NCBI RefSeq assembly: GCF_963921235.1
Contig: NC_086097.1
Coordinates: 14,012,001 to 14,076,000, forward strand
Source of the DNA: Mobula hypostoma
Taxonomy: Eukaryota
Direction: 5' to 3'
DNA length: 64,000 bases
Shown: in pieces, positions 1 through 64,000 of the stretch
Layout of the letters: every line of letters starts with the position of its first letter
Numbering within the stretch: position 1 is the stretch's first letter
Translations under genes and position numbers: made by a program
Notes under the pieces: model-generated
What the model saw: the letters and a program-made list of their open reading frames with translations, nothing else
Told to the model about the DNA's origin: nothing
Database searches by the model: none

Positions 1-447
1 GTACACCTGCTCGGTAGAGCAAATATTTAATCAGCCAGTCCTATGGCAGCTACTCAAAGCATAAAAGCATGTAGACATGGTCATGAGGTTCAGTAGTTGT
101 TCAGACCAAACATCAGAATGGGGAATGATTGTGGAATGATTGCTGGTGCCAGATGGGGTAGTTTGAGTATCTGGGGTTTCTGGGATTTTCACACACACCC
201 TTCTCTAGAGTTTAGATAGAATGGTTCAAGAAACAAAACAAATTTAGTGCGTGGCAGTTCAGTGGGTAAGAGTGTCTTGTTAATGAGAGAAATCAAAGGA
301 GAATGGTCAGACTGGTTTGAGCTTACAGGAAGGCCATAGTAACTCAGATAATGATGCGTTACCACAGTGGTATGCAGAAGAGCATCTCTGAATCCACAGC
401 ATGGCAGGCCTTGAAGTGAATGGGCTGCAACAGCAGAAGACCACAAA
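1..447 (+). mobile_element. Tc1/mariner-like DNA transposon remnant (5' region and degenerate transposase DNA-binding domain)
   Basis: Colinear with the copy at 39673-40583 (gcaaatatttaatcagcc...gcagaagagcatc...cagcagaagacca). The reading frame is disrupted. Confidence 0.85.
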
Positions 448-680
448 CATCTGAGGTGCTTTCTTCATAACTGCATCAATATGTTGGGCCCAGAACAGGT
501 GCTGATTGTTGGGGAAAGATAAAAAAGAATGCTTTGATTATTGCAATGGGAATTGAATACAAAGGAATGGAGTTTATACTTCAGTTATATAGGACATCTA
601 GTATAACGTTGGTCTCCTTAGTTAAGGAAGAATGGGAGCAGTTCAGAGAACGCTAACCAGACCCACACTGAATGGGCAAT

Positions 681-1160
681 GCACAAAGTGCTGGAAGATC
701 AGGAACCATCTGTCAAAGGAAATGGAGTCAAATCTTCACATCAAGACCCTTTATATGAGTCCAGAACCTAGACTGTCCATTTCCTCCACAGATTAATTAC
801 TTGTTTATTTATTGGGATACAGCATGGAATAGGCCCTTCCAACCCTTGGAGCACACCATACAGCAATCCCCCAGTTTAACCCCAGTCTAATCACAGCACA
901 ATTTACACTGACCAATTAACCTACCAACCAGTATGTCTTTGGACTGTGGGAGGAAACAGGAGCACCAAAAGGAAACCCAGATAATCACAGGAAGAAAGTA
1001 TAGACTCCTTAAAGGCAATGACAGGAATTAAACTGGTGTTGTAAAGTGATGTGCTAACCACTACGCCACCATACCACTGCAGATTATGCCTGACCTGTTG
1101 AATTTCTCCAGCCTTTTTTGTATTGCTCCAGACTCCAGCATCTGTGGTATTTTATGTCAT
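681..1160. mobile_element. Degenerate inverted pair of Penelope-like element termini, interrupted by a V-SINE
   Basis: cacaaagtgctgga... on the left and ...tgcctgacctgttgaatttctccagc...ccagcatctg on the right match the PLE terminal repeat seen elsewhere in the window. Confidence 0.6.
796..1079 (-). mobile_element. V-SINE (HE1-like elasmobranch tRNA-derived SINE)
   Basis: V-domain reverse complement gtctttggactgtgggaggaaac...gagcacc. Flanked by the direct repeat cagatta (789-795 and 1080-1086). Confidence 0.8.
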
Positions 1161-2854
1161 CTGGAACAGGCAAGTTGCCTTAGGCAGAAAGGCTGTATAA
1201 GCTGGTGGTTACATCCAAAACCACTCAAGTGGCAAGAAAAGTCTTGATGAAAAGTGTTGATGGAGTGGATGCCTTCTCTTATGGGAGAACCTAGAACTAG
1301 GAATCATTGTTTAAAAATATGGGTTAGCATCAATGATGCAAAATAACTTTTCTCCCAAAGGCCAGTAGAGGCAAAACCTTTTAATGATTTTTGAAAACCA
1401 AGAACCAAGAGGTTGCCAGAGATTGACGTGAGTGTGGATTTGAGGTTATAAAACATATCATACATGATCACAGTAAATGGTGGAGCAGGCTTGAGAAGCC
1501 TCGTGGGTTAATCCTGCTAATCCATTTGTTCAGGTGTAGATTAATAGAGACATAGTACAAAGGTTCAACGGTTCAATTTAATATTAGAGAACATATACTG
1601 TATACAACCTGAAACTCTTACACTTCACAGATATCCGTCAATCTGAAGGAAATCCCCAAAGAATGAGTGACAGAAAAATAGTAAGAACCCTGCCCTCCTC
1701 CCACATGCATGCAGCATCAATTATCCCACCTCCCCTCCCCCCACTCATTCTAGCATAAAGCATCAACTTTCTTACCACCCACCATGCCAGCAACAGCAAA
1801 GACTCCAAAGGGAGACTATGGTCCATAGTACATCAAAATGTAACTGTTCCTTCCATTTCGGCATCCCCAGGCTCTATCTCTCAGTACAGCACAGATGCAG
1901 GCTCTTCAGTCAATGCCAAATCATTTAAGCTGCCTACTCCCATTGACCTGCCCCTGGACCATATCCCTCCATACCACAACCATCCATGTACCCATCCAAA
2001 CTTCTCTTAAACGTTGAAATCAAGCCTGCATTAAAGAGCTTGTAATAAAGAGAAAATCTGATGTGCAAGTTCAGTTTGATACAATGGGACACCAGCAGAA
2101 GGTACCTGAGTGAAGGCATTCAGTAGTTACCATCGCCCTGACCGATGCTAAAGTTAATAACCCCATCATGGATTATTTCTGATTAGCTGGATTTCCAGAA
2201 GATCAGACCATAGCTTAATTGACTTTATGACAAACATTGTAACAAGTGAAAATTGAAAGGCAAGGGAACTACATTGAGTGGTTTAAAGTTCTCATATTGG
2301 CTTAAGTTTTCAAAGTGAAAAGTGGAGCACAATATAATCATTCAGGAATTGTTCTGCTTGTGACCTGAGTTATGTAACCCACTTGCTGCTATAGGATCAT
2401 GAGGCCAATTCCTCAAGGAATATTTGCACTTCCAAGGACTAATCTTTAGTTCTTAGCTTCTCAATTAGTATAAAGAAACTCACTAATACTAGTTACATAT
2501 TGTTGAATTGTTGAATACTGTTGAATAAATTTGATCTTATGGGAGAATGTGAATTAATATTCAAAGCATTCTTCTAGATTATTAAGTAACTTTTTAAAAT
2601 TTATTTTCAATGAAGTGCAATGTCTAATTCTGCAATCTGAAAATCTAGTACCTAATTAAACCCCAAACCAATGAGCGATTATAGAACTAACTCCTCAGGC
2701 ATGATTGGAAAGCCCATGCATCCCCCAACATTGCTAATAAATCTGCTGTTGGTACACTTCTTATGTCTAAATTAAAGAGATCAATAATTAGGGCTTTCCC
2801 GCAGTCCCAGGAATAAAAGATAACCCATTACAAAGTATTGGATGCCCAGGCACT

Positions 2855-3280
2855 AAATTCAGTTCAAAATAAATTTATGACCAAAGTGCATATATGTCAC
2901 CATATCCAACCCTGAGATTCACTTTCTTGTGATCATTCACAGTAAATACAAAGAAACACAATAGAATTAATGAAAAACAACCTATGTGTAAAAAACAATA
3001 CTAATTTGTTGAACTTTTGTATTTTATAGCTGTAGAAGATTATATATCAATAAAAAGATTTTTTAAATGAAAAATGAAAAACAATAAATTGTACAAATCA
3101 GAAAAAAACAACAAAAGAATATTAAATAAGTAGCATATATCAAGAACGTGAGTTGTAGAGTCCTTGAAAGTGAGTCCATAGGTTGTGGAAAACATTTCAG
3201 TGTTGAAGTGAGTGAAGTTATCCACTCAGTTTCAAGAGCATGATGGTTAAGGTGTAATAACTATTACTGAAGCTGAAATC
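2855..3280 (-). mobile_element. Rex1/Babar-type LINE 3' UTR remnant
   Basis: Shares caaccctgagattc...gagtccttgaaagtgagtccataggttgtgg with the copies at 11026-11360, 17655-18535 and 33925-34360. Confidence 0.65.
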
Positions 3281-3297
3281 TCAATACTCTGGATAAA

Positions 3298-3865
3298 AAC
3301 ATAAAGCCATAAGACCATAAGATATAGGAGCAGAATTAGGCCATTTGGCCCATCGAGTCTGCTCTGCCATTTCACCATGGCTGATCCATTTTCCCTCTCC
3401 ACCCCAGTCTCCTGCCTTCTCCCCATATCCCTTCATGCCCTGACTAATCAAAAATCTATCTACCTCTGCCTTAAAAATACCCAATGACTTGGCCTCCACA
3501 CCTGCCTGTGGCAACAAATACCCCATTTGGAGCACTCCCTGCCTAAGTAAATTCCTCCTCATCTCCATTCTATTCTGAGGCTGTGTCCTCTGTTCTTAGA
3601 TTCCCCCATCATAGAAAACATGCTCTCCACATCCGCTCTATTGAAGCCTTTCAATGTTCGATAGGTTCCAATGAGGTCACCTCTCATTCTTTTGAATTTC
3701 AGTGAGTAGAGGCCCCGAACCATCAAACACTCCTCATACAACAAGCCTTTCAATCCCGAAATAATTTTTGTGTACTTCCTTTGAATTTTCTCCAATGTCA
3801 GTGCATCCTTTCTTGGATAAGGCGTTCAAAACTGCTCATAATACTCCAAGAGAGGCCTCATTAGC
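3298..3865 (-). mobile_element. CR1-clade LINE 3' fragment
   Basis: ORF remnants EKIQRKYTKIISGLKGLLYEECL...RMRGDLI. The 3' tail is a (cttatggt)n 8-mer repeat. Confidence 0.9.
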
Positions 3866-4344
3866 ACATCTATGAGTATTTCACATTTAAACTGTTTTGC
3901 AAACCTTTAGCCAATTGCATAGATTCCCAATGCAATGACTCAAATTTTGCCAACTATTACTTTAATGGTAAAAATAGTAATTCTTCTGCCTTAGCTTGAC
4001 AAAATTTAATGACCAGTTGCACATCACCAGCAGTTTGACAGAAACCTATGAAAATCTGCTTATTTCACTTTCATTTTCAGGTTTGAAGTGATTCTTGTTA
4101 GATTATCAGTTAATGACTCAAAAATGGTGAACATCTTTACCTAATGGATACAAACACTTTACTAGTGCAGTGTTAAGACATGAAAGTTACTCTTTAACTG
4201 TTCAGGTCAGAGAAGCTACTGTGGCTGTTAGATTTAGTTTGTTTTCAGCTTGTAGAGAAAGAAATTGAAAGTAATCTTCACATTCAGTGACTCGTATCAG
4301 TAAATCAACAGACACCAGGCAGCTAAGGGCAAAGTATTGTGTAC

Positions 4345-4718
4345 ATCATCATCATGTGCCATGTTGTATGACATGGACAATCATGGTCTATGACCATGGT
4401 TGTTCTTGTCAAATTTTTCTACAGAACTTGTTTGCCATTGCCTTCTGTTGGGCAGTGTCTTTAAAAGACAGGTGACCCCAGGCATTATCAAGACTCTTCA
4501 GGGATCATCTGCTTAGCATCAGTGGTCATGTAACCAGGACTTCTGATATGCACCAGCTGCACATACGGCCATCCACCACCTGCCCCCATGACTTCACATG
4601 ATCCTGATCTGTGGACTAAGCAGGTGCTGCACCTTGCCCAAGGTGACCTGCATGCTAGCAGAGGGAAGGAGCGCCTTACACCTCCTTTGCTAGAAATATA
4701 GATTCACGCCACCACCGC
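4345..4718 (-). mobile_element. RTE-related bipartite SINE-like repeat, family A
   Basis: One of five colinear copies (also 5905, 19000, 28570, 44235). Carries gaaggcaatggcaaac and a (gat)n tail. Confidence 0.8.
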
Positions 4719-5256
4719 AAATGTGTACAATAGAAAAGTGAAATCCTCTCTTCCCACACTCCAGCTCTACCAATATGCTTTCTAGTCAAAGAAGCAAGTT
4801 AAAATCTCGCGCGTGTTGCATTCCCTGCTTATGATGTGTTCTTCTGCATTAAGTGAACCATAGGTAAATTTGCTGAACACCTCCATTCAGCTCACAGGTG
4901 TTACCCTAAGCTTCGGCATTGATTGCCAGTCTCTACACCAACTCTGACCTTTTCCTAGGCCTTCAGTGGTCTTCTAACGAAGATCATCCACAGATTCAAG
5001 ATTCAGTATGGAGTTCAGAATTTCACGGTCAAGATCTTTCTGTGACAAATAACTGATTAAGTCCAACCTCCAATTTTCCCCGTCTCTGATATTCACAATA
5101 CTTCAATGTCACTCAAGATCCTCTAAATTTGTCTGAAATATTGAAAGTAAAACTAATATATCAGCTAGCACGTTATGGAACCAAAAATAAACAATCTACT
5201 GAAGTAACTCAATGGATCTGTAGGGGGAAAGGTATTGTCAACATTTCAGGTAAAAA

Positions 5257-5475
5257 GCAACACACAAAATGCTGGAAGAATTTAGTAGGTCAGGCAGCAT
5301 TTGTGGAGAGGAATAGACTGGCAATGTTTCGGGCCAAGACTCTTCATTGGGATTTAGCCCAGAATGTCAGCTGTTTCTTCCCCTCCATAGACGCTGCCTG
5401 ACCTGCTGGATTCCTTCAGCACTCTGTGTGTGTTGGTGTGGATTCCCAGCATCTGCAGATTCTCTTGTGTTTCAG
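5257..5475. mobile_element. Head-to-head inverted pair of PLE termini
   Basis: caacacacaaaatgctgg...caggcagcat on the left, with the reverse-complement copy gctgcctgacctgctg...tgtgtgttg on the right. Confidence 0.75.
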
Positions 5476-5904
5476 GTCAAAGCTCTGTTTAAAGTGTTGA
5501 ATCATCTGCAGTCTTATGTCTTTATTGAACTGAAAAACTTGGAATGCAGAATTATTTTATACCTCCCCTTTTATACCCATTCCTTCTCCTTTCACGTTAT
5601 CTCTCCCTCCTACTCTTACTTGTACAACTTCAATTCCATTTTCTAGTCTATCCCTAATAATCCTCTTACCCTTCATTTCCCCTCACTTTGAAATAGTGCA
5701 GTGAGATAGTAATGAGTTTACTTCAGACAATTCAACAACCTCCTGCTGTAGCTGCAGAACGAACCTGTCCAGAACGTGGATCAACAAAATAGGTCTGAAG
5801 ATTATGGAGTTTATTATCGTATGGCTATCAAGTTACTTCAACACGCATCGTGACCTGGCTGGTAGCCTCCTGCTGTAGATGACAACATCCCTGACAGCAT
5901 GGGT

Positions 5905-6283
5905 GATAGTGTGGAGTGGAGATACGTCTCAACCAAAGGAGACGTAGACTGCAGGTCACCCTTGGGCAAGGCGTAGGAAGCGCTTAGCACACCCACCACC
6001 CCCCCCTTGGATCATGCTCAAGTGAAGCCATGGGAGCAGGTGGTAGCTGGTCAAATGAACAACTGGTGCATATCACAAGTCCTGGTTATATGACCACTGA
6101 CATCAGGCGGACAATCTCTGAAGAGTATTGATATAATAGCTGGGGTCACCTGTCTTGTAAAGACACTGCCCAGAAGAAGCCAATGGCAAACCACTTCCAT
6201 AGAAAAATTTGCCAAGAGCAATCATTGCCATGGAAAGAACATGACTGCCCACGTCATATGACACGGCAGATGATGATGATGAT
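5905..6283 (+). mobile_element. RTE-related bipartite SINE-like repeat, family A
   Basis: gcaggtcacccttgggcaagg...gcaaaccacttcc...cacggcagatgatgatgatg. Confidence 0.8.
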
Positions 6284-6324
6284 GCCAGTACCAATCTCAG
6301 TTACAAAAGGTTTACCATGATATC

Positions 6325-6422
6325 TGGTCCTGAAGAAGTGTCTCGGCCCGAAACGTCAGCTGTTTATTCATTTCCATAGGTGCTGCCTGACCAGCTGAGA
6401 TCCTCCACATTTTGTGTGTGTC
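6325..6422 (+). mobile_element. PLE terminus with hammerhead-like core
   Basis: gtcCTGAAGAagtgtctcggcccGAAACGTC (core 6330-6357) followed by the PLE terminal sequence. Confidence 0.75.
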
Positions 6423-6749
6423 ACTAAGATCATAGCTCTTCTTCATTCTGATGTTTGCTCTGGACAACAACTGAAGACCTAGATCCATCATGTGACACAG
6501 CACATAATGACGATGACAAGGAGTGCTGAAAAACTACACTCTGCAGCTACCTGTGGGTCCAGCAAAAGAATATCTTAAATAGACATCACAGAAATACGCC
6601 ACTCAGCTCATCTAACCATTGCTTCACTATTCCCACCTGCGCTTCATACCTCCTTTGTCAGGTACAACTCAGCGCCTCCCTTTTTATCACATTGTACTAT
6701 CTGCAACTCCTTATTGTCTCCACCTATCACTTTCCGCTCTCTGTCCCTG

Positions 6750-7105
6750 TCTCCAGTCACCCCTCTACTGCCTGACTCCGTCTACCCATCAACCCTGCCA
6801 CACCTGGATCCACCAATCGCCTGCCAACTCCTGCCTCACCCTTCTCTCTTCCTGCTTCATAGTGGCTGTCCCCAACTTCCTGACGAAGGGTCTCGGCCCG
6901 AAACCTCGGCTGTACCTCTTCCTAGAGATGCTGCCTGCTCCACTGCGTTCACCAGCAACTTTTATGTGTGTTGCTTACACACTCAGTCCTGGTGCAGGGA
7001 CCTGACCTAAAACATCGATTATCCCTCTGCTCCTTGACCCATGGAGTTCCTCCTGCAGCTTGTTTTCCCTCCAGATTCCAGCACCTGCGGTATATTGTGT
7101 CTCCA
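6750..7105 (+). mobile_element. Old PLE 3' region containing a young PLE terminus (about 6879-6973)
   Basis: The young part CTGACGAagggtctcggcccGAAAcctc...gcgttcaccagcaac matches 15171-15630 and 38537-39135. The host copy resumes with cagtcctggtgcaggg...aaaacatcga. Confidence 0.7.
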
Positions 7106-7219
7106 AACCTGGATCCCAACCTACCCTCCAAGTTAATTCAGCCGCTTGACCGTGGCAGGAGATCAAAGAGGAAAGCATGCTAGTAAACTGTGTGAAGTCT
7201 AATCTAGTAGGCATAAGGG

Positions 7220-7600
7220 TCATAAAGTCATAGAGAAAAACAGCACAGAAACAGGCCTTTTGTTCCACCTTGTCCATGCTGAGTCCATTTAATCTGCTTC
7301 TCCCATTGACCTGCACTGGGACCATAGCCCTCCATATCCCTACCATCCATGTACCTATACAAACTTCTCTTAAGGTTTGAAATCAAGTTCACAAGCACTA
7401 CTAGTACTGGCAGCCCGTTCCACACTCTCACGACTCTCTGAGTGGAGAAGTTTCTCCTCATGTTCTCCTTAAATGTTTCACCTTTCACCCTTAACCCATG
7501 ACCTCTAGTTGTAGTTCTGCCCAACCTCCATGGAAAAAGCCTGCTTGCATTTTTCCTATATATACCCCTCATAATTTTGCATAACTCTATCAAATCTCCA
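7220..7600 (-). mobile_element. CR1-clade LINE 3' fragment
   Basis: ORF 7228-7593 (TRGHGLRVKGETFKENMRRNFSTQRVVRVWNGLP) is the CR1 ORF2 C-terminus. Confidence 0.9.
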
Positions 7601-7642
7601 AAAAAGTCCTAAAGCTTCTCGGACAGATAGGCTCAGGAAAGC

Positions 7643-7921
7643 CACGGTAACGGAGCGGTGAGCGTGAAGTTATTGCAGCTTGGATTTCAGTTCTGACAAC
7701 ATCTGTCAGGATTTTGTATGTCCTCCCTGTGAACTGCACTTGTTTCCTCTGAATGCTCTGGTTTTCTCCCACAGACGTACCAAAGCTGTATTAGTTAGTA
7801 TGTTAATTGGACATTGTAAATTGTCCTGAGATTAGACGAGAGTTAAATAGGCGGTTTGCTGAATGATGCGGCCGGAAGGGCCTGTTTTGCACTGTATCAC
7901 TAAATAAATAAATAAATAAAT
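7643..7921 (+). mobile_element. V-SINE with (TAAA)n tail
   Basis: tttgtatgtcctccctgtg...tttcctc...gctctggttttctcccaca V-domain and a taaa repeat at the 3' end. Confidence 0.75.
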
Positions 7922-9559
7922 ATGTCTCAGTTTCAGCTCTATTATACATTCTAGTACATAAATTCGTAGAAATTTACCACATAAAAAGGGGGTTATTCAA
8001 ACCAGTATGTCCACACCAGCTGAAAGAAAACTGCTCCTGCTAGTTCCACTTTCTAGATCTTGGTCACTGCCCTGCAGATAATGCCTCCCCTGTGCTATGA
8101 GGTAGCTATATAGACAGAAGTACTCAGGGAGAAGAGGCCTTTGCGTTTTGCTTTTTCCTCCTACCAGGGACATTACTGCCCTTGGGCAGGTGCACGCTGT
8201 AATGAGATTGAAATCAGTAGGGTACAAGATGTGGAATTGCTGTCGTGCCCCAGATCTCCATGGTACAATTTGTGTCACATCTTTGCAGGCCACTCAGACG
8301 AGGTGCTGGTCGAGAGGGCGGCCTTGCTTTTAACAAGTTACTCCAACCAGGGACCTGCCCACCATCTGTGTGTAACCAGAGACTCCGCTAAAATCTTTTC
8401 AGCTGACAAACACCTTATTTGTTCTTATTAAAACAATCAGCAAGACCCACGGTTCAAAGAAAATGAATGTCAAGGGACTATACTGGAAAACGAACCATCT
8501 GTGGGACTTTTGCTTTCTGTGCACCCGATGCCAGTGGGCAGTTTATTTTCAGCTTCCTGACAGGGGATGCAATCCATTTCTCTCTCCTGCGCTTCCTGAC
8601 GCTGTCATCATCCACTTTAATCACAGCTCTTGCACTCTCGCTAAAGTGCGAGCGAAAAAAAATAAATTATTTCGTTCCACACAGCCACCATCTTAGATCT
8701 TCTCCGAGCTGGAACTTAAGCAGAGAAGGGTAGCTTTGTTCAGGTACAAACACAGAGTGAGTGTTAAATAACGATTAAGAAAAGGCTTGAGTTCTGTTTT
8801 GGTGCTAGGGTTCTTATCTTGAGCTCTAAAATATGTAATAAAAATCTAATGAAAATATCTGCATCAGCAACAAAAACGTGGCTTGTATTCAGGAGTTATT
8901 ATATAATGATGCCACCTTGTTAATGCATGATTTACAGCTGGTGTTTGCCCTAGGCTGATGCTGTTCTATTTTCAGTATTTGGGTTGCACTTTACACAGCT
9001 CACCTGCTCTGCTTATCTATTATTCACCACGGAAGACTTGCCACGTAGTCCGGTGCAGTGGAGGTCTTCACCAGGCAATCATTTTCTTCCCTTCCCCAAT
9101 AACTGTCACTTTAAAAAGACGCCATGAACAGTTCAGGGGCCATCCCGATTCACAAAGGTCAGACCCTCTGGTCGACAGGAAGTTGGCCAATCTGGGCAGT
9201 TTTACATTCAGATAGGAGGAAGGGTGTCCCTTGATCAAAAAAGGATGAATGTGGCTAACATTTTAGCAAGAGAGATGCAAGTAAACACAGGCCGTTCAGC
9301 CCTTTGGTACAGTTCTGTCACTCAATGAGTGCATTAAGGTTTGGGATGAAAATATGCTCTGCAGTTGCTCGGAACTACATTGTCTTGAGAAGCTTGGATA
9401 GGTACATGATATGGATATGGAAGGTAATGGTCCCAGTTTAGGTCGATGGGAGTAGGCAGTTCAAATGGTTTGGTATGGACTAGAAGAGCCTGCTTCTGTG
9501 CTGTACATTTCTATGGCTCTATCACTTTATGACTCTTTATCTAGGAATATCAGGATAAG

Positions 9560-11360
9560 AACTCAGGAGCCCAGTCCATCACATGCAGTGCCCTTCCCGC
9601 TTTTCATCACTTCTACATTGAGCATTGCCATAAGCAAGCAGCATCCATCATCAAGGACCCCTGCCCATCCAGGCCATGCTCTCTCTCTTCTCACTACGAC
9701 CATTAAGCAGGAGGTACAGGAGCCTGAGGTCCCACACCAGAATCAGAATCAGAATCAGGTTTAGCATCACCAGCATGTGTTGTTAACTTAGCAGCAGCAG
9801 TTCAATGCAATACATAATATAGAAGAAGAAGAAATAAATAAATAAATTACAGTATACATATATTGAATAGATTAAAAATAGTACAAAAAACAGAAATAAT
9901 ACATATTAAAAGAGTGAGGTAGTGTTAACGGGTTCAATGTCCATTTAGGAATCAGATGGCAGAGGGGAAGAGGCTGTTCCTGAATCGCTGAGTGTGTGCC
10001 TTCAGGCTTCTGTACCACCTACCTGATGGTAACAATGAGAAAAGGGCATGCCCTGGGTGCTGGAAGTCCTTAATAATGGATGCTGCTTTTCTGAGAAACC
10101 GCTCTTTGAAGATGTCCTGGGTATTTTGTAGGCTAGTACCCAAGATGGAGCTGACTAGATTTATAGATTTACAACCCTCTGCAGCTTCTTTCAGTCCTGT
10201 GCAGTACCCCGCTCCCGCCCCAATACCAGACAGTGATGCAGCCCGTCAGAATGCTCTCCACAGTACATCTATAGTAGTTTTTGAATATATTTGTTGACAT
10301 ACCAAATCTATTCAAATTCCTAATAAAGTATAGTCACTGTCTTGCCTTCTTTATAACTACATCGATATGTTGGGACCAGGTTAGATCCTCAGAGATCTTG
10401 ACACTCAGGAACTTGAAACTGCTCACTCTCTCCACTTTGATCCCTCTATGAGGATTGGTATGTGTTCCTTCATCTTACCCTTCCTGAAGTCCACAATCAG
10501 CTCTTTTGTCTTATTGACGTTGAGTGCCAGGTTGTTGCTGCGACACCACTCCACTGGTTGGCATATCTCACTCCTGTACGTCCTCTCATCACCACCTGAG
10601 ATTCTACCAACAATGGTTATATCATCAGCAAATTTATAGATGGTATTTGAGCTATACCTAGCCACACAGTCATAGGTATATAGAGAGTAGAACAATGGGC
10701 TAAGCACACACCCTTGAGGTGCACCAGTGCCGATCGTCAGTGAGGAGGAGATGTTATCATTAATCTGCACAGATTATGGTTTTCCGGTTAGGAGTTTGAG
10801 AATCCAATTGCAGAGGGAGATACAGAGGCCCAGATTCTGTAACTTCTCAGTCAGGATTATGGGAATGATAGTATTAAATGCTGAGTTATAGTTGATGAAC
10901 ATCATCCTGACATAGATGTTTGTGCTGTCTAGGTGGTCTAAGACTGTGTGAAGAGGCTTTGAGATTGCATCTGCCGTTGACCTATTATGGTGATAGGCAA
11001 ATTGCAATGGGTCCAGGTCCTGAAGCACCAGGTTCAGGAACAGTTATTACCCTACAACCGAACCAGTATGGATAACTTCATTCACATCAACTCAGAACTG
11101 ATTCCACAACCTATGGACTCACTTTCAAGGACTTTACCACCTTTAGTCTCAGTATTATTTATTTATTCTTTCTTTTCAACAATTTGTCTTTTGCTTATTG
11201 GTTGTTTGTCAGTTTTTGTTTATGTACGTATATATTTTCATAAATTCTATTGTATTTCTTTTTTTTCTCTGTAAATGACTGAAAGAAAATTAATCTCAGG
11301 GTAGTAGATGGTGACATATACAGTATGTACTTCGATAATAAATTTACTTTGACATTGACT
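9560..11360 (+). mobile_element. Older Rex1/Babar-type LINE 3' fragment (9560-9740 plus 11026-11360) split by a younger antisense copy
   Basis: The sequence gaggtacaggagcctgaggtcccacaccag resumes as caccaggttcaggaacag after the insert. caccag is duplicated at 9735-9740 and 11026-11031. Confidence 0.75.
9741..11025 (-). mobile_element. Rex1/Babar-clade LINE, 5'-truncated, disrupted reverse transcriptase
   Basis: [44 protein letters not shown] and LNVNKTKELIVDFRK motifs. (tgattc)n tail. Confidence 0.92.
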
Positions 11361-12124
11361 TTGAAGAACTCTACTCACTTCCCAAATGCTGTCTCTGCGC
11401 CATCCAGAGGAAGATTTTGTCCAATATGGGGCAAGTTGCACTTGGAAAGGAATCTAGTTAAATCATATTAATCAGTTGTGTCAAGCACTTCTGGGGCAGG
11501 CTTTAGATCTGAAACATCAACAATTCCTTTCTTCCCACAGATGCTGCTTGAACTGCTGAATTCCTCCAGCAGATTGTTTGTGTGAAGCATTTCATAGGAG
11601 AGCATGGACTGAGATGTGGAACTCAAGTGGTGAGTAACTGTGAACTTCACAACAGGTATATCATAGGTCATGGGGTCATTGTGCATTACAGCACAAAGCA
11701 GGCTCTTCAGCTCATTAAATGTATGCTGGCCTGGTCTTTTGCCTTGTCCCACATACCTGCATCTAAACCCAGAGACCACTTTAAATCACCCAGCAAAATA
11801 GGAAGCCCTGTCACTGTCACCACCACATAGCTGAACTCGTCCTCTTTCTCGATGACTAAAGGCTGAGTGAAATCACATTTTACCTCCGTGACATCATCAA
11901 CAGGCAAGAGTGTGAAGAAATTGCCTTCTTATAGCTGGTCAAGGAGGAAAAGAGAAAGAGGAGGAAGGAACAGTTCAGGGCAGGACTGTAGACAGTCTTT
12001 TCTACATTACCCAACACAAAGCAGTGCTCAAGAGCAGAATCCAGGTTCATGAATTAACATGAAGGTTAGTCACTTCTGTGAGATACCAGGGGGTCTACAA
12101 TCTACAGTCCAAAGCAGAATATTA

Positions 12125-12410
12125 TGTATTTATGGAGATACAGTGTGGAATAGACCCTTCCGAGCCTTTGAGCCACGCCACCCAGCAACCCCCAACTTAA
12201 CCCTAGCCTGACCACAGGCTAATTTACAATAATCAAATAACCTACAAACTGGTGTATCTTTGGACTGTGGGAGGAAACTGGAACGCCCTGAGAAAACACG
12301 TGGTCACGGGGAGAAGGTACAAACTCCTTACGGACAGAAGTGAGAATTGAACCTGGAGCACTGGTACTGCGAAGTGTCCTGCTAATCACAAACCCAACGT
12401 GCTGCCCGTG
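12125..12410 (-). mobile_element. V-SINE
   Basis: ctttggactgtgggaggaaactggaacgcc...tacaaactcc, colinear with 796-1079. Confidence 0.8.
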
Positions 12411-12499
12411 GGTTCATGGGTTTATTGTCTATTCAAAAATTGAAGTTTGGAAACCTCCTCAGCAATTCATAAGAGTCAATTTTAACATTGAAGTTGCTA

Positions 12500-13035
12500 G
12501 AGTGTTAGACATTCAAATACTCAAAAACTTCTACAAATGTCCTGCAGAGAGCATTCGGACTGGCCGCATCACTGTCTGGTATGTGGGGACTAAAGTTCAA
12601 AATCAAAATAAATGGCAGAAACTTGTAAAATTAGTTACCTCTATCATGGGTACCAGCCTCCATAGTGATCAAGACATCATTAAGCTTTCCCAACACCCAG
12701 GACTTGTCCTCTTCTCACTGTTACCATCAGGTAGGAGGTACAGAAGCCTGAAGGCACACCCTCAGCAATTCAGGAACAGCTTCTTCCCCTCTGCCATCGG
12801 ATTTCTAAATAGACATTGAACCCATGAACACTGCCTCACTACTTTTTCAGTTCTATTATTTTGCGCTACTTCTTTTTAATAACTATTTAATAGATATATA
12901 TATATACATACTTAAAGTAACTGTTTTCTTTTCTCTATACCTACTTGTCATATATTTCATTGTACAGCTGCTGTAAAGCAATCAAGTTTCACAACATACG
13001 TTGGTGATATTAAATCTGATCCTGATTCTAATTCT
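12500..13035 (+). mobile_element. Rex1/Babar-type LINE 3' fragment
   Basis: ILKNFYKCPAESIRTG.ITVWY...LFSLLPSGRRYRSLKAH..QFRNSFFPSAI and a tgattc-type tail. Confidence 0.85.
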
Positions 13036-13369
13036 AAGATTTTTGGGGTTCGGCCAGATTGCAGAACAGAACAAACTTGAAACTCTGCTGCACTTCCAAT
13101 GTTGCAATAATTCTAAGCTCATAATTCAACCTCTGACTGAATTATGGCAGAACCATATTCGTCAATGGAGAAGGTCACAGACATGAAGCATTCACTATTT
13201 TCCTCTCCTAAGCTGCTACCTGTTTACACAGTGTGTCTGGTGAATTGGTCGGATGACATCATTATACAGGATCCACAAGGAGAGAAGGTGGGTGAAATTA
13301 TTAAGCATATTATTTTAATGTCTTGGATCCGTGACACTTTTTGATTTATAAATAAGTGTTCTCTGAGTG

Positions 13370-13690
13370 GCCAGTATCAGTTCTCCATTCCTAATTACAC
13401 TTGAGGGCCTTTGGGATTTGTCTACACTGCTGAGGATCTGGAATTATATGTGGATCATGCCCAAAAGGGGAGAGAAATTTATTTCTCCGAAGGTGCATTT
13501 ATGAAGGGTTTTTGTAACAATCCAGCAGTATCATGGTCAACAATACTCATATTAGCTTCTTTTTACCATAAATTTTAACCAACTTTGCAAATTTGAATTC
13601 TTCAGCAGCAATGGTCAGAGTCAAACTTATTAGCAGAGTCATCAATTAATCCAGGCTCCTGGACTCTAATCCCACAATGCCACCCAAAAC
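13370..13690 (-). mobile_element. Old elasmobranch SINE (Deu/SacSINE-like), degraded
   Basis: Recalled similarity to a shark SINE. Related degraded copies lie at about 40940-41300 (+) and 49075-49990 (-, interrupted). Confidence 0.5.
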
Positions 13691-15170
13691 CTTGTCAAAA
13701 TTTTGACCAAATTCTCCATGAGGAAAATGAACCATTTCATGCACAATATTTCTTAATATGTTATGTCATTACCTTCATGTGATCAGTAGCACCATCAACT
13801 GCTGGGGGTATCGCCATTGACCAAAACCTCTATACTGACCATAGCAGGCTGGATATCCTATGGTAATTACCCTGATATTCTAAGGTCCTTTCCAACACCT
13901 GCAAGGCCCAAGTTAGCTCTAGATGGTATTGTTAACATTCAGTGCATCAAGGAAAGAGAGCCCAGCATTTTGGACTATCACTATTCACCTCACCAAATAT
14001 ATTCATTCCTTTCACCATCGTTAGATTATGTATCACCTACAAATTCAACCATAGGTCCTCTCCTAGTCACACGTCATCCTGATTTGGAAATATATTATCT
14101 ATCCTTCATCATCACTGGACCCAAATCTTGGAACTCCCTTTCCTAACCTTATTGTGTATGATGGAAATCAAAAATCAAACGTGGGTGAATGTTTCGTGTA
14201 GTGGGGAGTCAATAAAGCTGGTTGCAGTTTCTTTGATGGTAATTGTTGTTAAATCAACAAATCAAGTGTTGTTGAGGGCTAACTTGTGGTTTTAAGATGG
14301 AGCGTCAGGAGGTGAGGTACTCACCGGAGAATATCAACTCTAACCAGAGTCATGGAATGAGAGAGCACAGAAATAGAACCTTTGGCCCACCCTCCCTTTG
14401 CCAAACCTTTGTTCATCAACATTAATCCCATTTGCCTATGTTAGGACTGTATCTTTTATACATTGCCAATTTAACTATCTGTTCAAAGTCCTCTTAACTG
14501 TATCAATCACTTCCTCTGCATCTGCTTTGTCTTTTTTCTGGCACTTCATGGTATGAAAAAAGGCCAGTAACATCATGAAAGATCCCACTCATGGACTGCT
14601 TGTCCCACTCCCATCAGAAGGAAGCTACGCAGCATCCACACCAGGATCACCACACTCGAAAGCAGTTACTTTCCCCCAGCAGTAATGCCTCAACCGAGTA
14701 TCCCACCGTTCCACATCCCCACCAGTATTACTTTATCATTTCCTGTCAGTCACCCTGTGCACAGACACTCCTGTGTCTAGTGTCACTTTATAGATGTGCA
14801 ATCAATCTATATAATAGATAAGCTATCTTATGCATTTATATTTATTATGCTTTATTATTGTGCTCTTTATTTTATTGTGGGTTTTTGTGATGCATTGGAG
14901 TAACAGCTATTTCACTTTCCTTGGCACATGTGTACTGGCAATCATATTAAACAATCTTGAATTCTTAAATACTTGAATACCTGATAACATTTCCAAATAT
15001 CAACACTCCATATAGAAAAAAACTTTAAAATTTCTTATTTCTCACCTTAAATTATGCTTTCTTGTTTCGTTAGCCATACCACTGGGGAAAAAGTCGTTGA
15101 AGTTCTGATCTCAATGCTATCTACATCAACGGGTGAAGAGGCTTCACAATTTGAAACATTAACCTGGCTC

Positions 15171-15630
15171 CACACATCAAAGTTGCTGGTGAACGCAGCA
15201 GGCAAGGCAGCATCTCTAGGAAGAGGTACAGTCAACGTTTCGGGCCGAGACCCTTTGTCAAGACTAACTGAAGGAAGAGTGAGTAAGGGATTTGAAAGTT
15301 GGAGGGGGAGGGGGAGATGCAAAATGATAGGAGAAGACAGGATGGGGAGGGATGGAGCCAAGAGCTGGACAGGTGATTGGCAAAAGGGATATGAGAGGAT
15401 CATGGGATAGGAGGCCCAGGGAGAAGGAAAAGGGGGAGGGGGGGAAACCCAGAGGATGGGCAAGGGGTGTAGTCAGAGGGACAGAGAGAGAAAAAGGAGA
15501 CAGAGAGAAAGAATGTGTGTATATAAATAAATAACGGATGGGGTACGAGGGAGAGGTGGGACATTAGCGGAAGTTAGAGAAGTCAATGTTCATGCCATCA
15601 GGTTGGAGGCTACCCAGACAGAATATAAGG
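15171..15630 (-). mobile_element. Young PLE 3' fragment (end of GIY-YIG coding region, 3' region, terminus)
   Basis: Near-identical to 38537-39000. Flanked by the perfect 11-bp TSD taacctggctc (15160-15170 and 15631-15641). Confidence 0.9.
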
Positions 15631-15664
15631 TAACCTGGCTCTCTATTCACAGATACTACCTGCC

Positions 15665-15950
15665 CAACACATGCAAAATGCTGGAGGAACTCAGCAAGTC
15701 AGACAGCACCTATGGAAATGAATAAACAGTTGACATTTCGGGCCAAAACACTTCTTCAGGACTAGAAAGGAAGGGGGAAGTTGCCAGGATAAAAAAGCGG
15801 GGGACTGAGAAGAAGGATGAGCTAGAAGATGAAGCTAGGTGGGTGGGAAAGGAAAAGAGCTGGGGAAGAAGAAATCTGATGAGAGAAGAGACTGGACCAT
15901 AGGAGAAAGGGAAGAGGAAGGGGACCCAGGGAGATGTGTTAGACAGGTGA
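15665..15950 (-). mobile_element. Older PLE terminus and purine-rich 3' region
   Basis: caacacatgcaaaatgctggaggaactcagc...gacatttcgggcc...ttcttcaggact. Confidence 0.8.
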
Positions 15951-16499
15951 GTGTGTTTTCTGTATTTTCTATTTATATTGTGAAAAAACTTTTACCACTA
16001 AAATTCACTAATTGAAGAGAGAAAATCTTTGTCATTAACAGTTAGTGAAAGTCAATGAATATTGGCCATAACAAACAGTGACCTTGTCTCATGATATCAA
16101 ATCAGAAAAAGTAACATTGACCCATATATGATATTAGTACAAAAGACTTGGTCCAACAGTTTTTAATGTTTTAAGAGACCTTAAATGATGAGAAAGTTAT
16201 ACTAACACAGAGGTTCAGGGACAAACTCCAGACTTGTAGGTGGTTGCCAATATGACCTGATTAAAGAAAATGAGTTTACACTGGAGCCAAATCTGGAGAA
16301 ATACCTCGCAGGACTGTGGAGCTGAGAAGGTTATAATGATAGCAAAGGACTCGAGAACAAGGATGGAGAAGTTAAAAATATGTTGTTTTTTTGGAACAAG
16401 TGACAATGTAGGTCAATGAGTATCAGGAGGTAATGGTCGGCCGGGACTTGGTATGAACTGAGATCCAGCCAGTAGAGTTGTGCTTGAATTCTTTGCTCT

Positions 16500-17085
16500 T
16501 AGAAGGTGGAACCAGGCAAAAGGTCTGAATAGGGAAAATAGGGAGAAGGTTAAGAGTGGTAGAAATGGGTGTAGAAGGAGAGGAACGAGGCAATGGGAAG
16601 AATGAAGGATTGGAGTGAAGAGAGAATAGGTTGGGAGAGAATAGGGATGTTGGGGATGTTCTGGGAGGAAGGAATAAAAGCCAAGTGAAATCCTGATAGG
16701 AGTGAGAGAACACTATGGGGGAGAGGGAGTGAGGGATGATGAATGATGAAGTGAAAGAGAAAAAGCAGGGAGGAACGGATTTAGATAAAAGAATGTTAGT
16801 GGGGAAGAAGCGAGTAAGCAGGGGATAGAAAATAGCCGAGGTCGTGGAGATGGATAACAGACAATGAGAAGAAAGGGAGAAGAGGTGAACAGTGGCTAAG
16901 AGTAAAAGAGAGAGAAATATTTCTCTCTCTCCCTTCCTCCCTCCTTCTCTCTCTCTTTTTCTTGCTCTCCCTCCCTCTCACTTTCTCTCTTATTCTCCAT
17001 CTACCCCTTCCCTGTCTGTCTCTCTCTCATTTTATCTTACTTCCACTTTCCCTCCCTCCCTCCCTGTTCAAACTGTTACTAGGGA
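16500..17085. repeat. Purine-rich tract switching to a pyrimidine-rich tract
   Basis: GA-rich to about 16918, then CT-rich. A perfect 24-bp palindrome (16907-16930) sits at the switch. Confidence 0.8.
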
Positions 17086-17654
17086 AAAGTGAAGGCAGAT
17101 TCCTGTCTCACAGTTTCAAGTTCTGCCTTCTTAAAGCGGTAATATTTTGCCTGTAGCCACATACTCCCTGACTCTTCATGAAGAGTAGTGAGGCTGGAGC
17201 CTGCGTTTTGACTCATCCTTACCTGCCGTGCGGTTGGTGTGCGGTAGGGAGGGAATTAGTAAGGAACAGCAAAAGCCAGTGTTTGAAGGAAGGAACAGGA
17301 AAAGTCCTGGAGGTGGGGGAAAGTTGGCATGAAGCATATGGTAGCAACAACATCCAGGAGAATTAGAAATGCTGAGTGACTCGACACCTGGTAAAATTTT
17401 CACCTTTGTCACATTTTCTGAGATCCCAAACCAAACTCCTTGATCTGTAAGTGCAAGAAGAGAGGAGGGACGTGACTGGACAAGGGCAGTTAATACATTT
17501 GCTGAAAGGACTCTCTAGAGGAGGTGTTCAAAGAAGACAAATAAAATCTTAAGTTATCAGAAGAATAAAGAGCTGAAAATATAATGACAATTAAATTGCT
17601 AATTAGCCAACATTGTAGAATTCAGTGTTGAGTCCAGAACAAAGATCCAGTCAA

Positions 17655-18535
17655 ATTTCAAAGATCAAAGTAACTTTATTATCAAAATACGTATGTTACC
17701 ATATACAACCCTGAGATTCATTTTCTTAAGAGCATACTCAATAAATCCATAAACACGAGGAAATCTGCAGATGCTGGAATTTCAAGCAACACACATAAAA
17801 GTTGCTGGTGAACGCAGCAGGCCAGGCAGCATCTCTAGGAAGAGGTACAGTCGACTATACCTCTTCCGAGAGATGCTGCTTGGCCTGCTGCGTTCACCAG
17901 CAACTTTGATGTGTGTTGCTCAACAAATCCATAATAGTATCAATAAAAGACCAAACCAACATGGGTGTTCAGTGTGCAAAAGACAACAAACTATGCAAAT
18001 ACAGAAAGAGAAGTAATAAAAATAAATAAATAAGCAATAAATGTCGAGACCACGAGATGAAGAGTCATTGAATCCATAGGTTGTGGGAATATTTCAGTGA
18101 TGGAGTACATGGAGTGAAGTTATCCATTTTGATTCAAGAGCCTGATGGCTGAGAGGTAATAACTGTTCCTGAACCTGGTGATGTGATTCGTGAGGCTCCT
18201 GCACATAATTCCTGATGGCGACAGCGAGAAGAGAGCATGCTCTGGGCAGCGTACGCTTGAGATGATGGATGCTGCTTTCCTGCGACAACGCTCCATGAGA
18301 ATGTGCTCAATGGTGGGCAGGGCTTTACTTGTGATGGATTGGGGTCTATCCATTACGTTTTGTAGGATTTTTTAATCAAGGGCATTCTGGACTGTAATAC
18401 TGCCAGTCAATATACTCACCGCCACAAATCGAAGATTGTCAAAGTTTTAGATGTCATGCCGAATCTTCACAAACTTCTAAGGACGTAGAGGTGCTGCCGT
18501 GCTTTCCTTGTAATTGCATTTGCACCCTGGGCCCA
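17655..18535 (-). mobile_element. Rex1/Babar-type LINE 3' fragment hosting a PLE fold-back insertion
   Basis: ORF 18120-18353 (ERCRRKAASII...HALFSLSPSG...TRFRNSYY). Confidence 0.85.
17753..17918. mobile_element. Palindromic (fold-back) PLE-terminus insertion
   Basis: Arms 17785-17852 and 17853-17920 (64/68 complementary, no spacer). 16-bp TSD ctcaa(t/c)aaatccataa at 17737-17752 and 17919-17934. Confidence 0.9.
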
Positions 18536-18709
18536 GGGCAGCACATCAAAAGATGTGCCATGGTTTTCTGAGCCCAATCTGTTTTGCACCGTGACCAAAA
18601 TGAATTTATAAGATATTTTCATAAAGCAGATTAATCATATCTATCAATGAGCCACAAAATTTAATAGTTAATCTAAAATTAATGTTAAAATAATTTAAAT
18701 CTAAATATG

Positions 18710-19515
18710 CTACATAAACTTTTGATTAGGCCACAATTGGAGCATTTTTGTCGCTCCATTACGGAAAGGATGTGCAGACTTTGAAGAGGATACAAAGGAT
18801 GTTCACCAGGGTGTTGTATAGATTAGAGAGTATTAGTTGTAAGAAGAGGTTAGACAGACTTAGTTTGGTTTTTTTTCTGGAGCATTGTGGGCTGAGAAGA
18901 GAACTAATAGAAGTTTGTATGATTATGTGGATCATAGATGGGGTTGATAGTCAATCTCTTTCTCAGGGTAGAAATATCAAATACTAGAGGCCGCTTGTTC
19001 ATTTTGTGGCATGTCGTATGATGTGGGTGATAATGGTCTTTCCATGATTGTTCCTGGCAAATTCTTCTACAGAAGTGGTTTGCCATTGCCTTCTTCTTGG
19101 CAGAGTCTTTACAAGATGTGTGCCCCCAGCTTTTATCAATACTCTTCAGAGATTGTCTGCCTGGTATCAGTGGCCGCGTAACCGGGACTTGTGATAGCAC
19201 CAGTTGTTCATACAACCATCCACCACCTACTCCCATGGCTTCTCGTGACCCTGATCGGGGCGGGGTGGAGGGTAAGCAGATGCTCCATCTTGCCCAAGGG
19301 TGACCTGCAGGCTAGCGGAGAGAAGGGTCACCTTACACCTTCTTTAGTAGAGACATATTTCCAAAAGATCTAGTGGGAAGAAAAATTTTAGGGAGTTGAG
19401 TGGGGCAAATATTTTACATAGAGAATAGTAGATAGCTAAAATGCCCTATGCACACTAACCCCACAGATGATAGGCTGAAGGGCCTGCTCCTGTGATGTAC
19501 ATTTCCATGCTCTAG
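18710..19515 (+). mobile_element. CR1 3' fragment interrupted by a family A RTE-SINE (about 19000-19358, minus strand)
   Basis: KDVQTLKRIQRMFTRVL CR1 remnant. The CR1 tail resumes after about 19370. Confidence 0.75.
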
Positions 19516-20089
19516 CTGTGCTGGATGTTTAGTTCTTGCCATCGGATTAATTTCTTCACTGAGGTGGTTTCATGCTCTGGGCGTGGGTGCCGATCAATTT
19601 GGAAAAGTGTTAGCATGTGCTGCGCCAAAGACGTAGATTAAGCCAGGTAATTAACTCATTGAGACAGCACAGAAATATGTCCCAGCTTTGTCTGGGACCA
19701 ATTCTGGCTCCTTCTGAAGTCTGTGTCAGCACCCACAGGAATCGGGCCGGGACGGACCTCCTGGCCCCAAGTCAATAAGACACAGTCCCCTGGGTGTGAA
19801 GCTACTCTTTAACGCCAAGCTGAAGCCCCTCAGATAGTCTGCGGCAGGCTCCACAATTCTCTGATGCAAGCACTGACAGGAGGCCTGTGCCTACTAAACA
19901 CATATGAAAACATGCTTGGGTGTAGTCAACAAACATCAGTCAGATTCTTGAATCCAATTTTCACACTGAAAAGATGGACCACCCTGAACTAAGTGCTTCA
20001 GTGCCAAATTCTGAGTCTTCCTGGCTCCCGAGTATTTGGATTTATTGTGAAGCTGCAGCAGTGTAACAGTGATCTGTTTGTAATAAACA

Positions 20090-20315
20090 GAAGCGCAAGA
20101 GGTTCGGCAGATGTCGGATATCCAGACTAACACACATGCACAATGCTGGAGACACTCAGCAGGTCAAACAGCATCAATGGTGAGGAATAAATAGCCGACC
20201 TTTCATCAGGACTCCCACATCATGTATTATGAAGGGTCTCGGCCCAAAACATCAGCTCTTTATTCCTCTCCAGAGATGCTGCCTGACCTGCTGAGCTCCT
20301 CCAGCACTTTGCTTC
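20090..20315. mobile_element. Head-to-head inverted pair of PLE termini
   Basis: atgctggagacactcagcaggtc...ttcatcaggact on the left, tgaagggtctcggccc...gctgcctgacctgctgagctcctccagca on the right. Confidence 0.75.
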
Positions 20316-20409
20316 TGTAATAAACATAAAATGTTTGGAATATTTAGCCGGCCAGTCCGCATCTGCAAAGAGGGAGTGAGTTAATGTTTCAAATCAAATA
20401 CTGTTCATC

Positions 20410-20872
20410 TGTCTCTCTTTCTGTCTCTCTCTCTCTCTCTCTCTCTTTAGAGTCATAGGGTCTTAGAAAGGATAGAAAAGTACAACAAAATTTGGTGCAT
20501 CCAGTCCATGCCAAAACCATTTAAGCTGCCTATTCGCATTCACCTGAACCAGGGCCATAGCTCTCCATATCCCTTCCATCCATTTACCTATTAGTGTGTC
20601 TCTTAAACATTGAAATTGAGCTCACATGCACCACTTGTGCTGGCAACTTGTTCCACACTCTCCTGACCCTCTGAGTGAAACAGTTTCCCCTCATGTTCCC
20701 CTTCAACTTTTTACTTTCTCTCTCTCTCTCTCGTTTTCTCTCTCTCTTATTTTTTCGCAGTCTCTCTCTCTCTCACTCTTTTCTCTCCTCTGTCTCTCCC
20801 TCTTTCTCTCTCTCTCCCCCTCTCTCCTCTCTTTCCTCTCTCCCTCTCCTCTCCTGTCTGTCTGTATATCTG

Positions 20873-20905
<33 letters not shown>

Positions 20906-20948
20906 CCTCTCTCTCTCACTCTCCTCTTCTCTTTCTCTCTTCTCTCCA
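20410..20948. repeat. (TC)n microsatellites flanking a CR1 3' tail (about 20448-20715, minus)
   Basis: Visible TC/TCTG repeats. The CR1 tail is colinear with 26750-27135 and 53550-54112. Confidence 0.8.
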
Positions 20949-21790
20949 TCCCGTGGTCATGCCAGACCTTCTGAGAGTTTCCCTCATTTTCTTTACTTTT
21001 TCGCTATTTATAAATGTTTGCTTCATTGATTTCCTGTGGATGCCCCAGCCTAGCATTCACGGTTCATAATACAGTCTTTCCAACAAAGGGGAGACCAAGC
21101 ACAGAGTGGGTGACCAGCATACAAGACACTTCGATGTAGTCTGCAGATTAAACACCTTATCACGCCCGCCCGGGCCCCCGTGTCTTTCCACTCCCGCACT
21201 GTTCTGATAAACCTCAACAATTGAAGGCATTTTATGGACTTCTGGGAGCAATGCTGAATGTTGAATGTGCCTCATGTACAGAGAAGGGCAGACTGAAGTC
21301 ATCACACGGCAACTGTGAACGTGTTGATTGCTGTTTGCTCCTCTGATCTTTTCATGAAACATTCCCCTGTTGCAATTGACCAACACCGTCTCTCAACTAG
21401 TGTTTGAAATAGAAACCTGGATCTATCTGAGAGCTGAGTGAATTGGTCGCTATGGGGGCATGGAGGTTGTCTGCTCATTCCCAAGGGCGGTGAGACTGCT
21501 ACTGCTGCTCAGTCACTTCAAAGTTCACTGTAAGTTTATTAGCAAAGTACAGATACTGAATGTCACCATATACAATCCTGAGATCCATTTTCTTGTGGGC
21601 ATTCACAGTAAGTACAAGAAACACGATAGAATTAATGAAAGACCGTACCCAACAGAACGCACAAAAGACCAATGTGCAAAAGACAACAAACAAAGAAAAG
21701 GATTAATAATAATAATTAATAAATAAGCCATCATGATTTAGTTTAAAGGATGTTTTCAAAATTCAAAAGTTGTAAATATGTATTCTATAT

Positions 21791-21988
21791 GTTCTTCGCC
21801 ACGTCTCATGACACATCGTGCGACAGCCTTGCCGTTTCTTTAGCATTTTGCTTATTACAAGACTGAGTTGCGAACTCAGTGCTCAACCCAGCACTTAATG
21901 GAAAGTGTGCAAGGAGCCAAAAGGAGTCGAACCTGGGACCACTTACCTCGCGGTTTGGTGCGGATGCCACTACACCACCTGCAGGCCA
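21791..21988 (-). mobile_element. tRNA-derived SINE with intact Pol III A and B boxes
   Basis: Minus-strand TGGTGTAGTGG (21967-21977) and GGTTCGACTCC (21923-21933). Degenerate 13-bp TSD at 21778-21790 and 21989-22001. Confidence 0.8.
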
Positions 21989-23247
21989 ATGTATGCTATG
22001 TACGACTTTGAAATCCGTCTTCTTTTTAGGTAGACACGAAAACAAAGAAACCCATCAGAACCCATGAAGGAAGATTATCGAACACCCAAAGGGTGAAAAA
22101 CAAATCATGCAAACAATATAAGTAAACAAACAACACTCAGGACTACAGTTCATAAAAGTGAGTCCACAGCCGTAAAGCTAGTTCATTGCGGCAGTCGGTC
22201 CAGGAGCCCATTAGTTGCCAGCCACTGCCTCAGTTCAGTGCAGAGATGAGTAAACCTCATGGAGCAGTCAGCTGAACACCAAACCCTCCCTTGCCTCTGG
22301 CCCCAACACCCAAACTTTTCAATCTGGCCCTGCACTGAAATCGGCCAAACATAGGCTTGTTCCTCACTCTCGGGATTCTTTGAAGGAAAGGATCCCAAGA
22401 GAAGATGTAACTGAGGTTTATACAATTTCAAAAGGCCTAAACAGGGTAGAAAGTAAGGAATTGTTCCAAAATATAACACACCACCAGTGTTAATCTGTAC
22501 TAAAGACAGAAAATGTTGGAAACACCCATCAGGTCAGGCAGCATCTGCAGAAGGCGAAACAGTTACCATTTTAGGTTGAATTTGTCATACTTTTGACATG
22601 GGGTTTTTAAGTTGAAACAACACAGGTGAGTGTTTCCAATGTTTCCTGTTTTATTTATTATTTTAGTACCTGTGTTTTTATTTCCATTATTAGATTTTAA
22701 GTACCTGTTCCCTCAGATAAATCAGTAATTAGGATGTGTAGATTTTTATTAAGTAATCGAATGGTCAGAGAAAAGTTGAAAACATTTTTATTGACTACTA
22801 AGATTCTGTCCGTTGGAGAGCACTCTAACTGGCTTCATCACCATCCAGTTTGGGAGGTAGGGCTACTGCACAGGATCAAAAGAAGCTGCAGGAAGTTTTG
22901 AACATCATGGACAGTAGCCTCCATAGCATCCAGAATATCTTCAAGGAATGATGCCTCGAAAAGGCATCATACATCATTAGGGACAGCTATCATCCAGGAC
23001 CTCTTCTCAATGATATCATCTGGAAGGAGGTATAGGACCCTAAAGACACACACTTCATCAAAGGCTATGACCAGGTGCTGGCTCATGAGCTTAACTTAAA
23101 ATCCATTGTTGGTGCACATGGACAAAATGGACGAGGTAGACCATGTGATCTCCAGCTATGCCACAAAGCTGTATGATTCTTTGTTTAAGCCTTCTGAGCA
23201 ATGCTATGTGAGGATGTGGATGGCCTAACTGAGAAGGAAGATTGTCA

Positions 23248-23835
23248 TGAACACAAGAGATTCTGCAGATGCTGGAAATCCAGAGCAACACACACAAAAT
23301 GCTAGAAGAACTCAGCAGGTCAGGCAGCATCTAAGGAGGGGAATAAACAGTTGGTACTTCAGGCCGAGACCCTTCATCAGAACTGGAAAAGAAGGGGGAA
23401 GAGGTCAGAAAATGGAAAGGAAAGGGGTAAGATGCCATAAACTTATTGCAAGCCTTTTTTGAGGAAAAAAGTCCAGCAGGAATCGAAGTTGGCAGAAACC
23501 TTCTGTGTCCAAACGTCATTGAATTTACTTTCCAGTATTTCCTGTCCTTTCTCCTATGGTCCACTCTACTATCCTATCTGATTCCTTCTTCCCCAGCTCT
23601 TTACCTTTCCTATTGACCTGGCTTCACCTATCACCTTCCAACTAGTCTCCTTTCCTTCTCTCAACCTTTTTTTTTATTTGAGCATCTTCCCCTTCCTTTT
23701 CAGTCCCGAAGAAGCCTTCCACCTGAAATATTGATTTATTCATTTCCATAGATGCTTCCTGACCTCTTAAGTTCCTTCAGCATTTTGTGTGTGTTGCTCA
23801 GGATTTTGAGTATCTGTAGACTTCCTGGTGTTTAT
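23248..23835. mobile_element. Inverted pair of PLE termini with spacer
   Basis: Minus copy at about 23248-23430 and plus copy at about 23540-23835. Confidence 0.8.
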
Positions 23836-24026
23836 GATTCAACCTACTTGTTGACAAGTCATCATTCAGGGCTCAAGGTCAGCCGGAACAGTGAGAAAGT
23901 TTTAAGAAGGAAGTGAGGAACAAAGAGGATGGGTTGTGACGGGGTAATCTGCAAGAACGACTGAACAACAGAAGAGTCATACAGCACAGAAACATGCCCA
24001 GAAACAGGTCAAAGGTGTCACACCAG

Positions 24027-24462
24027 TTGGTCGTGGTGGTGGCATCCGTTAGTCTCGGGAGACCATGGACCTGCGCCTGGAAAGTCTTGCTTCAGTCTGT
24101 GTTAGAGCAGCGTCTGTTGTAGCTGTAGAGGCCCACACGGGAGTGACAGTCTCTGCCACATCGACTGTACTCGAAGGCGCTGTCCTCCAGTGTAATCTTG
24201 GTGCTGTTTTTCCGACGAGTGTGCTTTTCTTCAGCAGCAAGCCTCAGCTTCTCTCCTCCTCTTTTTAGACCTCTGCGTAGTTCCAGCCTCCAGCGAGAGC
24301 GATCGCTTGTGATGTCCTCCCACCTCTCGACGGTCATTTTCAGTGACTTCATGTCTCGCTTGCAAACGTCTTTGAAATGAAAATGGGGCTGCCCTTGTGC
24401 TCTCTTGCCGGAGGCCAGCTCCCCGTACAGCAGGTCTTTCGGGATCCTCCTATTATCAAGCA
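24027..24462 (-). mobile_element. RTE-clade LINE 3' fragment with C-terminal zinc-finger remnant
   Basis: RIPKDLLYGELASGKR..G.P...FKDVCKRDMK...WE...DRSRWR and SRCGRDCHSRVGLYSY.RRC, followed by a short 3' UTR. Confidence 0.9.
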
Positions 24463-24489
24463 ACCATTTATACTAATTCAGTTTTTATT

Positions 24490-25005
24490 CTCCTCACATT
24501 TCCCACAATGCTCCCAGAATTTTCCCACTCGTCCACAAATAGGAGCAATTTCCAGCAGCCATTTAACCAACTAATTTCCTTACTACCTTCAGGGAGGGGG
24601 TAGAGGAGCCTGAAGCCACACATTCAACATTTTAGGAACAGCGTTTTCCCCTCTGCCGTCAGATTTCTGAACGGGCAATGAACCCATGAACACTACCTCG
24701 CTATTTTTGCTCTCTTTTTGCAGGACTTATTTTTTAAAATATATGTATGCATTTCTTATTATAATTCATGCATTACTGCAAAACAACAAATTTCACAACG
24801 TAAGTCAGTGATATTAAAGCTGATTCTAATTCTGAGTCTGATTCAATCTGCACGTCTTGAGAACATGGGTGGAAGCTGGAGTACCCAGGGGGAGCTCCTG
24901 CAGTCACAGCGAGAGCGTTCCAACTCTATACTGAGAGCATCAGAGGTCCAGACTGAGCCCAGGTATCTGGAGGTATGAGGCTGTGCTCTATCATATCCAC
25001 CACTG
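24490..25005 (-). mobile_element. V-SINE interrupted by a Rex1-type 3' fragment (about 24575-24845, plus strand)
   Basis: The SINE halves flank ctaccttcagggagg...tgattctaattctga. Confidence 0.6.
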
Positions 25006-26749
25006 TGCCTCAGTCTCTGATACACCTGCATACACCACTCAAATCTACAGCAACCCTTCCCAAAGTGAACGGCCAAAGAGCAAGAGTAAGTCCCAACCCC
25101 AAATCCCTGAACTAGGGCTGAGGTAAGAGTCAGTGCTGAGAGAGGCTATTTGACCCATCATGATTCGAACAACTCCCTTACAATGATTTAAAGCAATTGG
25201 TGGAAGTATTTGAGAGAAAATGAGCAAAAACAATTCATCCAGAAGGTGGTGCGGGTTTAGAATTCTCTGTTGGAAAGGCTGATAGAGACGGAAACTTCCA
25301 TCACAGTTAAGACATTTTTGTAAGCGTACTTGAGAATATTTGACATGAAAAGCTACAGACCTAGAGATGGCAATTGGGAATAGATTGGATAGCTTTATCT
25401 TGACCAACATGGACACAATGAGCTGAATGACCTTGAAAAGGACCAAAGTTTCAAAGTACGTTTATTACCAAAGTATGTATTCATGATGCAACCCTGAGAT
25501 TTCTCTTCCCACAGACAACTTCAAAGCAAAGAAAACTCGGGAATACATTCAAAGAAAAACACCAAACCCCCACCACCACCCCAAAGCACAAAAACAAACT
25601 AAATGGTGCAAACAGCACCAAAAGTTAAAAAAAAAATTGAGCAAAATACACAGAATATTATAACAAAATCAAGAGTCCAGGCATATTCAGCTCAGCTCAG
25701 CCCAGCTTAATCCAGCACCGTGTCGCTTGTCATTTGCAAGCCGCTGATCGAAATCATACAAAATAGCAACAAAACAAAGGAGCAACTAGAAACTGGAAAC
25801 ACATCCCTCTACACTGATGTCTTCATCATGGAGTGTAGAGAGTTACAGAATCCTTTACAAGGATCTCGAGGTTGTATAGAGTATACATACTTTGATAATA
25901 AACGGTCTTTGACAAGTTTGTTTGGTCTATTTTGTTTATGTTGGTTGAGATAAAGCTATCGAATCTATTCTGTTCACCAAAGTCTTCAGGAGAAGGAACA
26001 TGAAAATTGGAGGGACTAAACTAAATGCTGCGGTGAGGAGTCATGAGGAATCATCACTGCCTCATCTACAGAAGAAGTACCAACGTTCCTTGTAAGATAA
26101 ATCCTGTTACATCCCTTGTGCACAAACCTTTACACTTGAATCCCAGGTTCCTTGGACTATCAGCAGCTTCTTCTATTTACCTTGGCAAAGCTAGTCATTA
26201 TTTTGGATAGTTTGATCAAATCTCCTGTCAAACTTATTTCCTCCGGGGAGAACAAACCCACTATAGCGTTGTACCTGAAGTGACTCATCCTTCAAACCAC
26301 TCAAGGGAATTTTTCCGCACTATCTCTTGGAAGTTCGTATCCTGACTCACGCGTGGTGATTAGAATTAGATATAGAACTTCAGTTGTAGCAGAGCCAATG
26401 TTTTATACAAGCTTCATCATGAGCTCTGTTTTTGTTCATGGTCCCCTCTGTGTAGAATTCCTTGACTAATTCTGTGTGCTGTCTGTGTACCTCTGACACC
26501 CCTTTTATGGTATTACTTAGATTAACCTGCATTCCTCTGTAAAAGGTAATAAAAATACCCTACAAAAAGACTGAAGTATCCCTCTTACACACTGTGGCAA
26601 AATTATTAGCCCACCAAATACCAGTGTAACAATTCTTTACACCATGAGAAATTTATAACTTTTCGTCTCCATCTCTCCTGAACTGTTTTCTTCTTATAGA
26701 TGTCCTGTGCAACTTTCTAAGGAGCATGAGTAATGATAGTTATAGAGGC

Positions 26750-27135
26750 ATAGAAAATTAACAGCTCAAAAACAGGCCCTTCAGTCCATCTAGTCCATGC
26801 TGAAACATTCAAATTGCCTACTCCCATTGACCTGCACCAGGGCCATAGCCGGCCATAGCCTTCCATACCCCTACCGTCCATGTACCTATCCAATCTTCTC
26901 TTAAATGGTGAAATCAAGCTTGCATGCACCACTTGTGCCAGCAGCTCATTCTATTTTCTCATAACCCTCTGAGTGAAGAAGCTTCCTCTCATTTTCCCCT
27001 TAAACTTTTTCACCTTTCACTTTTAACCCATGACCTCTGGTTGTAGTCCCACCCAATCTCAATGGAAAAAGCCTGCTTGCATTTACCCTTTTTATGACTC
27101 TTATAATTTTGTATACTTCTGGCAAATCAGCTCTC
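26750..27135 (-). mobile_element. CR1 3' fragment
   Basis: FKRRLDRYMDGRGMEGYG remnant. Confidence 0.85.
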
Positions 27136-28569
27136 AGATGATGTAAGGTTATTCCTATTATTTATGTGCCTTTCCCACATGACTCTTGCCCAAGTGCAAT
27201 GCACTTTGACTGTACTGCTATTCTGCTAAAATAAAATCCTAATGATATTGTTCTATTTTTGATTTTAGTCTCATGAGAACCGAATGGGAACCCAATAATC
27301 AAACAGTGTTTGGTATTTTCAACTCAGAAGACAGTATATTATAATGACTATTTTGTTTTACTGTGTGAAAAGAAGGTTTCTTTTCGTGCTATTTGAATAT
27401 AGTTTAATATTAAAAACACTCTTAAGTTTGGGGGTCAATAAGTAGATTTAGTCTAGACTCTGTTTAGCATTCTGCGTCTTTTGTAAGCATCTGTAGCTCC
27501 TAGTTGCTTTGAATTCTGGGGTGGTCATATTAATTAATTTGTGTCTAAAGGTAGATAATGTTTTCTGAATGTAAGATATGCAGGCACACTTTGATGTGTG
27601 CCTCTATCAAGTTTGGCCATGTTTGAGACCCATAGTAATGTCTGTTGTCAGGGGTTACTGGATAAATTGTGTTGATACAGGTTTATACTTAGGACCTCCA
27701 AGTCCTTATTTTCTTATCCAACTTGGCCAGTAATGAAAGTCCCACTCCTTATACCTGTCAGCATTTGCTGAAGGCTCCCCTTGAGACGTTGTGCGAAACC
27801 GTGCCAAACATTCCACACAAGAGTATGCCCTAACAAGTGAGTCTATTACATGGTCAGAGGCCATACAATTATTGTATAAATGAATGCTTAACTTTCATTA
27901 GTGGGTGAGCTTGAGAGAGGCGATTAAAAATACTTGCCTGTTGAAAGTTTTCATTTAAACTACCTGTGTGGTAGCTTCTAAGGTGTATTTTTGTTTACCG
28001 TTCACCAGCCACATTCACAGTTCTTTTAAAGAGGTATTAAATGAAGCTGAAGGGTAGAAGATACATAAAACACCACTAGATTTTGGAATAGTTACAGAGG
28101 ACTAGGAAATTGTGAATGTCGATCCACCCTTTATGAAGGGAAGGAGGCAAATGGCAGGAAATTATAGGCCAGTTAGCATGACTTTAGTGGGTCGCAAGGT
28201 GTTACAGTCCATCATTAAGGATGAGGCTTTGGGCGCATATGAAGAAATAGGCTGAAGTCACGATGGTTTCCTAAGGGGAAATATTGCCTGACATGTCTAT
28301 TGAATTTCTTTCAAACTATGTTTGGAGTATTGTGGGCAGTTTTGGGCCCATAGCTAAGAATGGCCTGATTCTGCCCCTTTTTCTTACAGTCAAAGTATTA
28401 TATAGTATTAAATGGAATTGAAACATAAAAGAGGGAAAAAGGGGTGAAAGTGACAAAGGTGTACTGAAGATTTTAGAGAAAAAGTAATACGCTACAGGTT
28501 TATGAGGGAGAGTTTAATAAAGTATAAGGGTTAAATATGTGAGAATCTAACATAGTACTCAGATCATTG

Positions 28570-28920
28570 GGTGGAGAAACACCTCTACCATCCCTCCTTC
28601 CTTCCCCTAGACTGCAGGTCACCCTTGGGCAAGGTGTAGCACTGGCTTCGACCCCTGATTGGTGTCACAGAAAGCCATGGGCGCAGGTGGTGGACGGTCG
28701 TATGAGCAGCCAGTGCATATCATAAGTCTTGGTCATATGACCACTAACACCAGGCAGACAATCTCTGAAGAGCATTGATAATAGCTGGATTCATCCATCT
28801 TGTAAGGATGCTGCCCAGAAGAAGGCAATGGCAAACCACTTCTGTAGAAAAATTTGCCAAGAACAATCGTGGTCATGGAAGGACCATGATTGCCCATGTC
28901 ATACAACATGGCACATAGCA
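28570..28920 (+). mobile_element. RTE-related bipartite SINE-like repeat, family A
   Basis: Colinear with the other family A copies. gaaggcaatggcaaaccac at 28821-28839. Confidence 0.8.
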
Positions 28921-29089
28921 ATCAAACTGAGTACATGGAATATAATGTGGTACGAGTGTGTACAATGTGTTGAAGAGCATATATCATAATATTGACAATA
29001 GAGGTAATGTGGTATAGCATTTTACTGGGGCATAAACAATATTAATTTAATATTGAGAGGTATGGTAGCAGTTCGATCACTCGAGTCCT

Positions 29090-29543
29090 GTATGATGTCT
29101 TCCAAGGGGATTGTCTATTGGTGGGTCCTCAGCTGGCTATAGAGGCCGATTCAAGATCCACATAGGACTTAATCTGGGATGTTTGGGTGGATTCCCTTAA
29201 TGGAGAAGACTTGTGCATGACTTTGCTTCATGTGGGGAGGCTGATGCACGGGCAGCTGCCACACGGTCCTTGACGGATCAGGGTCAGGGTCCAGTGACAT
29301 GGAATGCAAGGTGACTGTGGACCCTTCACTGCCATTGTGATGTGCCATCATCGTCTGCATGCTCCAGTGCTGAGGTCTCGGCTAGATCGCTGTTTATGTG
29401 GAAGTTCCCCCTTGACCGAACTACCATAGATGACCCTACCAGGAGCTAAGTGTCAGATGGCTAAACTCCAGACAGAGTCACTCTCAGGATCACAGGAATA
29501 CACAAGCATCCCTACCACTGCAAGGTGACAATCTGCAGAGAAG
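29090..29543 (-). mobile_element. RTE (Expander/BovB-type) 5'-UTR-derived repeat, family B
   Basis: Minus-strand start cttctc..agattgtcaccttgcagtggt...gcttg...tgatcc...cctggtagggtc. A second copy lies at 54370-54662. Confidence 0.65.
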
Positions 29544-30879
29544 TAATGTAATACTGAGGAGTATAAGAGACTAATCACAGTTGGTTATATTTGTTACCGT
29601 GCTAATAATGTGCATATATTATACAAGTTCTGAGGTACTCAGTGTGTAGTATCTCTACCTTTCAATTGCACCTTGTAATTAGTCAGAGGGGTCAAAATGG
29701 GTTTCTTTGGCTCTGTTTATTCCAACGTAATCTAAACTCCTTTGTGGAACTGAGAGTCTTCTATAATTCTGTTAAATATTCCTTGCAGACAATGTGCGCA
29801 CACACTCACAAGTAAGAAGAAGTGAGATATTGCGTTGGTATTTTATACGTGAGCCATAGAATTCACTTCTGAAATACAAGTTGAGCTGCGGTATCGTCTT
29901 TTGTGTAATATCTGTTTTACACTACAGAATGTAGCCGCAAAGCTGAGACAGACAAGTTTTAGCTGTGTTTTTTTTAAATTTGTAACAAATCCCATAAACA
30001 ATAGACAGAACAGTGCGGAGCCAGCCACTGCAGCCTGCTGCTATTAATTTCAATCTTAACGGCCAACCTCTTCAGGAAGAATTGACTGCCAAGCCTTTCA
30101 TTGGTTGCCAAGTGAACGGCGCGATGACATAAAACGCAGCAAAACGCAACACCTTGCCTTCTGCGTGTCACCATCTTGAGCGGAAAATGCAACAAAGGGA
30201 AAAGAGGACCTGCACACTTTTTTTTCAAGAAGACTTTACACCTTTGAAAAAAAAATGCGCTCAAGAAAGTCACAGATGCCTGGTGCTGTTCTTCAGTTAC
30301 TGGTCTGTGTGTCAACTTGCTCCCTCAAGATGTAAGACAGATCACATAACCAAACTTCAACTTTTAGTGTGTTCTCTGCACAGAGGCTTAAAGAGACCAA
30401 CTTATCAGTAGCCAGAATCACGTAACTACGTCATAACATGAGGAACAGAAGTAGGAACAGGCTATTCAGCTTCTCATACTTGTCCTTCCATTCAATAATA
30501 TGTCTAATTTCCTTCATTAACCCAAAATTCCTCAATTTCCATAAAATTCAAAAGTCTGTCAGTCTCTGTCTTGAATATACTTAGGGACTGAGCTGCCAAA
30601 ACCCTTCAGGGTAGAGAAATCAGAAAAATCACAGCCATCTGGGTGAAGAAATTTCTTCCAATCAGGCCTCAATGGCCATCTCCCTTATCTGCAGACCCAT
30701 ATGGGAGAGAAAAAAGTCAACCTCGTATCAATCTTGTCTCAAGATTGTGCGTTTCAATTAATAACACCCCACTCTCCCAAACTTTAAACATATAGATCCA
30801 GAATGCTTGATTTCCCATGTAGGAGAACACATTCTCCTACAAATCCAACTGGTGAATCTTGTTATGCTCCACCTCACCA

Positions 30880-32215
30880 CCCAATGCTCTGAGTAAAACA
30901 TGGACCAACATGGAAGCTCCTATCAGGCATCATAGCCACCAAGCTGAAGGAATATGTGTATAAATTCCTGAGCCCTGCTCAGAGGGGGTTAGGGAATGGA
31001 AGCAGAGGCTCCAAGCACCAGCTACTGGTAGACAAAGCAGTCATGTGAGACTCCTAAGACTAGGCAAACCAACCTAACACAGCCTGGATCAGCTACCAGA
31101 AAGCATATGTCTCAATGCCCCACACATGGTCCTGGAATGCCTGTCTCTGTACAAGGTCAACAAGACACTAAGGACCTTCATCAAGGACTCACTGGGCTGT
31201 TGGAGGACAATGCGAGAAGTTAACTCAAAGCCAATAGCAGAAGTGGCCATCAGATGTGGAATATACCAGGGAGATGCACTATCCCTACTGCTGTTCTGCA
31301 TAGGCTTGAACCCCCCCCCCCTCAGCCAGATCATCTCAAAGAGTGGATATGGGTACAGGCTCAAGAGTGGAGTGACCATCAGCATCCTCCTGTACATGGA
31401 TGACATCAAGCTGTATGCCAGAGATGAAAGAGACATTGACTCACTAATCCACCTGACAAGGGAGTATAGCAGAGACATTGGGATGTAATTTAGACTGGAA
31501 AAGTGCAGCCAGATGGTGGTGAAAAGAGGAAAACTCATCAAGACCGAAGGAGTCGAGTTTCCTGAAGGCTACATACCAGATGTACGGAACTACTACAAGT
31601 ACCTGCAGGCGCATGGAAGCCACAATGAGGACTCAAGGAAGGATGCAACATCCAAGTACCTCCAAAAAGCAAGGAAGGTCCTAATGAGCCAGCTGAATGG
31701 GAAGAAGAAGATCAGAGCCATCAACACATTCGCCCTATCAGTCATCAGATACCCAGCCACAACAGTGCGTTTCCCAAGGAACAAACTGAAAGCCGCTGAC
31801 ATCAAGACCTGGAAACTACTAACAATACATGGAGGATTCCATCCAACGTCCAACTTCGGGCAAAAGTACACCCCCCGGAATAAAAAGAAGATAGGGACAT
31901 GGAAGTGTCAAGGATACAGTCCTGGAAGAAATGCAAAAAATCCACGGGCATGTCAGGAAGATGGCCCCTAAAGATGACCTGCTAGGAGAATACCTGTGAC
32001 AGCAGGCAGGGACATGGAAATGGAAGTGGGTGAAGCAGAGCCAGAGGACCAGAGGCTATGGCAGGACAAGTCACTGCACAGAATGTACCATCATCACCAG
32101 ATATCAGAGGTGGCTGACATAAGAAAGTCCTACCAATGGCTGGAAATGGCAGGGCTGAGGGACAACACAGAGATATGTCTCATAGCTGCACAAGATCAAG
32201 CGCTGAGCACAAGAA
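30880..32215 (+). mobile_element. R4/Dong (Rex6-like) clade non-LTR retrotransposon, disrupted RT fragment
   Basis: GIYQGDALS.LLFCIGLNP, LLYMDDIKLYA, DIGM*FRLEKC, YKYL, LNGKKKIRAINTFA..VIRY, W.DK.LH.MY and AAQDQALSTR motifs, with stops and frameshifts. Confidence 0.9.
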
Positions 32216-32559
32216 TAACATTTAGAAAGAGTAGTGCAAAAAGAAAGAAAAAAAATTTAAAGTTGTGAGGTAGTATACATGGGTTCAATGTTCATTCAGA
32301 AATCTGATAGTGGAGGGGAAGAAGCTGTTCCTAAAGTATTGAGTGTGCGTCTTTAGATTCCTGTCCCTCCTCCTTAAAGATAGCAATGAGAAGAGGGCAT
32401 GTCCTGGGTGGTGGGAGTCCTTAATGTGGTTCCCACATTTCTGAGACATCGCCTTTTGAAGATGGATATGTCAGAAAGTTCAACTTTGTCAGTAATGTTA
32501 GATCCCCAAATCTTCATCGATAAACCCATTGAGCATAGATAAATTGGAATTCACAGACT

Positions 32560-33095
32560 AATAGAATCAGTCAGCATGGAAACAAGCCCCATTGTCCCAA
32601 CTCATCCATACCAACCGAGGTGACAATCTAAGGTAGTGCCATTTGCTTGCACTTCACCCATATCCTTCTAAACCATTTCTATCCATGCACTGTACCTGTC
32701 CAACTGCCTTTAACTGCTGATATTTTACCTGCAACAACAACTTCCTTTGGTACCAGCCTCTCAATGAAAATGTTATCCGTCAAGTTCCTATTATATCATT
32801 GTCGTCTCACTTTAACATTCTGCCTAAGACTGTGTGCATACTGTTATATATGCTCCTCATTGCTTTATACACTTCGATAAGATCATTCCGCCAATCTCTT
32901 ACACTCTAAGGAATAAAATCTTAGCTGCCAACCTCTCCTGACAACCTAGTCCCTCAATTCCTGGGGTCATCCTGAAAAACACCTCTGCTCTCTTTCCAGC
33001 TTAATGGCATCTTTCCAATCGCAAGGTGACCCAAGATGGAACACAATACTCCAAGTCTGGCCTCGCCAACGTCTTGTACAACTGCAGCATAATGG
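32560..33095 (-). mobile_element. Degraded CR1 3' fragment
   Basis: aacacaatactccaagtctggcctcgccaacgtcttgtacaactgc is the reverse complement of the LYKTL.RP.LEYC region. Confidence 0.7.
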
Positions 33096-33924
33096 TGCTT
33101 TCTAGCCACATTCATGGTGTTTTAAGGCAAACTTGGCTTCAAAGCTGATATTAGATCTTTTTCTCTCCCATTAATAAAGAAGCAAAAAAATTTGATAAAG
33201 TCCACCTTTACCGATACAGTTTGCCAGCTGTACACATCTCCCAACTGAATACGGCTTCATCCTCAGGTCTGCTGAGCTATGCTGTACTCTAACATCTCAT
33301 TCATAACAGCAATTCCATTCTAATGAATATTAATAAGACCCGAGAAGTTAATCAAACACCATTAATCTCCCATCTTTTTTTTTCAACAGCAACATCTAAT
33401 AGCCCAGGTGATGAACAGTCAGCCGTAGCATCACATACCAGGGAGAGTGGAAAAAGAAAGCGCCACCTCATTTTCCCTCAAATATTCCTGGGCTCCGAAA
33501 AATTTGCTGATTTTCAATAGGCTTCCGATTGTTGAGGAGAAACCTCAGGGGAAGAAGAATGCGAGTGTTTGAGTCAGAGAATCAGACAATGACAGAAAGT
33601 TTAGCTTTTGATTCAGCAATAATGGGCACAACCGTCTGGGAAGCCGTAGTGCACGTTCCCAAGCACGCTCAGTGGGGACGGCAGCTGGCGTCCAGCCGTT
33701 GCGTCTGATATTGGCCTTACATTGGAAACGGCAGTATATTTTGAAGCCTTTGGCTAGGGACTGAGGTAGGAACAGTGGGGAGTAGGCAGGTTGAAAGAGA
33801 GGTGAAAATGAGAGGAAGGGACACGGTGGGGGGGTGGGGAGGCGGGTGGTGGAATCTTATATCCAGTTCATTTCTGGAATGACGTAAAATAATCCCGTGA
33901 TGATCTTGTGCAGGAAGAAGAAAC

Positions 33925-34360
33925 TTTGAATCAAAGTCAAAGTAAATTTATTATCAAAACACATCTATATCATTATATACTACCTGGAAATCCATTTTAG
34001 TGTATCTATCACTGTACACAATTTTCTTGCCAGCATTTACAGGAAATAAAGAAGTACAATTAGGTTTATGAAAAATTATAAATAAACAAAGATCAAAAGA
34101 ACCAATGTGCAAAAGAAGACAAATTGGGCAAATAAATAAAAAATAGAGTTGTGGAGTCCTTGAAAGTAAGCCTGTAGGTTGTGGAATCAAGTCAGAGTTG
34201 TGGTGAGTGAAGTTACCCACACTAGTCAGGAGCCTGATGGTAGAAGAGTGATAACTGTTCCTGAACCTGGTGCTGTGAAACCTGAGAGCGGGTGTCTTTG
34301 ATGATGGATGCTGCTTTCTTGTGGCAGTCCTCCTTGTAAATGTGCTCAATGGTGTGGAAG
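33925..34360 (-). mobile_element. Rex1/Babar-type 3' fragment
   Basis: HSTRFRNSY remnant and the shared 3' UTR. Confidence 0.75.
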
Positions 34361-35784
34361 CCGGTGATTCAGGGACATGCTTGTCCCAGCATGTGAAATC
34401 AGCTCTGGCAGACTGGGTGGATAAGACCTACAGTGAGATCCAATGGCTAGGAAGGTGGTACATCGATGCACCTTGGAACACTAAGGGCATGACAAGGCAC
34501 AGAAGAAGTCATGGTCATACACAGCAACAAAGGAAGACCCAGTCTTCCAGAGAGAGTGGAACTTGTACTGAACACTGTGGTGTTCCTGTTAGCTTGTGTT
34601 AAGACTAGCTGCTACCCATGCACATGCTAGTTTAAAATACACATTCTAATTAAGTTGTCATGGTGTTTACTTAGTCCATGATAATTAATGACCAGAACTT
34701 TCTCGTCTTCAGGTAGTTTGGCGATGGAAGCATGGTGACATTTATGCCTCTGCACAACCCTCGGACTGTGTTGGCCATTGACACAAAACAACACATTTAC
34801 TGTATAATTTAACTTTTAGAGGTACTGCTCAGAACAGGCCCTTCCAGCCCTTCGAGCCGTGCTGATTAGAGGCATAGATTACACACAGTCCGCCCCAACA
34901 CAACCCAACAACCCATGAATTAGAGGAATGGACCACATCTTGGCAAACTTCTTCCATCATTATAGAGTAATAGAGCACTACAGAACAAAAAGAGGCCCCT
35001 TTGACCCACCTAGACTGCCTAGTCCCATCAACATGTACCTGGACCACAGCCTTCCAGACCCCTCCCATCCATGTACCTATCCAAATTTCTCTTAAATGTT
35101 GAAATTGTACCTGCATCCTCCACTTCTGCTGGCAGCTCATTCCACACTCTCAGCACCCTTTGAATTCAATGTGACCTCAACAGGAGACCCTTTTTTTCAT
35201 GCTGTTGCCTCCTTCAAAGACAAATCAGATTATGACGAGCTCAAAATAATCCTTTTGTAGTCTCATTTGAAGCCAAAGGGAAAATGTTTCCCCATTAAAA
35301 GCTTTAGACAGGTCTGCAATAAAGAGCTTTAACAACAAAAAAACTAACATCATGCACACTTACATGAACATAGTTTGTAAATACAGCAGTGAAACCAGTT
35401 ACACACATGAATGAAAAATTAATAGGTGTTCACTAGATGCTGGAAATCTGGAGCAACACACAAAATGCTGAAGGAATTCCACAGGTTAGACAGCATCTAT
35501 GGAGAGTCAACATTTCAGATCAAGAACCTTCATTGGGACATATACAAGTTACCTGGGACTGAATCTATTTGCTACAATGAGTTCCTCTCGCACTTTGTGT
35601 GTTAGTGTTTGATTCAGTTGGCATTGGTTGAGAGAATATCCCCAAACTACACTTCAGATGCGTTAAATTCATGACTGGGTCATCACACTCGGTTAGTTTG
35701 TTCCAAGTAACAAACTTCTTCAGTAATAGTTTGCTAGCTTGATCTGTTTATTTTAATACTGTGGGACAATCAGTGACCATTCAT

Positions 35785-36080
35785 AGATAGACAGACAGAT
35801 AGATAGATGGATAGATAGACAGATATGTGGACAGATAGATAGATGAATAGATAGATTGATAGACAGATATATTGACAGATAGACAGATTGACAAATAGAT
35901 AAATAGACAGACAGATGAATAGGCAGATGAATAGATAGATAGAGAAAAATACCCTGATAATTTAGATAGACACGTTGATTGAAATACCGATAGATAGATA
36001 GATGGAGAGTGATAGACAAACAGAGAGAGACAGAATGGGAGATATCCAGGTAGATAGATAATTAGACAGCCAGACAGACT
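35785..36080. repeat. Degenerate (TAGA)n/(CAGA)n microsatellite
   Basis: Visible tetranucleotide repeats. Confidence 0.9.
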
Positions 36081-38536
36081 GCAAGCCAGAAGCATCTATT
36101 CTCCTGACAGTGGCAGTTTAACCTGATGGGGTTAAAGAGGGTTAACCTTGGACCTTGCAGGAACACACTTTAGGCTTATCCTTGGACCTGCGTTATTTGG
36201 AATTAGTGAGATGTAATAGTATGGAGCTTTCATGCCATCAATTTTTACTTTAATTACCAAGATCTCTGTAAGGAAATGTCACAATGCGGAGACATTTGTG
36301 CAGGAAAGATTACCACCAGGTCCTGCCAAGTCTTTGCATAGCTGTGCTGGCAGATAGGATTCATATTCAAATCTGTTACAGCTGTCGCCTGTGCCCAGCA
36401 GAGCACCCTCGGTTCATAAGTGACCCAAATGCTCCCCCCTCCCCCTTCCTCCTTGTATCCTCTCTATCCCCCGGAGGTTACTAATCCTGCCTTCTCTGCG
36501 TACACTGACAGCAGGGAAGGAGTTAGCAAGATTAGACTTACTTAATAATGCAGGAATATTATCAATTATATAAAAAAAGTGGAAGGCTGGCCTTTTGAAG
36601 ATTGGAATCTGCCTGCAAAATACTTGGGTGGGGGAAGTGGGGGGATGGTGTTGAATGGATTTAACCTCAGCAATTATCTCAGTGAAGGAGCTGGACTCTC
36701 TAAATTACAGGCACTCTCGCCACTGAAATCAGTTCAGGATAGGGGTCACACTTCCGGAGTGGCCATATCTTCCAAATGAAAGGGCAGATGCACATTTGGC
36801 CACCTAGGACCACCACAGATCAGATACACCCTTCCACAAAGTTATCAACAATGAAGCAGCTGGAAGAAGCTTTGGTGCTTTGCTTTTAATTTAAAACCTC
36901 GTTTTGAATGTTCAGGTCAGCCAACTATTCTCAGCCCCTGTCCCTGTCCCTGTCCCAAGCCTTATTAAAGAAAAATGATGCGCCTTGACATTACCCAGAA
37001 CCTAAGGTGACCAAAGCTGCCAAGACTGCAGAATCCACCCTGTTTACATTGCAGGATTCCAGAGCACTGGCTGCAACAGATAAACCATCTTCCATGCATA
37101 ATCTCAAGCGCACAACAGCCACTTTCTCTTTAAAAGGCTTTGCGCATCTGTAACGAGTTGGCCCGAATCCTGACATCCACAAACGCTTCATAAACAGCTC
37201 TGCTTCAGTTTTTCTTTTGGCTTGATGTTTATTCCTGCGCTCCCAAACAGGCCGCACTTGGGCAGCAATGATCACTCAGGTTGACATGCTGGTTTTAAAA
37301 TGGCCTTTATTCAAGAGGTTTGGAAAATGGGGTTGGTCTCAAGTTCAAGAGGAATAATCAAGCTTCCGGCTCTGTCCACGTTGACATACTGACACTGTTG
37401 GCTAAGTTTATTTTATTAATTTATAGGATATTGTCATCATCAGCATGTAATTGCCTTTGAAAAGACAATGGTGAGCCACCAGCTTTATCTGCCGCTGCCC
37501 TTGTGGTGAAGGTGTTTCCACACTGTTGTTGAGCTGGGAGTCCCACCCAGTACAACAAATGATTCTGGTATAATTTCATCAGGATTTGCATTTATTCATT
37601 TTTGAGGATTAACCAATTTATTGGTATTGGTTTGGTTTATAATTGTTACATGGACTAAGATACCGTGAAGAGTTTGTCTTCCATACTGTTCATACAGATC
37701 AAATCACCACACAGTGTATTAGGGTAATGCAGAGTTCAGAGATCAAAGTAAACATATTATCAAAGTACATATGTCATCATATAAAATCCTGAGATTCATT
37801 TTCTTGTGGGCTCTCACAACAAATACAAAGAACCATAATAGAATCAATGAAAGACCGCACTCAACAGAACAGACAACCGAAGCGCAAAAGACGAACTGTG
37901 CAAGTACAAAAAGAAAGAACAAAGGAAATAATAATGATAAATAAGCCATAAATATGTCACTCACACCAATATACGTGTTTAATAATGGCCTTCATTCAAG
38001 AGCACCATGCGAGAAATGCTGGAGGAACTCAGCAGGTCAGGATAAAGGTCTGGAAGCTGAGATTGGTTTCCTGTTCAGGAGGAATAGACAAGCCTCTGGT
38101 TCTGCCAATTCTACAATTCCTGATAACATTATACCAGAATCATTCTTTGTTCTGAGTGTAATTCACTGCTCAACACCAGTGTGGGAGCACCTTCAGCAGG
38201 ACTGCAGAGTTTATGCTGGTGGCTCACCATCGTCTTTTCAAGGGCAATTACATTTGAACATGAGATGAAGAGCAGTTGAAAGTGAGTGCAAGGTAAAACA
38301 ATAACAAAACAGAATAAAGTATAAAGCTACAGAGAATGTTTGGAACAGATTCATTTAAAACAAACAGCAAAATGTGGCCTTGGCGTTAAACAGCCAACGT
38401 AACCTTGGGAAGCGCTGGGGACAGCCCGCAAGTGTTGCCACACGTTCCACTGCCCACCTTCTACAGCAGAACAACACAGGCAATGATAAAAACAACAAAA
38501 CAAAGCAACAACAGCAAAACAAGCCCCGTTTCCACC

Positions 38537-39135
38537 CAACATACATCAAAGTTGCTGGTGAACGCAGCAGGCCAAGCAGCATCTATAGGAAGAGGCGCAG
38601 TCGACGTTTCAGGCCGAGACCCTTCGTCAGGACTAACTGAAGGAAGAGTGAGTAAGGGATTTGAAAGTTGGAGGGGGAGGGGGAGATGCAAAATGATAGG
38701 AGAAGACAGGAGGGGGAGGGATAGAGCCGAGAGCTGGACAGGTGATTGGCAAAAGGGGATACGAGAGGATCATGGGACAGGAGGCCTAGGGAGAAAGACG
38801 GGGGGGGGGGTGACCCAGAGGATGGGCAAGAGGTATATTCAGAGGGACAGAGGGAGAAAAAGGAGAGTGAGAGAAAGAATGTGTGCATAAAAATTAGTAA
38901 CAGCTGGGGTACGAGGGGGAGGTGGGGCCTAGCGGAAGTTAGAGAAGTCAATGTTCATGCCATCAGATTGGAGGCTACCCAGACGGAATATAAGGTGTTG
39001 TTCCTCCAACCTGAGTGTGGCTTCATCTTTACAGTAGAGGAGGCCGTGGATAGACATGTCAGAATGGGAATGGGATGTGGAATTAAAATGTGTGGCCACT
39101 GGGAGATCCTGCTTTCTCTGGCGGACAGAGCGTAG
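38537..39135 (-). mobile_element. Young PLE 3' fragment: GIY-YIG endonuclease C-terminus, 3' region and terminus
   Basis: The minus-strand frame 39135-38929 reads LRSVRQRKQDLPVATHFNSTSHSHSDMSIHGLLYCKDEATLRLEEQHLIFRLGSLQSDGMNIDFSNFR* with no internal stop. Confidence 0.9.
38599..38634 (-). ncRNA. Minimal type-I hammerhead ribozyme motif (PLE-associated, dimer type)
   Basis: AGUC-CUGACGA-AGGGUCUCGGCCU-GAAA-CGUC/GACU: complete core, stem I AGUC:GACU, stem II hairpin, palindromic ACGU stem III and a GUC triplet. Confidence 0.7.
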
Positions 39136-39672
39136 ATTAACTTCTCTAACTGCTTCAGCCCCTGGTACCTCTACAATGCTGGCTGTGAATTCCAGGAATT
39201 AGACCCAGGGATGTTGTTGACACATTTCTGAGTCAGGATAACGTATAAACTGGAGTAGACCTGCAAGTATAGAGTTCCCAAACACTTGTTGTCCTGGTCC
39301 TATTGGTTGTAGAGGCTGCAGATTTGGTAGGTCTTTTCAGAGTGCCCCAGGTGAATAATTGCACTACATTATACAGATGGTACACACTGTGGCCACTGTA
39401 TACAAGGTGGGTATGGTGGTGTGGTGTGGAGTGAAGAGAACTGCTCAAATTCTTTTAGAAATGTGGTGCTTCAAGGCGGGTGCTTTGTCCTCAGTAGAGC
39501 TGAGCTTCTTAAATGGTGTCAGGTGTCTCAAATGGTATCGTAGCGCGATGTATTATCCACAATCATCCAAGCAAATAGAGAATTCATACACTTGATTTGT
39601 GCCTTGGAAATGGGAAATGATTTTTGTTGGGTCACTCTCTACAGGGTAGTCTGTTGTTGCAGCTAAAGTACC

Positions 39673-40583
39673 CAGACTCAGTGGCCCCTTTATTAGGTAA
39701 ACCTGCACACCTGCCCATTAATGCAAATATTTAATCAGCCTATCACGTGGCAGTAACTCAATGCATAATTGCATGCGGACATGGTCAAGCAGTTCAGCTG
39801 ATGTTCGAACCAAACATTAGAATGCAGAAGAAATGTGATCTAAGTGACTTTGACGGTGGAATGGTTGTTGGTGTCCAACGGGGTGGTTTGAGTGTCTCAG
39901 AAACTGCTGACCTCCTGGGATTTTCACATTCCACAGTCTTTAGAATTTACGGAGAATGGTGCAAAATGCAAAAACGAAAAGCACCCAATCAGCAGCAGTT
40001 CTATGAGTGAGAAAGCCCTGTTAATTAGACCGGTCAGAAGAGAAGGGTCAGAAGGCAGGAAGGCGATAGTAACTCAAGTAACCACGTGTTAGACCATAAG
40101 ACCATAAGATATAGGAGCAGAAGTAGGTCATTCGGCCCATCGAGTCTGCTCCACCATTCCATCATGGGGTGATCCAATTCTTCAAGTCATCCAGTGTTAC
40201 TATGGTAGTGTGCAGAAGAGCATCCTTGAAGGCACAACATATCGAACCTTGATGTGAACAGACTACAGCAGCAGGAGACTATGAGCGGACAATCAGCAGC
40301 CACTTTATTAGGTGCCTATTAAACAAGTAGTGTAAAAAGAAAAAAAAAGTAGTGAGGTAATGTCCATTCAGGAAGAGGGGAAGAAGCTGTTCCTGAATCA
40401 CTGAGTGTGTCTTCTGGCTCCTCTGCCTCCTCCCTGATGGTAGCAATGAGAAGAGGGCACGTCCAAGGTTTTGGGGGTCCTTAATGATGGATGCCACATT
40501 TTTGAAGCATCACTCCCTGGAGATGTCCTGGATGCTGGGGCAGCCAGTGGCCATGAGGTACCTATTGAAGGCCACCAAGTGTA
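39673..40583 (+). mobile_element. Non-autonomous Tc1-like element with two nested retroinsertions
   Basis: MQKKCDLSDFDGGMVVGVQRGGLSVSETADLLGFSHSTVFRIYGEW is a paired-like HTH. Degenerate TIRs lie at 39673-39704 and 40556-40583. Confidence 0.85.
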
Positions 40584-41421
40584 AGTTCAACAGCCAGAAT
40601 CATTTTCTCAGGGTGGTGATGATGAATACTGAATAAAATGAAGGGGGGAATGTTTAAGAGAGAAGAGCTGGGTAAATTTTTTTTAACACAGAGTGGTTCA
40701 TACCTGGAGCATATGTCAGGGGTGGTAATGGAAGCTGAGACAAAAGTGATGATCAGGAAGTTTTAGGTAGGCACATGAAAATGTCGGGAATGGAGGGATA
40801 TGGACCCTGTGCTGATAGAAGGGATTAGTTTAACTCAGTGTCGTGTTTAGCACAGGGTCATAGGCTGAAGGGCCTGTCCTTGTGCTGTACTATTCTACAT
40901 TGAAGTGATGGTATCGTTTAAAACAGAGGGCAGTCAATGCAGAACTAACATGGTTACAGTGGGACAAGAGAACGGCAACACTGTGGTCTGAGCTAACAAT
41001 CAACAGAACAGGAATCCAAATCCCATCGTAGTACCTTGAAATATAAGTTCAGTCAAATGCATCAGCTGGAATTTCTTTTTAAAAGTCAACTTAACTGACG
41101 TCGATCACAGCACCAAGTTGTTCTAGAAGTTCACATAGTTAAATAACATGCTTCTAGGAAAGTAATCTGGAACTCAGCTTGGTCAGGCCTGCACCTGACT
41201 CCAGGCCCATCAGCATTGCTGACTTCTAAATGTGTTCGAAAATGGCCTCATATGGTCTCCGTTGCTGAAGGCAGCTTATCGCCATCTCCTCGAGGGGATG
41301 AGTAAAGACCAGGGTCAGAATCAGGTTTAATATCTCTGGCATGTGTTGTGAAATTTGTTGTTATGCAGCAGCTGTACGTTACAATACATAATACTAAAAC
41401 TATAAGTTACAGTAAGAAGTA

Positions 41422-42116
41422 CAGAACATAGAATAGTACAGTACAGTACAGGCCCTTCGGCCCACAGAGTTATGCCGACCCTCAAACCCTGCCTCCCATA
41501 TAAGCCCCCACCTTAGATTCCTCCATATACCTGTCTAGTAGTCTCTTAAACTCCACGAGTGTATCTGCCTCCACCACTGACTCAGGCAGTGCATTCCACG
41601 CACCAACCACTCTCTGAGTAAAAAACCTTCCTCTAATATCCCCCTTGAATTTCCTACCCCTTACCTTAAAACCATGTCCTCTTGTATTGAGCAGTGGTGC
41701 CCTGGGGAAGAGGCGCTGGCTATCCACTCTATCTATTCCTCTTAATATCTTGTACACCTCTATCACGTCTCCTCTCATCCTCCTTCTCTCCAAAGAGTAA
41801 AGCCCTAGCTCCCTTAATCTCTGATCATAATGCATACTCTCTAAAACAGGCAGCATCCTGGTAAATCTCCTCTGTACTCTTTCCGATGCTTCCACATCCT
41901 TCCTATAGTGAGGCGACCAGAACTGGACAGAGTACTCCAAGTGTGGCCTAACCAGAGTTTTATAGAGCTGCATCATTACATCACGACTCTTAAACTCTAT
42001 CCCTCGACTTATGAAAGCTAACACCCCATAAGCTTTCTTAACTACCCTATCTACCTGTGAGGCAACTTTCAGGAATCTGTGGACATGTACCCCCAGATCT
42101 GCTCCTCCACACTACC
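41422..42116 (-). mobile_element. Young CR1 3' fragment with an open 180-aa ORF2 C-terminus, nested in a Rex1-type remnant (41315-42470)
   Basis: MLAFISRGIEFKSRDVMMQLYKTLVRPHLEYSVQFWSPHYRKD...WNALP. aagta is repeated at 41417-41421 and 42117-42121. Confidence 0.92.
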
Positions 42117-44234
42117 AAGTATATATATTTTAAAATGTTAAATTAATTAAGTAGTGCAAAAAAGAGAAATTGTAGTGAGGCAGTGTTCATGGGTTCAATG
42201 TCCATCCAGAAATCAGATGGCAGAGGGGAAGAAGCTGTTCCTGAATTGTTGAGTGTGTGCCTTCAGGTTCCTGTACCTCCACCTCCCTGATGAGCAACCA
42301 GAAGAGACAAGGGGGGGGGGGGGTCCTTAATGATGGATGCTACCTTTTTTGAGGTATCACTCTTTGAAAATGTCCTGGATGCTGGGGAGGCTGGTGCCCT
42401 TGATGGAGCTGACTGAGTTTACAACTCTCTGCAGCTTGTTTCAATCCTGTGCAATGCCCCCCTCCCCACAAACTCAGCCAGGTTTGAATCCGGCTGAGTT
42501 TGGCAAGGCCTAAGGCCCATTTGTGCGGCTGGTTTGAGAGTTTTAACTTGGCACCACGAAAAGCTGGTTAGATCCTGTATTAGAAGGAAGTGTCATTTTA
42601 AATTACAGCCTTAAAATCTTCCGTCTGCTCCTATCCAGCACATTATGTTGCCTTATGTGCATTGGTATTAACCAATCGTTCAACAATGTACAGTTATTAC
42701 CTGATGTAGCTTGCCTATACAATACCACTGTGCCATTATCCTTCCACTCTGCAGCGAGGCAAGTGACAGCCATCGGCAGTGAAGGAGTTAAGAAATCCCT
42801 GTAATACCAGACTCCTTTTATTCCTGATTATCAAAGGGAGATCACACTGGAATTTGCCAGGCAAGTTCTGGCTCAGGCCTTGTTACGGGGCACCAGACGC
42901 ATGGAACCCAACACCAGATTTCCAAACCACAGACTTCTATTTATTTTGAAGGGAGCCCAGACTGAGTTGTAATTATAGGTGATCCTAAAGGCCTCTGAGT
43001 ATTGTGGCCAGCATTTTGTGTCTGACTATGCAAGGCTGGTAGCAGAAAATTACATGTGAACTATCCCTTAAAAGAAGCAATCGGCAACCTTACTTTGAAG
43101 GAAAAGTTATATTCCAACAGTTCCCTTACTTCTTGGATCCTTGGGCTAAGTTCAAGCAGCACAGAGCTACAAAAATGCTGAATCTCTATTGCTAGATGTC
43201 AAGCGAGCAGAACTCCAACTTGTTCCTGTGTTGCTGGTCAAATAACATCAGTATAAACCAACTGCTTATCTGTTGGAGACAAGCAGCCCTGGACTAAACT
43301 CCAGCTCTTTTATGAAATGCACAATCACCACAAAACTGTTTTGGAGCCAAGGCTTTAAAACATTAAGAAGACAATTCAGAATTGAAAAGTTACAGAGACA
43401 ATCCCGTCACAAATTGTTGGCTGTCATGTGACCTAATGCAAATTCACATTAAGTAAGGAGAGGATTTGCCCCTGTAATATTAGTCACCAAAGGGAAATCA
43501 ACATCAAATTGGAAGTTATTACTATGGATATGAAAGACTCTATAAGAATATAATAGAAACAGGGTGAGACCACTGAGCCATTCAAGCCTGCTTTGCCATT
43601 CATAAAGATCAAGATTTTCTACCTCAGCTCTATGTTCATGAACTATCTCCATATCCCGTTATTCCGCCAATATGCAGAAATACACCAAATAGTTCAAACC
43701 ATATGGTTCAATTTGATATCAGAGATTGTACACAGTATACAACCTGAAATTCTTACACTTTGCGGAGATAGCCACGAAACAAAAAAAACCAAAGACTAAA
43801 TGATAGTAATGTGAGAACCCAAAGGCATCCTCTCCCCCTTCCCATTGCACAAGCATTGATGCTCCACTCCCCCCCCAACTTGCACCAGCAGAGAACCTAC
43901 ACCCTCCATTCAAGCAATAGCAAAATCCCTCAAAGACACCTTGATCTAGAGTCCATCAAAACTACAGTCCATAACCCAGCACTTGCACCAATCTACTCTA
44001 CCTAGGTATATGAGGCAATAGTAACTCGATTTACCAATTTCCATTTCTAGTGAACTCAGAGATTAAGTTTCTGAGGTAGAGAATTCCAGAGCTGTCATTA
44101 TCATGACTCCATAATAGGAAGCAAACCCTCCTTCTGCTTTGCCCTTCCTGGATTATGGTAGGTTCTCTGATGGAATGGGATCCTTCTAGTGAATAAAGAA
44201 GTTTCTCCTTATTTCAGTCCTAAGTATCGTAATG

Positions 44235-44610
44235 ATGAGCGGTGGGGTGAAGATACATCTCCACCAAAGGAGGTGTAAGGAACTCCTTCCCTCTGCTAGC
44301 CTGCAGGTCACCCTTGGGCAAGGTGTAGCACCTGCTTATCCCCCAGATCAGAGTCACTTGAAACAACTGGTGGATGGACATACGAGCAGCTGGTGCATAT
44401 CACAAGTCCTGGATATGTGACTATTGACACCAAGAAGACAATCACTTAATAGTATTGATAATGGCTGGGATTACCCATCTTATGAAGACACTGCCCAGAA
44501 GAAGGGAATGGTACACCACTTCTGTAGAAAAATTTGCCAAGAACAATCATGGTCATGAGAGCATGATTGCCCGCGTGGTACGACGCAGCACATGATGATG
44601 ATGATGATGA
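44235..44610 (+). mobile_element. RTE-related bipartite SINE-like repeat, family A (most complete 5' end)
   Basis: Colinear with the other copies. (gat)n tail. Confidence 0.8.
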
Positions 44611-45284
44611 AATGTCCTACTCCTTTTTCTGTGACTACTGGTTCTAGGATTTAATTATTTTCCCAATATGAAGTTTCCCTAATTAGATCAACTCTCAGTT
44701 TTCTAAACTCCAGAGAATGCAGGCCTGATCTACTCAGTCTCTCCTCAACAACAACACTGTCATCCCAGGAATCAATCCGGTCAATATTCACTTCATTCTC
44801 TTTCCGATTATGTCCTCTGTTTGAGGAAATCTTCACAAAGCCCCTGTGTAAGTATAGTGAGCTATTTCCACTCTTGTACTTATATCTGATTTAAAGAACA
44901 GCCCACCATGTTACTGTAATTGCTTTCAACTGCATCATCAGACTCTAAAGTGACATCAGTTATCTTATTAGTTTAAATGTGAGCAAGTGTTGTCTGACAG
45001 CATTGATTAGTAGGGTTGGGAAAGGCTCTATAAGAATATAATATAACACACCCTGACCTTCAGGCAGTTGTGTGAAAGGATACCTAGGTTCCTTGAAACA
45101 TTAACTCAACCTAATCCATTATCTTCCAGGAAAAATTTTGTTTGTCAAAAGCTTTTTTAAAATTTGAGAAGTGCCCATGGCCACTGTTGCATGGTAGATG
45201 CTCTATTAAAACATTATTCATCACAAATTCTAACATTTTTCTTAATCTTAATGTCAGGCTGATAGGTTGGTTGTTCCCAGACCA

Positions 45285-45860
45285 CTTTCTTGAGCACCTC
45301 TGCTCCATCCGCCAAGAGCGGATTTTCCTGGTGGTCAACCATTTTTATTCCTATCTCCATTCCCATTCCAACATGTCAGTCCATGGCCTCCTCTTTTGCC
45401 ATGATGAGGCCACGTTCATGGTGAAGGAATAATACCTCATTTTCCATTCAGGAAGCCTCTAACCTAATGGCATGAACATCAATTTCACCTTCTAGTATTG
45501 ATTTCCCTCCCCCTTCCCTCTCCTATTCCCCTCGCTGGCCTCTTACTTCTTATCTTCACCTGTCTATCACCTCCCTTCTTCCCTTTCTCCCATTCTCCAC
45601 TCTCCTCCTCTATCAGTTTTCTTCATCTCCAGTTCTTCATCTTTCCCACTCACCGATCACCTTCCAACTAGTCCTCCTTCCCCACCACCCATCTCTTTTA
45701 TTCTGGCATCTTCCCCCCTTCCTTTCCAGAAGAAGAGGCTCTGTCCGAAACATTAACAATTTATTCATTTCCGTAGATGCTATCTGACCTGCTGAATTCA
45801 TCCAGCATTTTGTATGTATTACTCTGGATTTCCAGCATCTGCAGAATATCTTGTGTTCAT
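45285..45860 (+). mobile_element. Older PLE 3' fragment
   Basis: EHLCSIRQ...NHFYSYLHSHSNMSVHGLLFCHDEAT GIY-YIG remnant, then a pyrimidine-rich tract and the terminus. Confidence 0.85.
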
Positions 45861-46099
45861 GGTTACTATCCTCCATCCTGCAGGAACCATTCCAAAATCG
45901 ATAGAATTTTGAGGTCCTCACCAGAACATCCATAATCAGCTCTTTTAGTCTTCTGGATTCTCAGAACCCTAGGATTTGCCAGTTTCCTCACAACTTCTCA
46001 GTGACAGAGTATGTCCTGTGCAGAAGCTGTCCCCACTCCCATACCAGATGGTCGTGCAGCTAGTTGGAATGCTCTGTACAGTACAACAAATGTGCATTC

Positions 46100-46642
46100 T
46101 TGCTGATTGTCAACAGTGTAGCAGGAGTGGTGGTTGTCCATCAGGTCCGACGATAACAGGAAACTCATGTGGGGAAGTTTTTAAAGTGGAAAACCCATTG
46201 CACTGTGGCTTTTGCACTTCCCCGACATCAGAAATCCAGCTCCAATGGTAGAAACAAGTGCTGCGAACTGGGGTCTCCCTGGGTGATCTTGATATCTTAT
46301 GTGCCTTGACATGCCCTTCACTCTCCACGAGGCATAGCATACTGCCTTCCTGGCGGTTGGATCTCACTGTAGGTCTCATTCACCCAGTCCGCCAGAGCTG
46401 ACTTCACTTGCGTGTCCCTATTTCACTGGGATTTAAGGTCACTGGCTACCCTCACCTGGTTTAGCCTGCCTGCCCAAGCGGTGTACTGAGGTGTGGCCAC
46501 TGCCACATGCAAACAGCTACTTGGAGCCACAGGTGAGAGCTAAGTGTCCGGTGGGGACCAAAGGTGAGTGAGCTGCCTTGGAATAGACACAACAAGCCCC
46601 TTCACCAGGGGTGCTACCCTTCTCTGGACACCCCATACACGC
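46100..46642 (-). mobile_element. Probable RTE 5'-UTR-type repeat, family C (partial second copy at 34360-34560, plus)
   Basis: 46270-46430 is the reverse complement of 34375-34550. The minus-strand head agcacccctggtgaaggggcttg resembles RTE 5' UTRs (recalled). Confidence 0.5.
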
Positions 46643-46949
46643 CAAGCAGCAGCACCTAAGTGACAATTCCTATGTACTACTGAGCAGAAAATATGGTCTC
46701 CTTTCCTTCCCCTGAGCACCCATGTGTCAGTATATGTGCAGCTTCTAAGTGAAGGTACAATTCGATTTTGCTATGATTTTCCATGATCAAATAGCCTGGT
46801 AATTCAAAAGGAGAAAAACTTTGGGGATAAAGGATTAAATATTCAAGATTGTTTATTGTTGTTCCTCAGCACATGAGTATAAAGGAGAACAAAATAATTG
46901 TTACTCTGGATCTGATGCAGTGTAAAAAAACACAGTAAACATAAAGAAC

Positions 46950-47780
46950 ATAAACAGAAGAGATTCTGCAGATGATGGAAAACCAAAGCAACACACACAA
47001 CATGCTGGAGGAACTCAGCAGGTCAACAGCATCTCTGGAAGTAAACAGTCAGTCGACATTTCGGGCTGAGCCCATTCTTCAGGATTGAGAAGGAAGAGAG
47101 AAGGTGCCAGAATAAGAAAAAGTAGGGGAAGGGGAAGGAGGTTATCTAGAAGGTGATAGGTGAAGCCAAGTGGGTGGGAAAGGTCAAGGGTTGGAGAGGA
47201 AAGAATCTGATAGGAGAGGAGAGTGGACCATGGAAGAAAGGGAAGCAGGTGGGGACCCAGAGGAAAGCAATAGGCAGGTGAGAAGAAGTAAGAGTTAGAG
47301 TAGGGAATAGAAAAACACAATGAAAAGCAAAAAAAAACAAGGACACAAGAGGTACTGCAGATGCTGGAAATCTAGAGCGATACATCGTATGCTGGAGGAG
47401 CTCAGCATGTCAGGCAGCATCTAGGGATGGGAATAAACAGACAATGTTTGAAGCCAAGACCCTTCACCAGGATTGGAAAGGAAAGGGGAAGAAGTCAGAA
47501 TAAGAAGGTGAGAGGAGGAGGAAGTACAAGGCGGCAGGTGATAGGTGAAACCAGGAGAGGGCGAGGGGTGAAGTAAAGAGCTGGGAAGTTGATTGGTGGA
47601 CGAGGTAAAGGGCAGGAGAAGGGGGAATCTGATTGGAGAGGACAGAAGACCGTGGAAGAAAGGAAAGGGGGAGGAGAGCCAAAGGGAGGTGATGGGCAGG
47701 TAAGGGGAGAAGGTGTGAGTGGGGAGCAGTGAAGGAGAAGAGCAAGGAGTAATTCCCAGAAGTTTGAGAAACTGATGATT
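46950..47780 (-). mobile_element. Two tandem same-orientation PLE termini (46950-47320 and 47340-47780)
   Basis: Each begins with acaagag...ctgcagatg.tggaa and contains a hammerhead-like remnant (47051-47086 and about 47439-47475). Confidence 0.8.
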
Positions 47781-50647
47781 GTTCAAAAGAACAATAAATA
47801 TGAATAGAAAAGCAACCTTATAAAACACAGCATTCAAGTAACTGAATGTGGCCATATGTACTGTACATAAAATTAGCTTTTTACATATTCTGACTGTATG
47901 TATAGTGGGTGAAGCTAGGTGCCGAGTATCTGTATGTAAGGTGACCCTAACAGGAAATGATAAGGTGACAAAGTGACTCCTGGCAAGAGGGCATCTGAAA
48001 ACACAATAGGGTGGTGACTGTCCGTGTAGGTATGAGTGTAGGTGTAAAGTGGCCATGCATGGGGGGATGAAAGGTGATGGACGGGAGCAGGGAGGAGTAT
48101 GCAGTGGGAGTAGGGGGTGGTGGGGTAGATTAATGGGTGGAGATGTTGATCAGTCTGATAGCTTGGGGGAAGTAATAGTTTCTGAGAAACGGAGAATGTT
48201 GGAAATTCTCAGCAAGTCATGCAGTATCCGTGGAGAACGAAACTGAGTTAATGGCTTCAGGTCAATGATCTTCCATCATTTCTTCAGTAGTGTGCTGTGC
48301 TGAAAAGGGGTGGTGAAACTTATTAAGGGATGATTGCATACTTGCAAGAGGAGAAGTATTTATGAGACCGTGGGGATAGGACAGGGGAGTGGATAGCCCC
48401 ACCAATGAGCTGCCTCGTAGTTAAAGGGCCAAGCACCCTCCTGCATTACGGCATCATCCTATGATTCTATATTCACACTGCTTAAGGCATAAAGAGGACT
48501 GGAGAAGTAATTTTACACATGGAATCACAGCCCTATTGCATATTCATGGCATGACACCAATTTTTTGAAATGTCCTCATTATGGGAAGCCAATTGAAGAG
48601 CCACATGTGTGCAATTAATTGGACCCTGGATGGTTCAAAAGCCTGCTATTCCATAGATGTCCCGTCTGATTTGCTGTTGTTCTTGCAGTGACCCAAGAAA
48701 CCAGATACCGAGGCCGCGCTGACCCGTCAACAGCGTCTGACACGCCGGCACCCGCAACACAACATGAAGGCTTCGATTGTGCTCAGAACAAATTGCCTGC
48801 CACCCCCTCCCACCCTAACCCCAGTCTCCCTTCCACACAGTCCTGCCAGATTTCGAGCATAAGCTAAGCATATTAATTCTAACCTTTCTGTGGACAGGCA
48901 GTGTGTGACTTCTAACACTGTTGTGTTCAGGAGATCCCTGGAGTTTTTAATCACAGATCCAGCACAGTGAGCTTATTGTCCATATGCCTCCTGTAGAGCT
49001 GTGCTTCTGTCAAGATCTGGATACTTGCCCTAAGACAGAACACCTTCTCGGAGATTCTTTCCCTATTTATTCCCGCACAGGATGTGGGTGCCAGCATCTG
49101 TTACCGTCCCTAATTACTGCTGTACTGACTGTTTTGCCAGTCCACTTTAAAGTGCATTTAAACACATTGTTAAACTGGGCATAGTTAGCAGGTTTCCTCT
49201 CATAAAGGATATTAAAGACCACATTTTTCTCAAGGATAATCGAGTCTAAAAACAGAGGACTTAGATTTAAGGTGAGAGGGAGAAGATTTGAGAGGAACCT
49301 GACCGGGGACGTTTTCACACAGAAGATGGCGGGTACAGAGGAAAACCTGTCAGAGGAATGAGGTATCAAGAACAAGTTGCCAGAGGAGGTGGTAGAGGTG
49401 GGGACTACAACATTTGGGCCAGTACGTAGATGCCTCTCAAAGTCCAACCCTACATCCCCATCGTAAGGGTGGAAGCAGGTAAGGCTGGCCAACTGGGCCG
49501 TGGTGAAGCTGGAGAGGTCAATCCTCTGCACAGTGGATACAATGGATTGCAGAAACATTGATGAACTCCAACCATACCATCGACTTTGGACCATGGAGAT
49601 GGGAGGTCTTCAATGGCCTAAGCTCCACTGGGAGTTAAGGGCCCAAGAAGAAGACAGACGAGCATATAGGCCACATGCAAGCAAAATGGACCAGCTTGGA
49701 TAGAGGTTGAGGTGCCCCTACGTGCCTGTTTACATGCAGTATGACTATATGACAGTAAGATTTTTTAAAAATATTTTTAAAAGATGTCCAAAAGATCCAT
49801 AAGACCACAAAACATAGGAGCACAAGTCGATTATACATGTCATGATTACTGATACTAACTTCTTATTCAGGATTCATCTAATTACTCGAATTTCAACTCC
49901 CAAGATACTGAGATGGGATTTGAGTTCATTCCTTCAGATCAATAGTCTAGGTCTCTCAGTGTTAGTCCACTAACACACCCGCTGTGCTAACACAAGTCCA
50001 CTAACACCCTACTGGATTGGTAAAGGAGGGGAGAGGCATTAAAGAATGAAGTCCTCAATCAATAGCAATGCAATCGAGCAGTTAGACTCCTTCTGGACAA
50101 ATTGCTAGTGACGCCTTACATTTTAAACAAAGTTCAGTGACATGCACAGAAAAGTCATAAGTATCTGGGAGCACATTTCAAACTGAACTGCAAATTGCAG
50201 TCTTTAACAATAAGCCCGGGAGGCAGGCATCGTACCTGCAATTCCAACAAAAGGACTAAAATGATCTTGTAAGTTGCTATAGATTTAGAGAAAAGTAAAA
50301 CAAAAAAGTCCTGAGAATTGGGACTTTCCGGTCTCAGAATGGTTTGCCTGCGTCTAGTGACATAAAATTTGAAAGAAAATAGATTTTTTTTGCCAGGGAT
50401 TAATTAGTCATAATAATTGTAGTCGACTCAGGCTGCAGTCGATTACGGCTTATTATCCAACTAATCACAGTGGCTTTCCTTCTCAGTGTTCTGGCTGTCA
50501 GCAGCAGCAAGTCTTTGGGCTATCCTCCATTCTGTTAAAATTCACTCTTAAAAGCCAGCTTTTTATTTTGTTTGCTCTTCTTAAATGTGAAAGATCAATC
50601 CTCCTAAACTACAGACAGTATATGTATATGTATACACAAATGGAAAT

Positions 50648-50650
<3 letters not shown>

Positions 50651-50705
<55 letters not shown>

Positions 50706-50782
50706 GCGCGCGCACACACACACACACACACACAAACGCGTGCACACACACATACACACACACACACACACACACGTGCGCG

Positions 50783-50813
<31 letters not shown>

Positions 50814-50821
50814 AAACGCGT

Positions 50822-50889
<68 letters not shown>

Positions 50890-50900
50890 ACACAAGCACA
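50651..50900. repeat. Compound (CA)n/(CG)n microsatellite with a duplicated higher-order unit
   Basis: (CA)n-CGTG(CG)n-(CA)n-AACGCGTG occurs twice. Confidence 0.95.
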
Positions 50901-52519
50901 CATTTCCCATCCACAGCCCTCACAAGCCGCAAGAGCTGACTTAATAAATGAACTCCTTCCCTCTTGCCTGGGAGCAAGTGCAGATTAATATCTGCCTACC
51001 TTGTTACTTAATTCATTATGGAATAGCAGTTAATTTGATTTGATATTATTTTAATAAAATTCTGTAATATATTAGATTGTTTCAGGCTATCAAAATAATT
51101 TTCCAATTATTACGGTCGCTCAAGCAAGTCTTTTTCACAGCGGCAGTTGGTCTGGCTCAGAATACATTAGTGGCAACAGCTTCACGCTGGTCAGAGGAGT
51201 GAGGAAAAAAATAATATGCATGATTACACCAGAAATGTTACTGCCTATAATGTGCACCCATAGAATGCAGAGACTCCCTGGGTACTGATGTTCCCCCTGC
51301 AAAGCGACAAATGTATGCGATTAGGTTCTTTGGTAAAAGAGCAGGAATTACAGTAGTTCAAGGTTAATTAACTCTTTCAATGCTGACTGTTTGACAGCAC
51401 GGTTTGCTGGCTTTGCCAGATCTGGCAGCTTGCTCTTATGATCCTATGGGAGTCACTGTTCCACAGCTGGTTACCCTTGGTGCGACTGATTGGCTGGAAT
51501 ACCACTGAAGCTATCCCTGCCAGGCTTGCTTTACCCTTTAAAATTAATTTTCTCCCTCTAGCCTCTGCTTCTAGTTCAATTGAATTGCATTTGTTTTTTT
51601 GCTTTAAACCCAGACTATTTATTGAGATCAATATTTTTAATCACAGACTGTGGTGACTCCATTGGAATGCCTGCTTCCCGATTTGATACTGAACTATGAA
51701 GATTCAGATGGACCTTTGGTGACTGGACATTGACAGAGGTGCCAGAGCTATTGAGTTGAGAGATGGGAGTACAAATGGATGCAGTATTCACCGTTGCCAA
51801 ACTGCGAGTCTTCATTGGTACCAGGTGAAAATTAGTTTGGGAATATTATTGAAGATGACAGAGCCCCTGGCAAAATCTACAAGCCTGGTTTGCACCTGAG
51901 GTTAAAAAAGTAACATAGAGACAGCGAGACAGACAGAGAGAGAGAGATAGGTAGATAGGTAGCTGGGTAGAATTTAAAGGAAGTTGGAAACCACTTATCA
52001 TCCCCACATGATAAACCTCTGCCATACCCCTAAAATATACACTACAAATATAAAAATATCTACATTTGCATATTGTTAGAATAATTGCACAGATTTAACA
52101 AGTAATCCAATAACCAATACCGAAGGTTTGGGAAGATGCTCAAATCCCACCTACTGAGCAACACAGTAACAGAAGGCTTGACGGGGGGGTGAGTTATGAG
52201 TAGGGAGGGATGGAGTGAGAGAGAGAGAGGCAGAGAAAGGAGGAGAGAGAAAGGGGGAGAGAGAGAGAGAGAGAAATAATTGGAATTAGGAATTTACTGA
52301 ATCAGTTGATGGGTCATATACTCATCCCCATAAGACCTTATGATGTCCATGCTATTTACGACGTCGCTCCAAGAGCATTAATGGGTACCCTATCTGCAAG
52401 ATAGGAATCCCTGCAATTAGATAAAACAACAATTAGAAAATACTCAGCAAAGAAGAGTTTATATTTTAGGTCAATGACCTGTCATCGTAGCTGCTCTTTA
52501 CAGTATCTATATACTCTTA

Positions 52520-52710
52520 GGATGTTACAAAACATTTACAGGCAATTAAGTAATTTTTGGATCTCAGTCATTTGTGTATTGTAGGAAAAGCTGTCAATTT
52601 GTTCACACCATGCTCCCACTGTGGAATAATGTCCAGATAACATTTTTTTTCCTGACATTGCTAAATGCCTAATTATTAGGTTAGGGCATGATCTTAACTA
52701 ATGGATCTTC
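52520..52710 (-). mobile_element. Ancient Deu-type SINE remnant
   Basis: tttacaggcaattaagtaatttttg...tgtaggaaaa...ctcccac...ataatgtccagataa, a recalled similarity only. Confidence 0.4.
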
Positions 52711-52839
52711 CACAGATCAACATCGTTCTTCACTGTACCACACACGTTTTTCATCTTTCCCTTCACAATGTTACATTTGGCAAAATTCTCCTGAAGTGGT
52801 GCTTTCTACAGGACAAATGAGGAAACTGTTCAATTTAAC

Positions 52840-53120
52840 ACACACACAAAATGCAGGAGGAAATTAGCAGATCAGGTAGCATATATGGAGAGGAGTAAAG
52901 AGTAAAAATTCTACTTTCCTCTTCTCCACCCCCCTTTCTTCTCCCCCCTACCTACTTATTCTTGTATCTTATCCTTACTTTCCAGTCCTAATGAAGGGTC
53001 TTGGCCCACAACATCAATTCTTTATTTTTCTCTGTAAATGTTGCCTGACCTGCTGAGTTCCTCCAGCATTCTGTTTGAGCTATTCCAGATTTCCAGCATC
53101 TGAAGAATCTCTTGTGTTTA
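52840..53120. mobile_element. Inverted pair of PLE termini
   Basis: acacacaaaatgcaggagg...gcagatcagg on the left, cagtcctaatgaagggtcttggccc...ccagcatctg on the right. Confidence 0.75.
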
Positions 53121-53549
53121 TGACCACTTCCCATGTTTTGGGAGCTAAGTTGCAGCAAAGATACACATTTAAGTTAAAATTCAACAGTACTTCAAGTGCA
53201 CAGCAGTCATTGGCCATGTGAGGGAAAAGGATATTTAAAGATTAGAACCTCCAACCCAGCACAAAATTCTTGGCGATAGTGGTCCCACTCTCCTATACTC
53301 CGCTGTTACATGGACAACCAAGAGCAGCATCTTAAAGATCTAGGGATATTCCTCCAAATGTTTTAAGTCCAGAGAGCACCATGTCCCTAACTGCACACCC
53401 ATCAACTTATCAGACATCTCCTGTCCCATTCATTGCAGAGTCTGAGATTGCAACATTGGCCTCACCAGCTACACCAGAACCGATAGAACTGTGGTAAATA
53501 CAAGTCATCCTCAATCCCAGGGGTCTGCCTAAGAGTCAAGGAGTTGTAG

Positions 53550-54112
53550 ACAGGTACAGCACAGAAACAGATCCTTCAGCCCATCTAGTCTGTGCCGAGC
53601 CACTTAAACTTCCTACTCCCATCGACCTGCACTGGGACCATAGCCTTCCATATCTCTACTGTCCACGTGCCTATCCAAACTTCACTTAAATGTTAAAATC
53701 AAGCTCGCATGCACCACTTGTGCTAGCAGCTCATTCCGCACTCTCACGACCCTCTAAGTGAGGTTTCCCTTATTTTTCCTTTAAACTTTTCACCTTTCAC
53801 CCTCAACCCATGACCTCTAGTTATAGTCCCACCCAACCTCACTGGAAAAAGCCTTTTTGCATTGACCCAATCTATACCCCTCATAATTTTGTATACCTCT
53901 ATCAAATCTCCTCTCAGTCTTCAACATTCTATGGAATAATGTCCTAACCCATTCAATCTTTCTTTATAACTCAGGTCCTCCAGACCTGGCAATATCCTTG
54001 CAAATTTTCTCTGTACTCTTTCAACCTTATCTGCATCTTTCCTGTAGATACAGTAGGTGATCAAAACTGCACACGATACTCCAAATTAGACCACACCAAC
54101 GTGTTATACAAG
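53550..54112 (-). mobile_element. CR1 3' fragment
   Basis: Colinear with 7220-7600 and 26750-27135, extending into the LYNTLVWSNLEY region. Confidence 0.85.
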
Positions 54113-54369
54113 AAGGAGAATAAATATTCATTATCATATGGAAAACTCTTCTGCTCTTCAGAGTGATATCCAGAAGGACAGCAAAGATTCTTCTGGAACA
54201 GAACAATTGTCTAATACGATTTCAAGAAGCCGGTGTAATGAGTTGCATTTCAAAACTTGGTGCCATTTGACAAATCATTAGATTCACTGATTTACAAAAC
54301 AACTTATTTAATGCTTACTTTTCTGAATATAGTAACAGTGTGATCACTCAAGTGAAATATGATGTTCTC

Positions 54370-54662
54370 CTGAAGCATGGGCAGCCACCACATGGTCCTT
54401 GACTGATCAGGGGCAGGGTCCAGTGGCATGGAGTGCAACACCACTGGGGACCCTTCACTGCTACAGCCTTCATCCACCTTCAATGCCACTGTGTTGTGTC
54501 ATCTTCTTATTTGTCTAGAAAATCCCCCTTATTCTTACGCCATGGGAGACCCTACCAGGAGTTAAATACCAGATGGCTGAACTCTAGTTGGCATAGCTCT
54601 TGGGATCTCAGGAACTCACAGGCCCCTCTATCGAAGCAAGCTGATGCTCCTCGGAGAATCCA
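54370..54662 (-). mobile_element. RTE 5'-UTR-derived repeat, family B
   Basis: Colinear with 29250-29543. Confidence 0.65.
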
Positions 54663-56274
54663 GAATATAGGTATCTTGGAGAAGGCACCATCTATTGCCC
54701 TCTCAATGGTGTTCCAATGGTGAAGGGTGATGGAAAAGATCATATTGAAGTGGATTGAGTGTTTCTGGAGCAACACTGATCCCAAACATATGGAGAGTAA
54801 TAGAGTGCATTCCCAAACGGTGCCTTGTAACCGATGGGAGGATATACTAATTGCAGGTATATAAACTGCTCTTGTAGCAGAATTATTCACGTGGCCAGTC
54901 CGGTTGAGCTTCTGGTCAATGATAACCTCCTGGACCTTGGTGGTAAGCCATAATAAAGCTGTTGAGCATTAGGGGTGCAATGGCTGGAGATTGGAGACGC
55001 TATATAATTTCTTATCAGAGCCAGTGAGACACAATTGTTACCTTATGTAAAAAATTGCTGCAACTTTCTGTGCTTGTGTAATCCTAAGTGGAACAGGAAG
55101 TTGTGGAGTGGGATATTACAACGTTAGCCTAGGGTGCTCTGTTCTATCTGGCTAGTTACTTTAAAATAACCAGGAACAGAAACATTTAAGAAAGGCCACT
55201 GAAACTCTGAACTATGAAATCCGAACTGATGCTGCAAACTATGGACTCATTTTCAAACACTCTACAACTCTGGTTCTCAATATTATTTATTTATTTGTTT
55301 ATTTATTTATCTATCTATCTATCTATCTATCTATTTACTTACTTACTTGGTATTTGCTGAGTTTGTCTTCTTTTTGCACCCTGGTTGTCATCCTTTGTGT
55401 GTAGTTTTCTTTGTCATGTATTTCTTTGTTCTACTGTGAATGCCTGCAAGGAAATTAATCTCAAAGTTTAAAGTATGTATAGTGATATGAATGTACTTTG
55501 AACTTCGAACTTTGAGCAATGGTGCTGTTCTAGGCTTAGGTTCCAGCTACTCTGATAGACTGGCTGCTGTTGCATCCCCATCTTGAGCTCCCTTGGTCTC
55601 CACCAGGGAGGCAGCAGAGTTTCTGACACTCGGCCACTTGGAGCCAGAACTGAATGTATGTCAGCCCGAATCCCACTTGTCCATCACTGGGAAATGGGTA
55701 TGCATAGCCAAACTGGGGAAGGATTATCATTGGAGCCATGTCCAATGTCAAGTCAGGTCAAAGAATGCTTATAGATTCAAGACTCGGCAGGAAGAGAAGA
55801 AGGCAGAAAATTAAAGATTTCAGAAGATTGAAAGGTCTCTTTTTTTTCAGTGGAACTCTATGGTGTACAGATGAGAGCAATTCCACTTCAGATGCCCATT
55901 GCCCAACTTCCGATCCATAAAACAGCAACAGATAGTGGCCATCACTATCCGTTTATAAAATTCAGTCACCAAAGCTAGTCAGTGGTGTTTTTGTTTTAAA
56001 CGAACACATAACTAATGCAGGGTCAATAGAGTGCCACATGAATTAACCAAAGTATAGGAAATGGCAAAAAGTTTAATAATGGTGGAGGTGCTGTGATGCT
56101 CTTCATTTTGTATGGACCTACCTATTTCCTCTGGCTAATTTTAGTATCCACATTCCATCCACAGGAGACCACAAAATCAGAACAACAATCACATCAGATC
56201 TGTGGAGTCAATCATAAATACCCACTGATCATTAAAGGTACATTAATCAGGACACCACAGTATCGTAGAAATTT

Positions 56275-56520
56275 TTAGTGTGATGCTATTACAGCTCGGG
56301 GCATCAGAGTTCAGAGTTCATTTATAGCATCCTCTGTAAGAAAGTTTGTACATTCTTCCCATGAGCAATCTAAAGATGTACAGGTTAGTAAGTGAATTGA
56401 TTATTGTAAATTGTTCTGTGATTAGGCTAGGGTTAAATCACTGGGTTGCTGGGCGATGCGGCTTGGTAAGCCAGCAGGGCCCATATTGCGCGGTATCACT
56501 AAAGAAGTAAATAAATAAAT
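56275..56520 (+). mobile_element. V-SINE (internally deleted)
   Basis: gagttca...agtttgtacattcttccc...gattaggctagggttaaatc and a taaa tail. Confidence 0.7.
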
Positions 56521-57924
56521 CCAAGCTACATTCTCTAGCACACCACTTAGCTAGCTTGGAAAGGAATGCTGTCTTCAATAGTCGTACCAATGCAACTTTC
56601 TTTTCAGCCTATTGCTCAGTGCACGTCACACCATAGGGTTTTGGTGAGGATCTCATGCCCTAATGAAGGTGTGGACTTTAAAAATTAGACAGCAGGTTTC
56701 AATAACACATCCTGTACAAAAGTGTTTATTGTGTGCCAGGGGTGGAAAACTTTTAGAAAAAGTGTAAAAATATTTACAGTGTAAAAAAATGGCAACAAAG
56801 AAAAATGCACATATATGCCATCAGGCCTTTCAGACTACAACTCAAAAACATCAGTCTGAAGTAATACACCTCAAACTACCATCCCTCTTCACTTACACCA
56901 AAATGAGCCTTTAAGTAAGGGTCTCTTTACTCTCGGATAAAAGGGATAGTACGTTCAGTGGAATGTGGGAGTGGAGGCAGTTGTCACCAAAAGACAAGCA
57001 AATACATTTTTCACAATAAGATCTCAATGACATTGCACAACAAAATTAAACAATAACTAATTATTTTCCAAGAGCCAGCGCTCTCCCCCATCCCCCAAAC
57101 TGAACTCTTCCTCTGAGCCAGCACCGAGCATGGGCCACCACAAACAGGCACCTTTTTGAAGTCACCCCACCCATCAGTCAGATCCCCTCCCTGAAACTGG
57201 GACGAATAACAAACAGAGAATGCCACTGTCCTGGAGTGTGCAACGACAAAGAAAACTGTCTGTGCTGTGCATTAGCCTAGTGTGTGCGCCCGATAAGCAT
57301 AACGTCAGCACTGCCAGACAGGGGCAATGAGAATTACAGGGCTACTTGATGCCGGGGGGGGGGGGTGTTAGGAAGAAATTACTTGTGTCAGACCTGCTCT
57401 GTCACATCACTCTTTACCTAAGAGAACAGTTTGAGATTCATTTTGCAAAATTAAAACAGTTAACATCCTGAAGTACCTAGATAGTTGGAATGAGCCCTGG
57501 GACTCAAGACTACCTAGGAAATATACCCCCGCAATGGCAAAGCCGCTTTCACTTCCCTCAGCCAGTATATATTGTTCAGCTCAGTGCTCTCAGAGGAATG
57601 CCCATTCTGATTGACACAATACGTACATTTTATCATTATATTGTTGCTCCAAGGAGGTTAACCAAGGCATATCCTTGGTATTGTCCATGGGACCAACTGG
57701 GACCAATCAGCTTAGCCAAATTCTGGCTATCATATTTGACTTGTGGTATCCAAACCACAAACTGGAGCTAACATTCACGTACTGAATTAATCATATGTTT
57801 AGAGAGTTTTCTTTAAACAAACACTGAAAAACATCAAGGATGAATCCTTTGTGCCTTTTGTAAGCATCTACCTTACTTTACATTAGGTGGATGCTGCCTG
57901 AACTAGAGGGCATGAGTTATCTAG

Positions 57925-58960
57925 TCACCGGCAGTCAACTAAAAAGGCTCCCTTTATTCCCAATCTTCGCCTCCTGCCAATCAACCACTGCTTTATCCAT
58001 GCTAGATTCTTCCCTGTAATACCATGGGCTCGTAGCTTGTTAAGCAGCCTCACGTGTGGCACCTAGTCAAAGGCCTTCTGAAAATCCAAGTACCCAACAT
58101 CAACCGGTTTTCCTTTTTCCATCCTGTTGATTACTTCTTCAAAGAATTCCAACAGATTTATCAGGGAAGATTTTCCCTTGAGGATGCCATGCTGATTATG
58201 GCCTATTTTATCATGTGTCTCCAAGCACACAGAGCTTTCAACCTTAATAATTGACTCCAACATCTTCCCAACTACTGAGGTCAGACTAACTAGCCTATAG
58301 TTTCCTTTCTTCTGCCTCTCTCCCTCTTGAAAAGAGGAGTGAAGTTTGCAATTTTCCAGTCTTCTGGAACCATTCCAGAATTTTATGGTTCTTGAAAGAT
58401 CATTACTAATGCTTCCATGATCTCTTCAGCCACCTCTTTCAGAACTCTGGAGTGACTTATCTAACTTCAGACCTTTCAGTTTCCTAAGGACCTTCTCTCT
58501 AGTTACGGTAACTTCACACACTTCATGCCCCCTGACACCTGGAACTTCCACCATACTGCTAGTGTCTTCCACAGTGAAGACTGATGCAAAATACTTATTT
58601 AGTTCATCCACTATTTCATTGTTCCCCATTACTACCTCTCCAGCATCCTTTTCCAGTGGTCCAGTGTACACTTTTGCCTCTCTTTTACACTTTATGTATC
58701 TTGTAGATTTGGAGAATGGGCAAAGAAATGGCAGATGGAATACAATGTCAGGAACTATACATTCATGTACTTTGGTAGAAGAAATGAAAGGGTTTACTGC
58801 TTTCTAGATGGAGAGAAAATACAAAAAACGGAGGTGCAAAAGTATTTGCAAGTCCTGTGCTGGATTCCCTAAAGGTTAATTTGTAGGTTGAGACTGTGGT
58901 GAGGAAGGCACATGCAATGTTAGCATTCATTTCAAGAGGAGCAAAATATAAAAGCAAGGA
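57925..58960. mobile_element. CR1 ORF2 internal fragments in inverted arrangement (57925-58700 minus; 58703-58960 plus)
   Basis: Minus strand: ELNKYFASVFT...QHG.LKGKS.L.NLLEFF...YLDFQKAFD. Plus strand: EWAKKWQMEYNV...MLAFISRG. Confidence 0.85.
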
Positions 58961-59613
58961 TTGTCACAAATTCCTTGACTTCAGATACTTCAAGGTGTTG
59001 ACTGTTATAGTTTTGCGGTGAAGAATTTAAACTTTTTCATCAGCTCTGTAAAACCTGCAACAGGACAATACAATTCAGTGGTGCTAAGTCATTATAACCT
59101 TGCTTTCTACATCAGAGATCCACCACAATGATACTTCACATTTATGTAATGCCTTTAAGAATTTGAGTGTTTCAGAATATGGAAATGGGAGCCACAAGCC
59201 TACTTTTTCATTCAGTTAAGATCAAAGTTTCAAAGTACATTTAATATCGGAGTACGTATACAGTATACAACTTGAAATTCGTCCTCTTCACAGAAGTCTG
59301 CCAAACAAAGAACCCCCACAGTGCAATAGAAACATTGAAGCACGGAAGGTCCCGCCCCTTCTCCACCCTTAGCATAAGTAGTAGCAAAACGTCGACACCC
59401 CCACTCCCATCCACACAAGCAGAAGCACCGAACCCCCACGCCCCACCACTGAGTAGCAGCAGAACCATGAAAAAGTCCATTGATCCAGAGTCCATCAAAT
59501 TATAGTCTACAAACTGCACTTGGTTTCTCAGACAGGCTGTAATTATACACCAAACCAGGTAGAAACTTTCTAAGAACCACTTGGACAGGTACATGGATAG
59601 CAAGGGTTGAGAT

Positions 59614-59693
59614 CAGGGGTTCCCAACCTTTTTTATGCCGTGGACCAATACCATTAAGCTAAAGGCCCATGGACCCCAGGTTGGGAACTCCTG
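59614..59693. mobile_element. 80-bp hAT (Charlie-like) MITE inserted in a CR1 3' tail
   Basis: TIRs caggggttcccaacct and aggttgggaactcctg. Degenerate 8-bp TSD gttgagat / gtttagag. Confidence 0.85.
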
Positions 59694-59742
59694 GTTTAGA
59701 GGGATATGGACCAAATGCAGACAAATGGGACTGATAAAAATC

Positions 59743-59856
59743 AGGCCGAAATGTCGACTGTACCACTTCCTAGAGATGCTACCTGGCCTGCTGCGTTCAC
59801 CAGCAACTTTGATGTGTGTTGCTTGAATTTCCAGCATCTGCAGAATTCCTGTTGTT
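59743..59856 (+). mobile_element. Young PLE terminus truncated within the hammerhead motif
   Basis: ggccGAAAtgtcgactgtacc...gcgttcaccagcaac...ccagcatctgcag. Confidence 0.8.
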
Positions 59857-60892
59857 GGTCTGTTACCATGATGTGCAATTCCATGATTCTTGCTTCCTTA
59901 TTCTATTCCACCAGAGCATTCCTTGAAAATAGTGGTGCATTTCTGGTTACGAGGCATTATCAAATAAGAAACTTTTTAGGAAAGACAGGTCAATCGAAAA
60001 GTTTGGTCAAATGGCTGGTTTGTATAAAGAGTCTCAAGGAATAAAAGGGGAAGTGGAGAAGATTGAGGAGGAAATATCTATAAAGGTGTTCCTGGGCTGT
60101 GAGAAACAATGGAAAAGATGATGAAGTTGCAGAGAAGCCTTAAGAGACTAGGAGATCTTCAGACCTGGAGGGTGGTATGGAAAAAAGGAAAAAAGGAAAG
60201 GGGTAAGCCGCTGAGAAGTTTGAAATTAAAAATGTTCATTTTAAAATGGACTCACTATTGGACCAGGAGCTAATGGAAAGCGATGAGCACAGTAGGTGTG
60301 GGACTAATGGGATCTAGTAAGAGCTTGAATATGAGTTGGCGGATTTTTGAGTGAGCTGGAGTCAATGGAGGCTGAAGATGCAAACCTTGCCAGCGGTCAA
60401 AATGAGAACCAAAACAATGTGCGGCTTCCAGCAGAAGAGCTGAGGCAGGAGGAGGGTCAACCAATAATAAAAGGCATTTAAGTGTAAGTCTTCCCACTCA
60501 CTCATAGTCTAATGTTATTTACTTTAGATCTGTATATCATGAAGAATAATAAATATCTGACAGTACACAACTATTCAATATTGAAATTTTGCTGATGTTC
60601 ATAAACCACTCACACTTCAATCTTGTGGTCTGTGACGTCACTGTGATCACTGTTTGGAAATAGTAATTGTATCTCTCTGCCAGTCATTCATTTGCCTTAA
60701 GTATAGGGTTTGTCAAGATAAAGTGAAGATACAGGCAAGGTAGGGCAGGGCCAACAAGTGAGTAGCACTTAGTGTTTAGGATGATGCTTACTGAAGCCGG
60801 AGCCATCTAGGTAGAGAATTGGATCATCATTGGGGATGACTAATTCAGCATCACTTGTGTTAAGGTAGAAAGGGCACTGTGGCAGTGATGAA

Positions 60893-62597
60893 AGATGGAA
60901 GATATACTGGCATTGGGGCGGATCCAGAGGAGGTTCACGAGTAAGATCCCAGGAATGAAAGAGTTAACATATGAGCAGCGTTTGATGACTCTGGGCATGT
61001 ACTCGCTGGAGTTGAGGAGAATGAGGGGGGATCTTATTGAAACCTATCGAAAATTGAAAGGTCTGGATAAAGTGGATGTGGGGAGGATGGTTCTGATAGT
61101 GGGGGAGTCTAGCAGCAGAGAGCACAGCTTCAGAATTGAGGGACATTCATTTACAACAAAGGTGAGGAAAAATTTCTTTAGCTCAAGGATGGTGGATTTG
61201 TGGGCTTCTTTGCCACAGGCAGTTGTGGACACCAAGTCGTTGGACATATTTAAGGTGGAACTTGATCATCATCATCATCAGGTGCCATGCCCAGATTAAG
61301 CTTTGACTACCATGGCCCGCACACTCCAGTTTCGGGTCAAGTGGATCAATTCATTGGTATTCATTTCCAGTACTCTGGCTGCTGTCTCCATCATCATTTG
61401 TCTTTGCCTTCCTTTTGCTTTCTTCCCTTCAATCTTCTCCATAATTAGCGTGCATTCAAACTCCTCTTTCCTAATCACATGTCCAATGAAGTTACATTGC
61501 CTTTTCATGATCTCATACATTATTTCTCTTTTTGTGCTTGCTCTGTTCATGACATCCTCATTAGATATTCATTTTGTCCATGATATTCTTTGCATCCTCC
61601 TGAAAAAACACATCTCTGCTGCTTCAATTCATTTCCTCATGTTACTAGATATTGTCCAACATTCTGATCCATATAGCATAACTGGATAAACGTAACATTT
61701 CAGTACTCTGAGGCAGGTTGTCATGCCTAGCTTAGTGTTGGTCAGTATACTCTTCATTCTTGTAAAGGTGTCTTTTACCATCCCTATTCTTCTTTTGATG
61801 TCCATGTCGCACCTGCCATCTGATGTCACCCAGCTTCCTAAGTAGCAAAAGTTCTGTACTTGTTTTATGTCTTCCCCATTTATTTTCAGCCTGCAGATAG
61901 GATTCTCTTTCTTTTTGGATATCACCGTACATTCTGTCTTTTTGCAATTGATAGATAGACCCATTTCTGCTGCCCAGAATCAACCCTACCGAGCAAAGCA
62001 TCTTCAGAATTGTCTTGAAGGTCCTCTTGACGCTGTTGTTGTGCGATACATTTTGTGAGTTTGACCTTGGTTTTCTAAGCAAATAGATTCTAGGAAACCT
62101 AATATCTAACAACAGTGGTTTGCTATTGCCTTCCATTGGGCGAACTGAAGAAATCGCCATTTCCCTTCCCAAATGTTCATCCGCCTGTACTATAGCCGTT
62201 GTCATATGAGGTCGTAGCTAATCAGCCTTCCCCATCATAAGTTCAGTTACTGAACCTGCCGGATCTGCCGTTGGCCTTCACTCGTATCTTGAGCAGGAAC
62301 CCTTGCAGGTGCTACTGTTCTGGATCAGAGCAGTCAGGGAGTAATGAATGACTAAGGGGTAACTCCATTTTCCCCAGAGCTCTGAAAGTCCCCAATCAGA
62401 GCCTCATCACCGGTTGCAGTTTAGAGTTATACCTAGGACGCTGAGCTTGTTAAGTTTTTGATTAATCAGGGTGTTAACGGTTATGGGGATAAGGCTAGAG
62501 AACTGGGTTGAGAAGGATAATAAATCAGCCATGATGGAATGACAGAGAGAGTCAATGGGCTGAATGGCCTAATTCTGTTCTTATGTCTTATGGTCTT
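60893..62597 (+). mobile_element. CR1 3' fragment (60893-61266 plus about 62441-62597) split by an RTE insertion
   Basis: EDILALGRIQRRFT..IPGMKELTYEQRL...DIFKVELD. The CR1 tail resumes after the insert and ends in cttatg repeats. Confidence 0.9.
61267..62440 (-). mobile_element. Internally deleted RTE-clade LINE (5' UTR joined to the RT C-terminal region and 3' tail)
   Basis: GLSIN.KKT, FCYLGS.VT.DGRC..DIKRRIG, MLYGSECWT, GHVIRKE and EGKK.KGRQR motifs. (gat)n tail. Degenerate TSD gaacttgat / gagcttgtt. Confidence 0.88.
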
Positions 62598-63049
62598 CAT
62601 AATGGAAGGGATACAAGGGAAAAGCTACTTGAATGCCAATATTACTGTTAAATTAATAAAATTAAAAAGAAAGCACAATCAGAAGCAAGGATTACAGTGA
62701 TTTGATCCTGCTGGAGACAATGACCCTGGGTAACTACACAGAATCACCAGCTAGCTGAAGTGAGACCAGGGGCAGTTCCTGATCAGGGGAGGATGGATAC
62801 ACTTCTTACCTGGCCTCTCACATTTAGTCAGCTATGACTGATATATCATTAAAGATGGATGAAAAAGTGTCAGGAGCTATGAAAAGGTTATCAGGGCTAC
62901 CCTTCATCCTACTCCTCCTGAGGCCTACTCACAACTCTTGGTCTGCTCTCCTTTGCAGAAAGGCCACAGTGGCAAGTCCTTGAAGTGACTGGGAGTCGCA
63001 AAGCTTCAGAAGTTAAGTGAAACCATTGGGGGAAGAGCAAGGAATGTAA

Positions 63050-63310
63050 AAAGGCTAGAGGGGCTTTCAGTCAACAGTAAAGGAAAGGGAGGATGGAAGG
63101 CAATGAAGGAAAGAGTCAGAAATAAAATTGAATAGAGGACAAGAAAGAGGCAGCAAGAAAATAAATGAGAGAAAAACAGAGATAGAAAGGCAGAAATAGA
63201 GAGGTAAAATGAGGGAAAGAGAGAGAATGAAATAGAAAGAGAGAAACGACACAATGTGAGAGAGAAAGAAGAGAGGGGGAAAGGAAGAAAGAAAAAAGAA
63301 AAAAGTTTGA
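63050..63310. repeat. GA-rich low-complexity tract
   Basis: Visible purine-rich run. Confidence 0.8.
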
Positions 63311-64000
63311 CATAGAAATGTATTGGAGAAGCTCAAGACTTTTGAAAGTACACTTTAGTAAGGGCTAAGAAAGAAAAGGACTAATTAAGAGTCAGAGATG
63401 CTAAATTAACGAATAGGCTTCATTCTGGTCAGTGTAGCTGACTTACAGCAGTGAGGCCACTCTCCACCAGATTTCAGTATTTTTTTTCATACTACCACAA
63501 CATCCTTTTCACAGCTCAAAGGAACTTCATGTACAACCACAGCTGGCGTTTATATAACAGCTTTAATAACATCCCACTCACTCGACAGAGCAGTTAAGAC
63601 AATGCTTCGAAATTGGGAAGACATCAGAGGTGAAGTCCAAGGATGTGCTTGAAGAATGGAGGCTTCAAGGAGGCAGATGTGGAACAAGGAGGAGAGAGTT
63701 CAAGTCGCAAGATTACAGTGGATAATTCATTTACATGCAAGCTATCTTCCCAGAAACAAAGAAATAACAACACATTTTTCTTTTCCAATAATGAAAATGA
63801 TGTAAAGGTTGGAAGGTTTTTGCACCAGAACAGTGTGAATTCTATGCTATTAATGTGCACAGGAGAGAGCTGTTAATCAGCATGTTATCAGTACACCACA
63901 AGTATGTGGCCAATCTATTTACAATTTTTGAAGAGAAGGCAGGTCTCTGCTCATTTTCAAAGACAGTTTTCTCCAGTTCCTGTGAAGTGTGTGCGTCTGC

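Follow-up and report, generated by a model that had tools for sequence, protein, structure and literature searches.

A very short head-to-head insertion of an abundant Penelope-like element in Mobula hypostoma, with its axis on the predicted hammerhead cut

Related systems and how the locus compares

Head-to-head insertions of EN+ Penelope-like elements (PLEs) are described as units in which one copy is inverted and 5'-truncated, a tail of 30-40 bp is present on one side only, a target-site duplication (TSD) flanks the unit and palindromes occur at the inverted junction (PMC8557442, PMC3846280). The insertion reported here lies at positions 17737-17934 of a 64,000-nucleotide stretch of the Mobula hypostoma genome (contig NC_086097.1, positions 14,012,001 to 14,076,000), hereafter the window, and shares these traits. 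It differs from the published cases, as far as those two reports set them out, in that both copies are trimmed to the last 68-100 bp of the element, the TSD measures 14-16 bp as against 8-10 bp in the rotifer PLEs, and the junction palindrome is centred on a hammerhead cut. It is a real, very short head-to-head insertion of an abundant PLE, and ordinary of its kind.

The purified protein of Poseidon PAc, a PLE of Anolis carolinensis, cuts and extends both strands of its target and initiates at two internal sites, by which the tail is defined; in the experiments reported it used mainly unprocessed RNA and required no hammerhead cleavage (PMC11167929). The ray family is similar in having two start sites that bound a tail, AT-rich targets and an upstream hammerhead, and cutting and extension of both strands is what we infer for it as well. 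A relative of the ray ORF, protein P0001, differs from Poseidon PAc in that by eye it has a cysteine-rich linker before the GIY-YIG domain. Such a linker is given as a feature of the Neptune clade (PMC8557442), and on the protein sequence it suggests that the ray family may belong to Neptune rather than Poseidon.

The minimal hammerheads of metazoan PLEs have an extra base between positions 9 and 10.1, a helix III that is palindromic and lacks a loop, and a helix I that is short (PMC4209133); the motif of the ray family shares these features. In contrast to the hammerheads described in that paper, the family motif is a predicted ribozyme, and the insert under study does not carry its core.

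In L1 twin priming both target ends prime and the cDNAs anneal at short complementarity, as we propose here (PMC2912911, bioRxiv 10.1101/2024.08.27.596794). L1 is described there as using a single RNA on which priming occurs both at the poly(A) and internally, whereas the arms of the ray insertion cover the same stretch of the element from two fixed start sites and probably come from two RNAs. For the twister ribozyme of Perere-3, an insertion boundary at the ribozyme cut was taken to record cleavage (PMC8501958), and an earlier, sequence-only reading of the ray locus followed the same logic. In Perere-3 the boundary recurs beside TSDs and cleavage has been shown (PMC8501958), whereas here most copies cross the cut and the palindrome confounds the boundary. 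A non-LTR retrozyme was also considered and rejected. Such retrozymes are made of tandem units, each with a complete hammerhead (bioRxiv 10.64898/2026.07.22.740005); the present insert is inverted and the core is absent.

As it stands, the insert is a single defunct fragment of a repeat that is very abundant. It points to the question of whether cleavage by metazoan PLE minimal hammerheads takes place in vivo and whether the cut RNA serves as template. The 2014 paper on PLE hammerheads reports no in vivo evidence (PMC4209133), and the 2024 paper reports cleavage to be dispensable in vitro (PMC11167929). It points also to the question of how the inverted repeats of PLEs form. In a limited literature search we found no report of PLE junctions at a hammerhead cut, and such a peak across the genome would therefore be new; the nearest precedent is the twister ribozyme of Perere-3 (PMC8501958).

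The element family and the anatomy of the insert

The window gave 29 profile hits to the family, 21 of which are well aligned copies. The 19 other copies counted throughout exclude the 8 weaker hits; by eye, three of these stop 15-35 nt before the cut, four resemble older read-through relatives and one is doubtful. The longest young copy, at 38537-39135, continues into the end of the ORF. This C-terminal part (38932-39135, minus strand) is 93% identical to P0001, a Mobula hypostoma protein, and its best relatives are annotated from rays. Pfam detected GIY-YIG in all four relatives scanned, each time below the curated cut-off (E 5e-4 to 8e-3), and RVT_1 in one of the four, while the 68-aa ORF piece on its own gave no Pfam match. 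The family thereby has the combination of reverse transcriptase and C-terminal GIY-YIG in its ORF that defines EN+ PLEs; the insert itself contains no ORF.

The same young family has an intact minimal hammerhead motif at 38599-38634 on the minus strand. It matches the descriptor, with 4 of 4 bp in helices I and II, and the predicted cut had been placed correctly by the sequence-only reading. The descriptor fits three copies in the window with at least 3 of 4 bp in the helices, which corresponds to a terminal repeat (pLTR) that carries a hammerhead motif. A search of the window against Rfam gave 0 matches at the gathering score, and the intact motif gave one irrelevant match (E 1.4) and none to a hammerhead. 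Free folding of single or paired motif copies produced no hammerhead fold and was uninformative. In older subfamilies the palindrome lies 2 nt off the cut, and copies 5472, 6421 and 20311 read CAGCTG.

The start sites of 20 of the 21 copies fall into two equal classes of 10, one at the tail end and the other at a proximal site about 32 nt inward. These classes fit the two reverse transcription (RT) start sites reported for the anole PLE (PMC11167929).

Contig pieces from public data numbered 107,000-232,000 per run on a 2.8-kb stretch that holds several repeats, the insert's family among them, a depth that does not equal copy number. A scan with a family pattern gave four matches in metagenome contigs, all of them by chance (20-25 nt without flanking likeness), and 0 in viral contigs and 0 in genome contigs.

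Some further copies deserve mention. The copy at 15160-15641 is young, non-inverted and tail-less, has a perfect 11-bp TSD and extends at its 5' end to about 395 nt beyond the cut. The young copy at 6878-6976 seemingly sits inside an older distant relative (6878-7094), just after the ribozyme region of that relative. Four ray protein models named for host genes (P0003, P0006, P0007 and P0011) contain the PLE ORF end, and represent either an exonised repeat or an annotation error. A long microsatellite of mixed (CA)n/(CG) type at 50600-50990 is a source of spurious open frames.

The hairpin consists of a left arm at 17785-17852 (minus strand) and a right arm at 17853-17920 (plus strand). The arms are 68 nt each, 94% complementary and separated by a spacer of 0 nt, and they differ by four mismatches (17797/17908, 17825/17880, 17837/17868 and 17848/17857). 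The DNA fold of the hairpin has a z of -18.8, and an equal fold was obtained in 0 of 200 shuffles. Alignment of the repeats confirmed the hairpin much as the sequence-only reading had drawn it, with the arms meeting on the axis of the predicted cut. The left arm comprises the 3' end of the element, beginning at the proximal start site and running up to the predicted hammerhead cut, or perhaps to 17855; the right arm is an inverted, tail-less second copy. Only the left copy carries a tail, 32 bp long (17753-17784, minus strand) and common to nine other tailed copies in the window, its end probably being the distal RT start site. The concept of a one-sided PLE tail is set out in PMC8557442 and PMC11167929. 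As the left copy exceeds the right one by these 32 bp, the whole insert is 166 bp (17753-17918), a tailed and a tail-less PLE 3' end placed head to head. The insertion had been given as 136 bp, which holds for the palindrome and falls short of the insert.

Direct-repeat comparison of the flanks identified the two copies of the TSD, both on the plus strand: an AT-rich left copy at 17737-17752 and a right copy with one mismatch at 17919-17934. They are identical at 15 of 16 positions, for which the chance is about 4e-8 at one offset. The last two letters of the right arm double as the first two of the right repeat, so the length of the TSD is 14-16 bp; the 16-bp repeat with one mismatch reported before is there, with its exact length less certain than stated. 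This single TSD bounds the whole unit, which bears out the earlier view that the hairpin entered as one PLE insertion. The insert interrupts an older dispersed host repeat (17657-18060, plus strand, edges approximate). When it is excised in silico, the flanks are collinear with four paralogues of that repeat in the window. The paralogues hold about 8 additional letters, and because these fall inside the duplicated stretch they do not set the TSD edges to the base.

The catalytic core of the hammerhead is missing from both strands of 17737-17934, and the right arm opens with GAC, the bases with which the predicted 3' cleavage product begins, both as described previously. The hairpin insert has neither core nor ORF, and no likely function.

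The arms meet in the hexamer GTCGAC (17850-17855), a palindrome centred on the predicted cut. It is native to the family and spans the cut also in copies 38600, 47052 and 59753. Both arms match the family through all six letters and both end 3 nt past the cut (+3), so the junction may lie anywhere within these 6 bp. The claim that the symmetry falls exactly on the cleavage site is therefore right for the axis and too precise for the junction. The axis lies on the cut because the cut triplet of the family and the start of helix I together spell the palindrome. Since any join mediated by GTCGAC yields the same sequence and the same axis, the coincidence of axis and cut is not independent evidence. 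In the first 224 nt of the intact copy there are three 6-nt self-complementary options, and GTCGAC is the only one at or just past the cut, close to the stopping points of short copies. At a single locus annealed ends and cut ends are indistinguishable, as the sequence is identical either way.

Copy ends and contig joints around the predicted cut

Among the other 19 aligned copies, 18 continue for 12 nt or more beyond the cut, and copy 52840 is too decayed to call. A clear end at the cut was seen in none of the 19, which gives a 95% upper bound of 15% for such ends, or of 23% counting the uncallable copy; nine copies end within +12 to +39. Given these numbers, short cDNAs that end just past the palindrome are common. 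A recurrent boundary at the cut, of the type found in Perere-3, was thus seen in 0 of 19 window copies, a small sample in which a minor peak is possible.

Two older head-to-head insertions, TSD-bounded (11-12 bp) and one-tailed, served as controls. Beyond the cut, the arms of the one at 5244-5481 reach about +30 to +35 and +16 to +28, and those of the one at 20079-20326 about +35 and +24. In the latter control some 14 nt of filler separate the arms at the turn, and one arm has lost a short internal segment. We did not find a TSD for the inverted pairs 52840/53117 and 23251/23831. No palindrome could be recognised at the turn of any of the window's four other inverted pairs, which are too decayed for microhomology scoring.

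A cluster of about 7 ends among the 19 other copies falls 23-35 nt past the cut, on or close to the hammerhead's 5' edge (copies 5254, 6421, 6976, 11584, 20083, 20311 and 35435). This cluster looks stronger than any at the cut, yet the alignments of old copies fade there too. Just upstream, on the sense strand of long copies, lies a pyrimidine tract ending in AG that resembles a 3' splice site. An intron ending at helix I has been described from Drosophila (PMC4209133).

Four public contig sets, from two samples under two species labels, were aligned to 15100-17855, a region that contains a long copy and the left arm. The survey is a weak test, in which 15 of 1320 joints and 24 of 5000 loose ends were listed and some joints went uncounted, and it excludes only a dominant peak at the cut. 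None of the 15 joints listed is at the cut, and the 24 loose ends listed include neither 15233 nor 17852. The tail start, 17751, appeared among the loose ends listed in three of the four runs (452-603 contigs). The sole opposite-strand joint near the ribozyme among those listed leaves at 15251, 18 nt past the cut (1 contig in X2, 3 in X6), where the strands match at 6 of 7 letters as judged from the reference sequence. Single-copy contigs among those listed stop at 17720 or 17683, and none of the listed contigs reaches the hairpin, which itself is known from the assembly alone. Contig assembly tends to collapse perfect hairpins.

The most frequent opposite-strand joints among those listed connect 15674 with 17751-17761 (18-37 contigs per run, top row). 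They link the 3' start regions of copies and may represent tail-to-tail neighbours or insertion beside existing ends.

Formation of the hairpin

We suggest, with somewhat more confidence than doubt, that the hairpin arose by two-ended priming and that the two cDNAs were joined by annealing at GTCGAC. In brief, the GIY-YIG endonuclease would nick an AT-rich target with a stagger of 14-16 nt, to judge from the TSD. One target 3' end would then prime RT at the distal start site, giving tail and arm, and the other, through a 2-nt match to the target, would prime at the proximal start site 32 nt further in, giving an arm only. The two primings probably took place on two different RNA molecules. Both short cDNAs would extend at least 3 nt beyond the position of the ribozyme cut, on uncut RNA. 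Their 3' ends would anneal via the self-complementary hexamer, after which overhangs would be trimmed and gaps filled, by analogy with L1 twin priming. In favour of this reading, the anatomy of the insert matches that of published PLE insertions (PMC8557442, PMC3846280).

The same two-ended priming could have used at least one hammerhead-cut template, with the cDNA running off at the cut and a join that was blunt or paired over 3-4 nt. We regard this as possible, if rather unlikely. It would account for an axis precisely on the predicted cut and for arms that both lack everything beyond it in a family with an intact core, and the TSDs adjoining twister cut sites in Perere-3 provide a precedent (PMC8501958). 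However, 0 of 19 other copies clearly end at the cut, which also makes two cut templates at once improbable, and no cut-site joint or loose end (15233, 17852) was present among the 15 joints and 24 ends listed from the contigs. Moreover, metazoan minimal hammerheads are reported to cleave poorly in vitro (PMC4209133), and among the anole RNA reads described none began or ended at the cut (PMC11167929). The sequence-only reading had taken the axis for a footprint of cleavage. This is not supported, since the sequence is the same after any join at GTCGAC, none of the 19 other copies has a clear end at the cut and the other pairs turn elsewhere. If a cleaved template was nevertheless used, the junction records cleavage in vivo. 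It is then a tentative idea, and one we doubt, that in the germ line the RNA of this ray PLE is cleaved by its minimal hammerhead and that the cut RNA is sometimes reverse-transcribed to its end, a minority of insertions, the present one among them, recording the cleavage. The other explanation offered at the time, microhomology at GTCGAC, is the likelier one, though the join was more probably made at integration than by a later deletion.

Such a deletion, in which a longer head-to-head insertion lost its centre between two direct repeats of GTCGAC, is hardly probable. Both TSD-bounded controls do keep the core in both arms, microhomology deletions have been described in PLEs (PMC3846280) and one is visible in copy 20083, but the product would be a palindrome both more perfect and less stable than its precursor. 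A form of the locus with a spacer, as allele or orthologue, did not appear among the contigs listed, none of which reaches the locus. An assembly or read artefact, either a collapsed spacer or a fold-back read, would fit the listed single-copy contigs that stop short of the axis (17720 or 17683, in a survey reaching 17855); it is very improbable, as the arms differ at four sites and end at element boundaries, the TSD bounds the insert and the host repeat continues collinearly on either side. Copying of a single cDNA upon itself, after it had folded back or self-primed at either the palindrome or a cut end (cf. Arkhipova et al. 2013), is improbable as well; the sequence-only reading had included such a step. 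Folding back would explain the spacer-less axis, and self-priming has been inferred from palindromes at the inverted junctions of other PLEs (PMC3846280). The arms would, however, have been identical initially, and two of their four differences match variants of other copies (p ~0.04); the right arm also stops at the standard proximal start site, not at the tail end or at a random point.

Those differences bear on whether the two-ended priming that we favour drew on one RNA or two. At 17797/17908 the left letter is common to copy 6976 and the right letter to three other copies, and at 17825/17880 the letter of the right arm is common to copy 38537. When four random mutations on one template were simulated, at least two matched the 14 variants of four other copies in 4-5% of cases (p 0.04-0.05); this comparison is post hoc and small, with four comparison copies. 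Mismatches at 4 of 68 positions are also expected from age alone, the TSD having 1 in 16. The end of the right arm coincides with the second standard start site, which 10 of the 21 copies share. Because of this end and the variant matches at two of the four mismatches we favour two separately primed cDNAs, and it is likely that the arms derive from two different RNA molecules. If true, this would speak for double priming, rather than self-priming, as the way in which the inverted repeats of PLEs arise.

The letters CATAA or CATGA often precede tailed copies (17748-17752 at the insert; also 23246, 23836, 45861, 46949 and 53122). They may reflect a target preference or the pairing of a few letters between target and RNA.

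What the first reader, a model, noticed from the sequence alone, without database searches (positions are those of the whole stretch)
38599..38634. Intact minimal hammerhead ribozyme in a ray Penelope-like element terminus, with about ten relatives in the window
Seen: the minus strand reads AGUC CUGACGA AGGGUCUCGGCCU GAAA CGUC/GACU. This is the full hammerhead core (CUGANGA...GAAA...GUC), with stem I AGUC:GACU, a short stem II and a loop-less self-complementary ACGU stem III. Related motifs occur at 6330-6357, 6880-6908, about 15229-15265, about 15728-15763, about 20230-20256, 23349-23384, 47051-47086, about 52985-53018 and 59743-59760, many of them decayed at CpGs. Established: PLEs carry minimal hammerheads whose palindromic stem III lets them cleave as dimers. 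Inference: this family spreads a self-cleaving RNA module at high density. Any host transcript crossing this site on the minus strand could be cut when paired with another copy.
Basis: partly seen in the sequence, partly recalled or inferred. Interest (0 to 1): 0.75.

Follow-up and report, generated by a model that had tools for sequence, protein, structure and literature searches.

The report
Penelope retrotransposon minimal hammerhead, dead copy
The 36 bases are a complete minimal hammerhead ribozyme motif in the end repeat of a shortened copy of a Penelope-like jumping gene, a known arrangement that here exists in about 33,000 identical copies and is likely inert at this lone site.

Summary
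Observation right, kind known. The minus strand at 38634-38599 has the whole minimal type-I hammerhead core. It lies in the 3' pseudo-LTR of a 601-bp, 5'-truncated Penelope-like element (PLE) of Neptune/Nematis type. Full-length copies elsewhere carry one RT + GIY-YIG ORF between two such motifs about 3.5 kb apart. The exact 36-mer occurs 32,886 times in the 3.48-Gb genome (control 0). The window holds 23 related termini, but only this one passes an intact-hammerhead descriptor. Stem II was misread: the A is the usual extra base, and this young lineage has G10.1-U11.1 where older ones have G-C. The core is invariant across three lineages (0 of 11 columns differ, flank 26 of 64) but decays like its flank after insertion (3/380 against 24/1748, P=0.46). 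So selection acts on source elements, not on scattered copies. Folding predicts self-blocked monomer and dimer. Host-transcript cutting is unsupported. Short copies start about ten times more often at the motif's 5' edge than at its cut site.

The parts
38599..38634 (-). Minimal type-I hammerhead motif; predicted cut between 38603 (C17) and 38602 (G1.1); G10.1-U11.1 variant of the youngest lineage
38537..39137 (-). 5'-truncated PLE copy, 601 bp, 99% identical to its closest genome relatives; ends at the inner 3' end point and lacks the optional ~36-nt tail
38932..39135 (-). Last 68 codons of the element's ORF (end of the GIY-YIG domain); 65 of 67 aligned residues identical to the uninterrupted ORF of full-length copy L057
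38537..38928 (-). Non-coding 3' pseudo-LTR (pyrimidine-rich part, hammerhead, conserved downstream block)
38633..38680 (-). Polypyrimidine tract ending in CAG (38639-38637) and TAG (38635-38633) at the 5' edge of stem I; looks like a splice acceptor (inference; no spliced form found)
   Evidence: sequence
15171..15631 (-). Older copy of the same family (90% identical), hammerhead broken at C3 and G8
6878..6976 (+). Short same-family copy starting 30 nt before the cut site; palindrome broken
17758..17920 (.). Head-to-head pair of same-family ends whose junction is centred on the cut site
59744..59856 (+). Short same-family copy with half a hammerhead and the tail
6327..6436 (+). Older-lineage terminus, core kept, stems broken
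15663..15764 (-). Older-lineage terminus, decayed
20193..20329 (+). Older-lineage terminus, decayed; inverted partner at 20116-20211
23273..23427 (-). Older-lineage terminus, A15.1 lost
46975..47129 (-). Older-lineage terminus, core kept, stem I and palindrome imperfect; nearest core-bearing copy on the same strand (8.4 kb away)
52943..53094 (+). Older-lineage terminus, core lost

Best explanation
This is the minimal hammerhead motif in the 3' pseudo-LTR of a 5'-truncated Penelope-like retrotransposon copy, and it likely works only in transcripts of full-length, two-ended elements, likely with help from the element's protein, while this lone copy is likely inert. Shown: the motif; the truncated element around it; full-length relatives with two motifs 3.5 kb apart around one RT + GIY-YIG ORF; a core that is constant between lineages but decays neutrally after insertion. 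Inferred: in a transcript of a full-length or tandem element the two motifs swap stem I strands and pair their ACGU palindromes to form two active cores, which would trim unit-length RNA out of longer transcripts. Free RNA is predicted to sit in a self-blocked fold, so cutting would be slow and gated. Most reverse transcription reads through an uncut site, and because copying starts 65 or 102 nt downstream of the cut site, nearly every insertion, however short, drags the motif along. That explains the density.
For: Motif and palindrome. Element boundaries, two alternative 3' ends about 36 nt apart, and inverted partners. 14 of 20 loci picked by the ORF's 5' part have two same-strand motifs 3.5-3.7 kb apart; 2 of 20 (L057, L058) have an uninterrupted RT-to-endonuclease frame. 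Pfam finds RVT_1 (E 4e-5) and GIY-YIG (E 3e-4) in L057, both under the curated cut-offs. Across three lineages (47, 39 and 7 copies; 112 of 213 termini were long enough, 93 fell in these clusters) 0 of 11 core columns and 0 of 8 stem I columns differ, against 26 of 64 downstream flank columns (P=0.013 for the core). After insertion: core 3/380 against flank 24/1748 non-CpG mismatches (P=0.46); CpG sites 18/228 inside against 13/152 elsewhere (38 copies). Only 541 of 96,352 anchored ends match the start-at-cut-site pattern, about 1% after allowing for the pattern's three excluded letters. Papers: low activity even as dimer or trimer (PMC4209133, parts 1-2 read); protein-assisted cleavage, unprocessed RNA as the main insertion substrate, internal RT starts explaining the tail (PMC11167929, parts 1-2 read).
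Against: No cleavage was measured. The active-type dimer scores -9.5 kcal/mol against -28.3 for the best dimer and -10.0 for one monomer; this nearest-neighbour model ignores magnesium and tertiary contacts, and I ran no known-active control. The youngest lineage lost the typical G10.1-C11.1 pair (32,886 U against 4,891 C copies) and amplified anyway. No compensatory stem change was seen between the three lineages, and a downstream block of about 19 nt is nearly as constant as the core, so conservation does not prove catalysis. The profile was seeded with motif-bearing copies, which favours apparent conservation.
Confidence: 0.7

Rival explanations
1. The motif is kept in source elements for a non-catalytic job (protein binding, promoter or transcript start, splicing, or RT handling), and cleavage is vestigial in the youngest lineage.
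For: U11.1 dominates the young lineage. C at position 7 lets the core pair with the 15.2-17 strand in the predicted fold. Plain truncated copies start about ten times more often at the motif's 5' edge than at the cut site (against 45, 59). Hammerhead mutants did not affect insertion in vitro and no RNA-seq ends were found at the site in anole (PMC11167929). Naiad PLEs proliferate without canonical hammerheads (PMC8557442 passages).
Against: All 11 catalytic positions are constant across three lineages while N7, loop II and the flanks change. That pattern fits catalysis better than a generic binding site. The anole motif does cut with protein present.
Confidence: 0.22
2. One reading: dispersed copies cut host transcripts by pairing with another copy, at this site too.
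For: About 27 intact motifs per Mb make pairs inside long introns common. The palindrome allows pairing between any two copies. Tight inverted pairs are frequent but put the motifs on opposite strands.
Against: Only 1 of 23 termini in the window is intact. Predicted folds are self-blocked. Inserted cores are neither protected nor purged relative to flanks. Published activity is low without protein. Whether this site is transcribed is unknown.
Confidence: 0.07

Closest known systems
Minimal hammerheads (min-HHR) in the pLTRs of metazoan Penelope-like elements (Cervera and De la Pena 2014, PMC4209133; parts 1-2 of 4 read; 1 of its supplementary files could not be searched)
   Same: Type-I topology, full core, 4-5 bp helix I, extra base between A9 and 10.1, loop-less palindromic helix III, place in the pLTR, mostly lone motifs in truncated copies.
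   Different: G10.1-U11.1 in the youngest lineage; helix II of 3-4 bp; copy number (32,886 identical, roughly 90,000 intact by extrapolation) far above the about 9,000 and 4,000 reported for Xenopus tropicalis and coelacanth, though with another descriptor. The parts read name no cartilaginous fish.
PAc, Poseidon-clade PLE of Anolis carolinensis (Frangieh et al. 2024, PMC11167929; parts 1-2 of 4 read)
   Same: Hammerhead at the pLTR-ORF junction; two internal 3' end points that define an optional tail; tandem layout.
   Different: Here the ORF's first ATG lies downstream of the tail rather than inside stem II, and the protein has a C-x4-C-x2-C linker of Neptune/Nematis type. Protein dependence of cleavage is untested here.
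Neptune/Nematis clades of endonuclease-positive PLEs (Craig et al. 2021, PMC8557442; passages read)
   Same: RT, zinc-finger-like linker, C-terminal GIY-YIG; partial tandems, inverted 5'-truncated partners, 30-40 bp tail, hammerhead in the pLTR.
   Different: Clade not fixed by a tree here.
Non-LTR retrozymes (bioRxiv 10.64898/2026.07.22.740005; part 1, section 12 and passages read; supplements closed)
   Same: Type-I hammerheads derived from PLE pLTRs; found in the one cartilaginous fish that study sampled.
   Different: This copy is a lone truncated PLE end that includes ORF sequence, not a tandem non-coding unit.

Membership tests
min-HHR of metazoan PLEs | Core C3 U4 G5 A6 N7 G8 A9 ... G12 A13 A14 A15.1 ... 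U16.1 H17 | tested here: met
min-HHR of metazoan PLEs | Helix I of 4-5 bp and a helix II | tested here: met
   4 bp helix I plus a G-U pair; helix II 3-4 bp. No compensatory change seen among three lineages.
min-HHR of metazoan PLEs | Palindromic 15.2-16.2 with no loop 3 | tested here: met
   ACGU
min-HHR of metazoan PLEs | Extra base between positions 9 and 10.1 (typical, not in the paper's descriptor) | tested here: met
   A in 47/47, 38/39 and 7/7 copies of three lineages
min-HHR of metazoan PLEs | G10.1-C11.1 pair (typical, not in the paper's descriptor) | tested here: not met
   This copy and 32,886 exact matches have G-U; 4,891 have G-C; older lineages mostly G-C. The paper lists the pair among features outside its descriptor, so I file the motif as a member with a weakened pair.
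min-HHR of metazoan PLEs | Lies in the pLTRs of a PLE | tested here: met
min-HHR of metazoan PLEs | Self-cleaves as a dimer or with protein, not as a monomer | not testable with these tools
   Only folding energies were computed
Rfam hammerhead families | Score at the curated threshold | tested here: not met
   0 matches in the window; not filed under an Rfam family
Endonuclease-positive PLE | Single ORF with RT and C-terminal GIY-YIG | tested here: met
   L057, 1041 aa stop to stop; Pfam RVT_1 E 4e-5 and GIY-YIG E 3e-4, both below curated cut-offs; the window remnant is 97% identical to its end
Endonuclease-positive PLE | Partial tandems forming pLTRs, inverted 5'-truncated partners, optional 30-40 bp tail | tested here: met
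Neptune/Nematis-type PLE | CX2-5CxxC linker between RT and endonuclease | tested here: met
   C-x4-C-x2-C in L057 and others; criterion
Neptune clade | Placement by RT phylogeny | not tested
   No reference set was fetched
Non-LTR retrozyme | At least two consecutive non-coding tandem units, each with a complete hammerhead | tested here: not met
   Lone copy with ORF remnant

The most novel reading that the evidence does not exclude
The genome holds a fossil record of this ribozyme's life cycle. Short insertions start most often at the motif's 5' edge, marking where the element's RNA begins or is spliced, and show a sharp step at the cut site (541 there against 87 one base upstream), marking RNA cut in vivo. 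The youngest lineage weakened stem II and blocks its own core yet spread to tens of thousands of copies, so cutting is gated by the element's protein or by splicing. That would make the in vivo role of PLE hammerheads testable from genome data alone.
Probability: 0.15. Interest if true: 0.55.

Novelty: new member of a known kind. Interest (0 to 1): 0.2.

Why it matters
As a kind it is known since 2014. What this genome adds is scale and youth: 32,886 identical motifs, several hundred thousand relics by extrapolation, near-intact full-length elements and three lineages to compare. The role of PLE hammerheads in vivo is still open in the papers read, and this family gives a large natural data set for it, including a lineage that lost the G10.1-C11.1 pair. 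The particular copy flagged is one ordinary truncated insertion.

Tried and rejected
Chance match: rejected. Rfam scan: 0 matches. Idea that a shared 5' end at 39137 marks a 600-bp non-autonomous element: rejected, relatives continue upstream into the ORF.

Cut-site footprint. Patterns that demand three non-element letters before the start gave 194 matches at -5, 87 at -1, 541 at the cut site, 201 at +1 and 167 at +3. Of 70 cut-site loci inspected, 61 were joined to other element sequence, at least 18 through 3-5 nt microhomologies, 17 of them supplied by the motif's own complementarity, and 9 were plain truncations. Plain truncations in the controls were 7/30 (+1), 3/25 (+3), 3/30 (-1) and 1/25 (-5). 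That scales to about 70 against 47, 20, 9 and 8 (P=0.003 against equal rates). But +1 is nearly as high, the controls differ in letters excluded and CpG content, loci were the first listed rather than random, and RT pausing at stem I would give the same picture. Inconclusive. Perfect fold-backs centred on the cut site: only 71 loci.

Spliced form at the acceptor-like site: none seen. 18 of 30 copies starting at -30 have unrelated target DNA upstream, not a shared exon, and no such joint was among those listed (15 shown, 253 not shown).

Expression: no RNA holder listed. The runs laid were contigs, only guessed to be RNA, of organisms not shown to be this one; they covered repeats and left several non-repeat bins empty, which says nothing on expression, ends or strand.

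Host gene in the window: 119 reading frames (118 of the 195 frames of 55 aa or more outside repeats, plus the ORF remnant) gave one RT hit and no host family in Pfam. This is too insensitive to exclude an intron.

Lunse et al. 2016 on dimer cleavage was not held; I saw only its citation in a review passage. Searches for hammerheads in shark or ray PLEs found no paper on them apart from the retrozyme preprint's one cartilaginous fish; that does not show absence from print.

Full report
Observation. The minus strand at 38634-38599 carries the motif as described. It has a 4-bp stem I, the core CUGACGA, one extra A, stem II, GAAA, a CG palindrome, UC, and the predicted cut between 38603 and 38602. 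Rfam has no match in the window at its curated thresholds. The exact 36-mer occurs 32,886 times in the 3.48-Gb genome, on both strands equally, with 0 for the reversed control. The form with C at 11.1 occurs 4,891 times. The organism was not verified.

Surroundings. The motif lies in a 601-bp insertion at 39137-38537. Its first 204 bases encode the end of a GIY-YIG domain. Close relatives are up to 99% identical and continue upstream into RT sequence, so the window copy is 5'-truncated. Copies end either about 65 nt or about 102 nt after the cut site; the difference is the optional tail described for PLEs (PMC8557442 passages; PMC11167929). Of 20 loci fetched around the ORF's 5' part, 14 have two same-strand motifs 3.5-3.7 kb apart and 2 have an uninterrupted RT-to-endonuclease frame. 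Pfam finds RVT_1 and GIY-YIG in L057, both below the curated cut-offs. A C-x4-C-x2-C linker points to the Neptune/Nematis type; no tree was built.

Density. A profile built from nine window copies finds 23 termini in the window and 190 in 1 Mb sampled as 100 stretches of 10 kb at round coordinates on 14 large contigs. My descriptor passes 1 window copy, this one, and 27 in the sample, against 0 in reversed DNA. Extrapolated, that is about 660,000 termini and about 94,000 intact motifs; the sample is small and not strictly random.

Is the core under selection? Among 38 young copies, non-CpG core positions differ in 3 of 380 cells and flank positions in 24 of 1748 (P=0.46). CpG sites decay alike inside and outside the paired and core positions (18/228, 13/152). 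Inserted copies therefore decay neutrally. Between three lineages (47, 39 and 7 copies out of 112 usable of 213), 0 of 11 core columns differ against 26 of 64 downstream columns (P=0.013). Changes inside the motif fall on N7, loop II, position 11.1 and decaying CpGs. That fits selection in source elements. Caveats: the profile was seeded with motif-bearing copies, no compensatory pair was seen, and a block about 21-39 nt downstream is nearly as constant.

Can it fold? The monomer's best fold pairs G5-A6-C7-G8 with C15.2-G16.2-U16.1-C17 and locks the core (-10.0 kcal/mol; z -0.37 against shuffles). The active-type dimer scores -9.5 against -28.3 for the best dimer; with C11.1 it is -14.7 against -32.1. 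The model ignores magnesium, tertiary contacts and proteins, and no known-active control was run. The result agrees in direction with low activity of such dimers (PMC4209133) and with the protein-assisted anole motif (PMC11167929). An extra A after A9 moderately lowers the rate in a viroid hammerhead (PMC1636495, one passage). That G10.1-C11.1 matters most when stem II is short is recalled, not from a call.

Do insertions record cutting? If RT copied cut RNA, copies would start at G1.1. Patterns demanding three non-element letters before the start gave 541 matches at the cut site, 201 at +1, 167 at +3, 87 at -1 and 194 at -5, out of 96,352 anchored ends. Most cut-site cases (61 of 70 inspected) are inversion or deletion junctions, many using the motif's own complementary stems. 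Plain truncations scale to about 70, 47, 20, 9 and 8. This is a weak hint, open to RT pausing and composition effects. The 5' edge is much hotter. In the sample plus window 12 of 69 arms start between -35 and -26. The pattern for -30 has 660 matches; 18 of 30 inspected are plain insertions, 9 of them with a flank duplication of 6 nt or more. That is about 400 against at least 37,777 intact motifs (the exact denominator was not counted), roughly ten times the cut-site rate. A polypyrimidine tract and AG sit at that edge, as the Drosophila virilis intron end does at helix I, but no spliced form was found. About 99% of anchored ends do not start at the cut site, so the template was mostly uncut.

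Host transcripts. Nothing shows that this site is transcribed, and no intact partner lies within the window. The nearest same-strand copy with a core is 8.4 kb away and has a broken palindrome and stem I. The RNA and exon searches were uninformative and are listed under Tried and rejected.

Comparison. The motif meets the descriptor of the minimal hammerheads of metazoan PLEs (Cervera and De la Pena 2014) and departs only at the typical G10.1-C11.1 pair. It is not a retrozyme unit. Searches for such motifs in sharks or rays found no dedicated paper; a 2026 preprint reports retrozymes in one cartilaginous fish (its supplements were closed). Earlier notes of this scan reach the same reading many times: 110 notes in this genome fit the words, 8 were shown. 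They are not independent support.

Verdict. A correct catch of a known kind: a new member, notable for copy number and for a young lineage with a weakened stem II. The flagged copy is likely inert. Interest 0.2.

Noticed in passing
window 38611 (position 11.1); genome-wide: The youngest lineage carries U at 11.1, a change at a CpG: 32,886 exact U copies against 4,891 C copies. A natural test of whether the typical G10.1-C11.1 pair matters for spread.
   Followed up: partly
window 38633-38680 (-): Polypyrimidine tract plus AG at the 5' edge of stem I in all three lineages. In sense orientation in introns it could act as a splice acceptor, a more plausible host effect than cutting.
   Followed up: partly
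L341-L370; window 6878: Many short copies with target-site duplications start 26-35 nt before the cut site, at the 5' edge of the motif; this may mark the RNA's start or an RT stop at a hairpin.
   Followed up: partly
L161-L260; window 17758-17920, 20116-20329, 5259-5444: Tiny head-to-head pairs in which one arm ends at the inner 3' point and the other carries the tail; junctions often use the motif's complementary stems. This looks like two cDNAs primed from opposite nicks and joined by microhomology.
   Followed up: partly
window 39138-39162 (-): Just upstream of the 5' break, 12 bases match the element's own antisense strand near the ORF stop; possibly a scrap of an inverted partner. No target-site duplication was evident for this copy.
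   Followed up: no
L057 1178-4300 (+); L058: Full-length copies with an uninterrupted ORF of about 1,010 aa from the first ATG; the family is young.
   Followed up: partly
L173-L174, L195-L196; G000:C2:12242895-12243219: Short tandem duplications of the element's 3' end, including three motif-bearing units 145 bp apart; a possible retrozyme-like array.
   Followed up: no
window 41482-42111 (-), 24092-24472 (-), 31078-31968 (+): Fragments of other retroelements: CR1-like and RTE-like RT ends (family names recalled, not from a call) and a further RT fragment with a weak RVT_1 hit.
   Followed up: no
window 35767-36100, 50598-50967: Long GATA-type and CA-type simple repeats.
   Followed up: no
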